A DNA stretch of 64,000 bases, from contig BCGN01000009.1 of the NCBI GenBank assembly GCA_001599295.1, forward strand, positions 186,001 to 250,000. The letters are read 5' to 3'. Positions within the stretch are counted from its first letter, which is position 1, and each line of letters begins with the position of its first letter. The translations under genes and the position numbers were made by a program. The notes beneath the pieces are model-generated. The model ran no database searches. It saw only the letters and a program-made list of their open reading frames with translations, and was not told the DNA's origin. This document shows, piece after piece, positions 1 to 64,000 of the stretch. Source of the stretch: Sporopachydermia quercuum (Eukaryota).

Positions 1-501
1 AAAAGACTTGATTCTGACTCTGAAGACGAATTGGTTCCTACGTCTACATTCAATGTTGTGAATGATACTGTCCAGTCATCAAACCAGCCTATATTAATAC
101 CAGTTAATATCATCAACAGTAAGTCACCACCAGGAAGTAACAGTAGTAAGAATAGAAATACTGGTTCTAGTTCTAAAAGGACTTCACCTTATAGCTATAA
201 ATTCACCCTAGGAACTGAACTAGATGATAGGAGTACTGGCTATGCAGCTAAGGGCATACTGAATTCCCTGAGTGCATCTAAACCAGCAATCACGGGTAGA
301 AATTTAGTAAAGAAGTTCAATTTGAATACCAAATATAATCCAGGATTACACGTGAACAGGAACGGGAACGGAAATGGGAATGATAATGATGTCGCAATCG
401 TACTTGATGATCCACCAGGGCTGATATCAACTCCTGCTAGGAAAAGGTCCAAGAAACAAAGGTCAGTAGGCCATCAGCATTCTCCTATTAATTTAGAGTG
501 A
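1..501 (+). CDS. 3' end of an unidentified gene (low-complexity S/N/K-rich C-terminus), truncated by the window start
   Basis: Frame 1 is open from base 1 (KRLDSDSEDELVPTS...) to TGA at 499-501. There is no ATG in the frame and no recognisable domain. Confidence 0.45.
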   Translation, partial: KRLDSDSEDELVPTSTFNVVNDTVQSSNQPILIPVNIINSKSPPGSNSSKNRNTGSSSKRTSPYSYKFTLGTELDDRSTGYAAKGILNSLSASKPAITGRNLVKKFNLNTKYNPGLHVNRNGNGNGNDNDVAIVLDDPPGLISTPARKRSKKQRSVGHQHSPINLE

Positions 502-1771
502 AGATTGCCGTTGACAAAGGACAGGGAAGAATAATGAACTAGTAAACATTGGCGCTAGGAATTAGAATAAAGTATGTAGTTTCCTCAGCTCTTCCGTACT
601 TCAGTTTCTATATGCCTTTACTGTTATCAAATAGTCAAATAATTACATATCAGCATTATATAGTAAGACTAATGTAGTCGCCAAATGGTTTGTTTGTCAT
701 AGTTGCCATACAGAATGGAATAGTTTAATACTAATAGATGACCGTTTACAATATGGTATACAAATATTAGCAAATAGACTAGTAGAATTACATTAGCTCG
801 CCCTATATTTATTAGTAGGAGTATATGGAGGTAACGATAAACAAAATTACTACACTAAGGATTGAATAACTGAAGCGACATAGTGTATCAAGTTCAAACG
901 ATGCTATCTTCTTTCGCTACTTGTACATTTCTGCTACATAACCAACTATTAGTTGGGAAGTACTATTTGGTTCTATCAGAAAAAAAAGGCTGTTTTCATC
1001 TTTCAATAATAAGCCATTCTTTTGAAGTCTTTGTAGGATTCTCAACAGCATTGCATACAGTCCGTCAACCAAGGCCATGAAACCGAAACTGAAACCGAGA
1101 GGTAGAGCGCAGTTTTTATCGGATAAATTATCATTCTAAGCAGGAGTTTGATGGAACTCTGTGCGCTGCAGAGTTATGCAGATGATAAAACTATTATTTA
1201 CTGGGTTTACTATAGACATATATATATTCCACTGGATAGTAATTAGAATCTATTACATACTACATGGAGGAAATAAAACAGTATGATAATTCAGAGAGTA
1301 AGCAGTAAATGTAGTGATATTGATATTGGCATCTGAAGACCCTTCTAGAACGTCTGTTTATCAGAGATGGATAATAGAAAGGGAGTATAAAAAGTAGTAA
1401 GTAAGATAGAGTAGTACAATCTATGGGAGTATTAGTTAATTCTAGCTATCACAATAGTATCAAACACCAACTGGAGTTCTAGTCAGTGGAAAAAGTTACT
1501 CCAATATTACTATATTTCCGATTTTTTGCTTTACTCCTCTACTTCCCTTTTCCTTATTTCTTTCCTAGTTTCAATATATCGATCGTAGTTGATTGATTAT
1601 ACTAATAACTCTTAATGTCATCATATCTTCTAGTGAGTTTGACATACATTTTCTAGTTGACTACTTCCACATTATCCATAATTCCATTACTATATCAACA
1701 ATAAAATATCCTCATTTCGTCTTTCAAAAGGCTGCCGCTGCCAAGTTCTTCTCCTGTCATCCGTCTTCCTT

Positions 1772-2059
1772 TCATGCTTTGGCATCTGGCACTTCATCAG
1801 TACCAAAGTAATAGTGAATCACATCTAGCACTTTATTGAAATACCGCAGTGATAAAACAACAACTATCAAGTAAATAATAATAAAACTATCGATTCTCTT
1901 GCTCTGACTTTCTGTTAGATTCAATCCGTCCTTATTCTCTGTATCTTTATCTTTTTCTGCTTTTGATGTATCTACTTCGACCGTAGCAGCAGGGCCAGCA
2001 GAGGTTTCTGGAGAACCAGCTGACTCTGACTTAGCGGTTGATCTATTTTTTATGGCCAT
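1772..2059 (-). CDS. Small hypothetical membrane protein (95 aa, one C-terminal hydrophobic segment)
   Basis: ATG-initiated ORF with a hydrophilic N-terminus followed by FIIIYLIVVVLSL. No family recognised. Confidence 0.5.
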   Translation of the reverse strand: MAIKNRSTAKSESAGSPETSAGPAATVEVDTSKAEKDKDTENKDGLNLTESQSKRIDSFIIIYLIVVVLSLRYFNKVLDVIHYYFGTDEVPDAKA

Positions 2060-3362
2060 CTGGAAAATATGTTGATGAATATTCTATGCTGATGCTTATT
2101 AGAAAAAAATTCTAGGTTTAACGAACAATTGCAGCAAAGAGCATTCAGTGGATGGCTGATGTACGGTATGTTACTGATAGAAATGTTTAGTTCCCTACGC
2201 AGTGTTCGCTGTGAGTAACTCATGAGAATCAAACAAATAGCAGAAGTGTGCTTTCTTCTGTAACGAAAGTATATGCAAGATTGATGTATAAGTGGCTTTA
2301 AGCTAGTTAAAGTTGAAACTTAATGGATAAGAAGCATGAGCTTTCGATAGCTTGTATAAGCCAATTAGAAAGGATTTGTAATAGATATATACAGGACTGT
2401 AGGTATAGCATGATTGGAATTTTACGGAGATAACAGCTGGAACTATCTTTCGCTGTAGAAGAGCTAATACACTTTTTGGAAGACTAGATCATCTAGTTAG
2501 GAGACATAATCTTCCAGTGTCCTCAATTGCGGAGTTACATACAAGGTTCATCATTACTGAAATATTCTGAACTTTGATCTCTTATCTTTAAACTTTATTA
2601 CTATGAGAGATCTAATCATCAAACTGTCATCAAAGATGGCATCACTATGTTGGAAAAGAATAGAATAGTAAACATGGTAAGATAGATAATCAATAGCGAA
2701 AATAGCAGTCACTAGTAGGAATAATATATTGGTCTTTGTTGCTTATTTCTACTGTCCGAGTTACACTTAGTTGTATACGGCCATGAAATTTGAAGAACTA
2801 AGCCCAATTATACCCTATCAATTAAGAATGAGAGAGCAAATCCAACGATGTTTGAATGAATAACCGGAGCTGCAAATCCAACTAACAATCGCCAGTTTAG
2901 TTTCAATTGATATTGTCATTACATGCAATAATATCATTCCATGATAGTGTGTACGTTCAGTAGCAAACTAAAATCAACCAAACCTACAATTACATCCTCC
3001 ATATAAATCAATAATTCTTCATATCAGCTATAAAACTCGACAGTATAGAATGGTGGAAATATCGATGTAACACACATATAAACACACATGAGTTTCATTG
3101 ATCTCACATTCTCCAATAAAACTTGATTTTACAAAAACAGTCCAGAAGCACCAGCACCAGAAGTTCTTGAAAAACTAAACAATTGAACAAAAAAAATAGA
3201 AAAAAAAATAATATAACGTTCAAAAGACAGTAGTACGCCATAAACAAAAGTAAAAAGTTCCACCCAGGTATTATACCAATAAAAAGAAACACAAGAAAAT
3301 CTCATCTAAAAAGACCACACACATTGCTCAGAAGTAGACTGGNCTTATCCATTGAAACGGAT

Positions 3363-4298
3363 TTACAATCCCACTACACTAAAGGTAGTAAAGTTCTCAT
3401 TCATGTACTTCAGTAATGCTTCACCTTCTTCCTTGGTCAAGTCATGGACTTTGACACTGATTCCATGGGCATTAGCAACCACAAATTCCAGCTTTTCNTT
3501 TGGGATCGAATTGAAGATACCATCAATAATACTTTTGACGTGGTCAGAGTAATCTCCATGTTGGTCAACGAATTCTTTTATTTCTTTCATTCCCCATTTG
3601 ATGTAGTCAGCAATTGTAACAGGCTTCTCTTCATCGGGTTTGACGACTTCAACTTCTGCAGTGTCAGTATTTTCCTTATGTTCAGTTTCTTCAACTTCTT
3701 CAGTCTTTACCTTGTCCTTATCTTCAGCGACTTCAGCGACTTCTTCAGTCACATCATTCGTGCCAACAGGAATAACATCAATGATTTGAATTTGAACATC
3801 ATCGATGTTATCTAATCCAAAAGCATCATCCATAAGCAAATCTCTGAAAGCTTCGAGTGCTTTTCTTTCTTCTTCAGTCATTTCATATCCTTCAACAACT
3901 GGATGTGATTCAGGAAGGGCATGGTGGAAAATTTCAACATCCTTTCCATGATGGAACTCTTCTCCGTTCATGTTATGGCCATGATGGGCTTGGTACATCT
4001 TATGTTTTTTTGCACCTTTACAACCGGAACGTCTCATACCATGTTTGGCATGCATACCATAAAATGAAACGGTGTGCAAGACGAATTGGGTGAGTGTGAA
4101 AAGTAAAAACATGACCATTAAAACACGGAAAGCTTTTCTGAACTTTGACTTCTTTTTAAGTTTTAAAGATTCTTCATCATGTCCTTCGAGAAGGGGCTCG
4201 TTGGCATCGACAGCTTCTGATTCTTCTTCATAAGCTGGTAAGCTGCTCAACTCTGCCTTCTCCTCATAGACAGGTAAATTGTCTTTAGTTTCGGTCAT
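3363..4298 (-). CDS. Uncharacterised single-pass membrane protein with N-terminal LPxY motifs
   Basis: 311-aa ORF with good start context (CCAAAATG), yeast-like codon bias and one TM segment (VLMVMFLLFTLTQFVLHTVSFY) after a basic stretch. Confidence 0.8.
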   Translation of the reverse strand: MTETKDNLPVYEEKAELSSLPAYEEESEAVDANEPLLEGHDEESLKLKKKSKFRKAFRVLMVMFLLFTLTQFVLHTVSFYGMHAKHGMRRSGCKGAKKHKMYQAHHGHNMNGEEFHHGKDVEIFHHALPESHPVVEGYEMTEEERKALEAFRDLLMDDAFGLDNIDDVQIQIIDVIPVGTNDVTEEVAEVAEDKDKVKTEEVEETEHKENTDTAEVEVVKPDEEKPVTIADYIKWGMKEIKEFVDQHGDYSDHVKSIIDGIFNSIPXEKLEFVVANAHGISVKVHDLTKEEGEALLKYMNENFTTFSVVGL

Positions 4299-4945
4299 TT
4301 TGGAAATTTATTTATTCCTATTGATAACACACGTTAGTATGAATTTGATCAAAACTCCAAATAAAGAGAACTTTGAAAAGATGTATAACTTGTTTGAATA
4401 TGTTCCATAAACCTGTAGAGATTCAGATCGTCAAAAAAATTGCTAATAACGAGATCCATATCTCTTGAGTCATATANCATATGTACACAAGACAAATAAA
4501 ACATAACACCCAATACTAACCCTTTATTTCTTTAGAGATAATTTATCACTTTATTATTAATAGTTTCACACGTATAGTTCTTTAATCTATGATAATTAAC
4601 ATATCTTTTATTCAGCTTCTTTCTCTTTTGCTGTATATAACGAAAACAATAGGGAGGGAAAAAGTGAGCATTTCCTTTTATATTAAATGCCTCATTAGAA
4701 ATAACAAATTAATCTGTCCTTAACAGATACGTAGGCACAGTATGAAACAGTTTTTGTAACATGATACTGATCAGAAGTGGCAACCTGTGGCGTAGCTGTA
4801 AAGTTTCTCGCAGTTTCTTAGAAAGTGTCCGGAAAACTACTTTTAATCTTAAAAGAATTACTCGATTCGGGAACTCCTCAAATGAGTAATTGTATAATGT
4901 ACAAACAGAGGTATAGTTAGTAAACTTTCAAGTAGTTGCAACAGG

Positions 4946-5033
4946 TCCTCTGTAGCTCAGTTGGTAGAGCGTTCGGCTTTTAAGACATCAGAAGTCGACC
5001 GAAATGTCCAGGGTTCGAGCCCCTGCAGAGGAG
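4946..5033 (+). tRNA. tRNA-Lys(UUU) with a 15-nt intron (4983-4997)
   Basis: Acceptor stem TCCTCTG/CAGAGGA, A box TAGCTCAGTTGG, anticodon arm TTCGG-CT-TTT-A[intron]A-CCGAA, B box GGTTCGAGCCC, and a T-tract terminator at 5041-5049. Confidence 0.96.
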
Positions 5034-5243
5034 GATTAAATTTTTTTTTTCTTTCATTATTTAATAATATTTCTAGTGTGTAGATTCATATATCTAAAAT
5101 GAAATCATAGTTTATTTTTGCTTCTTATCATCGAGCGTATTAGTAAACAGAAGGAAATATACAAGGGAAAAGAGAATAGTGGATAGTTAATTGCTAGTAA
5201 TGTATGAGTATCTATGTATGATTGAAGTGAACATAGAGCCAGT

Positions 5244-5267
5244 AGACAGACAGATAGATAGATAGAT
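5244..5267. repeat. Short tetranucleotide microsatellite (AGAC)2(AGAT)4
   Basis: Read directly from the sequence downstream of SSM4. Confidence 0.6.
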
Positions 5268-5423
5268 TGTATGATTTCATCGCTAATTTACTATAGATCA
5301 AGAATCATTTACCATCAACTCTACGAGTTTCACCTCTAGTAGCGACACTCCAATATAATATGACCATTTGATCTCTTGAAACCATGAGAAACATTTCTAT
5401 AGGAAGGGACTATTAAGTATACT

Positions 5424-8400
5424 CTACAACAAAAGTACTTCATCATCGTCTTCTTCTTCTTGATCCTCTTTCCTTAAAACAACACCATCAACATCACCAT
5501 CACCATTACCATCAATAATTTCATTCTCATTTTCATATCCGTTTTCACGACCAGCCCAAACTTGTTCTCTATTATTTCCGTTTACATCCAGCTCTCCTCC
5601 ACCTTCACCTTCACTTTCATCTTTATCTTTATCTTCGTCTTCATCTTCGTTTTCTTCTTCACTATCGTCAGCATTAACCAATACCTCTCCAATCCTATAG
5701 TATCGATCACGAACCATACCATCAAACTCAATAACCTTCTTCTGTATCCATTGAAACAATTGATACGCATGGGATACAACTCCAAACACAGGATATATGA
5801 AAACTCCGATCAATCTTCTAGTTTCATCAAACGTCTTCTCATCAGAGAATATCAACTGCTCACATACATTATATCCAATGATCTGAATACTATCACCGGG
5901 ATTCCCGCTATTGCATCTATCATACCACTGACTCATTAAATAGAAAATGCCTCTCAAACTGATATCAGGAAGAATCAAACAGAACAAACAGAATTTGAAC
6001 CTCGGAACGAAATATTGAGTGAACATCTTCTTACTCCTATAGTTCACATTGTTATTATTGTTGTTGCCCTGTCGATTCTGCCCTACAAAGATTTCCGTCA
6101 TATTCATTTCCGATATCATTATAACTGTTTCAATGAACCTTGTAAGTCCGCTGTCTTCAAAATATCCTAGATACTCAACAANCCGAGTCGATGTGAAAAA
6201 ACTGATAGCACCAACACTTTTACCACCACCAGAAGCATCACCATTATCAGACGAACTTCTATTAGGATACCATTCAGATAGCTTTTCAGGAGCCCTGGCC
6301 CCAGAAAACAGAACACTGAAAGGCTTATACATAACGACATCTCTTGTTATATATGCCATTGTAGAAGCAGTGAAGAAAACAATTGCCAGAACAATGAAAT
6401 CTCCCCCTTGGAGTAAATACCGTTTGGTGGAATCTGTCTTAATATACGTGAACCATACCCATTTCAACAACATAGTGAGCCTATGAACAAAACTGGTAGT
6501 ATTAATGGGCTTATCATTGTCAGCAGCATCAGCATCGACAGCAGCGTTATCTTCATCATTCTCATTAGCATTACCAACATCAGCAGCTTCAACAGTACCG
6601 TTATTGATATCGATATCATATCTGTCAAACAGCTTGGTGAAGAACTTATTCACTACAGAAATAGAACCAAAAAGCGCCTTCAGAATGTAATAAACGGGGA
6701 TAACTCCAATAGTGAATATCTCAACATCATTAAGCCCCAAAACATCTCCTACTACTAATTGGCCTATTTTCAAGCTCAGCAATACGCTGGGAGCAATTAT
6801 CAACAGGCTGAAAAACCAGATAAGCAGCAAAACACTCAACACCCGTCTCCAGAAATGCGGTGGCCTGTAAACAACAACATAATCGTTTTTCATACTGAAT
6901 TCAAAGTATTCTCTTTCTTCATATGGCAACAAATGCGCAATCTCANGATCGAAGTCGCCGTGGGCATTCTTACTATGATCAACAAAGAATATATCACTTT
7001 CTTTACCTATTTGCTCGTTCAGTTTCAATCCTTTCTTGTCCACAGCAGGCTTCTTCTGTCTAAACCTCAACCGGAGGAAGTTTTTCTTGAAAATAGCTTT
7101 CTTCAGTCGGCTTCTCCGTGATTTTGACTCGTTTTCCTCTACTCTCAGAACAACATTTTCAAACGTCACTTTATAGAACCTTTTCGATTCGTGATCCAAC
7201 GGTATATTATCTCTTCCTGGTGCTCTGACAAAGCAGCCATCGCGAACAAAAGCCTTGCCATAGCTATCAAGCACTTTTTCAGCTTCCTCGGCATTGTTTG
7301 CTATTAAATAAGCAGTGTCTTCTCGCACAGGCCCAAGGAACCACTTCACAGGCAGAACCTTAGCCAATACATTTAAAACGGGGTTCCTGAACTTATACTC
7401 GCCTAGTTCTTTCTCAGTGTTCTCACCAAGCAGGAAGGAGCTCATTCTAGTGATGGAGCATATAAACTGGAACACAACATGCCAGTAGACTCTGAAAATG
7501 CTACTGAAATCGAAATAGAACAAAACACCGGCCAAAAATCCCAAGGATATGAATTTAGGATCGCCATTGAGGATATTCAATGGTAGAATATCGGGCATCA
7601 GGTAACGGGCTCCCCAGAAGGAACAGCCCAGCACTCCCAGCACCAAAACAACGTAGAACCCGCCAGAAACAAGTATTCTATAAGCAAACGATGCCAACGA
7701 CTGAGTCAACGCTTCATGAACAAACGAGGCCTCCATATCATCAGCATTGGTTCTAATGAAGTAGAACGTACCGCTTCTGCAGATCTCCCGACACAGGGAT
7801 ATGAAATACGAGAAAAATACATGATAGAGCAAGCCCAAGCTCCATAATAAAATGACATACCCGGGCCCAGGAGCTTCTTCCAGTAGGTACCATAATTGGA
7901 ACCTGGGACCAAATAAAGGAGATAAGAAGGCGAAATCAAGCATTACGCCAAAGAAAATGGGGAACAGGACCCGTTCAACTAGTACACGTATTGAGAGCTT
8001 GACAGAGCAGCAAATGACATAATACAGCTTTACTTTTGCCAGTAGAGCCAGTTCCAGCTTGGAGCTGTTGTTGATTTTATAGGTAGCATAAGCACAGTAA
8101 ACTCCAAGCGTTGTAACAGCACCAGTGACCGCAATAAGGAAAAGATCAAGTATGTTGTGGTTTGAATGGTACCCTTCTGCAGGTAGTTTGCTGCTGAAGC
8201 TTGAGAATAGAAATCTCCACCAGAACATGTATACCGTGTGAATACTTGCTACCTCAGTAGCCGTAGCAGCAGCCGTAGTAGTAGCAGCAACAGTGCTGTT
8301 GTTGATCGTTAGAAACCTAGCTAATCGGCTGTTTATAACTAAACCACCTTCTGCGAAGGCTTTGGGAAGTAGATATTTGCAGGTGGACAGCAGTCCTGTA

Positions 8401-10640
8401 CTAAGAACATATATATACCGTTTGATGTTGATCAGCGCACAGCCAATCAAGACCGAGCAGATTTTGCCAACCAGCAGCCAAACCGAGCCAATAATAGCAA
8501 ATATCGTCAAAATAACCGTCACCAGCAATGCGCTCAGCACCAGAGGTTTCAGCTGAAGCTTATCAATGTTTTCTATGGCGTTTAAGAGGTTCTGGGGGAA
8601 TCCATTCACGTTTTCCTCAGGGTTGATATCTGCATCAGCGTTTTCGTTAATGGGAATGTCAACACGAGCTCCAAGAGCTTCTACAGCAGCAGCAGCCACA
8701 GCCGCAGGAGGTGGATCATTGAATTGAATGTTGAAAGGCAGTTCTAAGCCAGGGTCGGGACCAACAGGGTCAGGTTCCGGCACGGCATCATCCTCCTCCC
8801 GAGCGTCCGCTTCTCTGTGATGATCAGGCATTTGAAATGGTCGTCCTAGAGGATTGAAGACATCTTCAAATGCTCCTGCTTCATTGCCATTGCCATTGCC
8901 ATTGTCATTGCCGTTATAATCATTGTCATTACCATCGTCATTATTGTCGTAATCATCTTCATAATCGTCGTTATCGTTATCATCGTCAGAATCATTGTTG
9001 TTTCTGGCGTCATTCACAAGCTCCCTATTGCTAGGAAGTAACCCTAACTCCACAGCAGCAGCAGACGCTGTGATATTGTCGTTGAACAGATCATCTATCA
9101 ATCTTTTAACTGTGGGATCGCGATAGTAAGCAGAATCATCATTGCTATGGTCGTTCTCATCTTTGACATCGAAATCATTGTTATCATAGTCAATATTGTT
9201 ATTAGTATTGTTGATGTTGCTATTATCATAGTTGTTGACATTACTGTCACTATCAGCATCATCATCACCCACACTTCCATTGGCTCCTCTAAAATTACCA
9301 CTGCTTCCGATAGCATTCGCAACATCAGACGCTAACCTGTCATTTATATTTGCATCTTCATTTGCATCTTCAGCTTGCATTGACTCTTCCTTATGCGGTC
9401 TTCTAGGATTTTTCATAATGGAATCTGTTAAATCATCCAGATACTGCAGTCCCTCCGTTAATGACATATCATCAGGCCAATTGCCATTGGCTCTTAGAGC
9501 GGCATTATTAGTATTATCATTGCCTCCGTCAGGATCACCAAACCTACGCCTACCAAAGAACGGCCGGCCATAGTCGTCAATATCATTATCATTATTATCA
9601 TCAGTTTTGAATTGACGCTTGAGATCATAATCATAATCATAACGGCTGTTCCTACGGGCGTACCAATCATTGGTTTGAGTGCCATTGCCGGCTCTATCAG
9701 CAGTGCTAATGGAGTCATCATCTGACACCTTGGAACGGCTCTTACCTTTCCGCTGACTTCTCTTCTTCTCCGCTTCTATTCTACTCCTTGTTTTCCTTGC
9801 AAGCTTCTCAACATGCATTGTAGTTATTTTCCCAAAATATTCCTTTAGACCATTCTGGAAAGCTTCATCAGATATCATAACTTCGTATAGTAAGACAAAT
9901 GATAATATAGCAATAAACGTTAGAAATATAAACGTTAGGCCCATGGAATAGTCTTTCATCAACTCTTGAAAAGCATCCATTCTATAAACCTCAGCAGAGA
10001 ACTTATCGATTTCTGTTAATTCAAACGTTTTGATAGAAGTTATATTTTGATACAACTGGCCAATTGTATAGAAGCTCGATAGCCTATAGTATTTGGGGAT
10101 CGAGATCGTTGCATTGCTTAACGCTCCAACGATAGCATTCGAAGCGTTGCCATTGCCAGTGATGAACGGATCAGCAACAAAGGCTTCGTCAAAAGAATTG
10201 AGGGCGATTTTCCATAATGATCCAGCAGTAAATGGCACCTGGATTATAAGCAGAGATATCAGTAAAACCACGTTAAACACAACTATCAGCAGTTTCTTTA
10301 CTCTTTCAATAAGCTCTGTGAACAGTGTTGCCAATGGCAGAGAACTTGGCATGTTCTGATCGTATAGTTTGGTGAAATTATATGGTTTGTTGCAAATGTC
10401 GCATTTTGGATCATTGATTTTCCCGCTAGATTTTAGCCATTCCAGCAGGCAATCTTCATGAATGTATTTTATGCTACCACGGCATTTACAGGGATGGTAT
10501 AATGGTTCATCATCAGTGCCTTCGCATCTACAGAACCTGCAAACCGCAGATTCTGGTATTCTTTTTTCGTTGTTGTGGCTTGTAGAATGAGTATTGTTTT
10601 CTGATAATAGATCCGTCATTTCAGTGTTGTCATGCTCCAT
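5424..10640 (-). CDS. SSM4: ER/nuclear envelope RING-CH E3 ubiquitin ligase Doa10/Ssm4
   Basis: N-terminal RING-CH (CRFCRCEGTDDEPLYHPCKCRGSIKYIHEDCLLEWL...CDIC), many TM segments and TD-like motifs (ERVLFPIFFGVMLD, RSGTFYFIR, RMSSFLLG, FVRAP, VVYRPPHF). The first ATG is at 10640; the track start at 10751 is TTG. Confidence 0.93.
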   Translation of the reverse strand: MEHDNTEMTDLLSENNTHSTSHNNEKRIPESAVCRFCRCEGTDDEPLYHPCKCRGSIKYIHEDCLLEWLKSSGKINDPKCDICNKPYNFTKLYDQNMPSSLPLATLFTELIERVKKLLIVVFNVVLLISLLIIQVPFTAGSLWKIALNSFDEAFVADPFITGNGNASNAIVGALSNATISIPKYYRLSSFYTIGQLYQNITSIKTFELTEIDKFSAEVYRMDAFQELMKDYSMGLTFIFLTFIAILSFVLLYEVMISDEAFQNGLKEYFGKITTMHVEKLARKTRSRIEAEKKRSQRKGKSRSKVSDDDSISTADRAGNGTQTNDWYARRNSRYDYDYDLKRQFKTDDNNDNDIDDYGRPFFGRRRFGDPDGGNDNTNNAALRANGNWPDDMSLTEGLQYLDDLTDSIMKNPRRPHKEESMQAEDANEDANINDRLASDVANAIGSSGNFRGANGSVGDDDADSDSNVNNYDNSNINNTNNNIDYDNNDFDVKDENDHSNDDSAYYRDPTVKRLIDDLFNDNITASAAAVELGLLPSNRELVNDARNNNDSDDDNDNDDYEDDYDNNDDGNDNDYNGNDNGNGNGNEAGAFEDVFNPLGRPFQMPDHHREADAREEDDAVPEPDPVGPDPGLELPFNIQFNDPPPAAVAAAAVEALGARVDIPINENADADINPEENVNGFPQNLLNAIENIDKLQLKPLVLSALLVTVILTIFAIIGSVWLLVGKICSVLIGCALINIKRYIYVLSTGLLSTCKYLLPKAFAEGGLVINSRLARFLTINNSTVAATTTAAATATEVASIHTVYMFWWRFLFSSFSSKLPAEGYHSNHNILDLFLIAVTGAVTTLGVYCAYATYKINNSSKLELALLAKVKLYYVICCSVKLSIRVLVERVLFPIFFGVMLDFAFLSPLFGPRFQLWYLLEEAPGPGYVILLWSLGLLYHVFFSYFISLCREICRSGTFYFIRTNADDMEASFVHEALTQSLASFAYRILVSGGFYVVLVLGVLGCSFWGARYLMPDILPLNILNGDPKFISLGFLAGVLFYFDFSSIFRVYWHVVFQFICSITRMSSFLLGENTEKELGEYKFRNPVLNVLAKVLPVKWFLGPVREDTAYLIANNAEEAEKVLDSYGKAFVRDGCFVRAPGRDNIPLDHESKRFYKVTFENVVLRVEENESKSRRSRLKKAIFKKNFLRLRFRQKKPAVDKKGLKLNEQIGKESDIFFVDHSKNAHGDFDXEIAHLLPYEEREYFEFSMKNDYVVVYRPPHFWRRVLSVLLLIWFFSLLIIAPSVLLSLKIGQLVVGDVLGLNDVEIFTIGVIPVYYILKALFGSISVVNKFFTKLFDRYDIDINNGTVEAADVGNANENDEDNAAVDADAADNDKPINTTSFVHRLTMLLKWVWFTYIKTDSTKRYLLQGGDFIVLAIVFFTASTMAYITRDVVMYKPFSVLFSGARAPEKLSEWYPNRSSSDNGDASGGGKSVGAISFFTSTRXVEYLGYFEDSGLTRFIETVIMISEMNMTEIFVGQNRQGNNNNNNVNYRSKKMFTQYFVPRFKFCLFCLILPDISLRGIFYLMSQWYDRCNSGNPGDSIQIIGYNVCEQLIFSDEKTFDETRRLIGVFIYPVFGVVSHAYQLFQWIQKKVIEFDGMVRDRYYRIGEVLVNADDSEEENEDEDEDKDKDESEGEGGGELDVNGNNREQVWAGRENGYENENEIIDGNGDGDVDGVVLRKEDQEEEDDDEVLLL

Positions 10641-12197
10641 GTTTGATACTGATGATAGAGTGATAGAATAGATGCTTGTGTATCTAGGATCAACAACCGC
10701 GGTAGGTATTTGCTCAGTTGATACGACGTGTGGAGTCCTCTTCACGACCAAGCGAACACCAACAGTGAAAATAAATGTGATTGAAGCAAAGAATCAGCAA
10801 ATGCTACTGAATAGTGAATAGTGTGTGCCTCCCACAAGTTTAATGCAAATGAACTCTACAATCGTTTTCGACTGTTGTGACTTGGCATTCTCAGCTTTCA
10901 CTTGGGATTCAAACAGCTTTCAAATCACCAACTTACACGATGTGTGTATATATATTGAGTTAAATAGTTTAAATGTAATGCAGATTTGTAGATATCACTG
11001 GCATTCATACAAGAAAATAACGTAAGAGCTGACTGAACTGTCAGCAGAATAAGGTTCTAAAATTTTCCATTTTGTATGGATTTGCCATTAAGGAAATAGA
11101 GTTTTGTGTGGGTGAGTAGCATACAGGAAGATGCATAAGAGAGGGAGGAGGATGTATGGAGGCAAATAAGGGATAGATGTATGGTAAAACAAAGGAAATA
11201 ACGGAGTGCAGAAGTAGGAAAATTAGGATTCTGTTTTTGGGCGTTGAGCGGATAAATAAATAATTTTGAGAGAATTATGGTGATAGTAAGCCAGGACTTT
11301 CGGGTAGCTAGTCATAGATTCTGTAAGTAAGTAAGAGATAGTCTGAAATGTATGCATGATAATGCAATGCGGTAAATATGTTGAACCTTATTTAAGCATG
11401 ATGAAAAATTGGAAAAAAGTGTCTACAATTTCGGTGTTTCCGACATTACTACTAGCTACAAAGTATATATATATTTGGGTATAAGGATATGTGAATATTC
11501 AAGGCTATACGTGATCCAACTGTATGTAGAAGTAGGTATTGTCGATAGATAGGTTGCATTGCCATGGCTAAATGCCCAAGGTACGCGATTCATACTGAAT
11601 TGGTTGAACAGCCAAACCGCTCTTGAGAGATAAAGGGAATGCATAAAGCTATCTTGCGATTCCTTTAATATTTTCTTTTCCCATATGCTAGTATCGTATT
11701 TGAAGGCTCAGGAAATCATACAGTATACCATCTGCAACAAAAAATCATCGAACATCGGTCTAGAAGCTAAGCTAAGTTACTATCTATATATCTCTGCAGT
11801 CATAGCGTAGATAGTTGTGCATTGTTCGAAATAAAGGTACTCAATAACATCTTCATGAAAGGAGGCTCCTAACTTTCAACTTAAAGGATTGTGAGCCACG
11901 AATACTGTTCATAGCTAATAAACAACCTAGCATCAGTTGCAAAGAGATGGAGCATTATGATCCACGATGAAATTATGATCCTAAAATGCCGTGACAATTG
12001 ATTGGTAAAACCAATATATCAATACCGTACATGTTCCTCTAGCATGGTTATCTCAGACTTTTTATATAGCCAATGATACGGTTTCTCACAAGAATGCCAA
12101 TAAAAGAATAGCTACTGAGCTATTCGTATCAACAAACTAGCACAACCACCTCCCAACTAGAATTTTCAGTAACCTCCACATATGTCCTACTTGCACA

Positions 12198-12392
12198 TTA
12201 TCTTGACCTATTACCCAATATTCTTTCTTGCTTGGACTCGTTGTGTTTAGCATTGGATTCATGAATTCCTATCTTTTCTGATCCATTTTCTCTTGCTTTC
12301 TCTTTCAGTTCTCTTTCCTTCAACTTCTGGTCATCAAATTCCAGCACATCTTCTGCTGATAATTTTAGAACTGTGGCTGGTCGTCTGAGCAT
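12198..12392 (-). CDS. CDC26: Anaphase-promoting complex subunit Cdc26 (64 aa)
   Basis: MLRRPATVLKLSAEDVLEFDD matches the Cdc26/APC12 N-terminal signature (M-x-RR-x-P/A-T-x-L-x-L-S-x-x-D). ATG at 12392. Confidence 0.8.
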   Translation of the reverse strand: MLRRPATVLKLSAEDVLEFDDQKLKERELKEKARENGSEKIGIHESNAKHNESKQERILGNRSR

Positions 12393-13102
12393 CCTGCAAA
12401 TAGGCGTGGATAATGTATTTATTGTCAGGTATCGTAAGTACGATAAAACAGACCGTTCTCTGTATTGTTGAGTAATCAGAAACCGAGTACAGGCAGGCGA
12501 GTCAAACACTGGCGAAACACGGACGAATCTCTAGCCTTAGGCATATAACAAATAGTTTTTTCCTACTTTCGCCTACAGTATGGACAATTTCCATAAATTG
12601 CATACATACAGAACATTATTCATGTAACATTGTTCCGCTCTTCCTTCAGTTATAACATAGAAGAAGGAACCGGACGGATATCATTGCATTGATAAGAACA
12701 AAACCACCATTCGTGTGATACAAACAAACGATACAGTAAACACATCACGTCTCACTTCATAAGCAACCAAACCACGTGATAACGATAATTTGTCTTACAA
12801 ATCTCCCCCATGCTGTTTTTTCGTGTTTGTAAACTTCTATCCTAACCTATCAATGAATAGTTTCGTGTCGCGTATCTTGTTAATTCCGATATAGATGAGA
12901 AACCTTTTACATTTGCTGATTAAGAAAAGTATTTTCAGATCAATTGATATGAAAAGGGGATTAAACTCTCGTTGGTAGCTGCTTGGTAGAAAATTGTATT
13001 CAGATTGATCATTATTGAGCCAATTTCATTAGTTACTGTTCTCTATGATAGATAGTATAGACCTATCACCAACTAATACTCTCTCTATACTACGTGTTTA
13101 TT

Positions 13103-16100
13103 ATGCCGTCAGTAGATAATAACAGTATCAATATGGATCAAAATACTGAAGATGAACATAGCGATAAAATATCTAGTTCTACATTAAGAAGATCAACACG
13201 ACTGCTAGGCCAACAGAGAGAAACTGAAGCTCACAACGGTAAGTTCTAGATACAACAGTTCAATATGAGAATATGATAATACCAAGCATAATTATAAGTA
13301 TATCAAAGTAAGGATAAGATCTAATACTAACATTTTTTGATTATTTTAGAGCCTGAAGAGGAGAATGAAGAAATAGAAGTTGACGAAGAAGAAGCGGAAG
13401 AAGAATTAGAAAGCACAGGCGAAGCCGACTATGATAGTGAAGAAGATGACGATGTGACATATGGAGCTAAACGGAGGAAACAAACAAAAGGATCGAAAGC
13501 TAAGCGTGCGAGAAACCAATCAAAGAAATCTAAGAAGAAGGAGAGTTTGATAGTGCCTGAGAAAACTGAAAACTATCTTTTCGATGCTATCGCTGAAGGT
13601 GATGCTGCTTTCTCTGAATTAGCCGCCTCTTGGTTGGAAAACTACGAAGAAAATGAAATCGAATCTTTAAAAGATCTGCTTAATTTTGTACTGAAATGCT
13701 GTGGTTGTGAAGTTCTATTAGAAAGCCATGACATTGAGAATATTGATTCTGCAGCAGATACGTTAGCAGAGATACAGATTCTATTCAATAAGCAGGCTGT
13801 CTATGAATTCCCATTGTCATCTAAGCTTCCTGCAATGAAAGGTTTCAAAGATAGAGTAAGCGAATTCATTGATCAATTGATAATAGTTGCAGCCCAGAAG
13901 GGTACTCTTTATGATAATGCTTCATTTATGGAAAACGTTGAAACGTGGATTTCAACAATATCAACATCAAATTTAAGGCCTTTACGATACACATCTACCA
14001 TAATATTACTTAGGATTTTACTCAGCTGTTGTGAACAGCTGGCAAGGATTAATAAAGCAATGGAAAGGACCACGAAGCAACAGCAACAGCAATCAGCTAC
14101 AGCAAAGAAATCAAAGAAAATGCAACAACATTATGAAAAGCTTCTTCAGGAACAAGAGTCTCAAATTGAAACTTTGGATAACTTCGTTAGAGACATAATT
14201 GATACAACCTTCATTCATCGTTATAGAGATGTCGATCCGAAAATCAGAACAGAATGTATGAAATCATTGGGTAAACTAATGGATATTTATCCTGACTATT
14301 TTTTTGATGGTCAGTACTTAAGATACTTTGGTTGGGTACTTTCTGATCCTAATGCTGTTACAAGATTGGAGGTAGTAAGAAGCTTAGCAAGACTTTACAA
14401 GAAGCAAGAAATAGTAGTTGGGTTCAGACATTTCACTGAAAGGTTCAAATCACGAATGATTGAGATGGCTTTACTGGACTCTGATTCTAATGTTAGACTA
14501 CATATACTGAATGTATTGATCACGATCAGATCTCTAGGGTTTTTAGAGGACGAAGATTGTTTCAAAGTGCTACGTTTGCTGTTTGATGTTGATGCTAAAA
14601 TCAGAATAGAAGCAGCTAGATTTTTTGCTGACCATGTTAATGAACTATACGAAGAGCTGAAATCAAAACTAGGTAATTTTACGTCTGCCAAAGGTGCTGA
14701 AGGCATTTCTGATTTTATGTTGCAGTTCAAGCTTATTGGGGAAGTCTTGGCAATAGTTTCCAATGAAACTAACGAGGAAAACAATAATCAACGGACATTT
14801 GAATCTGTTTTGAAGGAGATCGATGATTTGAATGACCCAGCTGACAGCCAATTTCAACGGATCAGAGTACTGGCTCCTGCTTTATATTCAGCAGTTGGTA
14901 TAATGAAGAACTGTGAAGAGCTAGTTAAATATCTTCTACTAGATTTCACAAAATACGAGTCAGTTCGGCTGCCGAAACAAACAATGGCCATCCTTGAAAC
15001 AATCAAGCTTGAGCCTGAAGAAGAAAGCGTTTTAATCCATTTACTAGCAGGTATTTATCCTATTTATGTAAACGATGTTAGTTCCAATGCTACCAAGAAC
15101 ACGAACAATACGGCCCCGAAAGCTCTAGCTTCATCTGTTAACAATAGTGATACAGGTGACAAAAATGCAGAACCAGAAGCTGAAGATAGTGCTAAAACAA
15201 ATAATGAAGCAGACAATATGAATAGTACCACAAATCAATCTAAAGAGGATCTGGTGATGAATTTTCCTAGACTAGTATCAAAGTTCCTATCTTCGCAATC
15301 CTGTTTTGCTGGAATCCTTTCATTATTCTGCTCAATTGACTTACAGGAGTATCAAAACGCAGGTCGGGAAACAACTTTTGAAGAGATAATCACTAAGATC
15401 TTTCACGAGTTTATATCTCTATCAACCAACGCAGTCATCTCTCTGTCCAAAAGCTTTACCTCCTTTTTGAATAAATTAGTAGAATCAACCCTTTTCCCTG
15501 ACATCATTAACACCAAAGTTGATGAATATCTCAACACATTGATATCATCATTGAGAAGACAGATCCTTATTGACAATAATGGCAACATCAAAACTTTCGG
15601 CGGTATAGAAGATGTACCCTGTGATGAGACCACTGAGTTGTTAACAAAACTGTTGATTATGGGAACAGTAGTGGATATATCAAAGGGGCTGATATTTGAA
15701 GCTGTTGATGGAAAGCACGAGCAGAGCTCTGGTAATGAAACTACTGTTATAACACAATTGCTGAATGTATTGCAGATCATGTCTTCTGAAACGAGCAGCG
15801 AGGATGCTTCGAGATACAATGAGCTTGCTATTCAAACAGTACGACTTCTATTTTCGTATATAAGCTGGCTATTTGAGAATGCTATTCAGCATAAAATAAC
15901 TGAGAGCAAACTGAGAGTTTTGAAAGAATTCTCTTTCTCCAGTCTAATAACGGTTCTTACTCAGGTTATTGAAAGNACCATAGATTCTGCCTTGAAACTT
16001 GAAACGACAATGGTCTTATCAGATCTACTAACGAGTCAAGTTGTTACTGTCGCTAAAATAAAAGAGTCAGCCGAAGGTGAGAGTTTTGACCTTGATCTGC

Positions 16101-16480
16101 TTACTATAGCAGATTCATTAGATGACAATGTTCAAAAGATAATAATGAAACTGTTCTTGGAACAAGAAGCTAAATATGCTGGACTGACCAATGTTCTTCT
16201 TGATAGAGATGAGGAGGAAGATGTGTATGAAATACCAGAGGAAATTTCTGCTAGCCAGGCTTTACCGTCAGAAGTTAAGAAAGCAGATACCTGGAAACAG
16301 GAGATATTGTTATGTAGATTAGCATTGAAGATCAAAGCCCTATACAAAGCCGGGTTACTTGAGGATGAATATGCTGCGAGACTAGAGTTGAACGTTGAGA
16401 AATTAGGGAATCTTTATAAGACGCTGATTACTGCAACAGATTCTCCAATTGTTCCTGCAGCAGAGCCAACATTCACCTGA
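13103..16480 (+). CDS. IRR1: Cohesin subunit Scc3/Irr1 (STAG); exons 13103-13238, 13350-16480
   Basis: STAG/SCD motifs (FIHRYRDVDPKIRTEC, YLRYFGWVLSD, FTERFKSRMIEMA). A GTAAGT...TACTAAC...TAG intron joins in frame an exon encoding LRRSTR, like the Scc3 N-terminus. Confidence 0.94.
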
Positions 16481-17016
16481 TCATTCAAGGATTAGGCTGC
16501 CTTGAATGGTTGCCTCGAGGTGGTTGATAGGAAGTGGAGATAGGAAGCGAAGTCTTAGATTGCTGCACGATCTGAAAGTTGATACTACTAGTGTAGATTT
16601 ATGTACTTTTATATGATATTATGAGAATTTTCAGCTTAATATACTTTGATAATGTAGTGCTAGTAGTCAATCAACAGAGCAATATATGTAATAATGAGAC
16701 CATTATGTAAAACTGGGGTATTATACATTACATGTAAAACAGACACCATATATGCACTATATGCATGATTATGCATTCGAATATATTATCAAATTACTGA
16801 TGATATAATCAAAAATCCTCAATTTGACTTTCCATTTCGATCTTTCTTGTATCACCATTGATGTGAAGTAAATCACTGTGCAAGAGGAACAGCGATGAGT
16901 TATTGATGAAGAATAGGTCCTTTTTTGCTATTTAACTACTAAAAATGTTAGTAGCAGCTTGAATTTACTTGAATTCAGACAGAGGTTCATTTTAGTAGTA
17001 ACATTGGTCTGTCAAA

Positions 17017-17610
17017 ATGAATAGCACATCATTATTTTTACTGACGATATCGCTCGTCTTATTATTTCATAGTGGGTGGTCTTCGATGGAAATATGGAAA
17101 ACATCACATTTCATGTCAGAGGATAGATTAACGAGATCAGGTCTACTAGATCTTCCGTTAGATGTATGATATTTTTTTATGATGGGTGCAGAATTGTGCT
17201 AAGCTTGTTTGGAAGGATTGCAGTGTTGCTGCTATAGATTGAACATTGAAAGCTAACAATCAATCATATAGATCAAAATAGAGACACTAGTTGCTTTGTT
17301 TATCTTCTGTGTTGGTGCTGTATTTCTGATTTCCGACAGCCCAGCGTCAAAAGATCCATATGATATCACCAGTGTAAAGGAACTGAAACCAATTATTCTC
17401 AGAAAAGCATTGACTCATGATGAGAAGTATGGATTTGGGTATGTTAATTTTACTGTTTAATACTGGAAGATCAATTTACTAACAAAACCCAACAGAATTT
17501 ATTCTGGTCTNGAAACTAGACCTATTTTCATGGACGTCTTAAAGAAGCGAGCAGAATATGCTGCTTGGGAGAAGAAATCATTAGCAGGTATCAAGGAGAA
17601 GGCTATATAG
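17017..17610 (+). CDS. EMC5: ER membrane protein complex subunit 5 (142 aa); exons 17017-17163, 17272-17438, 17496-17610
   Basis: Not in the ORF track. The spliced product MNSTSLFLLTISLVLLFHSGWSSME...LPLD|IKIETLVALFIFCVGA...LETRPIFMDVLKKRAEYAAW matches Emc5/MMGT motifs. Introns are GTATGA..GCTAAC..TAG and GTATGT..TACTAAC..CAG. It lies next to IRR1, as in S. cerevisiae. Confidence 0.9.
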
Positions 17611-18238
17611 AGAAGCTGTCTATACCAGAGATTCAATTGCGTGTTATGAAGTTAGTGTGAATTTCTCAGCTTATATGTTAGAATTTTGATTGAAATAACC
17701 TGACTCCATTGTGAGCATCTATTGATCAGCAGATGATTTGTAGATAGCCAATAGCCATATTACATCCATAGTGTTTGATTGAGACACGCAATTCGAACTG
17801 CACTGTTTACGGTAATACAACTTGAGTGTAATAGAATTCTAATATTTGCTTTTATATCCTGCTAGAATAGATTTGTAATAGATATTTCACATAGTATTTA
17901 TACCAGTGTCTCATAGCACATCTATGTATGAAAGAATTAATTTTGATTTTTATAGAACAACATGGCCATACTGTTACCTATTACAAAAGCCACGTGATCT
18001 TTCATGTGACATAGTAATATTTAACATTTAACTATATTTCTACTTGTACCTTTCATATATATACTATTTACCGTGCTGATTATTTACTCTCATTCTTTTC
18101 TTTCTAATTAATAATAGTAAGAAGGATAAGAATGGAAAGAATGGAAAAGAGCAAGAATTCAATATAATTCTTCATTACTTTTTAAATTCACTTCAATTAC
18201 TGAATGATATACGATCAGACCAAAAAATTTGTAAGAAA

Positions 18239-18319
18239 GGCACTATGGCCGAGCGGTTAAGGCGAAAGATTAGAAATCTTTTGGGATTTCCCGCGCAGGT
18301 TCGAGTCCTGCTGGTGTCG
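18239..18319 (+). tRNA. tRNA-Ser(AGA), intronless
   Basis: Acceptor stem GGCACTA/TGGTGTC, D arm TGGCCGAGCGGTTAAGGC, anticodon arm AAAGA-TT-AGA-AA-TCTTT, long variable arm GGGATTTCCC, B box GGTTCGAGTCC and a downstream T tract. Confidence 0.96.
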
Positions 18320-18845
18320 TCATTTGTTTTTTTTCTATTTTCTATTTTGTATATCTTTTACTATTTTTACTATTTTTTTTTTTAATTTTTTTATTTCCAT
18401 ATTTAAAAGTACTCTCCCATTGTTTCTGTTAAATTTACTTTCAATTAAAGATATAAAAAACAAGCTTATTTAGTATCATCTTTATACTCATTATCTATTT
18501 ACTATAAACAACTTGAGTGATCTGATTGTTTTTGTTTCCAATTGTGTTGACATGACTCTACATTCTCTTTGTTTGATATTTTGTTGAATCATCAGTATCT
18601 TCTTTTTCTATAGATTAGAATTTTTATATGCTACTTTCGCAATCCTCGCCTTTGTCGAAATCTATACTTCTTTGACTTGTAAAATACAATTAGATCTATT
18701 ATGGGAGGAGCTCTCAGATGAATAGTATAGTATGGTTACTCCATGTAAAGAGAATTCAGTTATGTGATGCTAATTTAACAAAAGAAAATGAAAAACAATA
18801 ATCCAATATACAATGGAAATGAGAAGATAATTCTATTCCTTAGTA

Positions 18846-20206
18846 TTACCAATCTCCCCAACTTTCTTCTTTCTTTACTTTGGATCCAAAACCATCTAAC
18901 TTTGACTTCTCCTTTGGTCTGCTTATTCCAAATGCGGGTTTCTTAGTAACATCTTCATCTCCCAAGCCGAAGCTTTTTTCATCCTCCAAACCTAGATCAT
19001 CAAATAGCTTCGTGAATTTACTAGAACTTTCAGATTGCGATGTACTGGAACGAGTATTTCCCGCCACTTCCTCTCTCAGCAAACTACCGGTTTCTTGAAC
19101 CTTGGCTCCGAATTGAAGAACAGCCTTTTTAGCGTTTTGACCAAATTCACCTTCAGACAAATTCTTGACATTTGGCTTAATATACACTTCATTAACTTCT
19201 TCCACTTGCTTTGAAACAGATGATGCAAAAACACTCCAACCTTTAGTTAAAGTACCTAATGGATTCTTCTGGAACTCCTCAAGACTTATAGAAGGAGTGG
19301 AACTCCCTTGTGGGCCAGGTGTGGAACCAAAACCAACAAATTTACCTCCTTGAGAAGGTGGAACACCTTCTGGAAGTGCTTCATTTCTCTTACCCAACTC
19401 AGCAAAGTATTGTTCATTCTTTGCTCTTTGACTGGCCGATGAAGAAATAGGTGTTGATCTACCAGAGCCAGCAGGAGAGGCTCTATTTGAACTGGAAAGA
19501 AGTTTCTTGGGTGCAACTGTTGGACCAGTAACTGAAGCAGAGCTTGAGTCAGTTTCAACTTGAGAGCGTGGTTTTCTAACCCACTCAACTCCTTCCACTA
19601 AAGCAGATAACTTCTCTTTATAGTCTTCAGCAATACGATTGTTATATTTCTTAGGAATAGGTAAACTCGTATCCAAACCTTCACTTTCAAAAAATTCTCT
19701 ACAGTTTTTATTTCCACCTAGTTCCATTCTTTTTAGTTCTTCAGGTTTGAATTGATCCATTGTGATAGATCTAACAAAAGATATATGAACTCCCAATCCT
19801 CTGCACAAGCAAATTGTTTGTTAATAATTAGACTGGTATAAGGTAAATCATAGCGAAAATCAGATGCGTCACCTCTTCTAGATCAAATCATACCTATGAG
19901 CACCTGCGCATTCTAAGCAGATGAAAATACCAAACTTTGGCGAAGCCCATTGAGGATTTGGAGCACTACAGTCGAAGCATTTCCTATTCTCCCCATCTTT
20001 TTGAAGAACCTGATACTTTGGTTAGATCGATCTAAGATAACTCGATACAACAAAGACACGACAGCTGCACATCAATACACAAAAATATCCAATGTTTTAT
20101 CAAATTATTCATGGCTTCTATCGAGCTTTTCATATATTTTCCATTTATTTAAACATACTAAAAGCCTTCTCCTGTTATCAGGATCAACGGTCCAATCAGC
20201 TCCCAT
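18846..20206 (-). CDS. GCS1: ADP-ribosylation factor GTPase-activating protein; exons 20206-20159, 20009-19894, 19800-18846
   Basis: The spliced N-terminus MGADWTVDPDNRRRLL|VLQKDGENRKCFDCSAPNPQWASPKFGIFICLECAGAHR|GLGVHISFVRSITMDQFK is an ArfGAP zinc finger. The protein ends in WGDW. Confidence 0.95.
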
Positions 20207-21653
20207 GCTGTACCCTTCGTTAAAACTTCGTCTGTATTGAGATTGAAGGATAAGTCATCAATCAAAGAGCTACCCTTGATTACACTGCTCCAAAGAAAAG
20301 TAAGAGGAAAAAGATATAATATAGACGACTATATGAGGTTTGCTTCTCACGAATAGAATCACAATCGCAATCGATCGATCAGCTTCAATCTCGTGATGCG
20401 TTTACAAACTCCCATTCGAAAAAAACAGCGTCGTGTTTGCTTCATGGCCGTCCGGATTGGTAATAATTTGATTCTGACATTTTGTGTTCGGACATTGTAC
20501 TTTATAGGACACTTGACTCGGACAAAATTTACACTATCTGCATTCTAACCAATAAAGGTTTCATCTCGGGACAATGTTGTATGTCCGACACAGATGATTA
20601 AATTCATCTGCGCGGCGAGCAGGAAATCGGAAAAGATAAAGGAAGAGAATAATCGGAGAACATAAAGTCACGCGATCTAAATAACCTCCGAAATTCTTTC
20701 AGCCGAGGTCACCATAATAAATGANAATGGAATCGGTAACTGAGCAAGCAAGCGTCACACACCATTGAACATGCTGTTTGGATGTTAAATACCCAAACAA
20801 TAAGTGATTTTTTTTTTTCATTCAGGGGTATTACCTTTACTTCACAATAGACATGATTATTATCGGATACTCAAAAAGTACTAGATCCCTTTCTTCCCTT
20901 TCTAACTGCACGCTCACATGCCAATTCTCATCACCTGGAACTTCGGTATATTTTTCAGGCTCTTTCCCAGGTAAGTATCATGTCAGTTCCCTATCTCTGA
21001 TCTATTAGAGGCATAATTATCTAGCTCCCACAAATAGACTAATATTTCTTTACATATAAACGTCCTATTCAAAGAAAGATCTCTCATTTTCAAGTTTTTC
21101 CCTCATTTTCCTTCCTATAAAAATGCCTTTATTGTTGTAATCTACGGTTTCTCCTTCAGTCTCTCCGACTTCCCCTAACGAGATGTGGAGAAAATGTATG
21201 TGATTCCTGTCAGTACATTTATTTTATACTTAAGATTACTCCAAAATCCTAAAATCCTAAAAACCTATAAATAATAGGAATCCCCGCGTTTGCTGTTGTA
21301 TCGAAGTGATGATTATCAACTGCTATTTATTATATACAATAGAAGAGCATCTAGCAAATATAAATAACTGCTGGAAATATGATGTATCTGGCTTTATTGT
21401 CCTGAGAAACATTTGTTGACAACAGAAGCATTTTGGTAATTTTATGTAAGTATCAGTAAATGTGCAATGAGGGTGAATAGGTGCTAGGTAGACCAATTGA
21501 TGGCTACACTGTATTGACAATCAGGTGGGCTCTATCCTCGTTGCATATAAAAGTATCAAGAGTTGATAAATCAGCAAGAAGCCGTATTTTCTAACTAGAT
21601 AGTATAGTTTACAACGGCGAGCAGAGTTAAGCTTATTGGAACATTCACTCACA

Positions 21654-22523
21654 ATGGTTTCTACATTATCATCGGAATACATCGCCAAAGGCCCATTCAA
21701 GGCTGACATCTTCAAAGGCAAAGTAGTCTTTGTCACTGGAGGAGCTGGCACAATTTGCAGAGTTCAAGCTGAAGCCATGATTCTATTAGGAGCCAATGCC
21801 GCAATCATAGGCAGAAATGAAGAGAAAACCAAAGATGCAGCTAAAGAGCTGCAAGAACTAAGACCAGGAGCAAAAGTCATAGGTCTTGGTAATGTCGACG
21901 TTCGCGAGATTAAGTCATTAGTTCAAGCTGTTGATATAACAGTCAAAGAGCTAGGTAGAATTGATTATGTTATAGCTGGAGCAGCAGGAAACTTCCTTTC
22001 GGATTTTAACCATTTATCAGCAAATGCTTTCAAATCAGTCATCTCTATTGACTTATTAGGATCATTTAATACCGTTAAAGCATGCTATGAACAGCTAAGA
22101 GCTAACAAAGGAAGTGTTATCTTCGTATCAGCTACATTACATTACTATGGTGTTCCTTTGCAAAGTCACGTTGGAGCGGCTAAGGCAGGCATTGACGCTC
22201 TGTCGCAAGCATTAGCGGTCGAATTAGGTCCTATTGGTATCAGATTCAATTGCATTGCTCCTGGATCTATTGGGGGAACTGAAGGAATGAAACGTTTGGC
22301 GACTGAATCAGATGATGCTATAACCAGACGAATTCCTCTACAAAGAATGGGTAGAACCCAAGATATAGCTGATGCTACAGTTTTTTTGTTCTCTCCTGCT
22401 GCTAGTTATATCACTGGTACTGTTGTTGTTGTTGATGGTGGTTTATGGCACATGGGAGCGATGACTGCTGCTATATACCCTGATTTACTTATAAAAGGAG
22501 CTAAAGAGCCTTCGAAGTTATAA
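21654..22523 (+). CDS. SPS19: Peroxisomal 2,4-dienoyl-CoA reductase
   Basis: SDR fold (VFVTGGAGTIC, AGAAGNF, HVGAAKAGIDAL, NCIAPG) with a C-terminal PTS1 SKL. First ATG at 21654. Confidence 0.94.
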   Translation: MVSTLSSEYIAKGPFKADIFKGKVVFVTGGAGTICRVQAEAMILLGANAAIIGRNEEKTKDAAKELQELRPGAKVIGLGNVDVREIKSLVQAVDITVKELGRIDYVIAGAAGNFLSDFNHLSANAFKSVISIDLLGSFNTVKACYEQLRANKGSVIFVSATLHYYGVPLQSHVGAAKAGIDALSQALAVELGPIGIRFNCIAPGSIGGTEGMKRLATESDDAITRRIPLQRMGRTQDIADATVFLFSPAASYITGTVVVVDGGLWHMGAMTAAIYPDLLIKGAKEPSKL

Positions 22524-22859
22524 TGAACCAGAAAAACAGTCATTGGATATTGCTTAGTTATATTATTGTTAGTTCTAACAAAGACGCATTATATGACATG
22601 AATCACGTACGATTGACCGTAAATATAGAAAAACATGTTCCAGCCTGATAATTAATCCTTCAGTAATGTAATCATTTATCTCAGAACTGCATTACCTTGA
22701 TGTTCTATTAATTTAAATACATATTTCTTGTCTCTTCATACTAATAACAAATCATTATACACATTTAAGCCGGTTTTCAGCATCCAACTGCATGCACTAC
22801 AAGTATCCACTAGAAAGAATCTATACCATCCTTCTTCTCTATATAACATGATTGAATGA

Positions 22860-25800
22860 TCATTTATCATCTGCGATGATCGTTTTATCCTTTTTTGTTT
22901 TCTTGGAGCTCAAGCTTGTTACCAACTTCTTCCCTGCTTGCGAGAACTTATTGAGTAATGAGCTAGTGCCTCTAGAATGGCCAAATAACGATAGTGAACT
23001 CGTTGTTGATACATTAGACGATTTTGATGCCGAAGAAACGATTGAGGTTTCAGAGTTTGTTCTTTTCAAAGGATGGAACACAAACCTTTTACCAGGGTCT
23101 TTACCAGTATCTTTTACATCGTTCATATTCATATTCATGTTCAAATTCGTAGAATCACCAGAGCTTTTGTTATCAGTCCCTTGATTGACTGTTGGCTGCA
23201 CGACAGCTGAAGTGGAGGGCACTGAGCTATCATCACTATTATTATTTTGGGTATAACTCGAACCTGGTGCTGCATCTACCCCCTGAATCATGTACTCGTC
23301 ATCGACATCCATATCAGCATCAATATTAAGACGAGCTCTGATGGCAGGCTGTATGTCGATTCTTCCTCTATTTTCGTTACGAACAGTAATACTGCGATCA
23401 CCATCCATCCCATTATTCTTGTTCTTACTATGACCTTCGGTTTCTCCTTCAGTGGATGATTCCAATGCAGGTTTCTCATGCTCAATTTTCTTTCCTTGCA
23501 CTTCAGCTTCACTCTCAAGGAAACCTCCTGTGGCTTGCTCAGAAAAATCGACTATTTGCATATCACCATCTAACGAGTAGCCATACTGAAGACTGAATAA
23601 ACTGATAGGATCATCTTCGTTATTCCTAAAATTCATAACGGATGGCTTTCGATGCAGCGAAGTTTTACTGTCATTAGCGTAACTACGAGGAGTATCATTT
23701 GAGCTTCTACCGTTATCAGTTCTGTTTTCAGTAGTGCTTTCACTATAGGGAACATTGCTGTTAATGCTGGAATTAACTGCACTGGTGCTGATGTTGTTGT
23801 TGAAAATGTTGCTGCTCCTGCTATCTTCACTTCTGGACTTTGAAGCAATCATTTCTTTCTTTTTCTCAGTTAAGCGCCGATCTTCAAACCCAGGACTCAT
23901 ATCATTAGCGTCAACAAACGTTTCATTCTCATCATCATCATCATCATCGTTGTCGTCATTATCGTTATTAATACCGTCATTAGTACTGGTATTGTTGCTT
24001 CCAGTATTACTTTTACTGCCGCTATTGTTTCCGTTATCCATCCTGCTAATGCTATCAACTTCGCTATTGCCATTTACCTGGTCAAGGCTCTGCAATCTAT
24101 CAACATGCGCCCTATCATCAGCAACGTCTACATCATCCTCGTCTTCATAATGAACTAAGGGATTAATGCTAAACTCGTAATCATCATCAATGTCGTTTCC
24201 TAGGACACTCTTAAATAGCGTCTGTTCGTTCATCGGTGATCCTAATCTATTCCGCTTATCATTTCCTATCTCACTTGCCGTTCTCTTCAGAAGATCTTCA
24301 TTTTGCTTAGTGCTATTAGTCATGTCAGTACTCCTGTTTCTACTAAACCTTTCACTCAAGTCTTTTCCTATTGTCATAGAGTAGTAGTTACCATCTAGTC
24401 CGATATCATGCCTTTTACTATTACCAGCGTTGAAATAAAGATGAGGATTCTCATCATCAAAACCAATGCCTACTGATCCTTTGTTTCTTTCATTACTATT
24501 ATTAGCAAAACTATTAACGCTGCTTCTATTATTGCTATTGCTACCATATGAATACTCTTTCTTAGACTCTTCGCATTGAATGATAGCTCCGCCAATATCA
24601 AAATGGCTTAATTGCGACGAATAGTTCTCTACTAAATGAATAATGATACTTTTCATATTCTTTTTAAACTTTGGCTTCGCACTTCCTAGTTTGATGCTTT
24701 CCAAGAAGTCTAAACAGCTGGAGTTCGCTAGATTGCCCTTTAATTCTGTTTCAATGAGCATATTAATAACAGGCTCAAACACCTTACCGGCAATGAAACA
24801 GCGTGTATAGAGATCATCGTTAAGAATGACAAGTTGCTTGAGACATCGTAACGCTGCTAGTCTTACTTGCATATTCTTTGGATTGGTATCACCAATTAGA
24901 ATAGCAATTGATGACAATATCTTGTTTTCTATGAAGAACTGTTTGGATATTCTCCCATGACTTTTAGCACAGAACGCTACTAAATCACATAGATTAGAGT
25001 ATACAATTCTGTCAGCAAGGTTGAAATTAGTTAGCTGGTTATGGCTATTATGGGTGCTGTTGATGTTGCTACGATTACAGCGATCCTGTTGCTTTTTACT
25101 GATATTTCCATCTTGCTGATGTTTCATAAGACCAATCAATGGTTTAAATAGTATCATGGCAAATGTTTTATAGAAAGCAGTCAGAAACCGGCTTGATTCC
25201 AGACTATTGTCTGAGCTTTCACTTGAAAACAAACCGTTTGAGTCAGCTGAGATCGAATGGAAACACCCGGGTGATAACTTGCCGGGACTTCCAGTACTGT
25301 TACTGCTAGTGCAGCTGGTACTGCTGGTAGTGGAAGTNAAAGAATTAGACGGTTCTATCCAGCTTGAATCCAGTAGAGCTTTCAAAGCAGTGTTGGCCTG
25401 TATTTTCAAGCCAATGTCTGGATCGTTCAACAGTAGGTTTATTAGAATTGCTAGCAATGGTATTTCGCTTTCATGGAACGAAGTTATGCTAGCCATCGGG
25501 AACTCGCTAATGGATGATCCGCTTTCAGTGTTACTGTCCTTTCTATTTTCTTTTTCATTTGGAATACTAACTTCTGTCGTGCTTTTTGCCTTTCCCTTTT
25601 CCTTTTGCTTACTGCTTGCGTGATCAAGCAAACATGAATGAATTAATACCAAGTCATGCTCAATAATAGAAACTATAAGCTCTGTTCCTGTAACACGTAT
25701 TGACAGTAATGGATCTTGCAAAGCAAACTCCAGTAGATCAAATAAACCTTTCCTTATAAACGTTTCAAACAGTACAGTTCTTAGTCCTGGTTGTAAAGTC

Positions 25801-27017
25801 TTTGCAGTATTTGTTAGCTGATGTACTAGCTTCACGCCATTTCGCATAAGCTCCAAATCTGCTTTGCTTAGAAGCGCCACATTGAAAGGCTCGATCTTCC
25901 TGGGAGGCTTATAAATTTGAAAGAGCTTTTGAAAAAAAGTTTCATCGGATTTGACGTAATTCATGATCTCTACTTGATTCATGAATATGATTGACGTTAT
26001 GGAGTTCAGCGTTGCATCATCCAGTATTCTTGCTAATACAACATCTTTCAGAAACTGTAAACGAAAGGTTGCTTTCAGTTTATCCAGAATTGCTTTACTT
26101 TCAATAGGTATCACCTCCTTTATCCTTGATTCATCCAGTAGATATTCACGATGACTTGCTTTAAATCTAGGGAACTCTGGATCGTATTCCAGTATCCCAA
26201 CCGATCCTATTATACATTCATCTGTAACTAGTTTCTCCAGCAATGGTCTATCGTTCAATAAAATAAGATATTTCAGTATTTTACATAGTTCATGTAATTC
26301 TGATAGTTTCCTTTGTTTTTCTGCTTCATTAAAAAGATCTATCAATCTCGGTAGGTAGTTCTTTTCAATGATGAACTTCGAAAGCATTTCTCGTGAATAC
26401 TGTGAAAGTGCAGCCTGGGAAACAGCATCCATTACAGCAAACACGTCATCTAGACAAGGGTTTTCTACCGGATACTGAACTGGGCCCGCTAGAATCTCAG
26501 TGAATTCACCTTCACTTCCGTCGTTGCCAGGAAATATTATGGCGACAACGGAAATATCAGGACAATGATTTCTTTGTAGATAGACCAAGAAGTCGCAGAT
26601 TTGAGTGCATCCTTCGGCTTCCTGGAAGCTTAATGCCATATCCATAGGACCAGGTGATTGCTTTGTTTCTAGAGAGGTGGCCCTAGTACTAGTTTCCTGC
26701 TGTGGGCCAGTTTCTGTACTGGAACTGCCACCATCAGCATTGGGCTCACTGGAGGGTTGTAAATCAGCCTGGGGTTCGGGCTCTGTCCAAACAACAAGAG
26801 TGTCCTGCTGTTTCTGGAACTGTACGCCATTGGATTTTATTCTGGTCTTCAGTATTATCTGTGAGCTGTCCAGTTCATTTCTCACGGTTATCCTTGGTCC
26901 ATCTTCCGCTATTTCACCAGTGCAATATCCTGTTCCTTGGTCTGCCCAGTCGTTGTTTTCTAATCTATACACCTTTACTCTCCTAGGCGGAGTTGGCAAC
27001 TGTATGTCTGCTAGCAT
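22860..27017 (-). CDS. PSY2: Protein phosphatase 4 regulatory subunit 3 (Psy2/SMK-1)
   Basis: EVH1-like start (RRVKVYRLENNDWADQGTGYC, QKQQDTLVVW, ALSFQEAEGC) and SMK-1 domain (GILEYDPEFP, TFRLQFLKDVVLARILDD), followed by a long disordered tail. Confidence 0.94.
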   Translation of the reverse strand: MLADIQLPTPPRRVKVYRLENNDWADQGTGYCTGEIAEDGPRITVRNELDSSQIILKTRIKSNGVQFQKQQDTLVVWTEPEPQADLQPSSEPNADGGSSSTETGPQQETSTRATSLETKQSPGPMDMALSFQEAEGCTQICDFLVYLQRNHCPDISVVAIIFPGNDGSEGEFTEILAGPVQYPVENPCLDDVFAVMDAVSQAALSQYSREMLSKFIIEKNYLPRLIDLFNEAEKQRKLSELHELCKILKYLILLNDRPLLEKLVTDECIIGSVGILEYDPEFPRFKASHREYLLDESRIKEVIPIESKAILDKLKATFRLQFLKDVVLARILDDATLNSITSIIFMNQVEIMNYVKSDETFFQKLFQIYKPPRKIEPFNVALLSKADLELMRNGVKLVHQLTNTAKTLQPGLRTVLFETFIRKGLFDLLEFALQDPLLSIRVTGTELIVSIIEHDLVLIHSCLLDHASSKQKEKGKAKSTTEVSIPNEKENRKDSNTESGSSISEFPMASITSFHESEIPLLAILINLLLNDPDIGLKIQANTALKALLDSSWIEPSNSXTSTTSSTSCTSSNSTGSPGKLSPGCFHSISADSNGLFSSESSDNSLESSRFLTAFYKTFAMILFKPLIGLMKHQQDGNISKKQQDRCNRSNINSTHNSHNQLTNFNLADRIVYSNLCDLVAFCAKSHGRISKQFFIENKILSSIAILIGDTNPKNMQVRLAALRCLKQLVILNDDLYTRCFIAGKVFEPVINMLIETELKGNLANSSCLDFLESIKLGSAKPKFKKNMKSIIIHLVENYSSQLSHFDIGGAIIQCEESKKEYSYGSNSNNRSSVNSFANNSNERNKGSVGIGFDDENPHLYFNAGNSKRHDIGLDGNYYSMTIGKDLSERFSRNRSTDMTNSTKQNEDLLKRTASEIGNDKRNRLGSPMNEQTLFKSVLGNDIDDDYEFSINPLVHYEDEDDVDVADDRAHVDRLQSLDQVNGNSEVDSISRMDNGNNSGSKSNTGSNNTSTNDGINNDNDDNDDDDDDENETFVDANDMSPGFEDRRLTEKKKEMIASKSRSEDSRSSNIFNNNISTSAVNSSINSNVPYSESTTENRTDNGRSSNDTPRSYANDSKTSLHRKPSVMNFRNNEDDPISLFSLQYGYSLDGDMQIVDFSEQATGGFLESEAEVQGKKIEHEKPALESSTEGETEGHSKNKNNGMDGDRSITVRNENRGRIDIQPAIRARLNIDADMDVDDEYMIQGVDAAPGSSYTQNNNSDDSSVPSTSAVVQPTVNQGTDNKSSGDSTNLNMNMNMNDVKDTGKDPGKRFVFHPLKRTNSETSIVSSASKSSNVSTTSSLSLFGHSRGTSSLLNKFSQAGKKLVTSLSSKKTKKDKTIIADDK

Positions 27018-28540
27018 CCTTATCCTAGGTGAACTTAAGTTTAGGCGTAAGAGATAGTGTGCTATAGCTACAGCAACAGGCAGTTAGTTGAATCTTTCTG
27101 TAGTTGTTAATATCAGATAAGCAAATAAATACTAAAAGCTGCTACGTTACTTTTTGATGGTGAAGTAACATTACTTGATAGAAACCACTGAACTAGCCTA
27201 TAAAATAAAATAATTGTTGTGGAGCTTGTTGTAAAGTTGTGTTTCCTCTAAGAAAACAATGTACCAGCAAGACCTGTCAGGTTTGGGCTTTTGGAACCAA
27301 TTGTTTGTATTAAAAGCTGGTATGACGATTGTACACCAGAATTGTAGCTGATTGCCTATCAGATATAGGCTCTCCACAAGAGACCAACAGAACCTGGACG
27401 GTGAAAATCAGTTCAGTAAAGTTGATACGAAAGACAAAATCTGCTGAATAGTTTCTGAATACAAATGCTTCTTTTCTGTTTTAATAAACTTGCAGGCAAG
27501 AGCTGGAACTGTCTCCTGTTGTACGCTATACTCAATTAATGAAGGGAAGCAGTAGATTCCAGCGTCAGACGCGTGTGGAAGATAACATACGTAGAACAAA
27601 NTGGTGGAGGTATTTAGTAAAACACACACAGAATGAGATAACTAGAGACAAGCACCGTTTGATCTACAATATAATTATTGGCTATAAGATGTATAATCTG
27701 TCAGTAGATCGTTCATTGTTGGTGTTGGTCTAAGAATAAAGATGAAACATTGGGAAAGTAACACACACAAAAGAACAAAAGCAAAATGTTATTTGATGAG
27801 GCAAAACATGTGAAATAAGGTTTACGGATTATGCATGTTAATACGTCAAGGAAAAAGTTTAATTGAGTATAAGAAATGGAATGGAGAGAGGTTAGTTGTG
27901 ATTTAGAGGCAGAATTCTTTTGATAGAGAAAAAAAGGGAAATTAGGTCTTTGACATATTTGAGAGTCAATGATAGCATTGGTACTTTGGTCGGTTCCATT
28001 AGATGGAAATGACAAAGTATCAGGGAAGATAATAGGGATGATAAACCTAGATAAGGTTTGTGAAATTACGAAATCTATGCAGCTACTAGCCTAAAGCTAA
28101 TAAGTTTAAATTGTTAGGTAAAATGCTCCTAGTAGCAGCAGAGAAGCAAAGATATATGCAATGTGAACACTTTATGTATGGGTTTGAGTATCAAGGTACC
28201 AAAACTTTCTATTGAAACAAAATGGTGCAAAAATAGTTCTCAAGAGCTCGGCATTTGCTTTCCACGCAAAAAGAAATAAGGTTAAGGAGGCTAATATGTA
28301 TTACCTATTACGTTATTAAGGTTTCCTACAATTTTTATCTGCATAATCGTGCACCAATTATAAACTTTATACGACATTCAATTATACTCGAAAATACTGA
28401 AAATTCTCATAGATATAAACCAGAAATACTTCAATTCTTTCTTATATACTCAATTGCAGTTTAGCAACATTGAATCAGCAGAATACAGTATACTTTGCCG
28501 ATCTTTGAGCTCATACTGATTAACTAACACGCTCTCCCAA

Positions 28541-29458
28541 TCAAAGTTTCTCATCATTCTCAACAAGCAACTCGGTAACCTGATCAACTCCCGGATACTC
28601 AGGCACATCAAATCCCCATTTACCGGCTAATTTCTTAGTGACAAATCGACCACCTAAAAAGTGCCGTCCCATAGTGAAAAAACTGGCTGCTGGTTTTGGA
28701 GCTGTTAGACTTACTAACACATCTGGGGTAAATGTCTCATCAGGATTTATTTGTTCCGGGCCGGAGTCTACATCCCATCCTGATGGAATGTCGACGGAGG
28801 TAATTGGAATTTTGGAGATAGTAGACGTTGATATTTTATTCAATAGCCCAATTATCTTATCGAAAGGTTCCCTGACTGGTGGATGAAATGAAAAGCCGAA
28901 CAGCGCATCAATGATTTGTAGATCGGGTTTACTCTGCTGTGAAGCTAACTCCACTTTTTGCTGAACTTCTTCAAAAGTTTCAATGAACGGAATATCAAAT
29001 TGATGTAATTGAGTCTGCAAGTTAGTAAACAAAGTACCTTTAGTTTTTTTCGGGTAGAAAACTGAAGGTGAGTAACCAAACAATTTCAGATGTCTAGCTG
29101 CTACTAGTCCATCCCCACCATTATTACCTGGACCAACCAGGACTAAAATATTCTGGTTTGTTGTAGGTGGATACGACTTATAAACAGCTTGAGCAACAGA
29201 CAACCCAGCGAGTTCCATCTACCAATTTGTGTTAGCGGTGAATACTTCCTTTATCCTATAAATCTTGTATATAGGTAAATGCTGAGTAAATGCTGTTTAC
29301 ATACTAATTGATCTAATGAGAATCCTTGAGTCGACATGAGCTCTTTATCCAGGGCAGCAGCAGCAGCAGCAGATAGAAACTGAAGATGTCGTTAGAACCC
29401 CAAACGAGAAACTAAAAGCACCGGAAGAAAAATTTAATCATACTTTTGCTTTGCTCAT
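28541..29458 (-). CDS. NNR1: NAD(P)HX epimerase (YjeF N-terminal family); exons 29458-29444, 29379-29305, 29218-28541
   Basis: Spliced MSKAK|FLSAAAAAALDKELMSTQGFSLDQL|MELAGLSVAQAV, with motifs GPGNNGGDGLVAARHL, DALFGFSF, SVDIPSGW and VSLTAPK. Two phase-0 introns. Confidence 0.93.
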
Positions 29459-29974
29459 GATTAGTATGAACAACGGATATGGATTATATCTTGTATGAGA
29501 GATTTGGCACAGACTAAGAATGAATGAGCAATAAAGTAACTGGGCAGCAGTGATAATACTATCTTAACTTCCTTTTCCTGAAACTAACTTAACGCAAAAT
29601 AATTGATTCCACTACAATGAAAATATATAAATCCTTTTAATATCACTCATAAAACATTCAAATACAATGAATATTATAACAAGACAAGCAAAAAATGATG
29701 GATGAGATGAACTCTTAGCTTGTATGGGGTAAAAATCATGTGGTAACTGATGAGAGGATAAAACATTATGTAATCATAAAATGAAATATTGCGTGGGAAA
29801 TAATAGCGGAAACTATTAAATTGAGGAAGTACAGATATTCTCCGCAATTTACCTATATTCAAGGAATGAACTTATAACTTGAATTTATTTACAATACAGA
29901 ACCCATAAAGGGTGGAGATATACACAGAAAATGATTGTCCAACACAAAGACCTGGAGTACTCCACCAGTCCTCT

Positions 29975-31528
29975 CTAACGACCAGATATTTGCTTCACCA
30001 TGAAGTCCTTCAAAGGGTCAATTGCATTCACCATCTTAAGGCCTAGGCTACGAACAGCTACAATTGGTCCTAGATCAGTAGAATAGATCTTGTGCAATTT
30101 GTCAACAATTCCAAGCAATGCATGATTTACCGGATACCTATCAGCCCAATAGTTCTCTAAGGCAAACTTCACACCAATATCCAAACCACGATTCATCGAC
30201 TTAGATATTGTCTCCACTAATGCTGCCACATCTCCTTGTCCCATGTTCAATCCTTGACCAGCTAGAGGATGCGTTGTATGAGCGGCATCTCCCACTAACG
30301 CAACTCTTTCTTCAACATAAGTATCAGCATGCGTGAGCTTCAAAGGGAACCTTGCTCTGCTGCCTTCTTCAACAGATATAATGGGATTGGGATAATTGTC
30401 CAAGTTAGTCTTAGAACCAGCTTGATCGAGCCTCCATTGGACTTCTGAAGCAATTTGATCCGATTTTCCTTCTTCCATCAATGTGTATAAATAATCTAGA
30501 TCTATTTGGTCAAGAACGAAACCAGCATTGACCAGGGAACAGAAAGCTGTAGGCTCGAGCTCAACAAGCTTCTTGGAGAGCTCAGGTGTTGTAGACCAAA
30601 CCAATGTAGCATTATCACTAGGTAGTGGTAGTAAGGCCAAGGGTCCCGTGGGTAGAAATCTTTGCCAGGCGGTGTTACGAAAATCTTCCCATTCAAGCTT
30701 CAATGAGGCGACGACACCCCATTTGTTGTATGCCCAGCCGTTAGAGTCAATTTTGGCAAAGTTTCTGACAGGGGAATTTGCTCCATCAGCTCCTACTAGT
30801 AGTCTTGTTGCTATCTGACTACCATCCGACAAGGTAACAACTGGCCATTCTGGCGATTTATCTGACTCATCTCCAGAAGCATTTGGCAGCGTTTCTAGCT
30901 TTGAGAATGTTTCAATCGATAACACTTTGATGTTGTCTCTAATTTTAATAAGCGTTTCAGTTTCACTATTCATTTCTTCAATTCTATTCAACAGTGCTGA
31001 TTGTAGATTCAGATTCTCACACATTGTTGCAATATCGTTGTGCTCAAAATTGATACGAGCATCATCAACTAGGCCATCATAAGCAACGATTTCATCGTAA
31101 AATTTGACTCTGTCATGAGCAATATGATTCCATGCGCCAATTTTCTCGAGGTATTTAACTGAAGCAGGTGTCAAAGAGGAGCATCTATTGGAGAAACGTC
31201 TTTCAGGGCTTTGGTGATTATAGTCCTTGATCTTATGAAGATCGCCAGCTTCTATTAAAACAGTTCTTAAACCAGCTGTAATAGGATTAAATTTTAGCGC
31301 TGTAGCTAGAGTTAAGCCAGCAGGGCCTCCACCAACAATAACTACGTCTGCTGACTCAATCTTAGCACTTTTCGGTGACTCATTCTCAGTCTTTGCTTGC
31401 TGTCTGAAATAAGAGCTTTGGCTGAACAAACGACGATTCGAGCCTAATGACACATTTACACAAAATCGGCCTATTCTGTATGGTTTGATTTTGACAGCTC
31501 TTATAGTTATCAAATGGGCATTCACCAT
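29975..31528 (-). CDS. COQ6: Ubiquinone biosynthesis flavin monooxygenase Coq6
   Basis: FAD motifs (DVVIVGGGPAGL, LLVGADGANSPVR, RVALVGDAAHTTHPLAGQGLNMG). Start placed at MVNAHL (31528), which begins an Arg-rich presequence-like stretch. The ORF is open to the ATG at 31762, so the start is uncertain. Confidence 0.92.
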   Translation of the reverse strand: MVNAHLITIRAVKIKPYRIGRFCVNVSLGSNRRLFSQSSYFRQQAKTENESPKSAKIESADVVIVGGGPAGLTLATALKFNPITAGLRTVLIEAGDLHKIKDYNHQSPERRFSNRCSSLTPASVKYLEKIGAWNHIAHDRVKFYDEIVAYDGLVDDARINFEHNDIATMCENLNLQSALLNRIEEMNSETETLIKIRDNIKVLSIETFSKLETLPNASGDESDKSPEWPVVTLSDGSQIATRLLVGADGANSPVRNFAKIDSNGWAYNKWGVVASLKLEWEDFRNTAWQRFLPTGPLALLPLPSDNATLVWSTTPELSKKLVELEPTAFCSLVNAGFVLDQIDLDYLYTLMEEGKSDQIASEVQWRLDQAGSKTNLDNYPNPIISVEEGSRARFPLKLTHADTYVEERVALVGDAAHTTHPLAGQGLNMGQGDVAALVETISKSMNRGLDIGVKFALENYWADRYPVNHALLGIVDKLHKIYSTDLGPIVAVRSLGLKMVNAIDPLKDFMVKQISGR

Positions 31529-31977
31529 GATAAATAGATCTACACTTGACTTCTGGATTGTTGGTGATGTATTGGGGGAGAAAAGGCCAGATATCCACTT
31601 TGAAGTACTGCCAGTAATCTGGTACCAACGTTTGAAAAGTCTAGCACAACAGTTACAATTGTCAATAATTACCCTTATAATATGGTCAAACACGTATATG
31701 TTCGCCATAATATCAAACAATGACAGGGAAATCAGTTGATGAATGTCTTTGCTTTTTCCCATTAGTTATAGGATGATGTTGTATAAAATTGGATTAAAGT
31801 TTCAGAGTCATGCCAAATGTATGCACGCTATATGTAATCTGCTGCAAATAATCTGCACGGTCCATGCATAAGTACAAATGTACTTGTATGTAACCACATT
31901 GGGTTCAGGTTACAAAAATGTCACATTACCAAAGGTTACCCTTTGAAACTAATCCTATTACTTTTAAGGTCAAATAC

Positions 31978-31985
31978 TCACGTGA
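31978..31985. promoter_or_regulatory. Palindromic E-box TCACGTGA (Cbf1-type site) in the divergent COQ6/FOL1 promoter
   Basis: Exact motif match. CACGTG also occurs in intergenic DNA near 12773, 17991, 48370 and 62690. Function is inferred only. Confidence 0.45.
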
Positions 31986-32380
31986 TGAATAAAATTCAAC
32001 TTCAATTCACAATTTATTATATTATTGAACATTTTTTGGTTATTAACCCCACTCATTTATTAGATATTATCAGCATTCTCAACTTCAGCTAAAATAAGAT
32101 TAATCTAGGAAAAGTATTATAGAAATTGCCAGCTTGTTCATATCTCTCTTGCAGGTGTTCCAACCATACCCCATGAAGAGAGTGCTCCATAGAGGTAGTA
32201 TCGCGCTTTTTACAATAACTGCGTGATATCGTACAATCTGTCGATAGTACTATCCGCTAGAACAGGCACACTTTGCAATCAGGACAGTTCACTGAATTAG
32301 GAACTCGATACGTTGATCTGATTCCTCTTTATTTTTTGTTAACGAATCATAGACTTCATTCTCTAGTAAGCATACATCAA

Positions 32381-34960
32381 ATGAGCATTTGGAAAGGATT
32401 TAACACATTTAAAGGAATAACATTGCGAGGGGGATTTGGACTCCGACTCAATAACATGAAAAGATCATTCAACACTTCTTGTGTATGTTTAGGCACCAGC
32501 GATACGGTTTTCATAAATAACTTATCACTGAAAGCTTGGACTGGGAAGGACGCTTGGGATAGACCGTTGGCACAACCAATCGGCGTTTCAATTGAGCTAA
32601 AATCTTCTATTACTAAAGCGGGCGAAGATGATGATCTACAGTACTCTTTGAACTATGCTGTTATCTCTAGAAATGTCACAGATAGTATAGAAGGTCATGT
32701 TGGATCAAATCATAATGCCAAGTTTGATAGTCTTATAGATGTAGCGGAAAAAGTTGCTACCGTTGTTCTTGACCAAGAGAAAGGAGGAGGGAAATGGGCA
32801 AAGGTCAATATTCGCAGTTCCAAAGCGTTGTTGAGAGCCAAGGTTGTTGACATATCAATTATAAGAGAAGTAAGTCAAGAATTTCACTGTATTATTGATC
32901 CTATTGGCAGAAATCAAATCAAAATTCAAGATATTGACGTCATGACAATTATTGGAGTATTTGGATTTGAAAGACTCCAAAAACAAAAAGTCATATTAGA
33001 TCTCTCTATTGAAATGAAAGATTTAAGTAAAGGCCGGATGATTGATCTTCATAACGTATCTGTCGTTGCGAGCAATTTTGTCGAGACCTCCAAATTCAAG
33101 ACAGTTGAAGCATTGGCTACATCTGTTGCTCAAGTTGTATGTCAAGAGTTTCCCGTGGATCAAATTACAGTGAAAGTGCAGAAGCCAAATGCTATTACGT
33201 TTGCTGATGGTGTTGGCGTCAGTATTACTAGGACCCCTTCATCTTTTGAGCAGTTTCAACCAATTAGACTGTATAATAATCATAATATTAACACACCTGG
33301 ATCACCAGAACCAGAGACTCTTTACCCATTGGAAGAGCTGCCTTCGCAGTCTGTTCTGAAAGATCTTCATGAAGTATACATTGCCTTTGGTACTAACGAA
33401 GGAGACTCTCTGATTAATATTGAAACTGCAATAAAAGAACTGAACTCTAGAAACATAAAAGTGAAGTATACGTCCTCACTGTATGAATCCGAACCTATGT
33501 ACTATACCGACCAAGCGAAGTTTGTGAATGGAGTCGTTTACTGCATCACTGAATTAGAACCTTTGGACTTATTAGATGCTCTACAGGATATTGAATCGAA
33601 CGTATTAAAGAGAGTTAAACTGATTGACAAAGGACCTCGAACAATTGATTTGGATATCGTTTTATATGATGATTTGGCATATCAACATCCGAGGTTAACG
33701 ATTCCTCATATTGGTCTTCTAGAACGGTCATTTGTTCTACAGCCACTATGCGATATCATCCCTCCAACAGCATTACATCCCTTGACTGCGGAAACGTTTC
33801 ATTCACATTTAGAACAACTACCCGAACCTGATACTTCTGTTCAAACGTCCTCAAATCTGGTAACACTGCTACCTGTAATCACCAGAAGAGATCATGGCAA
33901 AACTACAAGAAAAACTATTTCTTTTGATCCTTTCAATAAAACTAAAGCTACGGAAATTATGGGTATACTGAATGCTACCCCAGATTCATTTTCTGATGGT
34001 GGAAAGAACTACAGTTTAAGAGATTTGATTGATAATGCCAAATATATGATTGATAACGGTGCCTCTATACTAGATATAGGTGGATGCTCTACAAGACCAG
34101 GCTCAAGACCTGTGAGTATAGCAGAAGAGATCGACCGCGTTGTTCCTGCTATAGAAGCAATCAGAACATCGGAAGATGAGAAACTGAAGAATTGTACAAT
34201 ATCTGTTGATACATACAGGGCCCAAGTCGCTGAAGCAGCTATCAATGCTGGAGCCAATATCATAAACGACATCTCTGGAGGTAAGTTCGATCCTGATATG
34301 TTCAAATTGGTTGCTGAAACAGGTGTTTCTATCATTTTGAATCATACTCGTGGTAGCCCTGAAGATATGTGGAGTAAAGAGCTATGCAATTATACATTAG
34401 AAACAGAACAAGATGGAGATACTGTTGAGTATGATGGCAATGGAGGAATTCTTTCCGGTAATACTAAGGCTTATGCAGATATAGTATGCAGAGTTGTAGC
34501 TCGTGAGCTTGCTGCTCAAGTTAATAAAGCCTTTGAACAAGGAGTAAGAAGATGGCAGATGATTCTCGATCCTGGTTTAGGATTTTCCAAAGGATTGAAA
34601 GAAAACCTTGCAATAATCAAGAAGTTTGATGCTATCACCGGTTACTCAAGAGTTGTTTATTCATCATCATCATGTAATAGTGAAGAACTAGATTTGTCGT
34701 ACGTACCATTGAAAGGTTTACCCCAACTTTTGGGACCTTCAAGAAAGAGATTTATAGGTACTTTGACTTCATTTCCAGCTGTTACGAGTAATGCTGCTGA
34801 ATCTGCCGAATATGTTGATAAGGAAAGGACAATTGGAACTGCTTCGTCAATAGTTTCCTGTGTTGCTGCAGGAGCTGATATTGTCAGAGTTCATGATGTA
34901 TATGAAATGAGAAAAGCAGTCCAATATGCTGATGCTTTATACAGAGACATTGTGGCATAA
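32381..34960 (+). CDS. FOL1: Trifunctional folate synthesis protein (two DHNA domains, HPPK, DHPS) with a presequence-like N-terminus
   Basis: DDLQYSLNYAVIS, IIGVFGFERLQKQ, YIAFGTNEG, KGPRTIDLDIVLY, MGILNATPDSFSDGG, ISVDTYRA, ILDPGLGFSK, GPSRKRFIG and IVRVHDV. First ATG at 32381. Confidence 0.96.
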   Translation: MSIWKGFNTFKGITLRGGFGLRLNNMKRSFNTSCVCLGTSDTVFINNLSLKAWTGKDAWDRPLAQPIGVSIELKSSITKAGEDDDLQYSLNYAVISRNVTDSIEGHVGSNHNAKFDSLIDVAEKVATVVLDQEKGGGKWAKVNIRSSKALLRAKVVDISIIREVSQEFHCIIDPIGRNQIKIQDIDVMTIIGVFGFERLQKQKVILDLSIEMKDLSKGRMIDLHNVSVVASNFVETSKFKTVEALATSVAQVVCQEFPVDQITVKVQKPNAITFADGVGVSITRTPSSFEQFQPIRLYNNHNINTPGSPEPETLYPLEELPSQSVLKDLHEVYIAFGTNEGDSLINIETAIKELNSRNIKVKYTSSLYESEPMYYTDQAKFVNGVVYCITELEPLDLLDALQDIESNVLKRVKLIDKGPRTIDLDIVLYDDLAYQHPRLTIPHIGLLERSFVLQPLCDIIPPTALHPLTAETFHSHLEQLPEPDTSVQTSSNLVTLLPVITRRDHGKTTRKTISFDPFNKTKATEIMGILNATPDSFSDGGKNYSLRDLIDNAKYMIDNGASILDIGGCSTRPGSRPVSIAEEIDRVVPAIEAIRTSEDEKLKNCTISVDTYRAQVAEAAINAGANIINDISGGKFDPDMFKLVAETGVSIILNHTRGSPEDMWSKELCNYTLETEQDGDTVEYDGNGGILSGNTKAYADIVCRVVARELAAQVNKAFEQGVRRWQMILDPGLGFSKGLKENLAIIKKFDAITGYSRVVYSSSSCNSEELDLSYVPLKGLPQLLGPSRKRFIGTLTSFPAVTSNAAESAEYVDKERTIGTASSIVSCVAAGADIVRVHDVYEMRKAVQYADALYRDIVA

Positions 34961-35342
34961 AAGAGAGGAAGACTAGGAAACCAGAACAGAAGGAGGAGGA
35001 GAGGAGGAAAAGGAGAAGGGCAATTGAAGTACAAGTAACTATAAACATCTTAGACATATAATAATAATACTAAAAATAATAGGTAATAATAACTACTCCT
35101 ACGGAACTCTTTGAATCTTTGAGATAGTCTGAATATACACCAAATCAGTCAACATTTTCACTTTCCGCCAATAAACTATATGCAGGATTGTGCAACATTA
35201 TGCAAACGCATGCAAATATATGTCTACTTTGCGTATAGTACAATATATTGCTATTCTAAGTAACATTATTCCCAATTGTACATATATCCAAAACAAGTAT
35301 TCATTTCCCTTTAAAGCAAGAAATTACCCTCCTTTTGAGATC

Positions 35343-35355
35343 TGAAATTTTTTCA
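35343..35355. promoter_or_regulatory. RRPE-like element upstream of GIS2
   Basis: TGAAATTTTTTCA about 280 nt upstream of the ATG resembles the ribosome-biogenesis RRPE motif. Confidence 0.4.
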
Positions 35356-35624
35356 AAAGCAAACCAGAAATAGCAAGAAACGAGGATTCAAAAAAACCCT
35401 GAATAAGTGCCGTTACATATTGTACAGCGTTTCTATTGAGAAGTTATTCCTTTAGCGTTATATTTGTTCTATTCCACGATAACCATTTTCTACGCAACAC
35501 AATATTTTGGATCCAAAGTCAAGTGGAGATTGCTTAGGAGCTGAAAGAAGATACAGGGATTGGAGAGTTACCGACGTGAGAGGTAAGACAAGACAGGAAA
35601 CGAAAATCTGAGAAACTAGTAACA

Positions 35625-36164
35625 ATGACTACTCTTTACCCAAGAACATGCTTCAAATGTGGAGCTGTTGGCCATTTGGCTGAAACTTGTACAGTTCCAG
35701 AAAGATTATGCTATAACTGCAAACAACCGGGACACCAATCATCAGACTGTCCTCAACCTAAGAGCACCAACTCTAAGCAATGTTACATTTGCGGTGGTAT
35801 TGGCCACGTTCAAGCTGACTGCCCTTCAAGCAAATCTGGACCCAAATGCTACAACTGTAATCAACCAGGTCACAGTTTCAAGAACTGTCCTTCAAATAGA
35901 GGAATTCCCCCTCCTAGAAGAGGCCCACACAATGCTGCTCCTGCTGCTGGAACTACTTGTTACAAGTGCGGTGGACCCAACCATTTTGCCAGAGATTGTC
36001 AAGTTGGTTTAGTCAGATGTTATGCTTGTGGTAAGACTGGACACATTTCCAAGGATTGCACCAGTGCTGGAACTAGTGGTAAGACTTGCTACAACTGTGG
36101 TAAATCTGGTCATATCTCTAAGGATTGTCCAGAAAATGCCGCTGAAGAAGAAACTCAAGAATAA
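35625..36164 (+). CDS. GIS2: CNBP-like RNA-binding protein with seven CCHC zinc knuckles
   Basis: Seven C-x2-C-x4-H-x4-C repeats. Adjacent to FOL1 and RTC4, as in S. cerevisiae. Confidence 0.95.
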   Translation: MTTLYPRTCFKCGAVGHLAETCTVPERLCYNCKQPGHQSSDCPQPKSTNSKQCYICGGIGHVQADCPSSKSGPKCYNCNQPGHSFKNCPSNRGIPPPRRGPHNAAPAAGTTCYKCGGPNHFARDCQVGLVRCYACGKTGHISKDCTSAGTSGKTCYNCGKSGHISKDCPENAAEEETQE

Positions 36165-37086
36165 ATCAAACTGTGGAGTTAGTCAACTTTATTATTATGG
36201 AGTTTGAGATAGCTTGATAGATTAAATCTTTGCTATTAATTTCTTGTAATTCATAATTTTATTCGATTGCTGTGGTAGAACGTTTGATTATATTATATGC
36301 TGGAGTTGAAATTAGCTATTGTTCTTCTAATTGGAACAAGGAGTAAGTTTGTATTTAGTTAGTAATTATTTAGCTATTCTGATTTGAGTTTCCTGTTTGT
36401 TTGAGGTGTGTTTGTTATTTGTTTCTCCTTAATCCATGATCATTAATTTTTTCAATGCAATTGGGAAAAGCGAGAGAGAAAGTTGATTAGTTGAAAGCCG
36501 TGAAGAAGTGATGATGCAACAGTTCGGGGGTAGCGATGTGAGATATTATTCAAATCTTGTGTATTTTTACGTCCTGGGGCTTCATGAGTCTTTTTTATGT
36601 TAATTTTTTGTTAATAGATCTTCCTCATTTTTTGAAAAATGTCCTTAGATCTTTCTGGTTTCTCGGTATGAATATCTTCTTTGTTGAATATCTTTTTTAT
36701 TAAATTTCAGTAAGTACTTAGTTGTTAAATTGTCAATAACCTGTTTTCTGAGGGCCATATAGATTGAATGAGTGATTGATTGTCAACTCTGATTTATGTA
36801 TTCTCAGAGATCCTTTGATGCATACTATTAGCGTGGGCTCTGAGTAGAAAAACACTCATATAACCAACTCATTATAATGAAATAAAATAAAACATACATC
36901 TCGGCATTTATCAGAGCTAACAAAACAATGAATTGAATGAAAAAAAGTACACTTGAAGACTTCTTTACATATTATATTCGTTCATTATACTAATACATAA
37001 CTATCCCATATAATGCCACTACCACTATTGAAAAGTCCTACAAGGTACTATGCCAAAAAAAAAAAAAAGGTTATGGTAAAATACAG

Positions 37087-38215
37087 CTAAACATCGCCAT
37101 TAACTATCTTACCATATTCAGAACTCTCTATTAAAACTTCATATGCTTCTTCTCGTGAATTTAATTTCACTTCCTGTTTTATCATAGAAACAGCCAATTC
37201 TGGTGATAGTACATATTGGGTATAATCGTTCTCCGACCAGAACGATATTGTAGAATCAGTTTTACAAAGCTTTGTTAGCTGTGGCTTGAAGTGGTTTAGT
37301 ATTTCTTCAATCATTATCATTTGGCCAACAGAACCATAGAAACCTGGTTTTGACCAACTAAAATCCATTTTAGTTAATAAGTCACCATTGAAGTGTGTCA
37401 CGATGCTGGCATTTTCGATNTCCTTTGCCTTTTGTATGAATCTGTATTTCCGGTTTTTATCTTTTGATAGCATGCATTTGACTTCAGGCAGATTTCTGAC
37501 TACCTGTTGTCTGAATATTTTCCCATCAACAATCTTATCTGGATATCCCTTATTTCTACCATCCTTTATTATCTCTTGTCGTTTCAACTTCAACTCATCT
37601 CTGAAGTTGCTACCATTTTCTTCATGCTTCTTTTCATCAAGCTTTAGGTACCTTTCCAGAGATGTTTTGTCTGTTGATTCAACGGCTGACAGTGTTTTCT
37701 GATCCATGGTGCAGTCCTGTTNACTGATCTTATCCCATAGAGCTTTTTTCTTGTTTTTGGCTTGCTGTAAGTCTCTTAAAGTATCTTCAATACCTTCTGT
37801 CTCATCATCTTGTATAACTAGAGTCTCAGCAACATCATTCACATCATCTTGGAATAGAAGGTCCAGAGGAGTATTGAATGTTGATATGTAGTCAATGTTT
37901 GATTTTGATTTGGTTGATACAGTAGAAACTCCTTTCCTACATGTATTCTTGCAATTTATATCATCAATATCAGCAAATTCATCACGTTTATTACTATCAT
38001 CAATGTTATTTGCTATATCACTCAGTTCATTACTCTTCTGTATTTTTTCCACCTTCCCGCGGTCAAGGGACGAAGATACTTTTGATTTGTACTTCTCATA
38101 ACTTCTTTTCCGTATTTTGTTCGGAATAACAGTATAGCTAGATCTTGTATAATTCTGTTAGTAACAAACTCTAACCACAAGCAGTAGATTATCGCAAATG
38201 TCCCACTCACGTCAT
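37087..38215 (-). CDS. RTC4: Restriction of telomere capping protein 4; exons 38215-38211, 38137-37087
   Basis: C-terminal RTC4-like domain (GFYGSVGQ, YTQYVLSPELAVSMIKQE, EEAYEVLIESSEYG). A 5-nt first exon ATGAC followed by GTGAGT..TACTAAC..TAG restores the frame. Syntenic with GIS2. Confidence 0.82.
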
Positions 38216-39117
38216 TACAGAAACTTTCAACTAGTTTTTATGGTTGTGTCATGGAAAGGCGATTGGTAAGTGTGAGTGATCTGGTGAGGGAGGATAGATG
38301 CCATACACAAGTGGCTATATTCTGAGAGCGACCTGCCAGTACTTATGGCAAAACAACAAATAAAACCCAACTGTGCTTGAATCACGTAATAATGCCAACA
38401 TCGATCAAATATAACCTGTGAATATTTGGAATACACCATATAATCGATCTTCAAGTTGGTGATATCTTCCTACTTTTCTTATCTCATTAAAAGCTTACTA
38501 TACGTCCGAAAGGCTGTAGGTTCAAGTGTCCTGTAAGCAAGAAAAATCACATGATATAGTTCTTGCTCCTAGGACAAAATATGTTGTCCCATATTTATGT
38601 ATTTTCTCTTCTAGTAGTTAACTTTAGTCTGGACAGAATATTACCGTGCGAGGTTGCGGCCAGAGTTTACCAATGCGATTGGAAAATTTCAGTATTTCAC
38701 AATATCGTAGTGGTATCCTACTAGGGATAGAGTAATAGATTATTGAGTATATATATAATGATAATGATAAATATAAATATTTAAGATAGCGCTGAATAAT
38801 CATTTTCTCAGGAGATTTGTCAGTGAAAGTAGTTGGTGTCAGCAAGGAAAGGAGTGCTTTTAGCTGATACCGCAGTAACCATCCGAGTTTCAATTAAAGT
38901 GAGCTCTCGTTATTCACTCAAGAGCTTGATTAACGGCGGATAGATATATATTTCATCAAACAGCAGAAAACTAGCCTCTGAGCCAGTAGCTTAAAGGATT
39001 CTAACCGCTGAACGAAATACTTGCAAATTAGAGGATTAGCTCAAACAACGAGACGTACTATCGGAAAACATCTCCTGGAAGTTGACGTACACTAAGACTT
39101 CAATTGATCCGACAGTA

Positions 39118-40164
39118 ATGCTAAGAAGTTTGAACTGTGGAGCAGTTCCACGATGTGCTTCTCTACGTAAGTAAATGTATTGGGGGCATCAGAATACCCC
39201 CAGTTGTGACAAATAAGAGAAGCTAGGGATTGTATTTGATCATAATTCATATAATGACTATCATAACTAACCGTTCATAGTTCTCCGAAGAGGGATTTCC
39301 GGAACGGCTACTTTGCCAGTAGAAGCCACAACAGAACGAGTGACTACCGAAACAATAGAGATTCCAGTAAATCCTAGCGTCAGAGCAGCATTAGTTCTAT
39401 CCAGAAACCCCATCGTCACCCCTGATTTAACAGAATTTGAGGGAAAGTATTACTATTATCAGTCTGAATTAAGGAAAAGACTAATGTGGTCATTCCCTTA
39501 CTACTTTTATTTCAAGAAAGGTACAATGTCCGAAAGAGCATTTATGAAAGCTCAAAGAAAACAAATTCTAAGCAGACAGAAAAACATTTGGTACCCCAAA
39601 GGTTTACCAGAGGTCCGATTCAATCGTGAATTAAAACAGAAGCAGACCGTCATTATTCCTAAAGTTCAAAATAGTTTGACTGGTGAAGTTGACGCTGCAT
39701 TAACTCTCAATTCCAGAACAACTGAAGCTGATGAAACAAATGATACTAAATCTTTAGAAAGAAGGCTTTCGCGTACATTATATCTTGTGGTTAAAGACTC
39801 AGGATATGGAAATGGATGGAAACTGCCTTCTACAGAATTACATAGCAATGAAACACTTGACATTGCAGCTGAAAGAGGATTAAGAGATTTTGGTGGTGAT
39901 AAAATCAAAACTTGGACAGTTTCCAGCAAACCAGCAGCAGTAATGAAATATGATAAGAAGAAGAGACCTTTAGGATCATTCAATGTTGCTAAAGATCGAG
40001 TTGATATTTCCGAGTATATCATCAAATCACATATCATTGCTGGTTCATTCAGTAATGTTGATGAGAGGATAACTGATTATGCATGGCTTAGCAAAGAGGA
40101 ACTAGGAGAAGTGTTGGATCAGCAATACTTCAAGGATTTGGAATGTTTATTTTCAGATGTTTGA
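39118..40164 (+). CDS. MRPL17: Mitochondrial ribosomal protein mL46; exons 39118-39166, 39281-40164
   Basis: LSRNPIVT, FPYYFYFKKGT, SRTTEADETNDTKSLERRLSRTLYLVVK. A GTAAGT..AACTAAC..TAG intron adds the presequence MLRSLNCGAVPRCASLLLRRGISG. Confidence 0.93.
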
Positions 40165-40392
40165 TTGAGGTTGATTATGTTATATGAAGTTGATCGATTA
40201 CATTGAATCGTAATATAGATAGAATCAACAGTCAAATCTCTCGTCGATCTTGATATCAGCTATTATGATATCTCATGTAAATATATATATCATTAGAGAA
40301 TAAGTTTTGTCTATATGTATTGTAGAATTGTAATATGTTGTGTTATGGTATTAATATTAAACATGGACTTATCAAATCCTCATACTCTATCT

Positions 40393-41713
40393 TCATTTCA
40401 TTTTTCTTGAAGCTATCATCATTATGTTTAAGACTCCTTTATCACCTAGGAATGCAAGAGCATATTTTGCAGGATGGAATTCAAGCTTTGGAGCATTTCC
40501 TGGTTGTTTGGTGTTAAGTTGATACACCAATTCACCACTAGGAACGTGATATATATCAATAATAGGATGTTTTTCATAACTGATAGATAAAAATCCACCG
40601 TCATGGGAGAAGCATATTGAACAGATAGGATAGCTATTCGATGGGTGCTTTGTTAGTTATTTCTCTTGTTATTAGATGCTGTTCGTCTAATCAAAAAATG
40701 TATACTTACTATTCTTTTGCTACAGATTTCACGCATATGAAGTTCGATATACTCCAAAGTAAAACAGATCCATCAGTATAAGCAGCAGCCAAATATTCCC
40801 CTTGTGGATCAAACGCCAGATTGGTTGCAGCACCATTTGGCCCCTCTAAAGAAGCTAGAAAGCTGAATTGAAGTTTGGGTTCCTGTTTAACTTCTGCCTC
40901 GTTTCCAGGTATTTCCTCCAAAAGGTAAATCTTCACTTGTCCTGACCTCAAAGCCAGAATGATTCCTTCTGAGTTATTAGAAAATATAAAATCCGTTATC
41001 TTGGTTTCTTCAGATATTTCTCCTATTTTGTTTAATTGGTTTTCCACGGCATATGTAATAATGACATTGTCCTAGTTTCAGTATGTTAGTATGTCTTAAT
41101 TAGTAGGAATAGTACTGAAATATTACTATGTACAGGAGAAACTCCTTGTAATAGTTGAAGGATTTCTTGTGAAACAACATACTTTCCGTAAAACAGCCAG
41201 ATATTTGCCATCAGAGCTATATTTGCAGCTTTTATTATAATACCCAGTTTTCAATTCAGTAATGCAAACCTTTAGTTTCGAATCCCATATTTTCACTTTC
41301 CCTTCGCTATCATCAGCACAACTAACTAGCACATCAGCATATCTTGGATCCCAACTAACGTATTCTATTTTCCTATCGTGGGCGTTTTTCAGCTCAGTTG
41401 AGAATTTAATATCCCTGGACTTCTCTGTATTATTCCATATTCTTATATTATGCTCTGATCTGATAACAGCTATTTTACTTCCAGTGCTGTTCCATGCCAG
41501 ACCTCGAGCTTGATCGGCTGCTTGACTACTATATCCTGAGTTTGAATATTGAGAATATCGGCCATAAGCGTTTGGAGCTTCAGCAAATTGATGTACTTTT
41601 AACGCTTTGAAATACTGTGGAGCATACGTAGGGTTAATTGGTTGTTGCTGAGTGATTGGTGTTGCAAGACCAGAAGAGGAGAGGGTACTCTGTGTCGTTT
41701 GTATTGACTCCAT
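40393..41713 (-). CDS. TEX1: TREX/THO complex WD40 subunit Tex1/THOC3; exons 41713-41183, 41071-40710, 40633-40393
   Basis: WD40 repeats (LAWNSTGSKIA, LAFDPQGEYLAAAYTDGSVLLW, ICFSHDGGFLS). Two introns with GTATGT/GTAAGT donors and ACTAAC branch points join the track ORFs in frame. Sits between MRPL17 and NRD1. Confidence 0.85.
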
Positions 41714-42046
41714 GATGCTGTAAATCTTGTGCTATTTAAGTCTGAGTATAAAAGAATAGGTAAGAAAGGTTGATTTCACTTTCAGGAGTTAAACTAGTAT
41801 TAAATCAATGGAAAATCGATAGATAGAGGTACCTTTATAAAGAATGAAGATTGCCAGTGATACTCGAAGTGTCTCAAAATAGAGTAGCAAACAAGTAACA
41901 GTGTTAACTGATTACGTCATTAATTAACATTCTAGACAGCATACTATATTATGATAATTGTGACTACATTAAATTGTCTACAGGGGATAAAAAATTTGGG
42001 TTAGATTATTGTTATCAATTTATTATTAAGATATACACCTTTTTGT

Positions 42047-44199
42047 TTAACGTTGTTGCTGTTGCTGCTGTTGTTGCTGTTGGAGAAAAGCCATAAACAT
42101 TTGCTGGTTGATTCCTCCATTCTGCATACTATTTTGCATAGCCTGTAAAGCATTGAGATCAAAAGCAGGCTGTTGCTGTTGTTGTTGCGAGAGCGGGGGA
42201 ACTTGCTGTTGCTGCATTAATGGCACCTGTTGAGGGGGTGGACCTGTATTGAACATTTGTCCTAATGAATTAGGAGTAGGAGGTAACCCATTGTTATTGG
42301 TTGCCCATGGAACGTTCATTCTATCGTTGTTTCCCAATGGTAAAGCATTTGAGCTACTGCCCATACGTTCTCCAGAATCCCGGTCTCTTCCGTACCTACC
42401 TCCACCATTACTAGGTCTATTATCACTTTCATTCAATCTTGATAAACCTTTAATTACCTGGGTTGGCATATGTTTACTCATAGCTTTAGATGAGATACCA
42501 GCGCCAATTTCAATGTCAGGTTCTTCCACAACGATCCCTGGAACCAGGGGCTTTCCGCCAGTTCCACCCCATTCAGCTGTTTGGATCCATCGTTTATCAG
42601 CCTCAGTAAGTGATTTGATAGGAATCACACTGATACCAGCATCATAATTATAACATTCTCTTGGACCAAAACCAACGGCCCATCTTGAACGAAGACCCAA
42701 TCCCCTTGATTTGGCATAAGTCTCGAAATTGTTCTTTACTGCTTCTGCTTCGGCACGAGAATACACTTTGACAAAAGCATGTCTCCTTTCACTATTGAGG
42801 ATCACGCTCTGTACAGCAGCAAATGGCTTGAGATATTCGGCTAATTGTCTTTCATCAGTTCTATTAGGAATACCACCTACAAATACAGTTCTACTAAGAA
42901 CCTTCACACAATCTTCAGCTAAATCTGGATCGTACGAAACGTTGATAGGCCTGTAATGAGGATTAGATGGTTCGTTACTCTCGGCACCAGCTAGGTTAAC
43001 CCTGGTAGGAGGTTCCCTATTTTGACGAGATGAAGGTGATCTGGATCTTCTCCTACCACCCATATTATTATTACGTCTATTGTTACCATAATTGTTGTAA
43101 TCGCGATCTCTGTTAGGTGATCTGGATCTATTACGACCATAAGACTCGTAGCCATTTCTTCTCTCATCTCTGAAGCCATTGTTGGGCTGTTGAAAACTGT
43201 TATTGTTGTTGTAATTGTTGTAGTTATTACGGTTGTTGTTGTCATTCACAGGAGCATTGTTATTGTTATTAGGTTTATTTTGAGCCAACAACATTTGAAC
43301 CATGGCCAATTGTTGAGAAGGATCCGTTGGAACTGGAGCAGAAGCATCGTCGCTGGATGATGTTAAACCAGGTAAGGGCGCACCAGTCGAAGGAAGAGCT
43401 GGCACACCGGCGGGGTTAGAACTACTAGGAACATCACCGTTAGTTGTACTTGAGCTTGCTAAAGACGAAAGAGCTTTTAAAATAGAAGCGGGATCTTTAG
43501 CTACAGTATCCGAAGACGTAGCATTTGTAAGATTGGTATTACTTGTTACAGGAGCATTAGAAGTATTACTAGTAGCAGTAGTTGATGAAAAAGATTTCAA
43601 AACAGAACTTGGTGGTGATCCCTTAGGAGTAGTGGATTCACCTGCAGTAGAAAGATACTTTGCACGGAAAAATTCAATTTCCTTGTGATCAAAGGTTCCC
43701 GCTCGATCCCAAATGTCAAATAGTTTCTTTAGTTTTTCCTTCACCTCATTGATTTCAGGAATAGAGAAAATATCTTCCATCAAACTACCAATAACACCTC
43801 TGATATGATTTACACCTCCAGCGAAAGTGCCGTCTGGTGCATTCTCGTTGATTACTTCACCTCTCTTATTTGCTTCGTCTTGATACTTTCTTACAATAGA
43901 ATCAACAACATATATCACTCCTAGCTTCATGGGGCCGGAAGTTCCTTTGGCATGAGTATACAATTTCTGGACGAATACGGATTCAGACTACAATCATAAG
44001 TTAGTTAGTTACCTATAATAAAAAGAAATTAAGGGTGAAAGAATAGTCATATTCAGTTGATTGAAAGAAAAATTTATTATACCTTAACGTTATCAATGGC
44101 TATTTGAGTCAGTTTCTTTATTCTTGATCCTGAAACACCATGAGGTTTTACATTTTGAAGTTGAGACAACAAAGTGACAAATTCTTCAATAACAGACAT
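42047..44199 (-). CDS. NRD1: RNA-binding transcription termination factor Nrd1 (CID, RRM, Q-rich tail); exons 44199-44083, 43987-42047
   Basis: GVSGSRIKKLT and KLGVIYVVDSIVR (CID), KVLSRTVFVGG, RHAFVKVYSRAEAE and RWAVGFGPREC (RRM), and a polyQ C-terminus. The intron is GTATAA..AACTAAC..TAG. Confidence 0.94.
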
Positions 44200-44716
44200 C
44201 TTGTTCAAATGTAAAAACTTAGTTTTATTTTCTGATACAAAAAAAAAGGTTTGTTACTGTAATAAAAAATTACTCTTCGCTTTGTTTTGCTTTACAGTAT
44301 AGTACTGTTTACACCAGTCGAATGAGCTGATTGTACCGAATTGAGATAAATGAACTCAATACAAATTCCCCAATAGTATATAGTATACCAAGTTGAGTCT
44401 AATACGATTGGTTAAAATTTACTGCTGCTTTGTTACTTCTACAATTGAAATACAATAATTCAAAGCAACAAATGATTTTTGGTGAAAAATGCTTTCTACT
44501 TTGAGGAGCTCACCAGAATACTTCGAAATACAATTACAAAGCTTGACTACCCGGTTATTTTACTCAATCAGTTAGTAGACGGATACTTAAATATTTGACT
44601 GTGGGCTTGCTGATCTTCTTGTTAGTTTTATTGACTTCCGAACAAGCAACAAACGTAAGAAGAATGAAATTTTACTTTGAGGGGCGGATTGGCTGGTTTA
44701 TATATGAGAATGATGG

Positions 44717-44724
44717 CCGGGTAA
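44717..44724 (-). promoter_or_regulatory. Reb1-type site TTACCCGG upstream of NRD1 and downstream of CRS1
   Basis: CCGGGTAA on the + strand is an exact match to the Reb1 consensus. Confidence 0.5.
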
Positions 44725-45174
44725 CTTTGTCGTAATTTTCTTCGGGGAAATTCATGTGGCATTATATTGATTACGTGAACATACTAAATCTTGAAGAGTC
44801 ATCTGATTATGTAATACTATAATATTGCGATTGAATGATTACGTGATGGAGAAACATCAAATGTAGAGCCTTGATTGTCCTCGGCTTCGCCGATGAAAGA
44901 ACTGGCCTGTTTTAACCCGTCTGCAATATAATATGCCTTGAAAGTTAAGTAAATGTGTATTGTATTTCTAGATGATGATTATTACATGACTTTCTATCCA
45001 GAAAAGGTTGAAATATCTTTTCTCTCTTGTCCATACAAAGTACTCATTTCTCATGTCGTCTTCTTTTTGATTACAGAACTCTGTACAATAGAGGAAAATT
45101 AACAACACAACGAAAAAAAGGGAGACATTGAGTTTACAGCATATAATCTACAACCAACATCATCATAGAATGAT

Positions 45175-48097
45175 CTATTGGTTGTATTTCTCATACAGTT
45201 TCTTTTGCTGTTCGAATAACTTTAAAAACTTCTTCTTCTGAGATTTGGAGACTGGATTGCCTTCTATATCGACAGAAGGAATTCCTTGATCATCAAACTC
45301 TTTATATTGACCCTTAATTTCTTCAGTTTGGAACATTTCCTCTGGTTTAATCTTGGCCTTCTCTTGAATTTGTCTCTCTTTCTTTAATTTTGCTTCAGCC
45401 AATTGAGCTTTCCTTACCTCATCTTGCTCATTTTGCTTTTTCTTAGCTTCGAGTTCAGACAGCAGCTTATCCTTCTCAGTTGCATCCAAAAACTTAATGG
45501 ATGCTGGTTCACTTGGTGTGCCATCACCAAGAGCAACACCGAGATTGAGAAGGTCAAAATCTCTTACTAAATCAGAAGCTGACAAGAAATCACTGTAAGG
45601 GGCTTTACCAATAGCTGATTTTCTGACCTTGTCTCTGTACCTAGCTAAGGCTTCAATATAAGGACGGGCAATTTCTTCTGCATCACCAGAACCGCTTTGT
45701 GATTGTTTTTCATCCGCCCAACCGAGTCCGTCTGGCCTAACAAGGAATCCCATAACTGAAAGAATGTGGTTTATCCATCTAGTAATCTTTTCTAGTACTT
45801 GTAATCCTGGATCATCCTGTTTGACAGCCAAATATGAGTAAACATGAGACACGAGGTTACTTAATTCTCTGAGAACTACAGGAGTGGAAAGGTTGTCACA
45901 GAATGCGTCATCAACGACTTTGACAGTAGCATCAAACTTATCAAACAATTCAGCTTCAGCTTTTGAAAACTTGAACTGAGCTTTTGCGTCCTCAACCTTT
46001 GTATCGTATAGTATAGACCTCATGTTGGTAAAGAACTTAGAGATTCTTGATTCGTATGATTTCACTTCTGTAAGTAGACTTTCTTTGAAATCCATACCGC
46101 TATGCCATTGTTGCAGAGCAAATGATAAACGCAACTGTCTAGCAGTGTATCTCTGTAAAGCTTCTTGAATAGTGATAAAATTCTTCAAACTCTTACTCAT
46201 TTTTTGTCCTTCAATATGAAGATGACCTGTATGGAGGAAATAGTTGACCCAGTCATGACATCCATGGAAAGCTTCTGATTGAGCTACTTCGTTATCATGA
46301 TGAGGGAATGCCAAATCAATTCCACCTGAATGGATATCCATATGGGCTCCCAAAACACAAGAAGCCATGACTGAGCATTCAATATGCCAACCAGGACGTC
46401 CTTCTCCCCATGGAGACTCCCAAGCAGGTTCACCAGGTTTACTCCCTTTCCATAGAGCAAAATCGTTCTTGGATTTCTTACCTGTCCCCAAAGTCAATGA
46501 GCCTTCACCCTCATTTATCAAATCTTCTTTTCCTTTATTCCAAGGTTGCAATTTAGCATAGTTGAAACCTTGTGATTCGAAAGCTCCAGTATCAAAATAC
46601 ACTGAACCATCAGTAGTGGCGTAGGCAAGCTTTTTATCAACTATGATCTTAACAAAATCAACAATCTCAGGCATATATTGAGAGACTCTTGTAACGACGT
46701 CTGGTGGTAAGACATTAAGAGCTTTCATGTCTTCGTTGAATTTGTTTTCCCAGTAGGCTGGCAATGATCTGAAAATGGCAGGATCTTTCACAGTAGAACT
46801 CAATTTGGCGTCCAAAACAGGGACCCAAATGTCCTTTATAGCTTCGTAGAAAGTTTCAGAATCAATACTATCAAGAGATGCAGTAGCTGATTCAATTCCC
46901 TTGGCGGCATCTCTGGCTGCTGCTAGATGCATACTAAACTTCGGATTCACCACAACTTGAGCAGCAGTATCAACACTAGTAGCCCAGGCTTCAAATGATG
47001 ATATATCCACTGGTTGAGGGACTCCATGAAGGGAAAGGTTCTTCGCAATATATTCTTTCCAAGCCTCAGTTACATCGTTCAGGATTTCTGATGTAACTGT
47101 TTTGTTTCCAGCTTTGAACTGGTCAAACAGGTACAGTTGACGTGCTCTAATGATGATTTTATCGTCGATATCAGTAACATTTTGAACGAATTTTACTTGA
47201 AATCCAAAATAATCCTGTAAAATTCTTCTGTTGATGTCGATTGATACGTAGTTCCGGGCATGGCCCATATGACTTGCATCGTATACAGTAGGACCACAAG
47301 AGTACCAGGTGACAAAGCCTTCTTCTCTTGGTTTGAACGGGACTTTTTCGTGAGAAAAAGTGTTGAAGAGCTTGAGTTTTTCCTGCGATGGCATTGCTGA
47401 GTAGCTGATTTGTCTTTTGCTTTGCAAAGAGGGCAAATGAGAAATCCTTCCTTTAAGATGGTTAGTAAATTAGTGACAAGAGTGTATGGTTGTAATGATA
47501 ATGAATAAGTAAGGATAGCCTTCCGATGTTTGTTGTAGTACCTAATAAAGTTCGCAGTTGATAAAATGAGTTGAATTCTCTTATTATTAAGTTCTGAATG
47601 ATTTGCAAAAGATCAAATATATATTGAGCCCAAATTAGTAATGCTACCAGTAACAAAATAACGGCAATCACCACAGTAAGACATATTGTTTTAGTGAGAG
47701 TAATTTCATGACGAGGTCTGAACATAAACGAAGTGAAAGAGCACGCCGTTTGATTGATTAGTTCTGGGATCTAATTGACAGCTTTGTTGTTGCATATTTC
47801 TTCCGCAAATATTCATGCTTTAATATATCTAGTGATATATAGAAATCTGCGTTCAGTTCTATTCTTCATTCATTCATTAATTCACTCATGGTGTTGTACA
47901 GCGTCATATTACTGTCAAACTGAAACTCTTTCTTGCCGTAAAGCACAGCCAAATTCCCTTACAATTCGTCTGATTTCTGCTCAGATTCACATTCTTGACA
48001 ACCATACTGTACGAACCATTACTATAACACAACCTCACTCGTAGCTGCTCATCGTTTATCAGAAGATGTACTTACTGAAGTTACGAAAACTTCTCAT
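45175..48097 (-). CDS. CRS1: Cysteinyl-tRNA synthetase; cytosolic form from ATG 47394, predicted mitochondrial form with exons 48097-48076 and 47450-45175
   Basis: WYSCGPTVYDASHMGHAR (HIGH), GRPGWHIECS, HSGGIDLAFPHHDNE and KMSKS. The upstream micro-exon is inferred from splice signals and is less certain than the enzyme call. Confidence 0.93.
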
Positions 48098-49084
48098 AAA
48101 TGACCAAATATAAGTAAAGGATCCAACGAAGGTTTTTATGTAAAAACTAAGCAATCAAGCTGTTGAACCTGTAACTTATAGATGACTGTTGTTGTAGCCT
48201 TTGATGTAGAATAAACGATGAAAAGGTAGCAAGGGAAGAAGGGGAAGATGATTGTGACCACTTTTGCTTCACCTTTGTAATTGTTGAGATGCGCTTTTGA
48301 AATTTTCATAGCGGAGACAAAAGGTATTGTAATTTCCGGTCAGTACACTATTNATTGATTCCAGAATGGTCACGTGTCATTTAGATTATTTCCGGAATTT
48401 ATAGTATAGAGGAGAAATTGATTGAAATAAAAGTATCTGAATTCCAAGCAAAAGAAGTTAACCAAGGAGAGAAAACAAGTTGATATGATTAGCACTGTGT
48501 TTTAGAACTATTCCTTAACGTTTTATTGAAATGAAACGTTCCTTTCTATGATATTACTTGTTCTGATCTTCAGAGAATTCTACTAGGATGAAAAATTTGG
48601 AGATAATACTTGGGATCTCAGTTCATGACTTGATCTCTGTCTTGAGATGTGGAAACCAGTTTTTTTTTTTTTGAGTATATATGGCTTTGCATTATAAATC
48701 TTTGAAACCGAATACGAACATTCAAACATTTAAGCTACATTTATAATAGCTTTCTCTCAATAGTACTTTGAAAAGTCATGGACTTATACACAACCCCTTC
48801 GCCATCTATGTCGTATAAGAGGAATATCTGCAGACATACGCCCTAAGCTTCAGACATAATCTCCGGCATTTCTGTCCCATCCCTTTCTTCTTATCGCCTT
48901 TCTCTTCTTTTGATCATTCTCACTTTTTATTCTTACTCAATTGATCATCAAAATACCAGGTCCACCTTTACTGAATCACTGGGAACCTGCCGCTGAATCA
49001 ATTGGGACTGCGGAACACACCAGTGGAGTGACTGGTTAATTGCTATCCGTGCGTTGTTCGTATTCTGCCTATTCTCATCCTCAA

Positions 49085-52000
49085 ATGTCCCAAATTACAA
49101 AACTATCTATCCAAGGCATTCGGTCATTTGATCCAGAGCGTAGGGAAACTATAGCTTTTGGTGTTCCATTAACTTTGATAGTCGGTCAAAATGGATCCGG
49201 GAAAACTGTATGTTAGACCTTAAAGTTTTCTTTCTCCTCGATTTTTTTCTTCTTTATTGTTCTCTGTATTTGGTTACTATTCTCATACTAACCACACTAT
49301 TAGACANTTATTGAATGCTTGAAATACTCGACTACTGGAGACTTACCACCGAATTCAAAAGGAGGAGCTTTTGTTCATGATCCGAAAATTACAGGCGATA
49401 AAGATGTGAAAGCTCAAGTTAAACTTGCTTTCAAGAACATTAATGGTGTGCAGATGATTTGCTCTCGCTCTATGCAGCTTACTATGAAGAAGACAACACA
49501 GACATTCAAAACTCTGGAGGGTCAACTCCTAGCAATGAACCACGGAGAGCGTACGACTGTTAGTAGCAGAATCTCCGAATTAGATGCTCAAATTCCGTTA
49601 TATCTCGGAGTATCTAAAGCTGTGCTTGACTATGTCATCTTCTGCCATCAGGAAGATAGTCTATGGCCATTAGCAGAGCCTTCTGTTCTGAAAAAGAGAT
49701 TTGATGAAATATTTGAAGCTTTGAAGTTCACGAAAGCTCTGGAAAGTATCAAAAACATCCGGAAAGAGCTATCAACAGATTTGAAGCTCTTAGGTCAGTC
49801 AGTAGGACACTGTAAGATAGAGAAAGACAGAGCAAAGAAAACCGAGGAGAAGAAACAACAACTGGAAGAGGAAATATACAAATTTGAAGAGGAAATAGCG
49901 GATACCAAAGTTGCGTTAGACGAAGTAACAGAAGAATCCCGGAAACTGTTTGAAAGTCATCAGTACTTTCGAGACACGCTTACTAAGCTAGAATCATTTC
50001 AACATCGGAAGCAAATGTTGCAAGACCAAGTGGATAAACTCACGTTTACAATTAAGCTTTTAACTGAGCCTGAAGGAGCTTTAGAACGGAAATTAGCTAA
50101 TTTTGGATCAGAATTAAGCGAACGGAAGGCCCAAGTTGAGACGGGTCAATCGGAAATATTGCAGCTGACACAAGCGATAAAAGATCTCCGAAATGAATAC
50201 AATAAAGAGATTGGGAATCTAGAATCCACAAAGGCCAAAATAGACGGGTTCGTTGACTTACAAAAACGCCAAATTGGGCTGATAACGGAAAAGATAGCGG
50301 AGTTGAAGTTGGACATTGAGGAATCGGAAATAGTAAAAGCCCGTAATAACGGANATGATGACAATGATAATTATGAAAACCGGAGAAGATTGGTACAAAG
50401 TTTCCGCGATCAAATAGCTAAACTAAATGATCGAATAAATATGGAAAGAAGTCAGCAGTTGAGCCGAACAACCGAAAGCTTAAACTCAAAACGGGAGCAA
50501 TTGCGCAAGATACAAGCAGAAAAAGACGGAAAGTTCCAAAGGAGGGAATTACTTTTAGAGCAGATTTCCGCTTTCGACTCCGAATTACAGTCCTTAAAAG
50601 GGGAAACGGAAACTATAACGGTAGACGAGAATGATTTAGTATATTTAGAAACCGAATTAGAGGATTTGAAAGGAAAAGCGAAAAAGATTGATGAGGAGTT
50701 TGATTCTGCAGGATTATCGACTAAAATCACCCAATTAGGTAAAGAGATTCGAAAATTAGAGAATGAAGCGGAGGATATCGGAACGGAGTTTGCTGAAAGT
50801 AGTAGAGTAACGGAAGCAAGAGTCAAAATAGATTTTATCACCTCCGAACTTAACCTAAAACAGAAAAATGTTTCCTCTCTAGTTGATAAAAACTCCATCA
50901 AGTTCTGCGAAATTACCAAAATACCCCTGAAAGTAGAAACCTGTTCAGAACACCTTCACAATATTCGTTCCGAATGGGAGCAAAAGCTTGAAAACCTACG
51001 CCAATCATACAAAAGCGCTAGCAATGAAGCTTCCGATATCACCCGAGATTATCAATCCACAGTAAACAAACTTTCCGAATTTCAAACCGAACGGGAAAAA
51101 CTCGGGAAGAAGATCCTTAGCTTGCTTGATTCGGAATCAGAATACGAATCTCGGCTTGAAGAATCGGGAGAAAACTTCCGATTGGCTACACAGAATAAAG
51201 AGAATGCCTCATTTACTAAAGCTTATTTCACGTTCTCTATTGATTGTGCCGAGAGCAATAGTAAATGCTTACTATGTAATCGGAAATTTACTTCAGAAGC
51301 GGAAGTGAATAAATTTATATCCGAAATCCGGGGGAAGATCGAACGAGTTGCGGTCACTCCAGAGGAATTAGAAGCGGAATGGAATGAGATTCGAGAAGAG
51401 AAAGAAAGTTTGGTTGATTTGAAGCCTGATATTTCCCATTTTCGGCAATTAGAGCGGACCCTTATTCCTGATTTGGAAAGAGCCATTGTTGATCTGAACT
51501 CAAAGCGAGAATTCTCCGGTACTTTTGCCGAACAGTTATCTAAACAGGTGAATGATGCTAAATTACATGTTGAGGCAATTGAGACCCTGATTAAACCTAT
51601 TCAGGCAATTGATGGGCTAAATAGGGAAATAAATAACTTAAGACGGCAATTGGAACATTTACAAGCAGACGAAAACGGGAAAAGCAACGGGAACTCTAAC
51701 CAAGTTAGGTCGTTGTCGGAACTTCAAGACGCATTAACGGAAAAGAATAATCAGATTAAAAATAAACGACAACTGAGTCTCCAATTAGCCCAACAAAAGG
51801 AGAATCTGCAGAGACAGGTCCACAATATGTCTGCTCAAATTAAGGATAAAGAGTTAGTAATAAGCGAGTTACGTCACAGAATATCTCAAAAGAACCAACT
51901 TAGTGAAACCGTGGCGAGACAGAAGGCCCAGAGAGGAAATTTGCAGACACAAATTGGCGTTTTGGCCGAGGAAATTGAATCATTACTGCCTGACTTGGAA

Positions 52001-53176
52001 AACCTAGAAGTAGAAGTCGAAGAGGCGCAACAAGACTTAGAATTACTTGAAACGGAAAAGAATACTCAATTGGAAACTCTCAGAACGATTCTAAATTCCG
52101 TGGATCAAATAGAATCGGAAGTTCAATCGTTTGACAAAGCGGCTATCGATTCCGCTATTGCTTCAATTTCAGTCAAAACGGATAATATGCAAGCTGTCAT
52201 ATCCGAAAAGGAATCAGAAATAGAATCCATCCGAGAAGTCATCCATACTTCGGAGCAAGAAATAGCCGACTTCACTGGCGTCGAACGGAATATTCGAGAT
52301 AACTTAGAATTAATCAAACTTCGGAAAGAACTTTCTGAAATCCAATCCGAAATCCGGAAACTCGATATTCGAAATGCAGAAGCTCAAAAACTCCGGTACG
52401 AAGAAGAATCTTCCCGTCTACAAGAATTGTATTCCTCATTAACAAAGAAACATGCCGGAAAGCAGGGAGAAGTAAAACAATTGGATGATCAACTAAGAAA
52501 CGTTATTGCTGAGCTGGAAAACGAGTTTTCTAACGCTAATAAACGTTACCAACAAGAATACATCAAGCTTACTACTAAAACCAAAGCATTTGATGATTTA
52601 GCAAAATATAGTAAAGCTCTGGATAAAGCAATCATGCAGTTCCATTCTATGAAAATGAAGGAAATCAATGATATCGTTGATGAGCTATGGAAAAAGACAT
52701 ATTCCGGTACTGATGTTGATACTATTCTTATTAGATCTGATGCTAATAATGCTAATAGTAACAGTACTAGTACAACCAGCAATAGATCGTATAATTATAG
52801 AGTCTGTATGGTCAAACAAGATGTCGAGCTTGATATGAGAGGAAGATGCTCAGCTGGGCAGAAAGTTCTAGCATCTATTATAATTCGGTTGGCGCTAGCG
52901 GAATGCTTTGGCATCAATTGCGGTATGATAGCATTAGATGAACCGACGACTAATTTGGATGCCGAGAACATAGAATCTTTGGCTAAGAGTTTGGGAGCGA
53001 TCATTGAATTGAGACAAGCGCAGAAAAACTTCCAGTTGATAGTTATTACCCACGATGAACATTTTCTGTCTTTTATGAATGCAGCAGCGTATACGGATCA
53101 TTTCTACAGGGTCAGTCGTAATGAGAGACAAAAGAGTGAGATTGAGTTAGTAGCTATTTCGAAGGTAAGTGCTTGA
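49085..53176 (+). CDS. RAD50: MRX complex SMC-like ATPase Rad50; exons 49085-49207, 49304-53176
   Basis: [15 protein letters not shown] start; Walker [10 protein letters not shown] split by a GTATGT..TACTAAC..TAG intron; Q-loop [12 protein letters not shown]; zinc hook CLLC; signature CSAGQ; Walker B/D-loop [12 protein letters not shown]-loop ITHD. Confidence 0.97.
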
Positions 53177-55021
53177 GTTGAAAGATTATCGGTAGCAAGA
53201 GATGAATGGAGAATTGTGAAGATTGAATCTGAGTAGATGGATCAGGAAGACTGAGGGCTCACCGGACTGGAAGAACATTTGGTGCTGGAGAAGCAAGCAC
53301 TTTTCAAGATATTACATTGGTTCTAGAGGTTGGATATTAGTTCCGAAATTTGATCTTTTCGGGTTTAAATACCTTTCTTTTACTTTCTACTGCGGTTAGG
53401 TTTGTCATAGGGAAGGAGTTGTTGCTTGTATCTAGGAATAATAATGTGATTTTATCTAAATTATAAATGCGCCAATTCTAGATTTTTCTTGTAAATTTGA
53501 ATGTGTTTGTTCATGAAATAACTGACTCTCAGTAGTAATGTCTCAGGTTTGCTAATATAATTCCTGCAGGTTCTGCCGCAGAAAATTCTTTCTGAACTTA
53601 GAGTTGAGATTAGTGCATATTGCTGCTTACTGAAGGTACTTATTTCACCTCAAGTTTTGATCCATCTTATAAGCTTATCATCGGAGAATACTAAATAGTC
53701 TTTAAATAAATCCTACTTTGGACCAAAGTCTCATCTATACTAACACTTCCCATCGAAATCAATAAATATACTTCCTGCATCTATCCTGTGTCTATCCTGC
53801 ATAATCATGATCACAAACCCTAAATTAGAATTGTTCTTATTCCCTTTCCCAAACAGGCAAAACCTAACACATATAGTTCTTCTTCTGGAAGATTGTCTCT
53901 CCTGACAACTAAATCTTTCATGCAATCTCTTTAGAAATACCAACCAAGATGTCAAAATCTGCCCTCAAAAATGGATTGAACTACTGCGTTACTGATCGCA
54001 TTTTTGGCTGATCTTCCGCTGGTTTACTATTTTTCACCGTGAAGTTTGTAAATCTCTTTTGGTTCAATCCATATACCGAAGCATGTGATTCTGCAAGTTT
54101 GTGTAGGAGCCCTGTTTGTTTACAGTTGCAACTTTGAATTTGCTCTTGTTCTATTGTTTATTGCTATTGCTTTTGTACTTGAAGTAGTGTTTAATGAAAC
54201 GAATTGATATGATAACTAATGTATAGAGTAGACTGGAGACGATCAGATATAATTGTTTGAATTCAGTATTTTTGTTGTATTACTGAATTTATAAATATTA
54301 GTATAGGAAGAAGGAAACTGATGGTATGTATAGTGATTTGATTCCTTGTATGGTATGGACCGACAAGTGCTATCAGTTTATTGCTATTGAAAAGATGTCG
54401 TTGTTGTATACAAGAGCTGGCTACTTATCAGTTGATTGTGAATAATCGTTGGTACATTGAATTGTATGGATGGTCAATGGACCATTGATTCAGATCAAGC
54501 ATACTACATGGCCTAATAACCTACTCACAATATCTTGCGATGAAGCAATCGGAAAAAAATCATTTTGTAACAATTCTATAAGTTTAATTACTTTTGGATA
54601 AATTGGTGAATTGTAGATAAAAGATTNATTTGTCTTTTTATATCCAATTTTTCTTTTATACTTCCCTTCTCTTAGCCATTGGAAGAGAGAAGCGGCCGCT
54701 TTCTGTATCAAGTGACCATCAACTGATGAGCAAACGTTAACAGCTTTTATTGTACTGCTATTAGTGATACTGGAAAGATAGCAGAAAAAGAGAAGAAGAT
54801 CTAGCAGCAAGAACAATAGCAGTAAGAATAAAAGTGAGAGAATTTGCTGATTGTTACAATTTTCAAATGCTTTTTTTTGCCTGATTGATGGGTCCGACTG
54901 GAAGTTGTAAATGCTCCTATGTCAATTAGTTATTTCTGAGTATTCTTATACTAACGTTTCACCAGCTAAGTAGAGAAAATAATCAGAAGCATAGTAGTAG
55001 CTCAGATCCATTGAAATAAAG

Positions 55022-57724
55022 ATGAAGCTCAAAATACCGAAATTCGGGAAACAGAACTCGCATTCTCATGATGGGCATTCCGAAAAACAAAAACGGAACA
55101 TTCCAGACTCCAGTACTGAACCCAAAACTTCGGAAAAGTCGAAACAAGTAGTCAAAGAAACCCATCCAGTTGCGTCACCTACTCAAGCTTCTAGTCCCTC
55201 AGTCGACACATTATCAGAAGAGGTATCAGCTTTAGAATTTACGGAATCGGAAGAAAGCTCCGATGGAAACTCTACTCGGTTGGAAATGGATTCTGAAACT
55301 GAGACTGAAACAGAAATAGAAAATGACAGAATCAGTGGCGGGAGAAAATTGAATACTCCAGATGGAGCAGCTCTTGATTCTGAGTTATTGTCACCAATCA
55401 TTAGTATCAAGACCAATAAAAGCAGCAATATTGATGATCTAGAACGAATAAAGGCGGAGTCTATTATTGGTGGGTCTATTTATTCCGGCTCTGGAAACGA
55501 AATCCAAGATAATTACGAATTAGATACACCTGCGGGTTTCACTGATTCTAAGATCATTTCCCGTCCCAATGATGATACAACGGAAGCATTGGAGCCCGCG
55601 GAACCTTCTAAAAAGGTTTTTGAAAGCTCCGTTCCTAGTAAATCTAAACATACGGGAACTAAAAGCCAACGAATCTTCCAATTCTCTTTACCCTTGGCGC
55701 CGTTATCAAGTATTTCACCTTCCATTCCCACAATTCGCAGTTTTTCTAATTTGGGTAAATTTTTTGGTAATTCGGAAGACGAGCAGATCCGAGAAACAAT
55801 AAAACAGAAGCTCAAGCGCCAAGAATCAATGACATCTTTGGAAGAAGAACTTCTCTACTCAAATGTTCGGAATCAAGATAACGGAAGATTTCGGGCCGTC
55901 AAGAAGGCTTTCCTGTCCAAGCTTGAGTCATTACAAGCTATCCCACTGCCTACCATCGAGCTCTCTAGCTCTGATGCTCTGCGCATAAAAGAAACCACCA
56001 TCGCAGAACCATTTCCAGGACTATCCGGTGATATAGTGATTCTTGGCGGATACCGAGGTTCCATTCTTCGAAATAAAAGTACAGGCAAGCGGGTTTGGAT
56101 CCCTTTGAAAGCCGGTTTGAATCTACGAAAAATTGACCTGTTTGTTGGTTTGAAGGATGATGATGAATATGAAATGGAAGATTATATCTATCCATCAGGA
56201 ATGTTGACCCATATTGGACCAGTGGATATATCGAAGAGGTTGATCCGAAAGTTGGAGAAAAACGGGAAGACTCGGGTTCGGGATTTCGGGTATGATTGGA
56301 GGTTGTCCTGTGATATTAATAGTGAGAAGCTTATTAAATTCTTAAAAAATCTTCCGTGTAATAAACGGAGTGAAGGCAATAATGGTAGCAAACCTAAGGG
56401 AGCTATAGTAATTGCTCATAGTATGGGAGGACTAGTTGCACATCATGCAGTTCAAACAAATCCCGAACTATTCCGAGGTATCATTTATGTCGGTTCGCCA
56501 TCAAGCTGTCCTAATATATTAGGNCCATTAAGAGATGGTGATAGTATTATGCTGTCAACTAAGATACTTACCCCAGAGGTTAACTTTTCAATGAGAAGCT
56601 CTTTTGTATTCTTACCACTTGATGGGAAGTGTTTTGTTGATAGAAAGACAGGGAAAAGGTATGACATAGATTTTTTTGATGTTAAGAATTGGATTGAGTA
56701 TGGATTGAGTCCAGTTGTTGATATGAAGAGGAAAGAGAAGTTATTAAGGAGTGAAAAGGAAAGCGAAAAGCAGAAAATTAATAATGGTGATGCTGGTGAT
56801 AGTATAGCTAGTAGTATAGCTAGTACTGCGACAGTATCCACTGTTGTTTCTGACGGCAATCCTGATTCTAACGGCAGTGTTACTGTTACTGTTGATGCCA
56901 CTTCAAGTACCTTAGAAGCATCTAGTTTTAATAGAACTAATGGTAATATGACTGCTACCACTACTACTAGTACCACTACCACTTCTACTACTGTTTCTAC
57001 TGCCCCTACAATTACGACTAGTTCTCCAAAACAACATAATCGAACTTCTTCCGCCACTGTGGCTCCTCCTATTAGTACATCTTCATCATCAGATCATAGA
57101 AAGCTTCTCAACTTTGCATCTCGCAAGGGATCTTTGTCTTCTAATAATTCATCATCATCCATTTCTGGTTGTACTAAATCAACAAAACAATCAGAATCCT
57201 TACTGCAACAGTCGACATCTTTCATTAAATCATTGAACAATAATATCAGCATCACCAACATCAGTATTAATATACCAAATCCTCTAGAAGTAGACAGAGA
57301 GATTCCTTACGATGAAGCTGTCGAGTATCTTGATAGAACTCTTAAAAGAACAAAGAAGTTCTCACAGGAATTACGATNTAATGAAGAGAGAAAGGATCAA
57401 TATCCACCCATGGCTGTTATCTATGGGAATGATGTGCCAACATTAAGAGGAGCAAGAATAGATGGAATCCAGGGGTTATATGATGGTGATTATTCGGACT
57501 TTATATTCGCTCCGGGAGATGGTGTTGTGTATCATAGAACATTAATGCCTGAAGGTGCTGGTTTTGGCAAATGGGATGGAAACGGAGAGAATGGCAGTAA
57601 TCCAAGGGGTAAGATAGTTGCTAAAGTAGCAAGTAAAGAAGGACATATTGGATTATTGACGGATATAAGTGCTTTCCAAGTGGCTATTTCCAAACTGTTG
57701 GCAGCTGAAAAGTATGTTAAGTAA
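55022..57724 (+). CDS. Putative alpha/beta-hydrolase (LCAT/lipase-like), YJR098C-like
   Basis: IVILGGYRGSILR, RVWIP, FGYDWRLS, nucleophile elbow AHSMGG, GDGVV and GHIGLL, plus S/T-rich insertions. Convergent with JJJ3, like the S. cerevisiae YJR097W/YJR098C pair. Confidence 0.8.
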   Translation: MKLKIPKFGKQNSHSHDGHSEKQKRNIPDSSTEPKTSEKSKQVVKETHPVASPTQASSPSVDTLSEEVSALEFTESEESSDGNSTRLEMDSETETETEIENDRISGGRKLNTPDGAALDSELLSPIISIKTNKSSNIDDLERIKAESIIGGSIYSGSGNEIQDNYELDTPAGFTDSKIISRPNDDTTEALEPAEPSKKVFESSVPSKSKHTGTKSQRIFQFSLPLAPLSSISPSIPTIRSFSNLGKFFGNSEDEQIRETIKQKLKRQESMTSLEEELLYSNVRNQDNGRFRAVKKAFLSKLESLQAIPLPTIELSSSDALRIKETTIAEPFPGLSGDIVILGGYRGSILRNKSTGKRVWIPLKAGLNLRKIDLFVGLKDDDEYEMEDYIYPSGMLTHIGPVDISKRLIRKLEKNGKTRVRDFGYDWRLSCDINSEKLIKFLKNLPCNKRSEGNNGSKPKGAIVIAHSMGGLVAHHAVQTNPELFRGIIYVGSPSSCPNILXPLRDGDSIMLSTKILTPEVNFSMRSSFVFLPLDGKCFVDRKTGKRYDIDFFDVKNWIEYGLSPVVDMKRKEKLLRSEKESEKQKINNGDAGDSIASSIASTATVSTVVSDGNPDSNGSVTVTVDATSSTLEASSFNRTNGNMTATTTTSTTTTSTTVSTAPTITTSSPKQHNRTSSATVAPPISTSSSSDHRKLLNFASRKGSLSSNNSSSSISGCTKSTKQSESLLQQSTSFIKSLNNNISITNISINIPNPLEVDREIPYDEAVEYLDRTLKRTKKFSQELRXNEERKDQYPPMAVIYGNDVPTLRGARIDGIQGLYDGDYSDFIFAPGDGVVYHRTLMPEGAGFGKWDGNGENGSNPRGKIVAKVASKEGHIGLLTDISAFQVAISKLLAAEKYVK

Positions 57725-59703
57725 TGATCGCGAGAAATGTTATCAGCATTACTTTTGATATTGATAATGGTGTCTAGGTTTTTTTTGAGTGAAGGTGAAA
57801 ACTCATCGTGTTTACAAACTCATAGTGGTATCGGCGCAAGCTGATGTTCGGAGGAAAGTTCCTTCAATTCTCTGATGAACGTTTTCTGCAGCTGAAATCA
57901 TCATAAAACCTACAATGGGAAGATTAGNATATAACGACGAAGAATCCATTGAATTGGAAATGTGCATTACTTTTGCTACTTTTGCCGCTGCCGGAATTGG
58001 TATTATAACCAAGCATCGGAAGTTTCTGTAGATGCTGTCAAATTGAACTGCAATAGCTGGAAGGAGAAAGTNTCCTTTTCGAAGTTTAGGTATATATATA
58101 TACTGGGATAGTTACTCGCAGGGGTTTTCCCTTCCATGTTTTTTCGGGGCAAATTAATATTTGTAAGATAATATGATAATATGGGCAATATAAATAATGC
58201 CACGATATATTCATGAATTCACAATTCACAGTTAATAGTTATTAATAATTAATAATTAATATGGGAACTGCTTCTTCTATTTCTCCTTATTGATTTTCAT
58301 AAAAACAATAGTGTAAGTAGAGAAATATTAGAGGTAGTTTTGGTGTTGGTGTTAGTTATTGGATATAAATAAGTTGAGAGAAATGGTGATTGGTATTGAA
58401 TGTGTATGTAGGTATAGAAGAAGAACAGGTAAATGTTCTCATTGGAATACACCACATGTTACTATGAAAGCAAGAATCAGAAGGTTGGAAGTAGGTTTTT
58501 ATGATAAAGCTGCAAATTATGATAAATCAGACTCCTTATAATACCACGCAATAGAGCCGTACTAAATCAGGAACATCAGCAGCGTAGCGTACCATACGAT
58601 GATGCATCATAGAAACATTATATCATACTTCAACCATGCTTCGTTATCTCATGGTAAAGCAAGCTATAATAACCAAACAGTCAGGTCAATTGCAATTCCT
58701 AGAAATTACAGAGCATTTCCTATTCATTTAAAACTGCATCATTTAGGACTATCTATCTATCTGCCCTTTGGTTCTGCATTATCTTCACATCTCGCTTTCA
58801 TTTACGTAGTAACACTCACTTTATCTCCAATCGCTTTCATCATTAATAGTATCAATATCATCAATACCATTTATAGCAATACTGCTATCGTGGATAATGA
58901 CATATCATACATATGAAAAGAAAACAAGCAACAAAAAGAACGTACCATTGACAGTGATACTGTTACTACCATTATGATACGGCTGAAATAATAGTCCTGT
59001 TGATACTGACACCACTGATGGTAATTCTGCTACTGGACTGGCAATTTGATAACTTTCTCCAGGTGCTTCCTTCATTCACTTTCATATACTCATGTCTTCT
59101 TGTTAGTTATCAAACACATCAATTCGCTCATACTCATGGTGATGCTACAACCGAGTTCGCTGACATGGGATTCACAAGACAACAATATGAGTGAAAATTC
59201 AGACAGTTTATGGCAAAAAGAAAACCAGCAGGCTCCTTATCTCTAAAAGCTCTGGTAGGCTGTATGAACCCCACCAAAAGAAGTCTTACTGTAGAGCTAC
59301 CACTGCTTTATGCTTACTTTTTGAAACAGTACATCTACTTCGTTTAAACTATATCATAAACTAGTTAGAAGATATCATAATTTATTATCATCCAGTAAAT
59401 AAGAAGCAGCACCTTATTTGTTTCGTCCTGTTGGATTTAACAGTATAGGAAGCCCGTCATCAACTCTTATGTAGGAACACCAAAGCAATATACTGGAATC
59501 CTATATTTCACCAGCTTCCATGAATAACTAATGCAAGGTTGCTAAGAGTGAAGGCTCAATATCCCGAGATTATCTCAATTATTTGATCTATGACCTTATG
59601 TCTTATGACCTGTTGTTTGGATCTATGATCTCTTTAATAGCAATAAGAGTGCAGTTAATGTTTCTTCGTTTCTAGTTTCTTGACGCACAAATCCTCCTAA
59701 CTA

Positions 59704-60240
59704 TCATGTCACCTCTCCTTCTTCCTGAAAAAGAATCATTAACCATAAACTACAAGTTGAACACTGCACAGCTACTTCACCAGTTGCACTATGCTCAGAC
59801 AATTCATTCTCAGTAACAGAAAAAGCTTTCTTAACTTTACAACGAGGACAATCTTTACACCAAATATATTCATTTTCAAGGGAATCTTCATTTTCATTTG
59901 TAAACAGTTCTTCCATAAAATCACTTAGATCAACTGTATCCATACCATGGAGAACTATGTCATTGGTTCCTNTTTCCTCGTCATACCGCTTCTTGTATTC
60001 TTCATTATAGAGTACCTCAAACGCGTTCTGGATCAGTTGGACACTTTTATTAGATTCTGATCGACTTTCCCTGATGTTTGGCGATTTTTCCTCTAATTTA
60101 TTATGCTGGTGCTGTTGTTGCTGTTGTTTGTCTGGATGATGGAGTAGGAGAGCCCGCCTGTAGGCTTGTTTGATATCCTGTTTCGTCGGATTATCCAATT
60201 GTTCAAGACCTAAAACTTGGTAGAAATCAAGGGGGACCAT
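59704..60240 (-). CDS. JJJ3: Diphthamide biosynthesis J-protein Jjj3/Dph4
   Basis: J domain (DFYQVLGL, IKQAYRRALLLHHPDK) plus a CSL zinc finger (DCPRC...QCSTCSLW). Confidence 0.92.
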   Translation of the reverse strand: MVPLDFYQVLGLEQLDNPTKQDIKQAYRRALLLHHPDKQQQQQHQHNKLEEKSPNIRESRSESNKSVQLIQNAFEVLYNEEYKKRYDEEXGTNDIVLHGMDTVDLSDFMEELFTNENEDSLENEYIWCKDCPRCKVKKAFSVTENELSEHSATGEVAVQCSTCSLWLMILFQEEGEVT

Positions 60241-60597
60241 TGTTTTATAGAAACATGATTTTTTGGTGTTAATTCAGTTGTGATAATTCGGTTTTCTGAC
60301 CCCTTGTTGATGGTGATACCACCTACAGAGAAGATTGATTATCTTGGCCGATGAATAGGATTTCTAATTGTGACAGCGAAAATAATTGTCCACAAAATAT
60401 CATTGCAAGTACAACAAATACTACACAAATATATCGTAGTACAATAACGTAGAGAAGTAATCGCAAATATATCAAATTACTCAAATTTTTTTTTTTGCGA
60501 AACATTTATTAACTACAGCAATCTCCGTCACTCTGCACAGCACAATCCACAAAATTATCTTTACTATGAGGGTATCGTAGGGGGTGATTTCGAAGAC

Positions 60598-60609
60598 TGA
60601 AAATTTTCA
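60598..60609. promoter_or_regulatory. Palindromic RRPE element in the divergent JJJ3/RPA49 promoter
   Basis: TGAAAATTTTCA, with a second AAAAAATTTT near 60677. Both flanking genes are ribosome-biogenesis or translation related. Confidence 0.6.
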
Positions 60610-60833
60610 GTATAGTTTCCTCTTCAGGTAGATCATATNGGGATGTTCACAAGATACTTTTTCGCCTTATAATCAAAAAAATTTTCTATTGTATGAAGCN
60701 GTTAACCTCTATAAAGCATCAACTATCTGTTATATGATTAATATTGTTCTTAAACGTTATAATGATTCCCAGACAAAGGAAGCTCACACGTTTTACCTTT
60801 GTTTAATATATCATTGTTTCAATTGATATTAAA

Positions 60834-62272
60834 ATGTCAGATGAAAGTCGAAAGAGAAAAGCTGGAAAGAGCTCTCANGGATCAACTGAACTGAAGATCA
60901 CTTCTTATCAGGATGACTGTCCAGTAGTATTAGGTATGTATTAATATATGTTACTAGTGTTAGTATTAACATTGTTATGAGATAACTATTTAACTGGAAA
61001 CAACTATACTTCAGGTTACTTTTTGCTTGAGACTCTCGAGACTCGATAAATCAACGCTTGTTGTCCTAATATAGTTCCCTTTGATGAAGTATCTTCTATT
61101 CTATTCCATGCAAGTTCTAACATTTAAAAGGCTCTTTTTTTAGTGGGTTCACACTTCCAGAATCAGGAGAATTTGATGTTTATAGCAAGAAAAATAACGC
61201 TGAATACATTTTACATGGCGAGGCCAGCAAGCCAACTATTTTCGTTGATGGTAAATCAAGCACTGATGGAGAAGAATACTGCGTGGGTGTTTACGATCCA
61301 AGTGATAAATCACTCAAACTATACAAAGCACCATTAGTAAAATCAACAGTGACAGCTGCGCTACATCAACGCTCAGTCAGAGATATCAAAAGTAGAGAAT
61401 TGACAAACATGGAACGTAGGAACATTCTTGGTGAGGAGTTTGGTACTAAAAAGGCTAAGAAGGCAATTTCAGATTTGGATAGAAATCGGGTTGATGCAAG
61501 TAAACTAGAAGAAATGCAACAAGAAATTGTTGAAGACGTTAAGAAAACAACTACTGATCTACCCACTCAACAGGAAATCAAGTCAGTTTTAGATGCGGAA
61601 CGCCCCATCCCGCCTTATCAANTAGATATCAATGATGTTCAAGAAGCGTATCCACTTGAAGGTATAATTCCTAACAGAGAAATGGCATTGGTGAGAGTTG
61701 ATAGGATAATGAAGGAAAAGAACCCCGAGAAGAAAATGGAGCTGCTACCAATCAAAAGTTCAAGATATATTTTGAACAGAATAGCAGATGCTTCCAAATC
61801 AACGATGAAAATACTTTATTATTTATCAGTGATGTTAGGATTCTATCAAAACAGGAGAGTTTCAAATAAGAACTCATTAATGAAGAAGATGGAAAATGTA
61901 CCTGATGGACTGATAGATGGTATTTTGGATAGATTTACTGTAACTAAAGCTTCTGAGTTTGGCAGAAGAAAGACTAATGGTTTCACTGTTGATCCCTATC
62001 ATGAGACAAAGTTGATTTGTTATATACTAGTACTAATGCTTCATATTGATGGCTTCAAAGCAGAATTGACACCATTATCTCAAGAGTTAAGTGTAGCTCC
62101 TTCTAAGCTTCGAGAACTATTCAAAGCTTTAGGTTGTTCAGTTGCTGCTGCTACAGTGAAAGATTCTGAGAAATTCAATATTCCTCGTGGGACTGCTCAT
62201 AGTTATCTTATTGCTACATTGAAGGTTCCATTGAAGTTACCTGATTTAACAAGAGGTAGAAAGAGAAGGTAA
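60834..62272 (+). CDS. RPA49: RNA polymerase I subunit A49; exons 60834-60933, 61131-62272
   Basis: Spliced MSDESRKRK...PVVLG|SFFSGFTLP..FDVY..EYILHGE, with LGEEFGTKKAKKAI, RPIPP, IDGILDRFT and ATLKVP. The intron is GTATGT..TTCTAAC..AAG. Confidence 0.93.
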
Positions 62273-63744
62273 ATGGGTACTAGTTGGTGATTCATTGAGT
62301 ATATAAATATAAATGGTTCTGGCAGTAACTTCTATTTTGTAGAAATAGTATTGTCTGAATTTATGGTTGAGTGTCGTAATGTCTATGGTTATNAGCTTTT
62401 AGTTTCAGTGTATAATGTGAATGCCAGCAATGGTTGCTCGATTTGGTTATTGTTATGCGTAAGAATGAAGACTTTCCAGCGAAACCTCTCCAAGTGACAT
62501 GAAACGATGAGCAAGCGTATCAAATTACACCTCCCATTTGATCTTGTATAAGCATTCAATGAATTAGACAGAATAGTTTTGAGTTATAAAGTAGAATGAA
62601 ATCAACATTGGTATTTATTTTGGTTCGAAAAAGTGTTCCAGCATTCATTATGATAATAGCATATGACCATGAAATTTCTATCGTTGTATCACGTGATATC
62701 TACTATTTTGATCTCTTACTATGTAACGAAAAGAAAGCAGATGTACTTTGGATATATAATATAACCAAGCCCATCTTTTAGTAAGCTCAAAAAACTTTAC
62801 TGTAAACAAACCGACACAAAACTGTATGACTCTAAGAATCTCATTTGGTGAGTAACCTAGGATTGGTCTCAACGGATATTTTGTTAGGTTCGAGAAACCT
62901 TGTTAGGTTATATCAGGGATGTATGTTCGGTTGGTTGGTAGGAAAGAAACACTATTTCTTCAGTCAATTATCTAGCAAATAAATAGATTACAATTTCTTC
63001 CAATGAATATAGTTCTTATGTTTCTGAATATTTTTCGTTTCACCTTCAATTTCTTTCGTCATACCAAACTGAACAGTGTTGGCTTCATCATAAATCGTCC
63101 AATAATCACAGTAATTTCAGTTTCAGAGATTATACCCGTCAACCTTTGACATATAACTTACGATTGATTTAATNAAATTGCATTCTCTCGCTTCATAAAA
63201 ATCTAGAGCTGGTATGAAAACGTATCATTTACTCTTCTTCCGTGTGTTCCCTATACCGTATTTTCGTTCCTGNAGGATCGATCTAGTGACAGTTCCTTCA
63301 AGAATAGGTTTACCATGATTACGTATTTATTATTACATAATCGAAATATATATTTTCATCTTCAGAATCAAGAACTCAAACACCTAAAGATAAATCTTAA
63401 CCACACATTCAATAAAAGTACTAGNTGAATATAACGAAGAGTGGAAAAATTGATAGCAACAATATTGAATCCGGTATTAAATCACCGAGAATTAAGGCTT
63501 GATATGTGATCTGAAATCGGCGTGACTTAATTACTATTTGTGGAGTTGGCAATTCCCGAAATTCATCTCATTGGCTTGATTCTCGCCTTAACCGTGACTG
63601 CTAACTGTTTACTTCATCGACAGACAATTGAGCTGCTCTAAATAACAAGCCACAGAACATAAACCATTAGAAAGCTAAGCCGCAACAGCCTCATATACTC
63701 CTCCTATCCTTCTTGCCCCTCATTTCACTTCCTGATCCGCTACA

Positions 63745-64000
63745 ATGTCTGGATCGCCCCAAAACTCAGCACTCCTTTCATCAGTCCCCACTCCCTTATC
63801 GTTCATCCCGTCAAAAGCCTCCGACAAACTACACAACGACTCAAAAAGTAAGCGCTATATCACTGCAATCGAGAGAGCCTTAACATTATTTGATGCTGTG
63901 GAAGAATGGGCCGACTACATCTCCTTTTTAGGCAAACTACTAAAGGCTTTGCGCCAACATACGGACCATTGGATTCCTTCCGATAATTTGGTTTCAGCTA
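63745..64000 (+). CDS. DOP1: Dopey family protein Dop1, 5' part only (runs off the window end)
   Basis: Open frame MSGSPQ...KRYITAIERALTLFDAVEEWADYISFLGKLLKAL matches the Dopey N-terminal signature. Not in the ORF track. Confidence 0.9.
   Translation, partial: MSGSPQNSALLSSVPTPLSFIPSKASDKLHNDSKSKRYITAIERALTLFDAVEEWADYISFLGKLLKALRQHTDHWIPSDNLVSA

Follow-up and report, generated by a model that had tools for sequence, protein, structure and literature searches.

We analysed a 64,000-nt window of the Sporopachydermia quercuum genome (assembly GCA_001599295.1, contig BCGN01000009.1, positions 186,001-250,000), and all coordinates below are those of the window. RAD50 lies on the forward strand in two exons. 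Exon 1 (49087..49209) begins with the ATG at 49087 and runs for 41 codons, through the Walker A motif GSGKT, ending before GTATGT, and the 94-nt intron (49210..49303) has the succession GTATGT, TACTAAC, and TAG. Exon 2 (49304..53176) carries on the GKTT-IECLKY motif in frame across the intron and encodes the remainder of the N-terminal head, the coiled coil with its CxxC zinc hook, and the C-terminal ATPase head, with Pfam matches to SMC_N, AAA_23, and SbcC_Walker_B. Downstream, an intergenic spacer (53177..55021), in which neither a tRNA nor an Rfam family was found, is followed on the same strand by a gene for a YJR098C-like alpha/beta-hydrolase of 900 aa (55022..57724). This protein has weak Pfam LCAT/hydrolase matches at residues 403-499, its homologues named YJR098C cover ~40% of it, and an NCBIfam search gave no match.

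CRS1, RAD50, and the YJR098C-like gene also adjoin in Wickerhamomyces, Lachancea, and other yeasts (shared contigs, adjacent locus tags), and this gene order is ancestral. The homologues of RAD50 have identities of up to ~41% and the best CRS1 match is at ~56%, so there is no close relative among the matches. Two independent DNA runs of the same organism are identical to the window over 47000-59000 and represent one genome, and they therefore offer no polymorphism for polarising changes. Two further sequencing runs contained short dissimilar pieces only, with no relative among them.

Two motif fields and their limits

The first and larger motif field (49304..52606) holds 35 CGGA and 23 TCCG, among 52 CGG and 40 CCG, and its consensus is WWCGGAA on either strand. 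These 58 sites amount to 17.6/kb, compared with 2.73/kb in the rest of the window (P=1.4e-27), while shuffles that preserve the protein lead us to expect only ~14-16. Binned at 1 kb, the window has just two prominent stretches, 49-53 kb and 55-56 kb; the six genes used as controls do not exceed expectation, and the other ORFs of the window are not enriched. The first-pass annotation had described a dense field of CGG/CCG triplets in RAD50, and our counts bear this out and make the signal stronger than described, with 27 CGG plus CCG in 50041-50820 compared with 1 in the IRR1 segment 13801-14580 (18 compared with 1 for CGGA plus TCCG). It had placed the field at 49750-52470, which is the right location but too narrow a span, and it had missed the second field described below.

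Next to field 1, exon 1 of RAD50 has one TCCG and no CGGA, the intron, at a length insufficient to inform, has no motif sites and one CpG, and the upstream intergenic region is at or near background. The 3' end of RAD50 that encodes the C-terminal ATPase head (52607..53176) is not enriched, with 3 sites compared with 1.8 expected from the protein; under a fivefold rate this count has P=0.049, and given that value and the small counts the 3' boundary of the field is weakly established. Inside the field there is a lull at 51405-52005 (4 sites compared with 2.3 expected). The bin that covers the N-terminal head is enriched (5 compared with 0.9), and conserved Pro codons of this head are also recruited into the motif. 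An earlier suggestion that the motif thins out over the ATPase head thus holds for the last 570 bp of the gene and fails at its N-terminal end. Similarly, the proposal of a DNA-level element on tolerant coding sequence stands insofar as the signal is at the DNA level and overlaid on working genes, and does not stand in confining it to tolerant sequence; the protein binding that it invoked, with roles in silencing, chromosome organisation or replication, would be hypothetical.

Field 2 (55022..56521, both strands) occupies the first 1.5 kb of the YJR098C-like gene, with 12 CGGA and 9 TCCG (14.0/kb, P=2.8e-9), and its codon-context signature matches that of field 1: 20 of its 25 Arg codons are CGN, and 9 of the 19 Ser, Thr, or Ala codons before GA end in G or C. 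The remainder of the gene (56522-57724) is background-like, at 3/19 and 2/6 respectively. Overall, the two tracts carry about fivefold more CGGA, both strands counted, than they should. With the protein taken as given, the whole gene has 26 sites compared with 14.1+-3.5 expected, and on this footing field 2 is weaker. The spacer between the fields has background motif density (6 sites in 1845 bp, or 3.3/kb), which under a fivefold rate has P=5.4e-6. A small intergenic cluster at 20301..20900, with 9 CGGA/TCCG sites of which three are of the TCGGACA type, is promoter-like and shows that clusters of CGGA-type sites also occur in non-coding DNA here.

We compared the locus with RAD50 loci of other organisms, using the 28 of 75 loci that had long matches, several of them near-duplicates. 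None of the 28 is enriched, with ratios of observed to expected sites of 0.23 to 1.28 compared with 3.17 here, and the AT-rich yeast-like loci among them have 1.6-2.9 sites per kb compared with 15.8 here. The sharing of the field among RAD50 orthologues that the first-pass annotation had raised was therefore not seen, and on these comparisons the field appears to be lineage-specific. We rejected a conserved property of RAD50, or a by-product of coiled-coil composition, since the field is absent from the 28 loci and the motif-coding potential of this protein ranks 1 of 121 (see below). In the open-access literature that we searched, no yeast ORF has been described as containing a CGG or CGGA field.

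Specificity of the word and its imprint on codons and protein

For RAD50 we shuffled the ORF at 49454-53176 1000 times with the protein kept, either drawing codons from 18 other ORFs or permuting RAD50's own. The 37 CGGA compare with 9.5+-2.9 expected from the codons of other ORFs and 21.8+-3.7 from RAD50's own (0/1000 permutations reach 37), and the 23 TCCG compare with 5.7+-2.3 and 13.0+-2.8 (1/1000). Amino-acid needs do not account for the sites, as had been claimed, and codon usage does not either. By codon phase (49319-52606), CGGA occurs 11/18/6 times compared with 1.7/5.1/2.2 expected, and TCCG 13/8/2 times compared with 3.5/1.4/0.3, in agreement with the earlier observation of the motif on both strands and in all phases. 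Because both orientations are enriched ~fourfold on the RAD50 coding strand, and in all frames, these counts support a signal that acts at the level of double-stranded DNA.

The enrichment grows with the length of the motif, both strands counted, from 2.9x for CGG to 4.1x for CGGA, 5.5x for WWCGGAW, and 6.4x for WWCGGAA. Where the base after CGG is not A, the enrichment is 1.9x, and only 0.96x against RAD50's own codon usage. Of 100 oriented CGG sites, 61 have A at +3 (37/57 plus, 24/43 minus), compared with 34% of 437 background sites, and there is no preference for A at +6 (A 25, C 19, G 21, T 35 of 100 sites). When 4-mers are compared with their reverse complements, the two excesses correlate at r=0.48. 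None of the other coding segments, 14 in all with this one, is as high (0.07-0.39 in the controls), and r drops to 0.20 without the CGG/CCG words. The motif has an information content of only ~8 bits, the gaps between sites are Poisson-like (gap CV 1.0), and no CGG/CCG spacing from 1 to 40 bp is preferred except for 8 overlapping CCGG cases. Dimer sites of the Gal4/Put3/Ppr1 type (CGG-Nx-CCG) were rejected for want of a fixed spacing.

Other CpG-containing 4-mers are flat in RAD50 against the protein-keeping shuffles (CGAT 9 vs 11.2, TCGA 15 vs 16.8, ACGT 5 vs 6.3, ACGA 13 vs 12.8, CGCG 1 vs 1.7), TCGC is likewise at or below expectation in the field, and only CGG/CCG words are raised. The equal enrichment of other CpG 4-mers, which the first-pass annotation had named as evidence against its reading, was thus not found, and a CpG island or an escape from CpG depletion can be set aside.

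The codons carry the same imprint. Ser, Thr, and Ala codons before GA end in G or C in 38/59 cases compared with 36/247 in the background (OR 10.6, p=8e-14), and in T in 6/59 compared with 123/247 in the background, which prefers T. Arg before A is CGN in 20/27 cases compared with 31/150 (OR 11, p=1e-7). As shares of their codon families, CGG rises from 7% in the background to 26%, CGA from 7% to 19%, ACG from 13% to 25%, GCG from 8% to 22%, and GGG from 8% to 28%, while among other rare codons GGC (8% vs 19%) and CCC (9% vs 15%) show no rise. The shares of GAG, AAG, AAC, GAC, and CAG equal background, as do the two-fold codon families. The substitutions that lead into the motif are T>G, T>C, A>G, and A>C, plus the two-step AGA>CGG, and eligible contexts are converted in part (~40-65%). 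Likely precursor words are depleted against the protein-keeping null (CTGA 17 vs 29.4, CTG 39 vs 57.3, CAG 53 vs 67.7, AGG 39 vs 55.5).

The protein itself is affected: RAD50 has 18.7 Ser-Glu dipeptides per 1000 residues compared with 7.8+-2.4 across 120 orthologues, with an excess of Thr-Glu, Ile-Arg, Phe-Arg, and Arg-Lys as well, and its potential to encode the motif ranks 1 of 121. At motif-neutral codon positions, defined as those unable to make CpG, CGG, or CCG, the two tracts have chi2/df of 1.25 and 1.0 (other genes 1.24-3.08) and GC3 of 0.358 and 0.328 (other genes 0.307-0.445). Both tracts are native coding sequence, and the enrichment survives these controls for CpG and GC3. A GC-biased gene-conversion tract was rejected on the background-like GAG, AAG, AAC, GAC, and CAG shares and the in-range neutral GC3, and an origin from internal repeats was rejected because there are only short chance repeats.

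Possible origins of the fields

Our best guess, which we offer tentatively, is that selection has assembled, inside these genes, an array of CGG half-sites for a putative DNA-binding protein of the zinc-cluster type. A lineage-specific force on double-stranded DNA would write dozens of extra W-W-CGG-A-A half-sites on either strand, and selection would favour an intragenic array of monomeric binding sites, each using free synonymous positions plus amino-acid changes where they are tolerated. Such an array would be read by a DNA-binding protein that recognises CGG, for which the fungal Zn2Cys6 zinc-cluster family is the obvious putative class, and the effect may be on the chromatin of the RAD50/YJR098C-like neighbourhood or on its transcription. 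We infer selection rather than repair bias as the cause, in that several substitution routes converge on one word, which looks more like selection than like one mutational mechanism. Some observations are at odds with such an array. DNA-binding sites could be placed at lower cost in the spacer next door, which is nevertheless at background, and confinement to exons is unexpected if the function is purely at the DNA level; the Poisson-like scatter, the lack of dimer spacing, and the ~8-bit motif also count against it.

The nearest analogue that we found is the zinc-cluster repressor Rgt1, which binds synergistically to multi-copy CGGA-type sites (5'-CGGANNA-3') in HXT promoters (PMC3639059). 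Those sites are alike in having a CGG core then A, in being scattered in either orientation over hundreds of bases, and in lacking a fixed dimer spacing, and the window's cluster at 20.3-20.9 kb is of a similar kind. Unlike them, the ~80 candidate sites here lie inside two ORFs (over 3.3 and 1.5 kb) and not in a promoter; they have the CGG core with A at +3 of an Rgt1-type array and lack the preference for A at +6 of CGGANNA. Exonic transcription-factor sites (duons, exonic enhancers) are also known to constrain codon choice (PMC4745165, PMC4897603), and they resemble the fields in that the same bases serve both a DNA signal and the codons, so that synonymous choice and even residues are biased. 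The cases described come from animals and plants, as lone sites or short footprints. By contrast, the yeast field consists of one word at the kilobase scale, with dipeptide content measurably shifted.

The CDEIII element of point centromeres has the core TTCCGAA, read by the zinc-cluster protein Cep3, and TTCGGAA/TTCCGAA falls within WWCGGAA, with 4 copies in the field compared with 2 in the other 55 kb. The link to Cep3 drawn in the first pass amounts to this resemblance. A point centromere, by contrast, takes up one stretch of ~125 bp in non-coding DNA, with a lone CDEIII beside an AT-rich CDEII of ~80 bp and more than 85% AT, whereas the ORFs that hold the many dispersed sites here have 39-41% GC. 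The lineage is also far removed from the known CBF3-using yeasts, and we rejected a point centromere. We give little credence to the broader idea that the fields, which flank a 2.4-kb motif-poor core (52.6-55.0 kb), are a new kind of chromosomal landmark, a kilobase-scale protein-binding array in the synonymous sites of genes from essential pathways, through which a CGG-binding protein would tether, pair, insulate, or otherwise organise the locus. On that idea, a recurrence of roughly one field per chromosome could make them marks of an unconventional element, centromere-proximal or for pairing, in this isolated lineage of budding yeasts.

The main rival to the binding-site array, which we consider possible if somewhat improbable, is a motif-directed drive of mutation, repair, or biased conversion that would turn near-cognate C[A/T]G(A) into C[C/G]G(A) in certain tracts, with a functionless product. 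It would fit the strand symmetry, the Poisson scatter of the sites, the depletion of the precursor words CTGA, CTG, CAG, and AGG, the tract-like limits within genes, and the ~40-65% conversion of eligible contexts, which is as for a weak ongoing pressure. Against such a drive, four or more kinds of substitution, along with the two-step changes at Arg codons, would have to be pushed toward one word. Motif density is also near or at background in the spacer, in the intergenic region upstream, and in the 3' parts of both genes, and the enrichment is still rising at the 7-bp consensus, longer than usual mutational contexts. The background-like spacer and the host-typical motif-neutral positions speak as well against a local mutational-bias domain, the alternative named in the first-pass annotation. 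Very-short-patch mismatch repair skews words in enteric bacteria, and in E. coli it makes the word that it targets more abundant. The likeness is that one particular word becomes too common on both strands as its one-step neighbours become scarcer; unlike the two tracts and several substitution types here, that effect is genome-wide and involves one transition type. We know of no eukaryotic repair or conversion activity of this motif-directed kind.

Translation tuning is an unlikely explanation in which minor-tRNA codons (CGG, CGA, ACG, TCG, GCG, GGG) and slow pairs would serve low RAD50 output or paced folding of the long coiled coil, the DNA word being a by-product. The raised shares of CGG, CGA, ACG, GCG, and GGG and the confinement to coding sequence agree with it, and yeast regulation via rare codons and their tRNAs has been discussed (PMC5100601). 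It does not account for the equal enrichment of the reverse-complement TCCG, including TCC|G junctions and codon-spanning frames, nor for a shift that sits in word-completing contexts and not across all uses of a codon: CGG without a following A is flat against RAD50's own usage, rare GGC and CCC are not raised, the signature ends midway through the second gene, and 0 of the 28 other RAD50 loci show it. Less probable still is a signal in the mRNA, where UCCG and CGGA would pair mutually or with a trans-acting RNA, or bind an RNA-binding protein, as the presence of the word and its reverse complement in one transcript and the exon-limited distribution might suggest. A coarse folding run gave z=-1.7, with 2/30 permuted sequences matching the native stability, but a denser test gave z=-0.8 against both nulls, on which we rejected RNA self-pairing. 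CGGA-UCCG pairing was found in 15/66 window-instances (0.227) compared with 0.167+-0.065 in permuted sequences, and an Rfam search of the whole window found two tRNAs only and no family in the field region. Foreign or divergent ancestry, by introgression, horizontal transfer, or mosaic conversion from a donor with other sequence habits, would give sharp, tract-like boundaries inside genes such as those seen, and is the least probable of all. Motif-neutral codon usage and GC3 are host-typical in both tracts, two-fold families are at background, the CRS1-RAD50-YJR098C block is kept in other yeasts, and RAD50 and CRS1 share a flat pattern of distant matches; we rejected a foreign origin on codon usage, GC3, and synteny.

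Were they under selection, the fields would offer the clearest example to date of a long code at the DNA level superimposed on yeast protein-coding sequence, and one strong enough to alter the dipeptide content of a conserved repair protein. If instead they reflect a motif-directed repair or conversion drive, this would be a new, locally targeted mutational process in eukaryotes. Either way, the signature, which is word-specific, strand-symmetric, frame-independent, tract-limited, and otherwise native, provides a search image for genomes and for other yeasts.

Motif excess in the RAD50 coding sequence

The motif excess in RAD50 is real. The first-pass annotation had counted CGG and CCG by hand, and its count holds, with 27 in 50041-50820 against 1 in its IRR1 segment. 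CGGA and its reverse complement TCCG together occur at 16.1 per kb in RAD50, 9.6 per kb in the neighbouring gene and 0-7.4 per kb in 18 other ORFs, and among 20 ORFs RAD50 alone has a CpG observed/expected ratio near 1 (1.09, the others 0.19-0.74). Field 1, the motif-rich tract of the gene (49304-52606), holds 35 CGGA and 23 TCCG, or 17.6 per kb (P = 1.4e-27 against a background of 2.73 sites per kb, from the 51.7 kb outside the region).

Two protein-preserving nulls were run, each with 1000 shuffles, one drawing synonymous codons from other ORFs and the other permuting RAD50's own codons. The gene has 37 CGGA, where 9.5 ± 2.9 are expected from other ORFs' codons and 21.8 ± 3.7 from its own permuted codons (reached in 0/1000 permutations), and 23 TCCG, where the expectations are 5.7 ± 2.3 and 13.0 ± 2.8 (reached in 1/1000). 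Six control genes are at or below expectation (observed vs expected: IRR1 3/8.0, PSY2 12/16.4, NRD1 5/8.1, CRS1 4/6.8, DOA10 18/20.2, FOL1 9/8.9), so the null is conservative. The first-pass annotation had set equal enrichment of other CpG 4-mers as grounds for dropping its reading; these words are flat (CGAT 9/11.2, TCGA 15/16.8, ACGT 5/6.3, ACGA 13/12.8, CGCG 1/1.7, TCGC 1/5.6), which rules out a general CpG excess, and the motif excess survives. Its observation that the motif falls in all codon phases extends to the excess of both words (CGGA 11/18/6 vs 1.7/5.1/2.2; TCCG 13/8/2 vs 3.5/1.4/0.3).

The favoured word is longer than the triplet. Enrichment climbs with motif length on both strands, from 2.9x for CGG through 4.1x for CGGA and 5.5x for WWCGGAW to 6.4x for WWCGGAA, and CGG without an A behind it is at 0.96x of RAD50's own codon usage, with no excess. 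An A stands at +3 in 61/100 oriented RAD50 CGG/CCG sites (37/57 plus, 24/43 minus) vs 34% of 437 background sites, and the flanks are A/T-rich. The top oriented 7-mers are AACGGAA (9), ATCGGAA (8), TTCGGAG (5) and TTCGGAA (4), each expected well below once at rest-of-window rates. The excess of 4-mers correlates with that of their reverse complements at r = 0.48, the highest of 14 coding segments (0.20 without CGG/CCG words). Sites scatter in a Poisson-like way (mean gap 33 bp, CV 1.0), and no dimer spacing was seen among them except 8 CCGG overlaps.

Extent of the fields and their gene setting

In 300-bp bins, observed against protein-based expectation, field 1 opens with exon 2 and ends near 52.6 kb, with a lull at 51405-52005 (4 vs 2.3 expected). 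The first-pass annotation had the motif thinning over the conserved ATPase head; this applies to the final 570 bp, which lack enrichment (3 vs 1.8), but not to the N-terminal head bin, which is enriched (5 vs 0.9). Tested against a fivefold rate, the 3' boundary reaches weak significance (P = 0.049). In the spacer that follows RAD50 (53177-55021, 1845 bp) the count is 6, improbable at a fivefold rate (P = 5e-6). Field 2 occupies the first 1.5 kb of the next gene (55022-56521) with 21 sites, 14.0 per kb (P = 2.8e-9). Field 2 is weaker, since the whole gene, with its protein taken as given, has 26 sites vs 14.1 ± 3.5. The 1979 bp downstream hold 3 sites. With 9 sites in 1692 bp (P = 0.046), the divergent region between CRS1 and RAD50 lies slightly above background, and two ATTTCCGG copies lie there about 60 bp apart (48325-48400). 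Smaller clusters occur at 20301-20900 (9 sites, three of them TCGGACA-type; intergenic and promoter-like, flanked by a minus-strand ArfGAP-like gene and a plus-strand gene for a short-chain dehydrogenase) and at 38901-39300 (6 sites, reaching from the probable intron into the beginning of exon 2 in a gene with main ORF 39271-40164).

The DNA is that of a budding yeast with about 37% GC. Pfam and homology searches identified DOA10-like (5.4-10.6 kb, minus), IRR1/SCC3 (13.8-16.5 kb, plus), PSY2 (22.9-27.0 kb, minus), FOL1 (32.4-35.0 kb, plus), NRD1 (42.0-43.9 kb, minus) and RPA49 (61.4-62.3 kb, plus), together with a block at 45175-57724 of CRS1 (45.2-47.4 kb, minus), RAD50 (exons 49087-49209 and 49304-53176, plus) and a YJR098C-like alpha/beta-hydrolase gene (55.02-57.72 kb, plus). 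These three genes are also adjacent in Wickerhamomyces, Lachancea, Vanderwaltozyma, Tetrapisispora and Zygosaccharomyces (shared contigs, adjacent locus tags), so the block is ancestral. RAD50 has a small 5' intron of 94 nt (49210-49303; GTATGT, TACTAAC, TAG) directly after the Walker A codons. Database matches to RAD50 (~40-41% identity) and CRS1 (~54-56%) include no close relative and spread flatly across Wickerhamomyces, Nadsonia, Cyberlindnera, Lipomyces and others; the lineage is therefore isolated and poorly sampled. No polymorphism was seen in the one genome sampled. Isolated N bases at 29 single positions (e.g. 3343, 49307, 50354, 56524; ~1 per 2 kb) are not concentrated in the fields and may be ambiguous or heterozygous calls; the one at 49307 led to a late RAD50 start in the ORF listing. 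An imperfect ACT run of 14 copies inside the hydrolase gene (56951-56992) is matched by short unrelated contigs of runs X1, X2 and X5. The tRNA at 4946-5033, for which ARAGORN gives an unassignable four-base anticodon (taag) and Rfam a normal tRNA (59 bits), is probably intron-containing.

Codon choice and protein sequence

Codon choice in the field depends on context. Before GA, 38/59 Ser, Thr and Ala codons carry G or C in third position, vs 36/247 in the rest of the window (OR 10.6, p = 8e-14), and 6/59 carry T, the ending favoured there in the background (123/247). Arg preceding A is CGN in 20/27 vs 31/150 (OR 11, p = 1e-7), and the two-fold families (Glu, Lys, Gln, Asn, Asp) are as in the background. 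Thus T>G, T>C, A>G, A>C and the two-step AGA>CGG converge on one word. Field 2 shares this signature (Arg CGN 20/25; S/T/A before GA G/C-ending 9/19), and the rest of its gene is background-like (3/19 and 2/6). The RAD50 protein itself has moved: Ser-Glu averages 7.8 ± 2.4 per 1000 residues across 120 orthologues and reaches 18.7 here (z = 4.6), excesses also occur in Thr-Glu, Ile-Arg, Phe-Arg and Arg-Lys (z 2.4-3.2), and its motif-encoding potential ranks 1/121.

Possible causes

Several sources were rejected. A property of RAD50 or of coiled coils is countered by 0/28 other RAD50 loci showing a field (observed/expected 0.23-1.28 vs 3.17 here; 1.6-2.9 sites per kb in AT-rich yeast-like loci vs 15.8), these being the long-match loci among 75 metagenome loci, several of them near-duplicates. 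Internal repeats are countered by a repeat search that gave only short chance copies, and GC-biased conversion or a CpG island is countered by the codon shares, the flat CpG words and GC3 at motif-neutral positions, where synonymous choices cannot give CpG, CGG or CCG. At these positions GC3 is 0.358 in field 1 and 0.328 in field 2 (other genes 0.307-0.445) and chi2/df is 1.25 and 1.0 (other genes 1.24-3.08), which together with the ancestral synteny counters foreign ancestry, the least probable of the readings we ranked. Reading at the RNA level is quite improbable, and RNA self-pairing was rejected (z = -0.8 vs both nulls; -1.7 in a coarser run). Tuning of translation ranks ahead of it and is still improbable; simple rare-codon use is opposed by the reverse-complement word, the junction frames, the context dependence and the mid-gene stop.

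The main rival, itself doubtful, is motif-directed repair or conversion drive, which is in keeping with the scatter of the sites, the incomplete conversion and the shortage of CTGA, CTG, CAG and AGG, but does not readily explain why the spacer is clean or why several substitution types are involved. A minor share of our belief goes to causes outside the listed readings. We found no precedent for a CGG/CGGA field inside a yeast ORF among the open-access papers searched. Rgt1, a zinc-cluster repressor, recognises 5'-CGGANNA-3' and binds multiple copies synergistically, according to PMC3639059; the field sites fall outside the Rgt1 type at the +6 A and outside dimer-site types on spacing.

Most likely, a force on double-stranded DNA favoured WWCGGAA in two native coding tracts. 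We tentatively read this as selection, because many mutational routes lead to one word, because specificity reaches ~7 bp on both strands, because the non-coding flanks are unaffected, and because multi-copy CGGA sites are a documented working mode of a zinc-cluster protein, Rgt1 (PMC3639059). Selection would then keep monomeric CGG half-sites as an array inside genes, and a putative zinc-cluster-type protein may read it.

Follow-up and report, generated by a model that had tools for sequence, protein, structure and literature searches.

In the yeast Sporopachydermia quercuum, the first 490 codons of a YJR098C-like gene are crowded with CGG and CCG words that stop abruptly in mid-ORF, and fields of the same kind recur in other genes across the genome. 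The field is real and recurrent, and any function is a predicted one. Such fields resemble a so far undescribed signal in DNA, set within coding sequence, that a chromatin-binding protein would read.

Results

The window analysed here is a stretch of 64,000 nucleotides (positions 186001-250000 of contig 9) from a 16.4-Mb genome in 15 contigs. The gene is an ORF of 900 aa (55022..57724, forward strand) whose weak Pfam LCAT/Abhydrolase matches suggest an alpha/beta-hydrolase. Homology searching returned homologues named YJR098C at ~50% identity and a top match at 60%; the named homologues come almost exclusively from budding yeasts. About 60 bp 5' of the ATG, TACTAAC followed by CAG (54949-54965) may mark an intron in the 5'-UTR or first exon.

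HMM segmentation places the field at 55001..56500; its last site is at 56491, and both strands carry its consensus, (T)CGG(A)(A). The original prediction had named three signature strings in this ORF, all of which were located (at 55037, 55241 and 56261), and had put the sites at about 22 in 55021-55800 against about 3 in 56521-57300. CGG and CCG together number 23 and 3 there, and 44 within 55030-56500 against 8 within 56501-57724. The claim that the signal switches off within one reading frame was borne out by change-point analysis, in which a step appears at ~56492 with a score reached in 0 of 3000 homogeneous simulations, the gene having been chosen after the fact. With an expectation built from synonymous codon use in background genes, which accounts for the amino-acid sequence, 44 sites are observed for 15.7 expected to the left of the step, and 8 for 12.5 in the field-free 3' part (56494..57724, forward strand). 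Chance and amino-acid composition were rejected as sources of the field by synonymous-codon simulations.

The step lies within the conserved hydrolase domain, 5' of a poorly aligned Ser/Thr/Asn-rich insertion (~56732-57301, aa 571-760, delimited by homologue occupancy). Within the well-aligned domain parts, to which the comparison was limited, arginine codons (CGN:AGR) change from 9:2 in codons 331-490 to 1:12 in codons 491-570 plus 761-900 (Fisher P=0.0005). Because arginine codons flip in the conserved domain too, the insertion does not explain the switch. A misassembly at the edge is unlikely, since contigs from three runs (which may be where this DNA comes from) extend over 44100-60600 without a break and with 0 differing letters; among these runs no strain variation was found over that interval.

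The same signature had been claimed for the unrelated RAD50 gene upstream (49085..53176, forward strand; read from the sequence and its Pfam SbcC/RAD50 motifs, with a frame at 49304-53176 and a single GTATGT...TACTAAC...TAG intron at 49208-49303). There the claim is confirmed: an HMM segment at 49001..52500 covers most of the gene, and the ORF carries 98 CGG/CCG sites for 26.0 expected. CGGAA/TTCCG has 48 occurrences in the 4,981 bp of the two lobes and 31 in 28,964 bp taken from other ORFs, and the top enriched hexamer is TCGGAA/TTCCGA (17-fold). A bipartite domain around the intergenic region (53177..55021) was not upheld. That region, which has no long ORF and in which no special centre was found, is a dip (14 four-mers for 12.4 expected from composition) resembling those between other field genes. 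A third, stronger lobe begins at ~63750, past two field-free genes, in DOP1, which was recognised by Pfam Dopey; the start of the gene lies in the window at 63745..64000 on the forward strand, the lobe continues for ~5.5 kb past the window, and the ORF has 228 sites for 61.2 expected. In the window the HMM calls field segments at 49001-52500, at 55001-56500, from 63751 on and, over a short stretch, at 20251-20750, the only one called of three small CGG/CCG peaks (the others at 28501-29000 and 44501-45000).

To define how the words are written, 7,426 field codons were compared with 69,572 background codons. CGG rises among arginine codons from 0.05 to 0.29 and CCG among proline codons from 0.09 to 0.24. 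Choices that complete a word across a codon junction also shift (TCG before GA, 0.39 in fields vs 0.13; NNC before GG, 0.48 vs 0.21; TCC before G, 0.30 vs 0.08), and NNC before A is unmoved (0.36 vs 0.39). CGG, CGA and CCG codons are all raised. The words are thus made by synonymous choice in three frames and on both strands: sense CGG (3.6) and CCG (3.3) rise alike, with CGT at 1.1 and GCG at 1.2, and junction-spanning and antisense words are up equally. Flanks are selective as well, with T at -1 in 0.45 of field sites (0.30 in background) and A at +3 in 0.49 (0.30), giving T-CGG-A-A as the preferred word. A general rise in GC3 was rejected, as GC3 is unchanged at sites outside CGG words. Gene-specific codon bias fails on the frames, the strands and the mid-ORF switch. 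Since all frames and both strands show the words, the signal is one of DNA and not of ordinary codon usage.

The spacing of the words was also non-random. A pair search found a CGG-N7-CGG direct repeat, with 10-bp spacing, at 55882..55894 (forward), and further 10-bp direct repeats at 56263 (+), 56463 (-), 50769 (+) and 51033 (-). Five of the six 10-bp pairs in the window lie inside the two lobes, and 7 of the 11 12-bp pairs inside the RAD50 lobe. Under a protein-conditioned Markov null, direct repeats are in excess at 10 bp (158 observed, 86 expected) and 12 bp (189, 128), with a deficit of inverted pairs at distances of 5-7 bp (21/43, 28/47 and 8/33). Compared with spacings in the same frame, the 10-bp repeats are in excess in 26 of 37 segments and the 12-bp repeats in 29; tandem repeats were rejected as their source (8 of 162 and 9 of 206). 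Chains of three at 12 bp occur 13 times, compared with 1-6 times for other equal spacings. In the genome as a whole, counts of CGGA pairs are 423 (10 bp), 618 (12 bp) and 193 (13 bp), and 98, 197 and 86 in reversed controls, the 12-bp control being higher because that spacing is in frame. In a held-out set of three genes (11 kb), the 10-bp excess was absent (7 pairs, with 8 and 14 at neighbouring spacings) and 12-bp pairs numbered 32. The excess was modest in an unselected contig-9 subset (28/19 at 10 bp, 40/34 at 12 bp), and the CGG words showed no continuing 10-bp or nucleosome-scale period.

The original prediction would have fallen if such densities were common in this genome. Over 760 kb of contig 9, the HMM called 15 field segments totalling 29,750 bp (3.9%); at ~4% the fields are not unique, and they lie mostly in the bodies of long genes. 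The strong contig-9 fields fall in a formin gene, part of BUD3, RAD50, DOP1 and an actin-related/NuA4/formate-transporter trio. TCSGAA pairs are clustered and number 807 genome-wide, compared with 278 for the reversed control, and triples occur on at least 10 of the 15 contigs. Twenty loci were picked by these pairs, and are therefore biased to strong fields; their genes, named by inference from Pfam domains, include SEN1, INO80, BLM10, CSF1, FMP27, NUP188, APC1, PEX1, SEC3, a KAE1-like gene and a STE11-like gene, and CGG/CCG density drops between genes. Along part of contig 9, CGG/CCG clusters come every 50-200 kb. Contig ends showed no significant enrichment of fields (26 of 58 loci, P=0.28). 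As for the ends of contig 9 itself, bases 1-37 hold slightly over three copies of a telomere-like 11-bp unit, and the final 55 bases resemble a minus-strand 5S rRNA gene.

Among distant loci, a field as a conserved property of RAD50 was rejected. At the 41 of 64 other eukaryotic loci with enough sequence, many of them redundant and all distant (at most 63% protein identity), no field was found, and O/E was 0.10-0.93 compared with 1.89 here. As far as these distant loci show, the trait thus appears to be lineage-restricted.

Within the genome, fields follow gene length. For 204 ORFs from the initial 660 kb of contig 9, they occur in 6 of 11 ORFs of at least 1200 aa and, in descending length classes, in 2/21, 2/51, 1/62 and 0/59 (the last <300 aa). 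In the last 100 kb, none of 25 ORFs has a field, two of them being >1800 aa. Field genes are functionally unrelated and tend to adjoin: among 14 labelled field genes there are 5 adjacent pairs, for 0.69 by length-matched chance (P=0.0002). Relative to composition, CGG/CCG density is ~2.7 in field-gene bodies, 1.1-2.0 in flanking shoulders that reach 900 bp beyond them, and 0.4-0.8 in other genes; intergenic O/E is 1.55 between two field genes (n=4) and 0.61 elsewhere (n=136), and field edges often coincide with ORF ends. Because field genes adjoin, and density is highest in bodies and intermediate in flanks, the signal is regional yet anchored in gene bodies. The original proposal that it reflects chromosomal position and not gene-specific codon usage therefore stands in part. 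The presence of the words in all frames and on both strands speaks against ordinary codon usage, and the mid-ORF switch and the clustering of field genes speak for position; since fields recur genome-wide and track gene bodies and length, gene identity matters besides, and position is not the sole property.

A proxy for codon optimality was computed from sites unable to form CGG. It is uniformly low and narrow in range in field genes (medians 0.467, n=14, and 0.468, n=26), compared with 0.504 in 190 others and 0.490 in 39 long non-field genes (P=0.005). Many long genes of low optimality have no field (17 listed).

With CGG masked, CACAAA, AACYTTA and CACGTG also differ between fields and background. 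All three are avoided in ordinary coding DNA and in fields reach or exceed their expected numbers, CACAAA and AACYTTA doing so on both strands and AACYTTA being ~2-fold enriched; CACAAA and AACYTTA replicate in the 11 kb of held-out genes. CACGTG did not, with 0 occurrences in held-out fields. Upstream regions of this genome are enriched in the words TCACGTG and AACCTTA. CACAAA resembles the Ndt80/Sum1 site, and the genome has one Ndt80-family gene. A general relaxation of word avoidance was unsupported, the 40 most avoided 6-mers having an O/E of 0.88 in fields and, for the second half of the background, 0.81. Purging of poly(A)/termination words was rejected, field and non-field genes being alike.

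Candidate proteins were sought in the genome, which has 72 Zn-cluster matches. Among the 10 long ORFs scanned of these 72, no Zn-cluster protein with a chromatin domain was found. One Zn2Cys6 protein (L160:1860-5462, minus strand) has an N-terminal Cdc14-binding (Cytokin_check_N) domain, and four long Zn2Cys6 factor genes (L047, L154, L156, L158) carry CGG fields themselves. In addition to SET1 and SET2, an ASH1-like methyltransferase with AWS and SET domains is present (L147:2-2983, minus strand; G000:C1, ~1.10 Mb; 994 of 1488 aa read), with ASH1L as its best PDB match (E 2e-44). The family was not found in the yeast-like fungi sampled in PMC9692433. In Neurospora, ASH1 represses poorly transcribed genes in multi-gene domains (PMC6251624). 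Here, the link between ASH1 and the fields is one of co-occurrence alone. The genome also has an Argonaute gene (L150; G000:C4, ~1.04 Mb; Piwi, PAZ, ArgoL1) with one TAG within the Piwi match, either an intron or a lesion.

Comparison with known systems

The fields fail a defining test of each known family with which they were compared. The CDEIII core of point centromeres, bound by Cep3, is TTCCGAA, which the top field hexamer resembles; unlike CDEIII, the fields lie inside genes and are many per contig. They are thus not one centromere each, and a CDEI-II-III point centromere was rejected. A Cep3 search gave no match in the genome, the control query being likewise silent everywhere. CpG islands are CpG-rich patches read by CXXC proteins (CpGG). 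The fields are also CpG-rich patches in a CpG-poor genome, but they occupy gene bodies, not promoters, and are CGG-specific; the flat CGT and GCG values reject a CpG island or methylation footprint. No match to C5 DNA methyltransferase (PF00145) was found in the genome, where the control matched in 9 of 14.

The closest geometry is that of Zn2Cys6 proteins. The Aro80 site is CCG-N7-CCG, and its long motif is described as having seven copies in four promoters (PMC1829477). Its UAS shares with the fields CGG half-sites, 10-bp direct repeats and A/T-rich spacer and flanks; the fields differ in being dense kilobase coding arrays of mostly single half-sites, with 12-bp spacing besides. The spacing and orientation of an Aro80/Hap1-type array are thus found, with the 10-bp spacing unseen in the 11-kb held-out set. 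A promoter regulon of such sites was rejected, since density peaks in coding DNA (O/E ~2.7) and is lower in flanks, and the genes are unrelated.

Two systems are alike in logic. C. elegans PATCs are a diffuse gene-body signal that has been proposed to give endogenous genes a licence within repressive chromatin, and consist of non-coding, 10-bp periodic A/T clusters (PMC4947018). The fields consist of CGG words in codons without continuing phasing; by their location and by the period of the CGG words, PATC-like DNA was rejected. In Drosophila, denser GA-repeat sites of one DNA-binding protein, CLAMP, define a domain of coordinated expression (PMC4945028); there, repeats expanded across a sex chromosome, whereas the fields are synonymous point changes in scattered gene clusters.

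A search of the open-access literature found no description of such fields; the text of PMC11540330 on CGG/CCG/CGN deals with CGN avoidance.

Discussion

The CGG words are probably kept by selection for protein binding. Their symmetry between strands, independence of frame, preferred flanks and spacing that depends on orientation suggest a protein that reads double-stranded DNA. The field would then be one of many arrays of 1.5-6 kb, distributed genome-wide, of predicted sites for at least one CGG-recognising protein, most likely of Zn2Cys6 type, set in synonymous positions of gene bodies. Against Zn2Cys6 sites, ordinary intergenic DNA, where such proteins usually act, is not enriched in CGG (O/E 0.61). 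Host genes include ones that are constitutively needed in S. cerevisiae, so a field cannot silence its host. Tentatively, selected arrays may license long, weakly expressed genes through chromatin state: the bound factor would set permissive chromatin, much as PATCs or CLAMP sites are proposed to do, so that long, weakly expressed but needed genes are transcribed to their ends, and arrays together with promoter-type co-words would keep such genes productive. On this reading, the mid-ORF switch at 56.5 kb would mark where such a domain ends. We hold this licensing step about half as firmly as selection for binding. A more speculative extension, and a rather doubtful one, is a second code in which arrays of Zn2Cys6 and co-factor sites would shield essential long-gene clusters from ASH1/H3K36me-type default repression.

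Bound arrays could act differently. They might recruit a repressive or deacetylating activity and block cryptic initiation and stray factor binding in long genes, which we consider unlikely. CACAAA[AT] is purged from coding DNA and tolerated in fields (0.39/0.53 vs 1.17/1.31), and the STE11-like kinase gene, STE11 being a model for cryptic promoters, carries a field. However, the relaxation is not general (0.81 vs 0.88 for the most avoided 6-mers), the enrichment of AACYTTA goes beyond mere tolerance, and cryptic initiation in S. cerevisiae is reported to be independent of gene length and rate (PMC2654109). Almost equally unlikely is a role in chromosome structure (SMC loading or anchoring, meiotic axis or hotspot, replication timing, nuclear position), in which arrays would sit in long genes for the room free of promoters that is available there. 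Multi-gene clusters, mid-gene edges, the graded shoulders and the 50-200 kb recurrence on part of contig 9 are consistent with it, but edges often fall at ORF ends, and fields are many per contig and not enriched at contig ends.

Other explanations dispense with a DNA-binding protein. A functionless footprint of context-dependent mutation or repair that makes or protects CGG is slightly less probable again. It fits the depletion of one-step neighbours (CTG 0.61, TGA 0.68, CAG 0.73) and the CpG-poor background coding DNA, but several mutation types would be needed (arginine AGR to CGN; glycine to GGA after C, 0.55 vs 0.28), and the orientation-specific spacing, the equal GC3 at other sites and the missing C5 methyltransferase match all count against it. 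CGG, CGA and CCG are slow codons in S. cerevisiae, and their rise could point to a translational signal, or CGGAA might pair with TTCCG in the mRNA. Either is very improbable: junction-spanning and antisense words are up equally, folding against synonymous shuffles is no different (-1.0+/-0.45 in fields, -0.54+/-0.37 outside), and 3'-processing words show no further depletion. Least credible is mosaic ancestry, with fields as tracts from a donor genome of other word usage. Sharp mid-gene edges and a distinct set of avoided words would suit it, but sites unable to form CGG have equal composition inside and outside, edges track ORF ends, and shoulders are graded.

Even a neutral origin, if true, would mean an unusual domain-specific mutation process. 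If the words are under selection as binding sites, a dense regulatory code would occupy synonymous positions in a few percent of a yeast genome, one that overturns normal arginine, serine and glycine codon use inside single genes. The sharp edges, as at 56.5 kb, and synonymous recoding make the field directly testable, and in that case it would offer a clean test of whether codon choice is shaped by DNA-binding proteins, a disputed idea. Selection for binding would also point to a fungal chromatin-domain signal encoded in sequence.
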